Below are positions 1 through 25,504 of a stretch of DNA of 25,504 nt, piece by piece. Position 1 is the first letter of the stretch. Each line of letters begins with the position of its first letter. Source of the stretch: a virus (taxonomy: Duplodnaviria; Caudoviricetes); the IMG/VR virus record IMGVR_UViG_3300020413_000071, positions 1 to 25,504 of that record; one strand, given 5' to 3'. Made by a program: the position numbers and the translations under genes. The notes under the pieces were generated by a model. The model did no database searches. It worked only from the letters and a program-made list of their open reading frames with translations, and had not been told where the DNA came from.

Positions 1-2
1 CA

Positions 3-107
3 AGATACGGTTATGTAGAGTTAACAAACACTGCATCATCACTTGGTAACGCGGCTGACTACGTTGGATTAGTAGCGATCACATCAGGAAACTTAAAATT
101 CAAGTAA
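3..107 (+). CDS. gp23: Major capsid protein, C-terminal end (partial, begins before the window)
   Basis: Frame 3 reads RYGYVELTNTASSLGNAADYVGLVAITSGNLKFK*, stop TAA at 105-107. The (T)RYG motif near the C-terminus is typical of T4 gp23-family capsid proteins, and a strong terminator follows. Not in the ORF track because it is truncated. Confidence 0.8.
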   Translation, partial: RYGYVELTNTASSLGNAADYVGLVAITSGNLKFK

Positions 108-131
108 GCCAAGGCTTATACAATTTCAAAG

Positions 132-158
132 AAAGGCGGCTTTATGTCGCCTTTTTTT
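132..158 (+). terminator. Rho-independent terminator after the capsid gene
   Basis: Stem AAAGGCGGC / GTCGCCTTT with loop TTTAT, followed by a T-run. Confidence 0.85.
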
Positions 159-179
159 GTGGCTGTGATATCTGAAATT

Positions 180-185
180 TAAATA
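180..185 (+). promoter_or_regulatory. T4-type late promoter core (TAAATA)
   Basis: TAAATA 4 nt before ATG 190, no SD. Confidence 0.55.
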
Positions 186-189
186 CATC

Positions 190-765
190 ATGCATTATTG
201 CTTCCATCACATTCCTAAAACAGGTGGAAGCTCATTAAGGATAAGGCTTGAGGACCGTGCCGACAAGAAACAGATTAGCAAACTGGATTATGCAGTAGGA
301 CATAATACGACCATGAGAACACCAGGCACACATTTTGTTTGGTTGCGTCATCCGTTACACAGAGACATATCACAGTTCAACTATGACAACGGAAAAGGTG
401 AGGCAGAAGCCAAAACATTCGATGAACATTGTAGAAGATTAGCAGGAAATTTCATGACACTTTGGCTATACAAAAATTATCTGCTGTGTGATCCTAACGA
501 TGACATAGAAAGGAAATACGAAGCAGTACGTCATGCACTACAAACAAAATTCAAAAAAGTTTTTTGCATTGAAAATTTTGAACAAAGTTGGAACACTGTG
601 GCAGACATCCTTAATTTAGACAGAGAACCTAGGTTGAACACAAACAGAAGCAACGAGGACTATAAAAAATATGCTGACAAAAATAATCTGAGTAAAGAAT
701 TTATCGCATGGCATAAAAATTATAATCACTATGATTTTCAATTGTATCAAGAGTTTAGTGCATAG
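190..765 (+). CDS. Sulfotransferase-family protein (PAPS-dependent, Sulfotransfer_2-like)
   Basis: N-terminal FHHIPKTGGSSL matches the 5'-PSB loop (HIPKTGGTS), and WLRHP matches the 3'-PB (LRxP) motif. C-terminal N.YD..LY pattern is typical of this family. Confidence 0.7.
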   Translation: MHYCFHHIPKTGGSSLRIRLEDRADKKQISKLDYAVGHNTTMRTPGTHFVWLRHPLHRDISQFNYDNGKGEAEAKTFDEHCRRLAGNFMTLWLYKNYLLCDPNDDIERKYEAVRHALQTKFKKVFCIENFEQSWNTVADILNLDREPRLNTNRSNEDYKKYADKNNLSKEFIAWHKNYNHYDFQLYQEFSA

Positions 766-836
766 ATTTAAATTTTTTTTCCGGTCCATACCATTCGCAG
801 ACCAAATGTAGTAGTTTTATCAGTGTGCAACACTTC

Positions 837-842
837 TAAATA
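837..842 (+). promoter_or_regulatory. Late promoter core (TAAATA) for the small membrane protein gene
   Basis: TAAATA followed by an 8-bp hairpin (847-866) and a strong SD (AAGGGAGGT) before ATG 888. Confidence 0.5.
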
Positions 843-887
843 ATTCGAAGGTTCATCAGAATCTTTTAACATCAAGGGAGGTCCAAC

Positions 888-1121
888 ATGGATTATCTTA
901 ACAAAGTAAAAGGATGGGCAAAAGGAATTGCTGACGTAGGAGTAAGTTTCGTAGCGTTAGGAATTGTTTTAGAAATCCTTTTCAATGGTCAAGGTATTCC
1001 GTTCTGGCCAAATGTTTCTGTAATAGGAAACGTCCAGGGCGTACTGCAAGGCTTTTCAGATCAAGGATTGATCGGATTAGTAGCAGTTTGGATTTTATAT
1101 CATATCTACAACAGAAAATAA
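888..1121 (+). CDS. Small membrane protein (77 aa, two hydrophobic segments), function unknown
   Basis: Strong SD GGGAGG. Hydrophobic stretches VGVSFVALGIVLEILF and GLIGLVAVWILYHIY, basic C-terminus, and its own terminator. Confidence 0.8.
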   Translation: MDYLNKVKGWAKGIADVGVSFVALGIVLEILFNGQGIPFWPNVSVIGNVQGVLQGFSDQGLIGLVAVWILYHIYNRK

Positions 1122-1149
1122 TATAAAAATCTAGAAATACGATAACCTC

Positions 1150-1194
1150 ATGAGTGGTGTGACTACCTAAAAAATTTTCACACCACTCATTTTT
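1150..1194 (+). terminator. Terminator-like hairpin
   Basis: Perfect 13-bp inverted repeat ATGAGTGGTGTGA (1150-1162) / TCACACCACTCAT (1178-1190), followed by TTTT. Confidence 0.75.
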
Positions 1195-1223
1195 ATTAGC
1201 AGTTTATCTCTTAAAAAATTTAA

Positions 1224-1229
1224 TAAATA
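1224..1229 (+). promoter_or_regulatory. Late promoter core (TAAATA)
   Basis: AATAAATA, 5 nt before the structured leader that starts at 1235. Confidence 0.65.
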
Positions 1230-1234
1230 CACAT

Positions 1235-1323
1235 AGTTCAAACGTGCTTTGACACAAAGTCAAAGACTTATGCGGATAACCACCGCGTAGCCAGGAGAAC
1301 TGGCATTGGACTCCTAAAAGGAG
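1235..1323 (+). ncRNA. Putative structured cis-regulatory RNA leader (four-way junction plus SD-sequestering hairpin)
   Basis: Closing stem AGTTCAA(1235-41)/TTGGACT(1306-12). Hairpins CTTTGAC/GTCAAAG (1247-65), TATGCGG/CCGCGTA (1269-89) and GCCAG/CTGGC (1290-1304). CTCCT(1311-15) is complementary to SD AGGAG(1319-23). Confidence 0.6.
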
Positions 1324-1330
1324 AAAAAAA

Positions 1331-1765
1331 ATGGGAAGACCTATAAGAAAAGACAGAATGGTTAGCGGATCAAGTGACTTCGGCGCAGACAACGAAGGAA
1401 AGATCGGTGTAACGGCTTACAGAACGTTTGGTGGATCAAAAGTTGATTCTGCTACAGCGTACATTGTAGCACAGAGATCATCTAAGAATTTTAAACTTCA
1501 CTTAGACGATTCAACTGAGGTTGTAATGAATCTTAAAGCAGTTGCTCCAGGCTCTCTTGCCAACGACTCTAGTACTGGACTCGGTGAGTTCATGGTACAA
1601 GGTATCTTAGACGACTCAACTGTAGTTTACATCAGTAAGTTCCACAACAACACTGTACAATACGTTACAGCGGGTGGTGCCACTGGTAGTGGACCATATG
1701 TGAGAAATGCTGAAGGTACTGACGAAGGCCAAGTATCTGGTAAAGTTAACATCAACGTCTTGTAA
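1331..1765 (+). CDS. Hypothetical protein, probably virion structural (144 aa)
   Basis: SD AGGAG, late-promoter context, own terminator, G/S/T-rich beta-type composition. LDDSTxV occurs twice internally. Confidence 0.75.
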   Translation: MGRPIRKDRMVSGSSDFGADNEGKIGVTAYRTFGGSKVDSATAYIVAQRSSKNFKLHLDDSTEVVMNLKAVAPGSLANDSSTGLGEFMVQGILDDSTVVYISKFHNNTVQYVTAGGATGSGPYVRNAEGTDEGQVSGKVNINVL

Positions 1766-1785
1766 TCATACAAACACGTGCATTT

Positions 1786-1813
1786 TGGGGGAGTTACACG
1801 CTCCCCCATTTTT
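1786..1813 (+). terminator. Rho-independent terminator
   Basis: Stem TGGGGGAG / CTCCCCCA followed by TTTTT. Confidence 0.8.
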
Positions 1814-1816
1814 CTA

Positions 1817-1824
1817 TATAAATA
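1817..1824 (+). promoter_or_regulatory. T4 late promoter consensus TATAAATA
   Basis: Exact match to the T4 gp55-dependent late promoter, 7 nt before ATG 1832. Confidence 0.8.
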
Positions 1825-1831
1825 ATAGCAA

Positions 1832-2080
1832 ATGGCAAAAACAGTTAGAACATCGGGTGCATATACATTAGAACCATCTACTGAAGTGGTAACACTCAAG
1901 AACGGTTTACAATTCACTCCTGTAGCATTTGCAAATTTACCATCAAGTCCTGCAAACGGAATGGTTGCATTTTTAACAACCGATGGTGCTGGAGCCACAA
2001 AAAATAAACTTTGTTATTACGAAACAACTAACAACAGATGGAGTTACGTGGTTGATGACAGTGCTGTTGCAACGTCATAG
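1832..2080 (+). CDS. Small hypothetical structural protein (82 aa)
   Basis: Late promoter directly upstream. The LPSSPANGMVAF...YY...W pattern resembles small beta modules in phage fibre proteins. Confidence 0.7.
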   Translation: MAKTVRTSGAYTLEPSTEVVTLKNGLQFTPVAFANLPSSPANGMVAFLTTDGAGATKNKLCYYETTNNRWSYVVDDSAVATS

Positions 2081-2088
2081 GATGGCAT

Positions 2089-2532
2089 ATGAGATACAAA
2101 GAGATTGACATCAACATTAAAGCAATACCAGACAAAGAAGACGAAGCTCTACTGAATCAATTGATGGGAGCCAAGGGTGTTTCTGTATCTGATGCAGGCG
2201 AAAAATCAGAACAACCGGCCACAGATAATAGCGACAATCCAGGCAAAGTTGAGACAGATGATCCAACAACAGTGGCGTCAGTGTATCCATTGCAACAAGA
2301 ATTAGAATTAAAGAAAAAAGAAGCTGGAAAAGATCTTGCACAGTTTGATCATATCAATCAAGACGCAGACGAGTCTGAGACAGATCAAGAGGCAAGACAG
2401 GATCCACCTCTTGTTACACAACCAGAAGTGACAGGTGACAATCCAGGAGTGCCGGCTGAAATGAAGAACAAAGAAGCCAAGACTGAAAGCGAATTTATCC
2501 AAAGACTCAAAAAACTATCTGGCCAAATATAA
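2089..2532 (+). CDS. Acidic, low-complexity protein, candidate internal head protein
   Basis: D/E/Q/P-rich and likely disordered. C-terminal RLKKLSG motif is shared with the acidic proteins at 20890 and 23386. Confidence 0.65.
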   Translation: MRYKEIDINIKAIPDKEDEALLNQLMGAKGVSVSDAGEKSEQPATDNSDNPGKVETDDPTTVASVYPLQQELELKKKEAGKDLAQFDHINQDADESETDQEARQDPPLVTQPEVTGDNPGVPAEMKNKEAKTESEFIQRLKKLSGQI

Positions 2533-2541
2533 GGAGCGTAC

Positions 2542-3540
2542 ATGGCATTTAGGAAACTAGTAGGATCTTATAAAGATTACGATTTAGCCACACACATCAT
2601 TGAAGATGGCTACCTTGCAGTAGACGTAGACACAGGCAGTTTAAGAATAGGTGATGGAGCCACTCCAGGAGGCACAGAAGTATCAGCAGGCGGAGGATCA
2701 TCCAGTAGCCTTGGAGATCTCAGTGCTGTGGGATCTACGCTGAGTGCCCCATCCAATGCTGATCTTACAATACAGACATCAGGAACAGGAGTTGTGGTTG
2801 TTAATGATACTTTCAAGATAGGTTCTGGTACAGGTGTAACGACTATTCTGGACGAAGACAACATGTCAAGCAATAGTGCCACTGCCTTGGCCACACAACA
2901 GTCAATCAAGGCATATGTAGACAACGAAGTGGCTAACGTATCAATAGGTGACCTATCATTTGTTGGGTCTACCATATCGGCGCCAAGCAGTGCTGATCTC
3001 ACTTTAACATCAAGCGGCGGGAATGTCGTAATAGAAGGAATAAGGGTCGCAGGAACAACAATATCAACAGAAGATTCAAGTGCAGGAGTACAAATATCAG
3101 GTAACCTTATTCCAAGTCAAAATGGCGTGTTTCAATTAGGTAGTTCCACACGTAGATGGCAGACTGCTTTTTTATCTGCAGAAACTTTAGATATAGGTGG
3201 AGCAACTATCTCTTCGGATGGCACAGGCACAATTGAAATTGCGGCAACTGGTGCAACTCTGCCTGTAGGAAGTAAAGTATCTGCCAACCCAATATCGATC
3301 CTGGGTGCAACTGGTAAAACTGCGGCAAGGCCTATACAGAATGTTAAAGTCTTCGTAAGCGATGGTAGTACTTCATTCACTGATGCACAACTTTTAGCCA
3401 AAGATGGCGATCTTAACCTTGAATTCAATGCAACAGTTGAAACGATACCTGTTTACACAGAGGCCGGACAGAGTTTTACACTTTCAAACGGATCAGCATT
3501 AAGTACTCAGGTCACTGATGTGACCCTATTCCAATTTTAA
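2542..3540 (+). CDS. Tail fibre/appendage-like structural protein (332 aa)
   Basis: SD AAGGAG. N-terminal LAVDVDTGSLRIGDGATPGG resembles the Mtd-N/fibre N-terminal module. S/T/G-rich and shares repeats with the next gene. Confidence 0.7.
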   Translation: MAFRKLVGSYKDYDLATHIIEDGYLAVDVDTGSLRIGDGATPGGTEVSAGGGSSSSLGDLSAVGSTLSAPSNADLTIQTSGTGVVVVNDTFKIGSGTGVTTILDEDNMSSNSATALATQQSIKAYVDNEVANVSIGDLSFVGSTISAPSSADLTLTSSGGNVVIEGIRVAGTTISTEDSSAGVQISGNLIPSQNGVFQLGSSTRRWQTAFLSAETLDIGGATISSDGTGTIEIAATGATLPVGSKVSANPISILGATGKTAARPIQNVKVFVSDGSTSFTDAQLLAKDGDLNLEFNATVETIPVYTEAGQSFTLSNGSALSTQVTDVTLFQF

Positions 3541-4362
3541 AAAACCACAATAAATACACTTGTTGACAGGATATCCATCCGGTGAGGGCAAGAAGGCCGG
3601 GGACAGTACGAGAACATTATGGCAGATAAAACACCGGTACGAGTAGTCTTTAACAGTTCAAATGTGGCCACTGGAATGGCGGAGTTCCAGACAGGTGAAA
3701 CTGTGCCCGTGGCAAATGGCGGTACAGGACTTGCATCTCTTGGATCGGCAGGACAAGTTCTCAGGACTAACGCGGCAGGAAATGCCCTAGAATTTGCAAC
3801 GCTTGAAGATCTAGCAGACATTATATCAGTAGGTTCAACATTAACAGCACCGTCGAATGCTGATTTTAATATAACCACAGCCGGCACCGGGAACATAGTG
3901 CTAAATGATTTAAGCATCAGCGATAATACTCTCTCTACAAACAGATCCAACGATGATCTAAACATCAACGCCAGTGGTACAGGAACAGTCATCCTCGAGA
4001 ACCTTAAAATAGGCACCAGTGGATCGACCGTAACAACAATATTGGACGAAGACAACATGTCCACTAACAGTGCTACAGCACTTGCAACCCAACAGTCAAT
4101 AAAAGCCTACGTAGATTCAGAAGTTGGTGCAGTAAGCACAACAGCTATAAGTCAACTCAACAGTAACGTCACAGTGGCAGACGCAGGATCAGGCACAATT
4201 ACAGTCACCGTGGATGGATCTACTATTGGAACTTTTAACGCATCAGGTTTACAGTTAGGAGGCTCGGGTGCAAGAGTAACAACTGTCTTAGACGAAGACG
4301 GATTTGGCACTAACAGTGATACTGCATTAGCAACACAGCAGAGTATCAAAGCATATGTTGAT
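2836..4362 (+). repeat. Three dispersed copies of a 29-aa motif VTT(I/V)LDEDxxxxNSxTALATQQSIKAYVD across two adjacent genes
   Basis: Copies at 2836-2922, 4030-4116 and 4276-4362, near-identical in protein and diverged at synonymous sites. Confidence 0.9.
3551..3556 (+). promoter_or_regulatory. Late promoter core (TAAATA)
   Basis: AATAAATA in the intergenic gap, followed by a GC-rich ~60-nt leader to ATG 3619. Confidence 0.6.
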
Positions 4363-6198
4363 GCACAAATCACAGCAGAAGATCTTGATGTAACGGCGGA
4401 TGATTCGACTGCGATAGCAATTGACCTAGATTCAGAAGTTTTACACTTTGCCGGCGGAAACGGAATAAGCACATCCGTTAGTGGTAACACAGTGACAACA
4501 GCCATAGACACAGGCACGGTTGTAACTTTAACAGATTCACAGACATTAACAAACAAGGTTCTAACTAATCCAACAATCAATGCATTCAGTGGCACAGGCA
4601 ACGGAAGTATCACAGGCACATTGAGCCTAGTCACAACAACAACAGATGATTCGTTTTTGATCACAACCACTGAAGATTCAAACAGTGCCGCGCCTGTTAT
4701 CACATTCAAAAGAAACAGTTCTAGTCCTGCGGACGCTGACTATCTGGGTAGGATCAAATTCAAAGGCGAAAACGATGCAGATCAGGAAGTGCAGTATGGT
4801 TCAATATCAGGCAAAATCCTAGATGCATCAGATGGCACAGAAGATGGTGCTATAGAATTCAACGTCAAGAAGGCAGGTTCAAATAATATTGCCATGAGGA
4901 TCAATAGTGACGAACTAAAATTGTTAAATGGTACAGGAATTGATGTAGACGGCACTTCAGTTTTAGATGGTGTAACAATCACCGACAACACAATATCAAC
5001 TAACGAATCAAACTCGCCTTTGGAATTAAAAGCAAACGGAACAGGAGCTGTCAAAGTAGTCTCCGGTGGTGTCACGTTTACCCTACCAACCACTGATGGC
5101 AGTGATGGCGATTTCCTTAAAACCGACGGTTCAGGAGCATTAAGTTTTGCTTCAAGCACAACAACAGCATCAGATGATACCAGGGCAGTTGTAAAAAATA
5201 ATAAATCGGTTGGTAGTTCGGCAAGGACTATCGATTACTTCCAGGCCACAAGTGCTGACGCGGCTTTTTACTTTGTCGCACTTAATGATTTGACAAATGA
5301 TCATTCTAGTGCTTCTATATTCACAGTGGCACACAACAACTCAGATGCATTTATTGGTGCACCTAGGGGAGGCGCATCAGGTACTGCCAATACACTTCCA
5401 AGCACAACAGCAGACATTTCAAGTGACCAAGTGAGGGTTAAAGTAACGGCACCAAGTGCAGATTCTAAATTAAGTTATTACAAGATTCCGTTATCCAGAG
5501 CCAACACCTCAGACGCAACATCAGGTGTAACTGTAACCACTTCAAACACAGATGTTGATTCGGCTTCGGAAAGCATAGATACTTTTGCTCATGCATCATT
5601 TAGAGCGGCAAAATACGTAATATTGGTCGACAATGACAGCAAAACGGAAACAGGAGTTGTTGAAGCACTAGTGGTCCACAATGGATCTGACGCATTTATA
5701 ACACAGTATGGTGACGTCAACACTGGCAGTAACCAAAAAATTGTGTTGTCAGCGGCCATAAGTGGAAGCAACGTTGTGGTTTCAGCGGCAGGTAACGAAC
5801 CAAACTTGTCACTAAAGATACATAAAACTTTATTGTCAGACTCAATGACAGCGGTATCAAATAGCAATCAAAAAATCATAGGAGCCACCACTGTCAGTTC
5901 AAGTGCTACAGCATTCGATGATTTTGATTTGGATGATGCCACAGCCGCAGTTTATTATGTTGTTGGCGGGAATTCCAGTGAAGGAGCATTCAGTGTGCAA
6001 GAGGTTTACTGTGCAGGTGCACCAGGCGAAGCTTCTGTCTCACAGGGCCCATTTGTTTCAACCAAAGGCACGACACAGTTGAACTTTACTGCGGCATTCA
6101 AGTCAGATGCTGACAACAGTCTACAATTGAGCGTAGCATCAACCTCAGGTGGATCAACCACTGTAAACGCATACAGAATTAACTGTCTAGCAGAATAA
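3619..6198 (+). CDS. Large tail fibre-like structural protein (859 aa)
   Basis: VPVANGGTG and TLTNKxLTxPxI fibre-type motifs, a GQVLRTN / GDFLKTDGSGALSF pair, and three C-terminal ~114-aa repeats. Confidence 0.75.
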   Translation: MADKTPVRVVFNSSNVATGMAEFQTGETVPVANGGTGLASLGSAGQVLRTNAAGNALEFATLEDLADIISVGSTLTAPSNADFNITTAGTGNIVLNDLSISDNTLSTNRSNDDLNINASGTGTVILENLKIGTSGSTVTTILDEDNMSTNSATALATQQSIKAYVDSEVGAVSTTAISQLNSNVTVADAGSGTITVTVDGSTIGTFNASGLQLGGSGARVTTVLDEDGFGTNSDTALATQQSIKAYVDAQITAEDLDVTADDSTAIAIDLDSEVLHFAGGNGISTSVSGNTVTTAIDTGTVVTLTDSQTLTNKVLTNPTINAFSGTGNGSITGTLSLVTTTTDDSFLITTTEDSNSAAPVITFKRNSSSPADADYLGRIKFKGENDADQEVQYGSISGKILDASDGTEDGAIEFNVKKAGSNNIAMRINSDELKLLNGTGIDVDGTSVLDGVTITDNTISTNESNSPLELKANGTGAVKVVSGGVTFTLPTTDGSDGDFLKTDGSGALSFASSTTTASDDTRAVVKNNKSVGSSARTIDYFQATSADAAFYFVALNDLTNDHSSASIFTVAHNNSDAFIGAPRGGASGTANTLPSTTADISSDQVRVKVTAPSADSKLSYYKIPLSRANTSDATSGVTVTTSNTDVDSASESIDTFAHASFRAAKYVILVDNDSKTETGVVEALVVHNGSDAFITQYGDVNTGSNQKIVLSAAISGSNVVVSAAGNEPNLSLKIHKTLLSDSMTAVSNSNQKIIGATTVSSSATAFDDFDLDDATAAVYYVVGGNSSEGAFSVQEVYCAGAPGEASVSQGPFVSTKGTTQLNFTAAFKSDADNSLQLSVASTSGGSTTVNAYRINCLAE
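5230..6195 (+). repeat. Three tandem ~114-aa domain repeats at the C-terminus of the 859-aa protein
   Basis: IDYFQATSADAAFYFV (5230), IDTFAHASFRAAKYVI (5575) and FDDFDLDDATAAVYYV (5914), spaced 345 and 339 nt apart. HNxSDAFI recurs in copies 1 and 2. Confidence 0.7.
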
Positions 6199-6213
6199 TA
6201 ACCAAAAACAGCA

Positions 6214-6219
6214 TAAATA
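6214..6219 (+). promoter_or_regulatory. Late promoter core (TAAATA)
   Basis: CATAAATA upstream of SD GGGAG and ATG 6258. Confidence 0.6.
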
Positions 6220-6257
6220 CAGCACAATAATAACAATCATGCGGGAGATATGGAACC

Positions 6258-8177
6258 ATGACAACACGAAACTTTAGAGTCAATAACGGATTAGAAGTAG
6301 GTGACGTAACCATCAGTGCTTCAACCAACAAGATAACAGGTCTGGCTACATCGGCACCATCAGGAGACGGTGACGTAGTAACTAAGGCGTACAGTGACTC
6401 TGGTACGCAGACAATGACCAACAAAACACTTACTGCACCGGTAATCAACAGTCCAACGTTGAACGGTCCGATAACAGTGACACAGATCACAGTGAACGAT
6501 CTTGTGTCAAATGGATCAAATGCTGACATCACACTAGATGCGGCAGGAACAGGAGACATCAACCTTACAGCAGGTGCAGACGTAAATGTACCAGCAAACA
6601 TCGGTATAACATTTGGTGACGATGGAGAAAAAATCGAAGGTGATGGAACCGACTTAACCATTGCTTCAAGTGCCAAACTAAACTTGACAGCAACTACAGA
6701 CGTACACATTCCACAAGGAGTTGGTCTTGTATTTGACACGGCTGGCACAGAGAAAATTGAGTCAGATGGTACTGACCTGTCCTTTTCAATTGGAGCCAAC
6801 GGAGACATCAACGTACCGTCAGACATTGGTTTGACCTTTGGAGACGACGGTGAGAAGATTGAGGGTAATGGTACAAAGTTAACAATTTCATCAAGTGACG
6901 CAATTGATTTAACTGCAACGACAGACGTTGTGATACCAGCAAACGTTGGTTTAACATTTGGTACAGGTGAAAAAATTGAGGGTGACAACACAGACCTAAC
7001 AGTAACTTCAGGTGCCAAAATTAATTTAACGGCAACTTCAGATGTACACATTCCACAAAACGTAGGTATAGTATTTGACGCCAACGGATCAGAGAAGATC
7101 GAATCTAACGACACAGATTTAACCATAAGTGGTGGTGCAAAAATAAACCTTTCAGCAACATCAGACGTACACATTCCACAAAACGTAGGTATAGTATTTG
7201 ATGCAAACGCAAGTGAGAAGATCGAGTCCAACGACACAGACTTGACAGTGAACTCAGGTGCGGACATCAACTTGACTGCGACGGCGGATGTTAACATACC
7301 AGCAAACGTTGGTATAACATTTGGTGACGATGGTGAGAAGATCGAAGGTAATGGTACAAACTTAACCATTGCGTCTTCAGGTCTATGTACAATCACAGCA
7401 ACTGGTGAAACGGTAGTAACTAACAACTTAAGAATTGGTGGTAACTTGACTGTAGATGGTACTGAAACAATTATAAACACAACAACATTATCAGTTGAGG
7501 ATAACATCATCGAACTTAACAGAAACGTATCAGCGGCATCAGGAATGCCAAGTATATCTGGAATCAGAGCAAACAGGGGTGAAGGTTCGACTGCCACTGA
7601 ACTAGCACTTTACTGGGCTTGGGATGAAAGTTTTGCAGATGACGGTACAACAACACACGGTAATGTGGGCGGTGCCTGGACGGCATTCGCGGCACCAAGA
7701 GGTGACGAATCAGGATTCTCGGCTGACTCCTTGATTGATATTAGGGCGAACGTGGTACACGCCACTGCAACTTCGGCTCAGTACGCGGACGTTGCCGAGC
7801 GTTTCGAAGCAGACGCTCCAATGGCTGTAGGTGCAGTAGTAGAAGTAGGTGGTGACGCAGAGATCACAGAAACAACTTCAGAAATGTCTGAGAATGTTTT
7901 TGGTGTTATATCTGATCAACCAGCATACGCCATGAACGCAGGTGCAGGTAACAATGATTCACATCCATTTGTTGCAATGACAGGAAGAACTCCAGTTAGA
8001 GTAACAGGTGCAGTAACTAAAGGTCAAAGACTAGTTAGTTCAACAGTGAAAGGTTGTGCAAGAGCGGCGGCGACGGGTGAGTCAATTTCACCTTTCAACG
8101 TTATTGGAAGAGCATTAGAAAGTTCAACAGACGCAGGAATCAAATTGGTAAACTGTGCAGTACGGACTAACAACTAA
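6258..8177 (+). CDS. Tail fibre/spike protein with internal repeats and a C-terminal intramolecular chaperone (Peptidase_G2-like autocleavage) domain
   Basis: Seven ~40-aa EKIE repeats. C-terminal AQYADVAERF...FGVIS..PAY.MN...VAMTGRTPVRV.G.V.KG..LVSS...IGRALE matches the autoproteolytic chaperone domain known from the phi29 gp12 class. Confidence 0.75.
   Translation: MTTRNFRVNNGLEVGDVTISASTNKITGLATSAPSGDGDVVTKAYSDSGTQTMTNKTLTAPVINSPTLNGPITVTQITVNDLVSNGSNADITLDAAGTGDINLTAGADVNVPANIGITFGDDGEKIEGDGTDLTIASSAKLNLTATTDVHIPQGVGLVFDTAGTEKIESDGTDLSFSIGANGDINVPSDIGLTFGDDGEKIEGNGTKLTISSSDAIDLTATTDVVIPANVGLTFGTGEKIEGDNTDLTVTSGAKINLTATSDVHIPQNVGIVFDANGSEKIESNDTDLTISGGAKINLSATSDVHIPQNVGIVFDANASEKIESNDTDLTVNSGADINLTATADVNIPANVGITFGDDGEKIEGNGTNLTIASSGLCTITATGETVVTNNLRIGGNLTVDGTETIINTTTLSVEDNIIELNRNVSAASGMPSISGIRANRGEGSTATELALYWAWDESFADDGTTTHGNVGGAWTAFAAPRGDESGFSADSLIDIRANVVHATATSAQYADVAERFEADAPMAVGAVVEVGGDAEITETTSEMSENVFGVISDQPAYAMNAGAGNNDSHPFVAMTGRTPVRVTGAVTKGQRLVSSTVKGCARAAATGESISPFNVIGRALESSTDAGIKLVNCAVRTNN
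6558..7382 (+). repeat. Seven tandem ~40-aa coding repeats (INLTAxxDVxIPxNVGxxFxxxxEKIExxxTDLTI)
   Basis: EKIE occurs 7 times. A 35-nt exact duplicate GTACACATTCCACAAAACGTAGGTATAGTATTTGA lies at 7044-7078 and 7167-7201 (period 123 nt). Confidence 0.9.
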
Positions 8178-8204
8178 TAAATATTAATACTTTTTAGTAG
8201 AATC

Positions 8205-8233
8205 AAAAGGCGGCTTTCGGGTCGCCTTTTTTT
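8205..8233. terminator. Bidirectional intrinsic terminator between convergent genes
   Basis: AAAAGGCGGCT-TTCG-GGTCGCCTTTT, with an A-run on the left and a T-run on the right, between the + fibre gene and the - Nudix gene. Confidence 0.85.
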
Positions 8234-8661
8234 TATGTTATTAAATCCAATATAGTTTGAAGTTTTCCTTTAATCGACTTATTGTTAAGTGTATTTCTAA
8301 GTCCCATGTGAAGATTTTTTGGCCAACATTCAAAAGCTGTCCAACAATATCCTGAGTGCTCTTCGTTAAGTACAGGAATAAATTCATTATCAATTGCAAT
8401 TACATATGTGTGAAAATAAAATTTTTGATCGTTTGATGTAAACATTTCTAGAGGAATCACTTTTTTAAATTTAGGTGTATTGCCGACTTCTTCTTGGATC
8501 TCACGTTTTAGACCTTCAAACGCACTTTCCGAATACTTTGATTTTCCTCCAACCAATCCCCATGAGCCGGCCGTCTTTTTGTCTGTCCTCTGCAGGAACA
8601 GAAATCTCTTTGTGCTTATCGAGTAAAACAAGGCACCCGAACATACTATATTATCTTTCAT
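8233..8661 (-). CDS. Nudix hydrolase
   Basis: Complete Nudix box GX5EX7REUXEEXG: GKSKYSESAFEGLKREIQEEVG, preceded by WGLVG and followed by EHSGYCW. Confidence 0.92.
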   Translation of the reverse strand: MKDNIVCSGALFYSISTKRFLFLQRTDKKTAGSWGLVGGKSKYSESAFEGLKREIQEEVGNTPKFKKVIPLEMFTSNDQKFYFHTYVIAIDNEFIPVLNEEHSGYCWTAFECWPKNLHMGLRNTLNNKSIKGKLQTILDLIT

Positions 8662-8666
8662 GCTAT

Positions 8667-8675
8667 ATTATAACA
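8667..8675 (-). promoter_or_regulatory. Extended -10 sigma70-type promoter (TGnTATAAT) for the Nudix gene
   Basis: Minus strand reads TGTTATAAT-ATAGC-ATG, with no SD. Confidence 0.55.
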
Positions 8676-8691
8676 AAAAATTATATGATTA

Positions 8692-10137
8692 TCAAGGAGT
8701 TGTTGCGTCGTTTGAGTCTGCGTCTTCAGTTTGCTGGTAACCACCATCTAAAACTATACTCCAAGTGCCTTGTTTGTACACGCCTTCATATGATTTTACC
8801 CATTCTGTGCCGTTGAACTTGTATTGTATTCCAGTATTAAGGTTCGTAACATAGTGCTGAGTTGAATCTGGATCTGATGCGTCAAAGGCAATATTCCATT
8901 TACTAGTAGAGCTGTTGTATTCTATGATATCTCCAACTCTTGCAACTAGTGTACCCCAAGTAGCACTTTGGAAACTAGCAGTTGAGTCGCCGACATCGTT
9001 GATTACAAGATATCTATCTCCATTGGCCGGAGTGCCAGGATCAAATGTGGCCGGATTTATTATTTTTTTAACCGCAGTTAATGTGTTACTAGGAATAGTG
9101 TCATCGTCTATCGTATACAATAATATTGTATCATCAAGTGTTGTCGTAGCGATAGTGCCAATAATTTGATTACCGTTAGGTTGGTCAAGTCTAATCTGTG
9201 ATGTTCCATTAATTACTTTTCCATATTGATCAAGGACTAGTTTCCAATTCAGTGGTGGCCCAAATTCTGCAAAAGGATCAGCAAGTCCAGGATCTCTTGC
9301 ACCTGTATGAAATCCATCACCCCCTGATTTAACATTTGTACCTGTTGTTCCTAACAATCTCAACTGGTTTCCTGTTACCAACAAGCCAAAATTATTTGGA
9401 GTAATAAAACTTCTAGATGCTAATTCACCGTCGATTAGTCCTTTGGCTATACCACCGTCGTCATCATAGATACTCATGATTATCTTTTGTACCACACCTA
9501 ATTTTTTAACTTTGACTGGCGGAGATAACCATATTGGCATACTGAATGTCATGGATGCAACATCAATTTCGGACTCTGCTCCCACAGGGATAGTCCTTGA
9601 GCTGAATGTTATACCGGTAAGTTCGACATAACTCAAACTTGTCCAATCAATATAATTGTCTGTCTTTTGTATTTCAAAATCTGGATTGAAAAGGTATAAT
9701 ATTTGTTCAAGTATTTGTAGTTTTTGATCGGTGTTGGATGAGAATATATCCGCACTCACTTCTAATCTAAACGGTGACGGCATGACCTTTTCTACTGTGT
9801 AACCTGCACCCAACTGATTAGTATAGTTGCCATCTGAGTCTACATCTCTTTCTCGTAAATGCTGTTTCTCTACATGATAAGGATTCTGCATACGATCCCT
9901 GTCATAATTTAATTCTCGCACATAACAAGCAATCTTTGGTGCGTAATTCAAAGCATTTTCACTATTGTTCCTAATAATGTTGGCAACTTGCCTTGTTGGA
10001 TCTCCGTATACAACCGGCACAGCTCTAAGATTAATAGACCCGTCTTTTGCTTTTCCTGTCTCCACAGAAAAATTACTTAGGATCCTAATAAATTGTGTTA
10101 AGAATTTTCTAACCTGTCCTTCGTAAAAATGTAGCAT
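8692..10137 (-). CDS. gp15: Tail sheath stabiliser / tail terminator (T4 gp15-like) with C-terminal extension
   Basis: N-terminal HFYEGQVRKFLTQF..., VPVVYG and QILEQILYLFNP motifs match gp15 homologues. Adjacent to gp14/gp13-like genes and coupled to gp14 by a 1-nt stop/start overlap at 10137. Confidence 0.75.
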   Translation of the reverse strand: MLHFYEGQVRKFLTQFIRILSNFSVETGKAKDGSINLRAVPVVYGDPTRQVANIIRNNSENALNYAPKIACYVRELNYDRDRMQNPYHVEKQHLRERDVDSDGNYTNQLGAGYTVEKVMPSPFRLEVSADIFSSNTDQKLQILEQILYLFNPDFEIQKTDNYIDWTSLSYVELTGITFSSRTIPVGAESEIDVASMTFSMPIWLSPPVKVKKLGVVQKIIMSIYDDDGGIAKGLIDGELASRSFITPNNFGLLVTGNQLRLLGTTGTNVKSGGDGFHTGARDPGLADPFAEFGPPLNWKLVLDQYGKVINGTSQIRLDQPNGNQIIGTIATTTLDDTILLYTIDDDTIPSNTLTAVKKIINPATFDPGTPANGDRYLVINDVGDSTASFQSATWGTLVARVGDIIEYNSSTSKWNIAFDASDPDSTQHYVTNLNTGIQYKFNGTEWVKSYEGVYKQGTWSIVLDGGYQQTEDADSNDATTP

Positions 10138-11306
10138 TAATTGTCAGCCTTTGGTTTAAGAGCATTTGAAAGTGCCTGCCTCTGTTTTACAGTCAAACCA
10201 TTTATTGTGGATTCTGTAGTATTGTTGACAAACCCTGTCTTATAATTAGCTCTAGAATCATTGTTTGTTGTAGTAATTCTAACCGAATCTTCAATTTTGA
10301 CCCATCTATTCCCGTCATAACGAAATAATCTATTAGGCAAATAATCTGTTCGCAAAAAATAATCGCCTTTGTCTACACCAGACACCGGAAAACTTATTCC
10401 AAATCCAGCAGGATTTCCATTTGGTGCTACACCGTCACCGTCAAGATAGAAACCATAGTGTGAACTTGCAGGCGTATCAATTGTGGCATTAACAGTTCTA
10501 TCACTGCTGGCTCTCTGTTCTTCAGTGTTTACATTTTCAGTTCTAATGTTGCCTCTTTCGTCTATTGGTGCCACGTAATATTGTTTGTAGTTGAATCCTG
10601 ACTTAGGGGCGTCTGCTTCAGCTTGTGCTACAACTTGATCGTTAATAGTTTTTTCTCTATTGAACGTGCTCATGTAACTAGCAACACTACCTGTTGTTGT
10701 TGCATCTCCTAAAATATCTCTAAACTCCTGAGAGTCTACTAAAGTTTTTAATTTGAGCCTTAACAAATGAGGCCACCATGTTGCGGAAAATCCTTCAGCC
10801 GCTCTGTTTACATCCTCAATAACGTAGTATCTTTTAAGAGCAATTGGTATGCTTTCGTCCAATGAAAAATCATCTTTCATGTGAGGAAATTCTAAGACAT
10901 CACCTGCCATCGGTTTTCTTCCGATCCTTTCAACTATATCGTTTAGATGAACTGTCAAAAAAAGTGTGTCATTCTGTAAAAACATTCCAAACTGTGATAG
11001 GTTGAAGTCTGCATCTTGCACATTATAGATACCTCTTACAACATAGATATCAGAAGCATATTTTCTGTCTCTATTTTCTAAAAATAATAAATCTTGTATA
11101 GTTGTTTCGTTAATTTCACTGCCTGCGTAGTTTGGCTGACTCGGAGATGCCGCTCCATCCTTTTGTTCATCCCCTTGATCGTATGGTCCAAGATATTTGT
11201 GTAGGTGTAGATCCGTGCCTCCGACGGTGAACATCTCTTTGATGTTTCTATCAAAGAACTTGTAGTCATTGCCTTTTTCGGGCTTGAAAATGGATAATCT
11301 TGGCAT
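10137..11306 (-). CDS. gp14: Neck / head-closure protein (T4 gp14-like); start reassigned to MPRLS
   Basis: LSQFGMFLQND...F....RKPMAGDVLEFP matches the gp14 motif set. ATG at 11306 lies 8 nt after the minus-strand TAAATA (11315-11320), while the ORF-track start overlaps the promoter. Confidence 0.7.
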   Translation of the reverse strand: MPRLSIFKPEKGNDYKFFDRNIKEMFTVGGTDLHLHKYLGPYDQGDEQKDGAASPSQPNYAGSEINETTIQDLLFLENRDRKYASDIYVVRGIYNVQDADFNLSQFGMFLQNDTLFLTVHLNDIVERIGRKPMAGDVLEFPHMKDDFSLDESIPIALKRYYVIEDVNRAAEGFSATWWPHLLRLKLKTLVDSQEFRDILGDATTTGSVASYMSTFNREKTINDQVVAQAEADAPKSGFNYKQYYVAPIDERGNIRTENVNTEEQRASSDRTVNATIDTPASSHYGFYLDGDGVAPNGNPAGFGISFPVSGVDKGDYFLRTDYLPNRLFRYDGNRWVKIEDSVRITTTNNDSRANYKTGFVNNTTESTINGLTVKQRQALSNALKPKADN

Positions 11307-11314
11307 ATCACACA

Positions 11315-11344
11315 TATTTATTGCCTAGCCAAAGGCTATAAATA
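11315..11344. promoter_or_regulatory. Back-to-back divergent late promoters
   Basis: TATTTA at 11315-11320 (TAAATA on -) and TATAAATA at 11337-11344 (+), separated by the inverted repeat TAGCC-AAA-GGCTA. Confidence 0.75.
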
Positions 11345-11349
11345 TGAGT

Positions 11350-12111
11350 ATGTCAGAACTACAAACAGGTCAGCAAGAGATATTCGATTACGTAAAAAAT
11401 AATCTAGGCGAAGGTATGATTGACGTCGAATTAGACCCAAAACACTATCAAACGGCACTAGAACGAGCCATAAACAAATTTAGACAAAGATCGTCTAATG
11501 CTGTTGAAGAATCCTATGCATTTCTGGAATTAAAGAAAGATCAAAACACATACATCTTGCCAGATGAAATCATCAACGTGAGAAGCCTGCACAGAAGGAC
11601 TGTTGGATCAAGAACAGAGGGCGGCGAAGGTGGTACACTATTTGAACCATTCAATCTAGCATACACCAACACATATCTACTAAGGGCAGGTGCCACAGGT
11701 GGACTGGCAACCTATTATGCTTTTGCATCCTACCAAGAACTCGTAGGTAAATTGTTTGGTAGTTTCATACAGTTCCACTTTGATGTTGCGACAAAAAAAT
11801 TAACAATTACTCAAAGACCGAGAGCCGACAACGAAACGGTTCTGATGCACACAGATAACTTCAGACCAGACATTACATTATTCAAAGACATCTATTCGAA
11901 GCCGTGGATCAGAGACTACACACTTGCTGTGTCTAAAGTAATGATTGGTGAAGCAAGAGGAAAGTTCCAACAAATTGCAGGTCCACAGGGAGGAACCTCA
12001 CTGAACGGTTCAGAACTGAAACAACAGGGTATGCAAGAAATGGAACGACTTGAAGCAGAAATTGGTAACTACTCAGAAGGTGGCACACCACACAGTTTTG
12101 TTATTGGTTAA
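11350..12111 (+). CDS. gp13: Neck protein / head-tail adaptor (T4 gp13-like); start reassigned to MSELQ
   Basis: DYVKNNLG..MIDVEL, WIRDYTLA, and KFQQIAGPQGGTSLNG....G..E...LE.E...F.IG match gp13 family hallmarks. Confidence 0.85.
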   Translation: MSELQTGQQEIFDYVKNNLGEGMIDVELDPKHYQTALERAINKFRQRSSNAVEESYAFLELKKDQNTYILPDEIINVRSLHRRTVGSRTEGGEGGTLFEPFNLAYTNTYLLRAGATGGLATYYAFASYQELVGKLFGSFIQFHFDVATKKLTITQRPRADNETVLMHTDNFRPDITLFKDIYSKPWIRDYTLAVSKVMIGEARGKFQQIAGPQGGTSLNGSELKQQGMQEMERLEAEIGNYSEGGTPHSFVIG

Positions 12112-12142
12112 TAACCAATTCTCTACATTTAAATACGCAGAC

Positions 12143-12325
12143 ATGAAAGATTCCAATTATAAAAATTACTCTGATCTCACTCTAGACGAACTGGAAGAAG
12201 TAGTTGTTGAACTTGAAAATTTAAGCATTAAGGCACTTAAAGAAAAGAAAAAAAGCCTCAGAAATCGAATATTACATTCTGTTACAGAAGCAATAAAAGA
12301 GATTGAAAAACGTCTAAAAAAATAG
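12143..12325 (+). CDS. Small helical/coiled-coil hypothetical protein (60 aa); start reassigned to MKDSN
   Basis: TAAATA at 12130-12135 lies 7 nt before ATG 12143. The longer ORF-track version overlaps gp13. Confidence 0.6.
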   Translation: MKDSNYKNYSDLTLDELEEVVVELENLSIKALKEKKKSLRNRILHSVTEAIKEIEKRLKK

Positions 12326-12331
12326 TATAAT
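12303..12331 (+). promoter_or_regulatory. Sigma70-type (early) promoter for dNMP kinase
   Basis: TTGAAA (12303-08), 17-nt spacer, TATAAT (12326-31), then ATG 7 nt downstream. Confidence 0.7.
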
Positions 12332-12338
12332 AAACACT

Positions 12339-12992
12339 ATGCTTGTAGGTATAGTAGGTTTAATAGGTTCTGGTAAAGGCACTGTTTCTGACAGACTTGT
12401 AGAAAAACACGGGTATCAAAAAGATAGTTTTGCAAAAAGTTTAAAAGATGCCGTTGCATCTATGTTCAACTGGGATAGAGCCATGCTGGAAGGAGACACA
12501 GAATCAAGTAGGCATTGGCGTGAACAACCAGACAAATTTTGGAGCGAGAAATTTGGCAAACCAATAACACCTCGATGGGTGTTACAGCACTTTGGAACGG
12601 AAGTTATGCGTGGGCAAATGTATGATGGAATATGGGTGGACAGTTGTATGGGAAGGTATAAAGGACAAAACACAGTGATAGCAGATGTGAGATTCCCAAA
12701 CGAAGTTACACAGATAAGGGCACAAGGTGGAAAAATTATACGGGTAAAAAGAGGCCGAGACCCTGAATGGTTTATAAACTATGTTGAAGGAAACATAGAG
12801 CCAGCTGGTGTACATTCATCAGAATATGCATGGGCAAAAGAGGAATTTGACTTCACTATTGAAAACAATGGTGATAAGCATGAATTATATCAAAAAATAG
12901 ATGACTTAATCGTCAGCAACAAGATCACCCATTCTCCAGCCAAGACGTCTGACCCCTTGCAACCTTTGGCAATTGGCGCAAACAGTTTTTAG
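12339..12992 (+). CDS. Deoxynucleoside monophosphate kinase (T4 gp1-like)
   Basis: P-loop GLIGSGKGT, SFAKSLKD, TPRWVLQHFGTEVMR, VIADVRFPNE and HSSE motifs of phage dNMP kinases. Confidence 0.9.
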   Translation: MLVGIVGLIGSGKGTVSDRLVEKHGYQKDSFAKSLKDAVASMFNWDRAMLEGDTESSRHWREQPDKFWSEKFGKPITPRWVLQHFGTEVMRGQMYDGIWVDSCMGRYKGQNTVIADVRFPNEVTQIRAQGGKIIRVKRGRDPEWFINYVEGNIEPAGVHSSEYAWAKEEFDFTIENNGDKHELYQKIDDLIVSNKITHSPAKTSDPLQPLAIGANSF

Positions 12993-13265
12993 ATTAGTAG
13001 CCACAGTATTCCTCATATCCCCGTCCACAAAGAACACATCAAGTTGACTTTGACTCTGTGCCTTGAACCCACACAGTTCGCATTTTCTCTTTTTCTTATA
13101 TCCAGATCTTTGCAGGGCAGTAACGCCTCCTATTTTTTTACCTGCTTTTTTCCTAATGCAGGTATCACAAAGCGTCCGCCAGTAAACCCTATCATACCGC
13201 TTGTATGCGTATGCCCTGGGTTTGGACTTACATGATTTGCACAATGGTCTGTCTTTGTACCGCAT
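12906..13265 (-). CDS. Zn-binding protein with degenerate HNH-like C-terminal domain; start reassigned to MRYKDRP
   Basis: Four CxxC pairs (CKSC, CDTC, CELC, CANC). LDVFFVDGDMRNTVATNLKTVCANCQ follows the HNH pattern. Minus-strand TAAATA (13271-76) lies 5 nt upstream of the ATG. Confidence 0.7.
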   Translation of the reverse strand: MRYKDRPLCKSCKSKPRAYAYKRYDRVYWRTLCDTCIRKKAGKKIGGVTALQRSGYKKKRKCELCGFKAQSQSQLDVFFVDGDMRNTVATNLKTVCANCQRLQGVRRLGWRMGDLVADD

Positions 13266-13336
13266 AGTTGTATTTACGTTCCCTATATAGGCACCTCGAA
13301 AATGGTAAATTATGTCAACAAAACCGTATGATCTAA

Positions 13337-13342
13337 TAAATA
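13337..13342 (+). promoter_or_regulatory. Late promoter core (TAAATA) for the sheath gene
   Basis: AATAAATA followed by SD AGGAG and ATG 13382. Confidence 0.65.
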
Positions 13343-13381
13343 ACTCTAGTATACGTACAACTTGCAAGGAGAATACGAAAA

Positions 13382-16300
13382 ATGGCAACATTAACATCAC
13401 CAGGAGTAGAGGTTTCAGTAATAAATGAAAGTTTCTACGTACCATCAGATGCTGGTACTACACCACTATTCATAGTAGCATCATCACAGGATAAACAAAA
13501 CGGAGCAGGAGACGGGACTGCGGCAGGTACACAGACTGCTAACGCCAACACTGCTTTTTTGATTTCATCACAGAGAGAATTAACAGAGACTTTCGGAGAT
13601 CCGAAATTTTACACAGACGCTTCAGGAAATTCATTAAATGGATATGAATTGAACGAATACGGACTACAGGCGGCATACAGTTTCTTAGGAGTTGCCAACA
13701 GAGCATTCGTGCTTAGAGCGAACGTGAACACAGCAGAATTAGTTGGAAGTGCAAACGCTCCAACGGCAAGACCCGCAGATGGCACATATTGGTTTGACCT
13801 TGCATCAAGCTCTTATGGATTATTTGAGTGGTCACAGACTAACCAAACTTTCACAGCAATAACTCCGATATTGATCACTTCAGTTTCTGACCTGGTAGGA
13901 AACGTGTCAACAGGTGCTCCAAAACAAAACGTTGGAAACATCGGCAGTTATGCTATCAACACAACACACGTTACAAACAAGATTTACAAGAAAAACGCAA
14001 GTAACGAATGGAACCATGTAGGATCAAGTGCGTGGCACGCCGCTTTACCAATAATCACAGTTGCTTCAGGTACAACAGTAACTGACGGGCACACAATGGT
14101 AATGAACGATGTAACTATTACGGTATCAGGTACATCATTGGCTAACGTGGCAACAGCAATTGGTTCTAACGTCACTAACGTTACAGCAAGTGTAAACTCC
14201 ACAACAGGTAACCTAGAAATTTTCCACAATGGTCAATTTGCAGGTGACTCAACTGGCGGAGCAGGAACAATCAGATTCAATGAAGGCACGGGAATGTTAG
14301 CAAGTTTAGGAATCACAACAGGTGTTTATAACGGACCTAAATTCCTACAAGCAAAACACACTGACAGACCAACTTGGAAGACTGCAGACGAGAACAGACC
14401 TAACGGTTCTGTTTGGTTCAAGACAACAAGTGCAAACTCAGGTGCGAACATCATATCTAAACTTTACAGCTCATCAGCAGGCTCATTTAGTCAAGTGGCT
14501 TCACCACTTCACGCTACAAACCATTCAGCTATCTTTAATTTAGATGCCGCTGGGGGAGGAGCAAATTTATCAGCAGGTGCATTATACACTCAGTTCAACG
14601 TGACTGAAGAGAGTATGACAGCAAATGATTTAGGCGGAGCAGACACTACAAACAATGTTGGTGACTTCCAAATATTCAGATACGAGGGCGGAGAAACAAT
14701 AATCAACTCTAAAACTACATTCCCAAGCTTCACAGCAGGCGAAACATTCTCAGTACAGGAATCAATCAAGAACCAAGAGGCATTGGACACGGCTAAAACT
14801 GTTACAATGATCTCCGGTGATGGTTCAACTTTGGGTGATGCAGACGACTTTGTAACTGCATTCTCAACAGCAAACTTCACAAACCTAGAAGCATCAGTTA
14901 TAGATTCAGGTGAATTCAAAGGTGCTATCCAGATCAAACACAAACTGGGCGGTGAGTTCAGAATGGTGGACACATTAGGTACTCCATTAGCAGATGCAGG
15001 ATTCAGCACAACAACTGCACACAGTTATGGATCATTCACAGCAAACAGCACAACGTTGATTGACAATTTATATGACGCTCCAACAGGAGAATCATTAGAC
15101 TCATCAGCCAACAATGCTGTTGTGGCTACAAACTTCAAGAGATTGAGCTACACTGCTTCTGCAAGTGAACCAACAAGTGAGCCAGCAGATGGAACACTTT
15201 GGTACAGCACAGTGATTGACGAAGCGGATATCATGGCACACAATGGAACAACTTTTGTTGGATACAAAACAGCTTATTCAACTACAGATCCAAATGGTCC
15301 GCAGTTCAGTGCAACAGCACCAACTACACAGTCAGATGGAACGCCACTTGTGAACAACGACTTATGGATTGATACAAGCGATCTAGAAAACTATCCAAAA
15401 CTTTATAGATACAACACAGCGGCAACATTAAGCTCAACTAACACATCTAACCAAGTTGCAGTCACTACAACAGGTGCGGCATTTGAACTTGTTGACAAAA
15501 CAGACCAGACTACAGAAGATGGAATAGTTTTTGCAGATGCTAGACTGCAGACAACTGCAGAAAAAGCCGACTCAACTGACGCAAACACTGCCGGTCCATT
15601 CAGCACAATCAAGGACCTATTAAGTGACGGATTCTTAGATCCTGATGCGCCAGATCCAAGTGCATTCCCACAAGGCATATTACTTTGGAACACAAGGAGA
15701 AGTGGTTACAACGTCAAGGAATACAAAAACGATTACATCACTACTACGAAATATCCAGGAAGCGGATCAAGTGGTTTAGGTAACATCAGAGCAAGTAACG
15801 AAGCAGTTGGTGGATACTACCCAGACAGATGGGTGACTAAATCTAGCAACAACGCAGACGGTTCTGGATCTTTCGGTAGAAAAGCACAGAGAAAAGTAAT
15901 TGTTGAGCAATTAAAATCAGAGATCGACACTAACCAAGCAATCAGAGAAGACCAAAGAGGCTTTAACGTAATTGCTACACCTGGTTATCCTGAGTTGATA
16001 CAAAACATGATTTCATTGAACACAGATAGAAACAATACAGCGTTTGTTGTTGGAGACACACCTTTCAGATTAGAAGGCAATGCAACAGCAATTACAAACT
16101 ACGCAAACAACTCAGCCGGCGCCCTAGACAACGGCGAAGATGGTCTTGTAAGTGCAAGTGATCACCTAGGCGTATTTTATCCGTCTGGTTTGACTACTGA
16201 CAATACAGGAAAATCAATTGTTGTTCCACCGTCACACATGATGATGAGAGTATTGGCAAACAACGACAACATTGCTTTCCCATGGTTTGCACCATCAGGA

Positions 16301-16822
16301 ACTAGAAGAGGTGTGGTCGACAATGCTACATCAGTTGGTTTCATTGATGCAAGTTCAGGAGAATTCCAAACAATATCTGTAACGGAGTCAGTGAGAGATT
16401 CAATGCATGAAGTTAAAATCAACCCAATTACATTCTTTGCAGGGGCAGGGATTGTTAACTTTGGTAACTTAACTAAAACATCAGCAAGTTCGGCATTAGA
16501 CAGAATAAACGTTTCAAGATTGGCAGTGTTCTTAAGAACACAGCTAGACTCTATTGCGAAACCATTCATATTCGAACCTAATGATGAGCTTACAAGAAAT
16601 GAGATAAAACAAGCAGTTGAATCATTCTTGTTAGAGTTAGTTGGACAGAGAGCATTGTTTGACTTCCTAGTGGTTTGTGATGACACTAACAACACACCTA
16701 CAAGGATTGACAGAAATGAACTGTATGTTGATATAGCAATTGAGCCAGTAAAATCAGTTGAATTTATCTACATACCATTAAGAATCAAAAACACAGGAGA
16801 AATTGCAAAGTTAGGGAACTAA
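13382..16822 (+). CDS. gp18: Tail sheath protein (T4 gp18-like), 1146 aa with large insertions
   Basis: N-terminal LTSPGVEVSVINES and FGDP. C-terminal PWFAPSGTRRG, INPI, DRINVSRL, FIFEPND..TR, VVCDDTNNTP..IDRNELYVDIAIEPVKSVEFI. Confidence 0.95.
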   Translation: MATLTSPGVEVSVINESFYVPSDAGTTPLFIVASSQDKQNGAGDGTAAGTQTANANTAFLISSQRELTETFGDPKFYTDASGNSLNGYELNEYGLQAAYSFLGVANRAFVLRANVNTAELVGSANAPTARPADGTYWFDLASSSYGLFEWSQTNQTFTAITPILITSVSDLVGNVSTGAPKQNVGNIGSYAINTTHVTNKIYKKNASNEWNHVGSSAWHAALPIITVASGTTVTDGHTMVMNDVTITVSGTSLANVATAIGSNVTNVTASVNSTTGNLEIFHNGQFAGDSTGGAGTIRFNEGTGMLASLGITTGVYNGPKFLQAKHTDRPTWKTADENRPNGSVWFKTTSANSGANIISKLYSSSAGSFSQVASPLHATNHSAIFNLDAAGGGANLSAGALYTQFNVTEESMTANDLGGADTTNNVGDFQIFRYEGGETIINSKTTFPSFTAGETFSVQESIKNQEALDTAKTVTMISGDGSTLGDADDFVTAFSTANFTNLEASVIDSGEFKGAIQIKHKLGGEFRMVDTLGTPLADAGFSTTTAHSYGSFTANSTTLIDNLYDAPTGESLDSSANNAVVATNFKRLSYTASASEPTSEPADGTLWYSTVIDEADIMAHNGTTFVGYKTAYSTTDPNGPQFSATAPTTQSDGTPLVNNDLWIDTSDLENYPKLYRYNTAATLSSTNTSNQVAVTTTGAAFELVDKTDQTTEDGIVFADARLQTTAEKADSTDANTAGPFSTIKDLLSDGFLDPDAPDPSAFPQGILLWNTRRSGYNVKEYKNDYITTTKYPGSGSSGLGNIRASNEAVGGYYPDRWVTKSSNNADGSGSFGRKAQRKVIVEQLKSEIDTNQAIREDQRGFNVIATPGYPELIQNMISLNTDRNNTAFVVGDTPFRLEGNATAITNYANNSAGALDNGEDGLVSASDHLGVFYPSGLTTDNTGKSIVVPPSHMMMRVLANNDNIAFPWFAPSGTRRGVVDNATSVGFIDASSGEFQTISVTESVRDSMHEVKINPITFFAGAGIVNFGNLTKTSASSALDRINVSRLAVFLRTQLDSIAKPFIFEPNDELTRNEIKQAVESFLLELVGQRALFDFLVVCDDTNNTPTRIDRNELYVDIAIEPVKSVEFIYIPLRIKNTGEIAKLGN

Positions 16823-16845
16823 TTTTGAATAAATAGGAGAAACAG

Positions 16846-17472
16846 ATGGCAATATCAACTTTATCAAAATTTACAGTACCTTTAGCAAACGATCAAAGTT
16901 CAGCATCACAAGGCTTGTTGATGCCAAAACTACAATATCGTTTTAGAGCGATACTGGAAAATTTTGGAGTATCAACACCAAGATCAGAACTAACAAAACA
17001 AGTTATCGACATAACAAGACCTAACTTGACTTTTGATAACGTGACACTAGATGTGTACAACTCAAAAGTTTATGTTGCAGGGAAACACACTTGGGATCCA
17101 ATAACAATCAACCTAAGAGATGACGTGAACAACTCAGTAACCAAACTTGTTGGCGAACAGATACAGAAACAATTTGATTTCTTTGAACAAAGTTCAGCGG
17201 CATCGGGTATTGACTACAAATTCACTGCTAGAATTGAAATGCTTGACGGTGGTAACGGAGCAAGTGCACCAAATGTGTTAGAAACATTTGAGTTATATGG
17301 TGCTTACGTTGAAAACGTAAACTACAACACACTAGCATACGCTACATCAGATCCAGCTACAATTACTATGTCAGTAAGATATGACAACGCGATCCAAACT
17401 CCACAAGGAACAGGAATTGGAACAGCAGTAGCTAGAACGATCGGTACATTAAGTACAGGTGGTGGACAGTAA
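16846..17472 (+). CDS. gp19: Tail tube protein (T4 gp19-like)
   Basis: Directly follows the sheath gene. Motifs YVAGKHTWDPITINLRDD and FELYGAY...Y..L.Y......I..SVRYD. SD AGGAG. Confidence 0.85.
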   Translation: MAISTLSKFTVPLANDQSSASQGLLMPKLQYRFRAILENFGVSTPRSELTKQVIDITRPNLTFDNVTLDVYNSKVYVAGKHTWDPITINLRDDVNNSVTKLVGEQIQKQFDFFEQSSAASGIDYKFTARIEMLDGGNGASAPNVLETFELYGAYVENVNYNTLAYATSDPATITMSVRYDNAIQTPQGTGIGTAVARTIGTLSTGGGQ

Positions 17473-17505
17473 TAAACAAAATTAAGTTAGCAATTATAAT
17501 ACAGG

Positions 17506-17532
17506 AAAAGCGTCTTTATAGGCGCTTTTTTT
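17506..17532 (+). terminator. Rho-independent terminator after the tail tube gene
   Basis: AAAAGCGTCT-TTAT-AGGCGCTTTT followed by TTT. Confidence 0.85.
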
Positions 17533-17537
17533 GTGAC

Positions 17538-17545
17538 TATAAATA
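17538..17545 (+). promoter_or_regulatory. T4 late promoter consensus TATAAATA
   Basis: Exact consensus, 8 nt before ATG 17554. Confidence 0.8.
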
Positions 17546-17553
17546 ACACTACT

Positions 17554-18942
17554 ATGCCAACAATAAACAATTTCCTGCAAGGTTTCCAAGACGGATTACC
17601 TGGAATGAAAGATTACCAACACGCATCAAGGTTGTATATAGACGACCATTTCAAACTGATGCCGAAACAAAAGTTTCTGTTTCATGTTGTTTTCAACACA
17701 GACGAAACTTTGTTCCAAGATGGTTTCAATGCCAATGAGCGTTATGAATTAAACATGTTGGTAAGGGCATGTGATCTACCAAAATATGATCTCAGTTTAG
17801 AAGAGAAAGTTCAGTACAATAAAAAAATGTATACGGCAACAAGAATTGCGTACGAACCTGTCAATATCACTTTCCACGATGATCATGCAGATACTGTAAA
17901 TGCATTTTGGAAAAAGTATTATGAATATAACATAGCAGATTCTATAGGAATGAACAACGACTTGACTATCTCTAATACTAAAGACGATTACTATGATTTT
18001 GGATCAGCCAGAGCCACTACAAAATTTGGATTAGACACACCAAAAGAAAGACGAAAGCCTTATCTTAAAGGTGTTGAAATTTTCGTGTTACACAAACAAA
18101 GATTTACATCGATGACCCTGGTCAATCCTGTTATAGGATCTTTCTCACATGATAACTTGGATCAGGCCGACGGCGCAGGAGTAATGAACAACACAATGCA
18201 AATTTTATATGAAACAGTAATTTACAAATCTGGCATTATCAATAGAAATAATGTGCCTGGTTTTGCAACCATACATTATGATAGAAGTCCTAGCCCTTTA
18301 ACTGTGCTAGGTGGAGGAACAAACAGCTTATTCGGACCAGGTGGAGTAGTTGATGGCATTGGCTCTGTAATCAGGAATGTACAATCTGGCAATATCCTAG
18401 GTGCAATACTTACAGCATCCAATACATATAACAACGCTAAAAAAATAAAAAAGAGAGATGTAAAAGAAGAATTAAAAGGAATAGCAAAAGAAGGAGTCCT
18501 AGAAGTTGGAAAACAGGCAGGGACAATCACAAATCCTGTGGCACAATTTAATGTCGGAACGGCTGTTGCCGCCGGTGCCGTGATTGCGTTAGCACGTGGA
18601 ACAGCCGATAATAATAATCAATCAAATAATACAGTGATCATCAACCCAACTCCCGACACAAATAATTTTTTAACCGGAGACGAGTCTTTCAATTTGGTAT
18701 CAAATGATACTGCTGTGCGAGATGAGATTGCCGCCGGATTATATTATAAAGACATAGGATCACGTAAAGGACTTACAGTTGCGGAATCAGATGTTGAATA
18801 CACAGGATCTTCAGACAGTGTAAAAACAGTTTACGAAAATAAAGTTATTACAGACATAAGAAAATTAGTTACTGAAGGATACATTAAAATTGTAAGACAA
18901 ACACAAGACGTTGTGATAGCAACTGAGAAGGCATCATTATAA
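17554..18942 (+). CDS. Tube-fold baseplate / tail-tube initiator protein (gp54/gp48-like); start reassigned to MPTIN
   Basis: The N-terminal half has tube-like motifs (DLPKY, YEPVNITFHDD, FWKKY, LVNP.I.SF.HDNLD...YE) and the gene sits directly after the tube gene. Confidence 0.55.
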   Translation: MPTINNFLQGFQDGLPGMKDYQHASRLYIDDHFKLMPKQKFLFHVVFNTDETLFQDGFNANERYELNMLVRACDLPKYDLSLEEKVQYNKKMYTATRIAYEPVNITFHDDHADTVNAFWKKYYEYNIADSIGMNNDLTISNTKDDYYDFGSARATTKFGLDTPKERRKPYLKGVEIFVLHKQRFTSMTLVNPVIGSFSHDNLDQADGAGVMNNTMQILYETVIYKSGIINRNNVPGFATIHYDRSPSPLTVLGGGTNSLFGPGGVVDGIGSVIRNVQSGNILGAILTASNTYNNAKKIKKRDVKEELKGIAKEGVLEVGKQAGTITNPVAQFNVGTAVAAGAVIALARGTADNNNQSNNTVIINPTPDTNNFLTGDESFNLVSNDTAVRDEIAAGLYYKDIGSRKGLTVAESDVEYTGSSDSVKTVYENKVITDIRKLVTEGYIKIVRQTQDVVIATEKASL

Positions 18943-19319
18943 TGACTGAACTATATTCAAATCTACCACCCAAAGAAAAAGATCAATTAGAAAAAACTAT
19001 TGAAAAACTAACCACCGGAAATTATGAACAAGATTACTCATTCAACGTTGGAGAATATGATTCCACTGTTGCATTTTTTGTAAAACGTGGTTTCAGTAGG
19101 ACTTCGGCTGAATCTACTGCATATGCTATTCTTTCACAGGCCAAGATTGATGACATCAAACCTCAACAAATACTGGACCAATTGACATACGCCAATCCGG
19201 CCCTGTTGTCAGAATTAATTACAATAATTTTAAATGCCAACAGGTACAAGTCCAGCAGGTTAGGTGTTAGGAAAACACTTGAAACAAAAGAGACGGTATC
19301 TAGAAACATAATAGACTAA
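18942..19319 (+). CDS. Hypothetical protein (125 aa)
   Basis: TAATG stop/start coupling on both sides, phage-typical composition. Confidence 0.75.
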   Translation: MTELYSNLPPKEKDQLEKTIEKLTTGNYEQDYSFNVGEYDSTVAFFVKRGFSRTSAESTAYAILSQAKIDDIKPQQILDQLTYANPALLSELITIILNANRYKSSRLGVRKTLETKETVSRNIID

Positions 19320-19759
19320 TGCTACCAAGATTTGCAAGGGGCAAATTTTCTCCTAAGAACCAAGAAAAATACGTGGGAACAAAAACTCCGACCTATAGGT
19401 CAAGTTGGGAACATGCATTCATGAGGCTGTGTGATGAACATCCAAACGTATATCAATGGGCGTCCGAATCAATAAAGATCCCTTACAGGCATCCTTTCAC
19501 AGGCAAATATACCGTGTACGTGCCTGATTTCTTTATAATTTACCAAGACAAGAATGGAAAGAAACACGCCGAAATGGTTGAAGTTAAACCTGCTTCCCAG
19601 ACAAACATGCAGTCAGCAGGTAGAAGCATGGCAAAAAAGAAACAGGTTGTCATAAACATGGCGAAGTGGGAAGCCGCCAATGCCTATGCCAAGCAGAGAA
19701 AAATAAGATTTAGAGTAGTGTCAGAAGAACAGTTATTCCACAACGGTAAACGTAAGTAA
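19319..19759 (+). CDS. gp4: Head completion nuclease (T4 gp4-like, TnsA/PD-(D/E)xK fold)
   Basis: GKFSPKNQEKYVG, YRSSWE, WASESIKIPY, YVPDF, EVKP and N.AKWEAA...F.VVSE motifs. Confidence 0.9.
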   Translation: MLPRFARGKFSPKNQEKYVGTKTPTYRSSWEHAFMRLCDEHPNVYQWASESIKIPYRHPFTGKYTVYVPDFFIIYQDKNGKKHAEMVEVKPASQTNMQSAGRSMAKKKQVVINMAKWEAANAYAKQRKIRFRVVSEEQLFHNGKRK

Positions 19760-19767
19760 ATACAGCA

Positions 19768-20295
19768 ATGACAAAAAAATTAGAAGACATTCTTAATTTA
19801 CCAAATGTGAAAGAAGCATTCAAGGAAGTAGACAAAAAAGAAAAAGACAAAAAAATTAAAGAGTCGAATGGACATAACTCCACATCAAAAAATTTAGATC
19901 CAAAAACACAGGCAAACCTACAAAAAAGTTATGCAGAATTTGACAAAATAGCAAACGCCCTGCCTCAGGTCAAAGGATTAGGTGAACTGTCTGACCTAGA
20001 GTTGGACAAACTGGCTGTTGAAGCAGAAGAGAGTTACAAGAATCTCATGGATCTTGGCATGAATGTGGACTCGAGATATTCAGGACGTATATTTGAGGTG
20101 GCAAGTACAATGTTGCGTAATGCCATTGACGCCAAGGGATCCAAGATTGATAAGAAGTTAAAAATGGTTGAATTACAACTTAAAAAGCAGAAATTAGACC
20201 AAGGCAACAAGGACGGTGGTCCCATTGAAGAAAGCGACGGATTTGTGATATCTGACCGTAATGAATTGATGAAGAAACTACTGAAAAAAGACTAA
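19768..20295 (+). CDS. Putative terminase small subunit
   Basis: Helical RIFEVASTMLRNAIDA and C-terminal DRNELMKKL resemble gp16-like TerS patterns. Upstream of TerL, with TAAATA at 19757-62. Confidence 0.5.
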   Translation: MTKKLEDILNLPNVKEAFKEVDKKEKDKKIKESNGHNSTSKNLDPKTQANLQKSYAEFDKIANALPQVKGLGELSDLELDKLAVEAEESYKNLMDLGMNVDSRYSGRIFEVASTMLRNAIDAKGSKIDKKLKMVELQLKKQKLDQGNKDGGPIEESDGFVISDRNELMKKLLKKD

Positions 20296-20304
20296 ATATT
20301 GCAT

Positions 20305-20886
20305 ATGAGCACGTTTAAGGACTATCTATCTGAAGCAGTAAAGTCATATGACTATAAAATAAAGGTTGCAGGAGCACCTAATGACATAGACAAAAATGCT
20401 ATGGAAACTGCCTTGCAAAAATTTGACTTGGCTAAGATGTCAGCAGGAAAAAGCACACCAATTCAGAGTTTGCCTCTTGACTTTCCTTCATTGAAAAACG
20501 AACAAGTAACAATCTTCGACGTGAGCACAAACTATCCTGAGTCACCAAGAGTGATGCAAGAGTACCTTTCAGACATTTTGAGGATACCGGCTACGCACAT
20601 AGTTGTTAGAAAACCGGGTGAGCCCACTGAACAGTACCAAGATGAGATGGAAGCAACTAAAAAATCAGAATACAGGGTAAAACTACAAGACATAGAGTAT
20701 TCAGAACACGGTAAAATTAAACCTGAAGATTTCCATTCCAAAGAAGCAAACATGAGTTTGTTAAAAGAATTGTTAAAAGACAGAGAAGAGAACAAAGACC
20801 AACCAAAAGAAAAATCAAACATAATGCCAAACGAAGACGACAAAACAGCAGGATCACCAATTCACACAGGTCCTGGAAGGGAATAA
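20305..20886 (+). CDS. Hypothetical protein with T4-like capsid-targeting N-terminus; start reassigned to MSTFK
   Basis: MSTFKDYLSE-A resembles the T4 internal-protein leader (MKTYQEFIAE). TAAATA at 20293-98 lies 6 nt before the ATG. Confidence 0.7.
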   Translation: MSTFKDYLSEAVKSYDYKIKVAGAPNDIDKNAMETALQKFDLAKMSAGKSTPIQSLPLDFPSLKNEQVTIFDVSTNYPESPRVMQEYLSDILRIPATHIVVRKPGEPTEQYQDEMEATKKSEYRVKLQDIEYSEHGKIKPEDFHSKEANMSLLKELLKDREENKDQPKEKSNIMPNEDDKTAGSPIHTGPGRE

Positions 20887-20889
20887 ACC

Positions 20890-21741
20890 ATGGAAATGAT
20901 CGACGTGTTAAAAAAATTACAAGAGATTGCAGAAACAAAACCTGAACTGGTCAAGGACGCTGTAGAAAATGTTCAAAGAACAAATCCAAAAGCAGTAGCA
21001 GAAGGCGGAATGAAAGATTACTTACATGGTGAAGCTGAAAAATTATCAAGAGAAGAATTTCTTAAAAAACACGGTGAGAGTCTGAGAGGATTCTACAATG
21101 CGATAAACGGGTCAGAAGATGATGAAGACAGTATTGCAGGAGAGGGCAAAATGATGAAGAAAGAAAATACAAAAGAAACTGTTAAAGAAGATATGCATAT
21201 CACTACTGATTCTCCACAAGAAGCAAGTATGTTGATGCAAATTCTTAAAATGGCAGGCCTACAACCTGTTGATGCTAAAATGATGGGCATGGAACCACCG
21301 CATGGATCTGATATGGATCCAGGTGCTATGAACAAGCAAATGGACACTCCTAGTGACGACGATGCTATGGGCACTATGCAAATGGCCAAAATGCGAGACA
21401 TGATGACCGCACCGGAAGAAGAAAAAGCGGCAGAGACATTTGCCAACGAACCAGAAGAAAAAGTTCAAGACGTAGATAGTTTAGTGAACAAACATTCAGG
21501 TGGATTGAACAGACAGAAAAGTTCTTTCTCTAGAGCAGAGCCAGGTGACAATCCAATGACTGCTGAAGATAAAATCACAGAACAGGATCTTGCAAACAGT
21601 CTAAGAGCACAGTACGAAGGTTTCAAGAAAGCATATCAAGAAGCGGCAAAGCCTGATTATATTGACTTAGACAAGGACGGTAACAAGACCGAGCCAATGA
21701 AGAAAGCGGCTAAAGACAAAGAAGAAAAAGAAGCAAAGTAA
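20890..21741 (+). CDS. Acidic, Met-rich protein, candidate prohead core/internal head protein
   Basis: E/D/K/M-rich, with VAE-G, VKE-D and ITE-Q protease-like sites, an ILKMAG motif and a C-terminal DLDKDG motif. Confidence 0.7.
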   Translation: MEMIDVLKKLQEIAETKPELVKDAVENVQRTNPKAVAEGGMKDYLHGEAEKLSREEFLKKHGESLRGFYNAINGSEDDEDSIAGEGKMMKKENTKETVKEDMHITTDSPQEASMLMQILKMAGLQPVDAKMMGMEPPHGSDMDPGAMNKQMDTPSDDDAMGTMQMAKMRDMMTAPEEEKAAETFANEPEEKVQDVDSLVNKHSGGLNRQKSSFSRAEPGDNPMTAEDKITEQDLANSLRAQYEGFKKAYQEAAKPDYIDLDKDGNKTEPMKKAAKDKEEKEAK

Positions 21742-21780
21742 TACTTTTCTAAGTAAAATCACAGCGTTAAATACTACACT

Positions 21781-23373
21781 ATGGCGTATGTATCACTAGA
21801 CAGCGACCAAATTAAAAAGGCGCACAAAAAACACAAATACACCAAAGAACAAGTAGAACAACTTGAAAAGTGTATGGATGAGGCCAACGGTCCTTTGTAT
21901 TTCATGAAACAATTTATGAAAATACAACATCCGACAAAAGGTGAGATAAAGTTCAAACCTTTTCCCTATCAAGAAAGATTAATTGAAGCATACAACAAAC
22001 ATAGATTTAGCGTTTCAATGTTACCACGACAGACAGGAAAAACAACGTGTGCATCTGGATACCTAATATGGTACGCCATGTTCAAACCAGATTCACAGAT
22101 ACTAATCGCGGCACACAAATACGCAGGAGCATCAGACATTATGTCAAGGGTGCGTTACGCCTACGAGATGTTGCCCAGTTGGATCAAAGCAGGTGTAACA
22201 CAATACAACAGAAACAGCATAGAATTCGACAACGGCTCAAAAATAATGGCAACCACAACAACTGAGAACACAGGACGGGGTATGTCCTTAACAATGATAT
22301 ATTGTGATGAGTTTGCATTCGTACAACCGCCAGAAAAAGCAAAAGAATTCTGGACATCACTGTCTCCGACATTGAGTACAGGTGGTAAGTGCCTGATCAC
22401 TTCAACACCTAACAGTGATGAAGACCAATTTGCCATGATCTGGAAAGAAGCAAACAAAAGATTTGACGAATATGGCAATGATAAGATAGTTGGCACAAAT
22501 GGCTTCTACGCCATGAAAGCACACTGGAGCGAACACCCAGACAGAGACGAAGCGTGGGCAGAAACTGAAAAATCTAGAATAGGTGAAGAAAGATTTCGAA
22601 GGGAACACGAATGTGAATTTTTAATTTTTGATGAAACATTGATATCCAGTTTAGTTTTGGCAGACATGGAAGGCGTCGCGCCTGTGGAAAACACAGGACA
22701 GGTGCGTTGGTTCAAACGTCCAACACCAGGAAACACCTACCTCACTAGTCTTGATCCAAGCATGGGAACAGGTGGAGACTACGCCGCAATACAAGTATTT
22801 GAGTTGCCTTCTTTTGAACAGGTTGCTGAATGGCACCACAATCAAACACCCATGAACCAGCAGGTAAGAATACTGCAAGGCATCAACAAGCACATACATG
22901 ACACAATCATGGAAAAAGATACATCAGCGACTCCGCAGATATTCTATTCAATGGAAAATAATTCTATCGGAGAAGCCGCACTCATGAGAGTAATGGACAT
23001 AGGTGAAGAAAATATAGAAGGAATGTTCCTATCAGAACCTATAAGGAAAGGACACAGACGAAAGTTTAGAAGAGGATTCAACACAACTGCAAAACACAAA
23101 ATAGATGCTTGTACCAAATTCAAAGAACTTATTGAGAACGACAAGATGAAAATTAACTCGCAACTCCTAATCTCCGAGCTAAAGGACTTTGTTGCATCAG
23201 GAATGAGCTATAACGCCAAACCGGGACAGCATGATGACCTAGTAAGTGCATGTTTGTTAATGACCCGTATGATGAAAGTTTTGGCAGATTTTGACCCCAA
23301 AATCTTTGAAAAATGGACAGATAGGACTAGTCAAATCACTCCAATGCCAATATTCGGATCGTTTACAGGTTAA
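21781..23373 (+). CDS. terL: Terminase large subunit (T4 gp17-like)
   Basis: Adenine-binding PYQ, Walker A PRQTGKTT, Walker B IYCDEFAF, coupling motif ITSTPN, nuclease LDPSMGTGGDY and HDDLV. TAAATA at 21768-73. Confidence 0.97.
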   Translation: MAYVSLDSDQIKKAHKKHKYTKEQVEQLEKCMDEANGPLYFMKQFMKIQHPTKGEIKFKPFPYQERLIEAYNKHRFSVSMLPRQTGKTTCASGYLIWYAMFKPDSQILIAAHKYAGASDIMSRVRYAYEMLPSWIKAGVTQYNRNSIEFDNGSKIMATTTTENTGRGMSLTMIYCDEFAFVQPPEKAKEFWTSLSPTLSTGGKCLITSTPNSDEDQFAMIWKEANKRFDEYGNDKIVGTNGFYAMKAHWSEHPDRDEAWAETEKSRIGEERFRREHECEFLIFDETLISSLVLADMEGVAPVENTGQVRWFKRPTPGNTYLTSLDPSMGTGGDYAAIQVFELPSFEQVAEWHHNQTPMNQQVRILQGINKHIHDTIMEKDTSATPQIFYSMENNSIGEAALMRVMDIGEENIEGMFLSEPIRKGHRRKFRRGFNTTAKHKIDACTKFKELIENDKMKINSQLLISELKDFVASGMSYNAKPGQHDDLVSACLLMTRMMKVLADFDPKIFEKWTDRTSQITPMPIFGSFTG

Positions 23374-23385
23374 TAAATACACTAT

Positions 23386-25431
23386 ATGAACCCTAAAAAT
23401 TCACAAGATTTATTCAATAAAATAAGATCTCAATTCTCAAACATTAGACTTGGAGACGAGAACGGGGCCGCTACAGCAGATCCGGGCAGTGCTGTATTCT
23501 TTGAGTTTGAATTTAGAGAAGATTCAGATACATTTGGTGCAGTAAGCATCAGTCTTGCAGACGGTGAGAACATGAAAGTTTACTACAACAGAGATCTCGT
23601 CAACAAAATTGACGAGGACAGCAAGGATGAATGGTATGCATTCCTTAAGGAGTTAAAAGACTTCGCTGTGGAGCATCAACTACGTTTTGATGTGAGAGAT
23701 ATCACTAAAAACAACCTAACGAAGCAGGATTATGAAAATCTTGCAGATACGAACAAAACGGTAAATACTGACGAAATGTCGGAAGAACTAGCAAGAATAA
23801 CAAAATTAGCAGGTGTCACAGAAGGCTTAACAGGCACGGCTAAACGTTCATACGAGAGTCTAGACAAAACAAAATTAATAATTAGACATTCAGGCTCGGT
23901 TGACGAAAATGTTCCTGGTGCAAGATCAAGACAGATACAATCGTTATACATCGAAAATGAAGATGGCGAGAGATTCAAGTATCCGATGACACACCTGGCA
24001 GGTGCGAGGGCAATGACAAGGCACGTTGCCAACGGTGGGAGACCACATGATGAGTTCGGCGAACACATTATACAGACATCAGAGGACATAGCTAAACTTA
24101 ATTCATTTTCAAGATATGTTTCAAACAAGGACCAACTCAACGACAACGCAGGTGACATCATAGAGCAAACAAAACTAAAATTAGAAAATTTAAGAGAATA
24201 CATGAGAAACCTGTCTAAACAATCTCATTACGAGAACGCAAGTAAAGATTTCAAAACAGCAGAAGAAGTTGTGCTGGATGATGAGACTGCAAATTCATAC
24301 AAAGACAAGTTCACAATGAAAAACTTTGACAGCAGAGTCGAAGAAGCATTGCCATTGATTCACAAGATCATGAGTGAACTAGAAAATACACCTAAAGAAG
24401 AACAAGTAAACGAACTTGAGCCAGATGCAGAGCCAATTGACGCACCAATAGAACCACCGGTAGATCACGCACCAATCGTGCAAAGTTTCTTGACAGATCC
24501 TGACAAAAAATTAGTTTTAAGAAAAGATGACAGTGCAGATAAAATGTTAAAAGTAACAAAATTTACAGATAAGAACACAATGTTAAGTTCAATACTTTCT
24601 GACATAGCGTCAAGATTGCTTACAAAGTCAGGTCAAGAAGACCGGGTGGCAAACTTTGCTTCGAGAGTGGCAGATGAGATGGAGCAGGAAAAAACAGCAA
24701 CATTTAAACCAACACCAGACTATATAAAGAACAAAAAAATTGCAATACAGTTGGCTAAAAGATACATCGATGACTACAAGAAAATGCAGGCAGATCCAGA
24801 ATACGGTAAAGAAATAAGAATGGAGCCAGGAGCATTTGCACCTAAAAAAGATTTAAAAGGCAAAGCAAAAGAACAAGAAGCATTTGAAAATTGGGTAAGC
24901 AACGTTGGTGAGGCAACAATCAAACCTTATGTCAGTATGTACAAAGGTGAAGATGGTAAAATGGTTTATGATGTTTTAGATAAAGATAGTAAATCAGCGT
25001 TTAAAAGTAATGACATGGAAGCGGCACAAGAATATCTAAGTCAAAATTATGACAAGTTAAGGGAGTACGCAACCGAGCCAAAGCAAGATCCTGAAATAGA
25101 AAAAAAAGATAAAGAAAACGCTACTAAAAAACTAGACGTTACACCAGCAGACAAGATGATGAACACAACTGCATACAAGAGAATGCAGGCAGGAGACCCA
25201 ACATACGCAGACAAAACAAAAACAGAAGGCAATGCATTTGCTCAAGCAGTGCAGAAAGCCAAAGCGGCTGGTATGAAAAAAGGTGACAAGTTCAAAGTAG
25301 GCGACGAAGAATACACACTTCAAGATGCCATAGAACTTGCTGGTATGCAATTAGAGGATTTCTTCTCAGAAGAAGAACAAGCATACGACAACCAAATTGA
25401 CAGAATCAAAAACCTAGCATTTTACCAATAA
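23386..25431 (+). CDS. Large acidic hypothetical protein (681 aa), probably a processed head protein
   Basis: Late promoter at 23374-79. Several (V/L)xE-G/A-type sites and three xxLA(G) motifs, with modular low-complexity C-terminal segments. Confidence 0.75.
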   Translation: MNPKNSQDLFNKIRSQFSNIRLGDENGAATADPGSAVFFEFEFREDSDTFGAVSISLADGENMKVYYNRDLVNKIDEDSKDEWYAFLKELKDFAVEHQLRFDVRDITKNNLTKQDYENLADTNKTVNTDEMSEELARITKLAGVTEGLTGTAKRSYESLDKTKLIIRHSGSVDENVPGARSRQIQSLYIENEDGERFKYPMTHLAGARAMTRHVANGGRPHDEFGEHIIQTSEDIAKLNSFSRYVSNKDQLNDNAGDIIEQTKLKLENLREYMRNLSKQSHYENASKDFKTAEEVVLDDETANSYKDKFTMKNFDSRVEEALPLIHKIMSELENTPKEEQVNELEPDAEPIDAPIEPPVDHAPIVQSFLTDPDKKLVLRKDDSADKMLKVTKFTDKNTMLSSILSDIASRLLTKSGQEDRVANFASRVADEMEQEKTATFKPTPDYIKNKKIAIQLAKRYIDDYKKMQADPEYGKEIRMEPGAFAPKKDLKGKAKEQEAFENWVSNVGEATIKPYVSMYKGEDGKMVYDVLDKDSKSAFKSNDMEAAQEYLSQNYDKLREYATEPKQDPEIEKKDKENATKKLDVTPADKMMNTTAYKRMQAGDPTYADKTKTEGNAFAQAVQKAKAAGMKKGDKFKVGDEEYTLQDAIELAGMQLEDFFSEEEQAYDNQIDRIKNLAFYQ

Positions 25432-25437
25432 TAGTAG

Positions 25438-25466
25438 TAGACATTAGATAAATATAGTTGTATATT
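25438..25466 (+). promoter_or_regulatory. Overlapping sigma70-like and late promoters for the next gene (outside the window)
   Basis: TAGACA (25438-43), 17-nt spacer, TATATT (25461-66), with TAAATA nested at 25449-54. Confidence 0.5.
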
Positions 25467-25504
25467 ACGTACTATATGTCTAATATACATTTAGGCACAA
25501 ACAA

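What the first reader, a model, noticed from the sequence alone, without database searches (positions are those of the whole stretch)
1235..1330. Four-way-junction RNA leader with a switchable Shine-Dalgarno
Seen in sequence: 5 nt after a late promoter core (1224-29), the leader can fold into a 7-bp closing stem (1235-41/1306-12) enclosing three hairpins of 7, 7 and 5 bp. That gives a ~78-nt cloverleaf-like shape with no tRNA D/T-loop consensus. CTCCT (1311-15) can pair with the SD AGGAG (1319-23), or with an identical AGGAG at 1293-97 in the third hairpin, and it overlaps the 3' end of the closing stem. Inference: these mutually exclusive pairings look like a riboswitch or protein-bound translational operator for the 144-aa gene, or a stand-alone small RNA. 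I do not recognise it as a known Rfam family.
Basis: partly seen in the sequence, partly recalled or inferred. Interest (0 to 1): 0.8.

Follow-up and report, generated by a model that had tools for sequence, protein, structure and literature searches.

The report
Freshwater-2 leader of phage virion gene
This folded stretch is a copy of a catalogued but unexplained RNA motif (Rfam freshwater-2) lying in front of a giant-phage gene whose relatives encode a protein of the virus particle; it likely works as a protein-bound control on how much of that protein is made, not as the three-way switch first proposed.

Summary
The stems are real (z = -5.8), but 1248-1333 is a full-length member of Rfam RF02980 freshwater-2 (79.9 bits; cut-off 49.9), so 'not in Rfam' is wrong. 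The window is a fragment of an uncultured jumbo myophage whose kin have major capsid proteins closest to Phosso/PA5oct/GAP32. The motif lies between a TAAATA late-promoter box and the SD of an 'MGRP' gene in 100 of 102 protein-anchored and 95 of 104 start-codon-anchored leaders. Hairpins 2 and 3 show compensatory changes; UAUG/CGUA and the AGAAC loop are near-invariant. The switch is not supported: the 1293-97 pairing costs 8 kcal/mol and does not covary; closing stem and anti-SD hairpin coexist in the best fold; most relatives lack both. New here: MGRP homologs are virion proteins (Atu_ph07 gp498, PA5oct gp102), some fused to Ig or PA14 domains; three cultured homologs lack the RNA, and most late genes in this window look leaderless. 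Best reading: a protein-bound translational operator dosing an abundant virion protein (binder untested). An earlier scan note reached the same Rfam call on other DNA.

The parts
3..107 (+). C-terminal end of the major capsid protein gene (context)
   Evidence: Translation matches the C-terminus of the L188 capsid protein at 33 of 34 residues; that protein is 68-73% identical to capsid proteins of Phosso, PA5oct and GAP32
888..1121 (+). 77-aa hydrophobic ORF upstream, also upstream in close relatives
   Evidence: no PHROG hit
1151..1195 (+). Inverted repeat followed by T-run, likely terminator of the 77-aa gene
   Evidence: sequence; similar repeat in L195 and L189; not listed by the terminator scan
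1224..1229 (+). TAAATA late-promoter-like box; predicted +1 near 1235
   Evidence: 16 of 20 TAAATA sites in the window lie at gene starts by my reading, although the total count equals chance; box seen in 97 of 100 motif-bearing leaders; T4 TATAAATA spacing is recalled
1235..1241 (+). 5' strand of closing stem P0 (outside the Rfam model; subclade feature)
   Evidence: pair probabilities 0.15-0.88, falling to 0.03-0.19 when more coding sequence is folded; weak comparative support
1247..1265 (+). Hairpin P1, variable in sequence, conserved in pairing
   Evidence: stem of 5 bp or more in 80 of 97 leaders versus 31.5% of shuffles; 59 distinct stems; in Rfam model
1269..1289 (+). Hairpin P2, core: near-invariant UAUG/CGUA with a fixed U-G pair, covarying upper pairs
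   Evidence: all 7 pairs kept in 97 of 97 leaders, with compensatory changes at two (the four outer pairs were required by the search pattern, which 100 of 102 leaders met)
1290..1304 (+). Hairpin P3 with conserved AGAAC loop motif
   Evidence: 4 of 5 pairs change on both sides; AGAAC in 222 of 229 pattern-selected leaders
1305..1315 (+). 3' tail module AUUGGACUCCU (3' strand of P0 plus anti-SD), optional in the family
   Evidence: 41 of 97 protein-anchored leaders; 20 of 95 start-anchored leaders
1319..1323 (+). Shine-Dalgarno AGGAG
   Evidence: sequence; conserved in the Rfam consensus
1331..1765 (+). 144-aa MGRP-family gene, likely an abundant virion (surface) protein
   Evidence: profile match to Atu_ph07 gp498 (HHalign probability 98%, E 1.2e-13), found in virions with 23 peptides and 75.5% coverage; PA5oct gp102 annotated structural by ESI-MS/MS (E 3.4e-16)
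1786..1814 (+). Intrinsic-terminator-like hairpin after the gene, followed by the next TAAATA at 1819

Best explanation
The element is a member of the Rfam freshwater-2 motif and is the predicted 5' leader of a late transcript for a likely abundant virion protein; it likely acts as a protein-bound translational operator that sets the dose of that protein. Shown: family membership, covarying hairpins, position between the TAAATA box and the SD, near one-to-one link to MGRP genes, virion location of cultured homologs. Inferred: transcription starts near 1235; stacked P2 and P3 present near-invariant bases (UAUG/CGUA, AGAAC) to a protein; because P3 lies within about 20 nt of the SD, a bound protein would hinder 30S loading, and in this window's subclade would also stabilise the weak CUCCU:AGGAG hairpin. 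Untested guess: the binder is the MGRP protein itself when free capsid sites run out, or another head protein.
For: Rfam hit 79.9 bits over the whole model. Core in 100 of 102 protein-anchored unique leaders and 95 of 104 start-codon-anchored ones by strict pattern. One copy each in three large contigs, one 99% complete; in a tandem MGRP pair only the first gene carries it. Compensatory changes in P2 and P3: 64 cells versus 17.3 shuffled, 0 of 500 (related sequences inflate this). Base identity is fixed inside a paired stem and in a loop while P1 varies freely, which is more than stability needs. Loop end to SD is 4-21 nt. Homologs are virion proteins. Autogenous control of abundant proteins at structured leaders (T4 gp32, MS2 coat, ribosomal proteins) is established knowledge, recalled.
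Against: No binding or expression data. The MGRP N-terminal arm is equally conserved in Atu_ph07, Phosso and PA5oct, which have short 28-31 nt box-to-ATG leaders and no RF02980 match over cut-off, so the arm is no sign of RNA binding. One uncultured relative (L195) has lost the whole leader. The fold resembles SH3/KOW/Tudor barrels only weakly (Z up to 4.5). The anti-SD hairpin is weak (2.0 kcal/mol to open here; 2.58 versus 1.73 for shuffled tails), and it is broken at its middle pair in 14 of 19 tail-bearing start-anchored leaders scored.
Confidence: 0.5

Rival explanations
1. Constitutive expression booster: the leader supplies a strong SD plus 5'-terminal hairpins that protect the mRNA or form a compact tertiary fold that helps ribosome loading, with no regulation.
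For: Most late genes in this window appear leaderless (7 with TAAATA 4-8 nt before ATG), while sheath, tube and this gene have SD leaders. P0 begins at the predicted +1. In the GGCUCU variant P0 keeps the SD open (0.18 versus 1.29 kcal/mol for shuffled tails). Most 'short' leaders have an accessible SD (18 of 94 paired).
Against: Plain stabilisers do not need invariant bases inside a stem; in the window's type the SD is predicted paired in 46 of 46 leaders.
Confidence: 0.28
2. The leader is cut off and works in trans as a small RNA (decoy or assembly RNA).
For: Two RNA-library contigs from two studies span about 1235-1318 only (84 nt each; one identical to the window). High sequence conservation.
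Against: No terminator between the motif and the SD. Another identical RNA-library contig runs from 1287 into the coding region to 1355. Contig ends coincide with positions that vary between strains, and contigs cannot show RNA ends. The motif was not seen away from an MGRP start.
Confidence: 0.1
3. One reading: a ligand or protein toggles CUCCU between the SD, AGGAG 1293-97 and the closing stem (riboswitch-like).
For: CUCCU is complementary to both AGGAG copies; a CU(C/U)CU tail 3-6 nt before the SD recurs in 119 of 122 tail-selected leaders (a set biased by my pattern); in CUUCU types, UUCU could pair with the AGAA loop as a pseudoknot (inspection).
Against: The 1293-97 pairing has probability 0.00 and costs 7.9 kcal/mol; 76.1% paired versus 75.0% shuffled; absent from 67 of 97 leaders. 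P0 and the anti-SD coexist. 75 of 95 start-anchored leaders have no tail. Leader types are scattered on the protein tree (25 changes, minimum 4; quick tree). A late virion gene is an unlikely metabolite target (inference).
Confidence: 0.08
4. The structure acts in DNA (cruciform or protein site) rather than RNA.
For: Inverted repeats next to a promoter.
Against: The fixed U-G pair and G-U substitutions keep pairing only on the + strand; position is tied to box and SD.
Confidence: 0.04

Closest known systems
Rfam RF02980 freshwater-2 RNA (type Cis-reg)
   Same: Full-model match 1-84 at 1248-1333, 79.9 bits; same three hairpins, SD and AUG.
   Different: The window adds a 5' extension and closing stem P0 outside the model, and a CUCCU anti-SD that the model leaves unpaired. 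The link to jumbo-phage late promoters and a virion protein is not in the Rfam line shown; the original supplement could not be read, so it may already mention gene context.
Autogenous translational operators (T4 gene 32 leader, MS2 coat hairpin, ribosomal-protein leaders); recalled
   Same: Structured leader next to the SD of a gene for an abundant protein.
   Different: No sequence or structure match; binding by the gene product is not shown here.
T4 late-gene RBS-sequestering hairpins (genes e, soc, 49); recalled
   Same: Hairpin over the SD of a late gene.
   Different: Those hairpins form only on early transcripts and are removed by starting at the late promoter; here all stems lie downstream of the late box.
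Atu_ph07 gp498, PA5oct gp102, Phosso gene 429 (MGRP proteins)
   Same: Homologous N-terminal domain, TAAATA box and SD upstream; virion-associated in the first two.
   Different: Short leaders without freshwater-2; genes not next to the capsid gene; extra C-terminal domains.

Membership tests
RF02980 freshwater-2 | Covariance-model score above the gathering threshold over the full model | tested here: met
   79.9 versus 49.9 bits, positions 1-84 of 84, E 5e-11; no hit in 14 control genomes
RF02980 freshwater-2 | Three consecutive hairpins, central UUAUGCGG/CCGCGUA, AGAAC loop | tested here: met
RF02980 freshwater-2 | Followed directly by AAGGAG and an AUG | tested here: met
   1319-1333
Riboswitch | Conserved alternative pairing (expression platform) across the family | tested here: not met
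Riboswitch | Specific ligand binding with a conformational change | not testable with these tools
   needs in-line probing
Autogenous translational operator | Structure within the ribosome-loading region of the regulated gene | tested here: met
   P3 loop end 4-21 nt from the SD
Autogenous translational operator | Gene product binds the leader and represses translation | not testable with these tools
   no RNA-protein tool; fold similarity to nucleic-acid-binding barrels is not significant
tRNA or tRNA-like element | Cloverleaf with D and T arm consensus | tested here: not met
   ARAGORN 0 genes; no tRNA family in cmscan
Stand-alone small RNA | Own terminator or discrete 3' end | tested here: inconclusive
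   no terminator-like site before the SD; only contigs available, which cannot show RNA ends
Capsid decoration protein (downstream gene) | Abundant in virions | tested here: met
   by homology: gp498 in all 13 gel bands, 23 peptides, 75.5% coverage
Capsid decoration protein (downstream gene) | Known decoration fold or location on the capsid exterior | tested here: inconclusive
   no PDB match; Ig and PA14/GLEYA fusions in relatives suggest surface display

The most novel reading that the evidence does not exclude
Freshwater-2 is the autogenous operator of a capsid-surface protein in a large group of uncultured jumbo phages: free MGRP protein binds the P2-P3 core of its own leader and shuts off translation once capsid sites are filled, giving an orphan Rfam motif a function and the Rak2-like phages a stoichiometry-sensing circuit with interchangeable tail modules.
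Probability: 0.27. Interest if true: 0.65.

Novelty: new member of a known kind. Interest (0 to 1): 0.33.

Why it matters
The RNA itself is catalogued, so its discovery value is low. What is gained is context for an orphan motif: it is the late-promoter leader of one specific virion-protein gene in hundreds of jumbo-phage contigs, with natural variants (short, CUCCU, CUUCU, CUACU, GGCUCU, leaderless) and cultured relatives that lack it. That turns 'function unknown' into a simple reporter and binding experiment with a named candidate ligand. Searches of the held library found no paper on the motif ('freshwater-2' with 'RNA motif': 0 papers; 'freshwater-2' alone: 14 unrelated listings; decoration protein / own mRNA / repression: 0).

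Tried and rejected
Sequence searches of the window protein and leader against cultured phages: no match; homologs were reached only through a relative and Foldseek on BFVD. PHROGs, Pfam and PDB gave nothing for the MGRP domain; VIA best Z 4.5 to SH3/KOW/Tudor barrels, not significant. GTDB scan with a loose pattern was swamped by chance matches; 2 of the 120 loci had a paired P2 and neither looked like the leader, so it says nothing on absence from bacteria. RegA (PF01818) was not found in 5 records, but no control rang. TAAATA is not enriched by count; only its position is informative. Pseudoknot ideas (5' GUUC with loop GAAC; tail with P2 loop; GUGC with GCAU) had no support by inspection, and the nested versions scored probability 0.00. 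RNA runs held only small shares of the stretch and were contigs; two contigs starting at or near 1235 are at most a weak hint; a second read-laying was not available, so transcript ends stay open. Complex prediction for an MGRP trimer was not available. MAFFT put the GUCAGAU-type 5' ends out of register, so P0 was counted by script instead and RNAalifold did not recover P0 or P1. The looser pattern caught some false cores, so its P2 counts are not used. The tree is a quick tree with long-branch warnings. One search excluded AUAGGAC tails and so undercounted the CUACU variant; one search corrected this.

Full report
Observation. The stretch 1235-1333 folds at -32.6 kcal/mol, z = -5.83, with 0 of 200 shuffles as stable; the reverse strand gives z = -2.98. 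The three hairpins have pair probabilities of 0.9-1.0; the closing stem P0 is 0.15-0.88 and drops to 0.03-0.19 when 30 more coding bases are folded.

Identity. cmscan gives a full-length hit to Rfam RF02980 freshwater-2, type Cis-reg, at 1248-1333: 79.9 bits against a gathering score of 49.9, E 5e-11; 14 control genomes give none. The model covers the three hairpins, the SD and the AUG, but not P0, and leaves CUCCU unpaired. I recall the family as coming from the 224-motif screen (PMC5737381); its main text has no occurrence of 'freshwater' (passages seen) and its supplement could not be read, so what was published on its gene context is unseen. In PMC10690425 I saw passages, and a search of its supplements found no mention, with three files not searched.

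Genome context. The window is a 25.5-kb virus record with tail sheath, tube, neck, head-closure and terminase genes and the end of the major capsid gene at 3-107. The capsid protein of a close relative (L188) is 68-73% identical to those of Phosso, PA5oct, GAP32 and CBB, so this is a Rak2-like jumbo myophage group. TAAATA occurs 20 times, as chance predicts, but by my reading 16 sit at gene starts, and at least 7 genes have only 4-8 nt between box and ATG with no SD. That supports a late promoter with +1 near 1235 (inferred; the T4 spacing is recalled) and makes this 96-nt leader an exception. A terminator-like hairpin follows the gene at 1786-1808; none lies between the motif and the SD.

Distribution. 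Among 102 unique leaders anchored on the protein (the window plus 161 loci), 100 hold the core; the exceptions are L195, where the gene is leaderless, and L275, the second gene of a tandem pair whose first gene has the RNA. These alignments were seeded from RNA-bearing loci, so I also sampled by start codons alone (which scanned 9 of 64 parts of the collection): 95 of 104 unique leaders match the strict core; of the other nine, six show variant cores on inspection, two follow directly on other coding sequence, and one lacks it. Three large contigs hold one copy each. The capsid gene ends within 2.5 kb upstream in 69 of 80 loci with enough flank. Cultured Atu_ph07, Phosso and PA5oct have TAAATA and an SD 28-31 nt from the ATG and no match over cut-off.

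Covariation. In 97 scored leaders all seven P2 pairs are kept: C-G 90, G-U 4, G-C 3 at one position; G-C 87, U-A 7, A-U 3 at the next; the four outer pairs were demanded by my pattern. On a 31-sequence alignment chosen for having the tail and a 5' GUC, 4 of 5 P3 pairs and 2 of 7 P2 pairs change on both sides. P1 reaches 5 bp or more in 80 of 97 leaders against 31.5% of shuffles, with 59 different stems. P0 is weaker: among 73 of 122 tail-bearing leaders with a 5' GU(U)C, one pair switches A-U (52) to G-C (16), another is broken in 18, and in the start-anchored sample that pair is A-G in 16 of 17. A GGCUCU variant closes the junction in a shifted register (13 of 13), which suggests a closing stem matters in this subclade.

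The proposed switch. Forcing 1293-97 to pair with 1311-15 gives -28.2 against -36.1 kcal/mol, probability 0.00; across 31 sequences it is paired in 76.1% of cells against 75.0% shuffled, with two of its five pairs broken in 16; the inner AGGAG is present in 30 of 97 leaders. P0 and the anti-SD share only two bases, and the best fold holds both. The SD hairpin is predicted in 46 of 46 CUCCU leaders but is weak: 2.0 kcal/mol to open here, and 2.58 against 1.73 for shuffled tails in 12 leaders. In the start-anchored sample 75 of 95 have no tail, and 14 of 19 scored tails read CUACU, which breaks the middle pair. On a quick tree of 179 proteins the five leader types need 25 changes against a minimum of 4, so the tail is gained, lost or swapped often.

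The regulated gene. The 144-aa protein has no PHROG, Pfam or PDB match. Its model (pLDDT 82) matches BFVD entries from Atu_ph07 and fHe-Yen9 phages. The family profile matches Atu_ph07 gp498 (probability 98%, E 1.2e-13), which the supplement of PMC6102473 lists in all 13 gel bands with 23 peptides and 75.5% coverage (part 3 of 3 read, plus main-text passages), and PA5oct gp102, annotated structural by ESI-MS/MS. The family has 1,296 clusters at 50% identity; of 20 long members scanned, six carry PA14/GLEYA, one an Ig and two an FCCH domain. Related jumbo capsids carry unassigned decoration layers (passages of PMC7247149 and PMC5646251). A surface or decoration role is therefore likely but not shown.

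Expression. RNA-library contigs cover the leader, one identical over 1235-1318 and one identical over 1287-1355 into the gene. Contigs cannot show ends, strand or level, and DNA may be present, so this is a weak hint only.

Mechanism and verdict. Fixed bases inside a stem and in a loop, beside a freely varying P1 and within about 20 nt of the SD, fit a protein-binding operator best (0.5), possibly autogenous; a constitutive booster or stabiliser is the main rival (0.28), then a processed sRNA (0.1), a ligand switch (0.08) and a DNA-level role (0.04). No binding was tested. The element is a new member of a known motif; the added value is its assignment to a late virion gene and a clear experiment. 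Interest 0.33.

Noticed in passing
window 180-23386: Many late genes appear leaderless: TAAATA followed 4-8 nt later by ATG with no SD (starts 190, 1832, 17554, 19768, 20305, 21781 terminase, 23386), while sheath, tube, fibre and MGRP genes have SD leaders. A 'leaderless' literature search gave 5 listings, none read.
   Followed up: partly
L195:2480-2503: An MGRP gene with no freshwater-2 leader at all: TAAATA, 8 nt, ATG, in otherwise the same gene order as the window. Could be a natural loss or an assembly error.
   Followed up: partly
L275:2022-2863; L621; L659: MGRP genes directly behind other coding sequence; in L275 a tandem pair in which only the first gene carries the RNA.
   Followed up: partly
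window 888-1121: Conserved 77-aa hydrophobic ORF between the capsid gene and the MGRP gene in close relatives, with its own TAAATA and SD; no PHROG hit; covered by RNA-library contigs.
   Followed up: no
window 190-765: 191-aa ORF starting MHYCFHHIPKTGGSS inserted after the capsid gene in some relatives only (L188); the HIPKTGG motif recalls sulfotransferase-like proteins (recalled, not tested in Pfam).
   Followed up: no
window 1331-1344: A 5-bp hairpin over the start codon is predicted; conservation not tested.
   Followed up: no
window 3557-3618: 62-nt G-rich leader before the 859-aa fibre-like gene; folds no better than shuffles (z 0.69).
   Followed up: yes
P0216, P0230, P0237, P0264, P0270, P0180, P0159: MGRP domain fused to PA14/GLEYA or Ig domains: an undescribed anchor domain for virion surface display is plausible.
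   Followed up: partly
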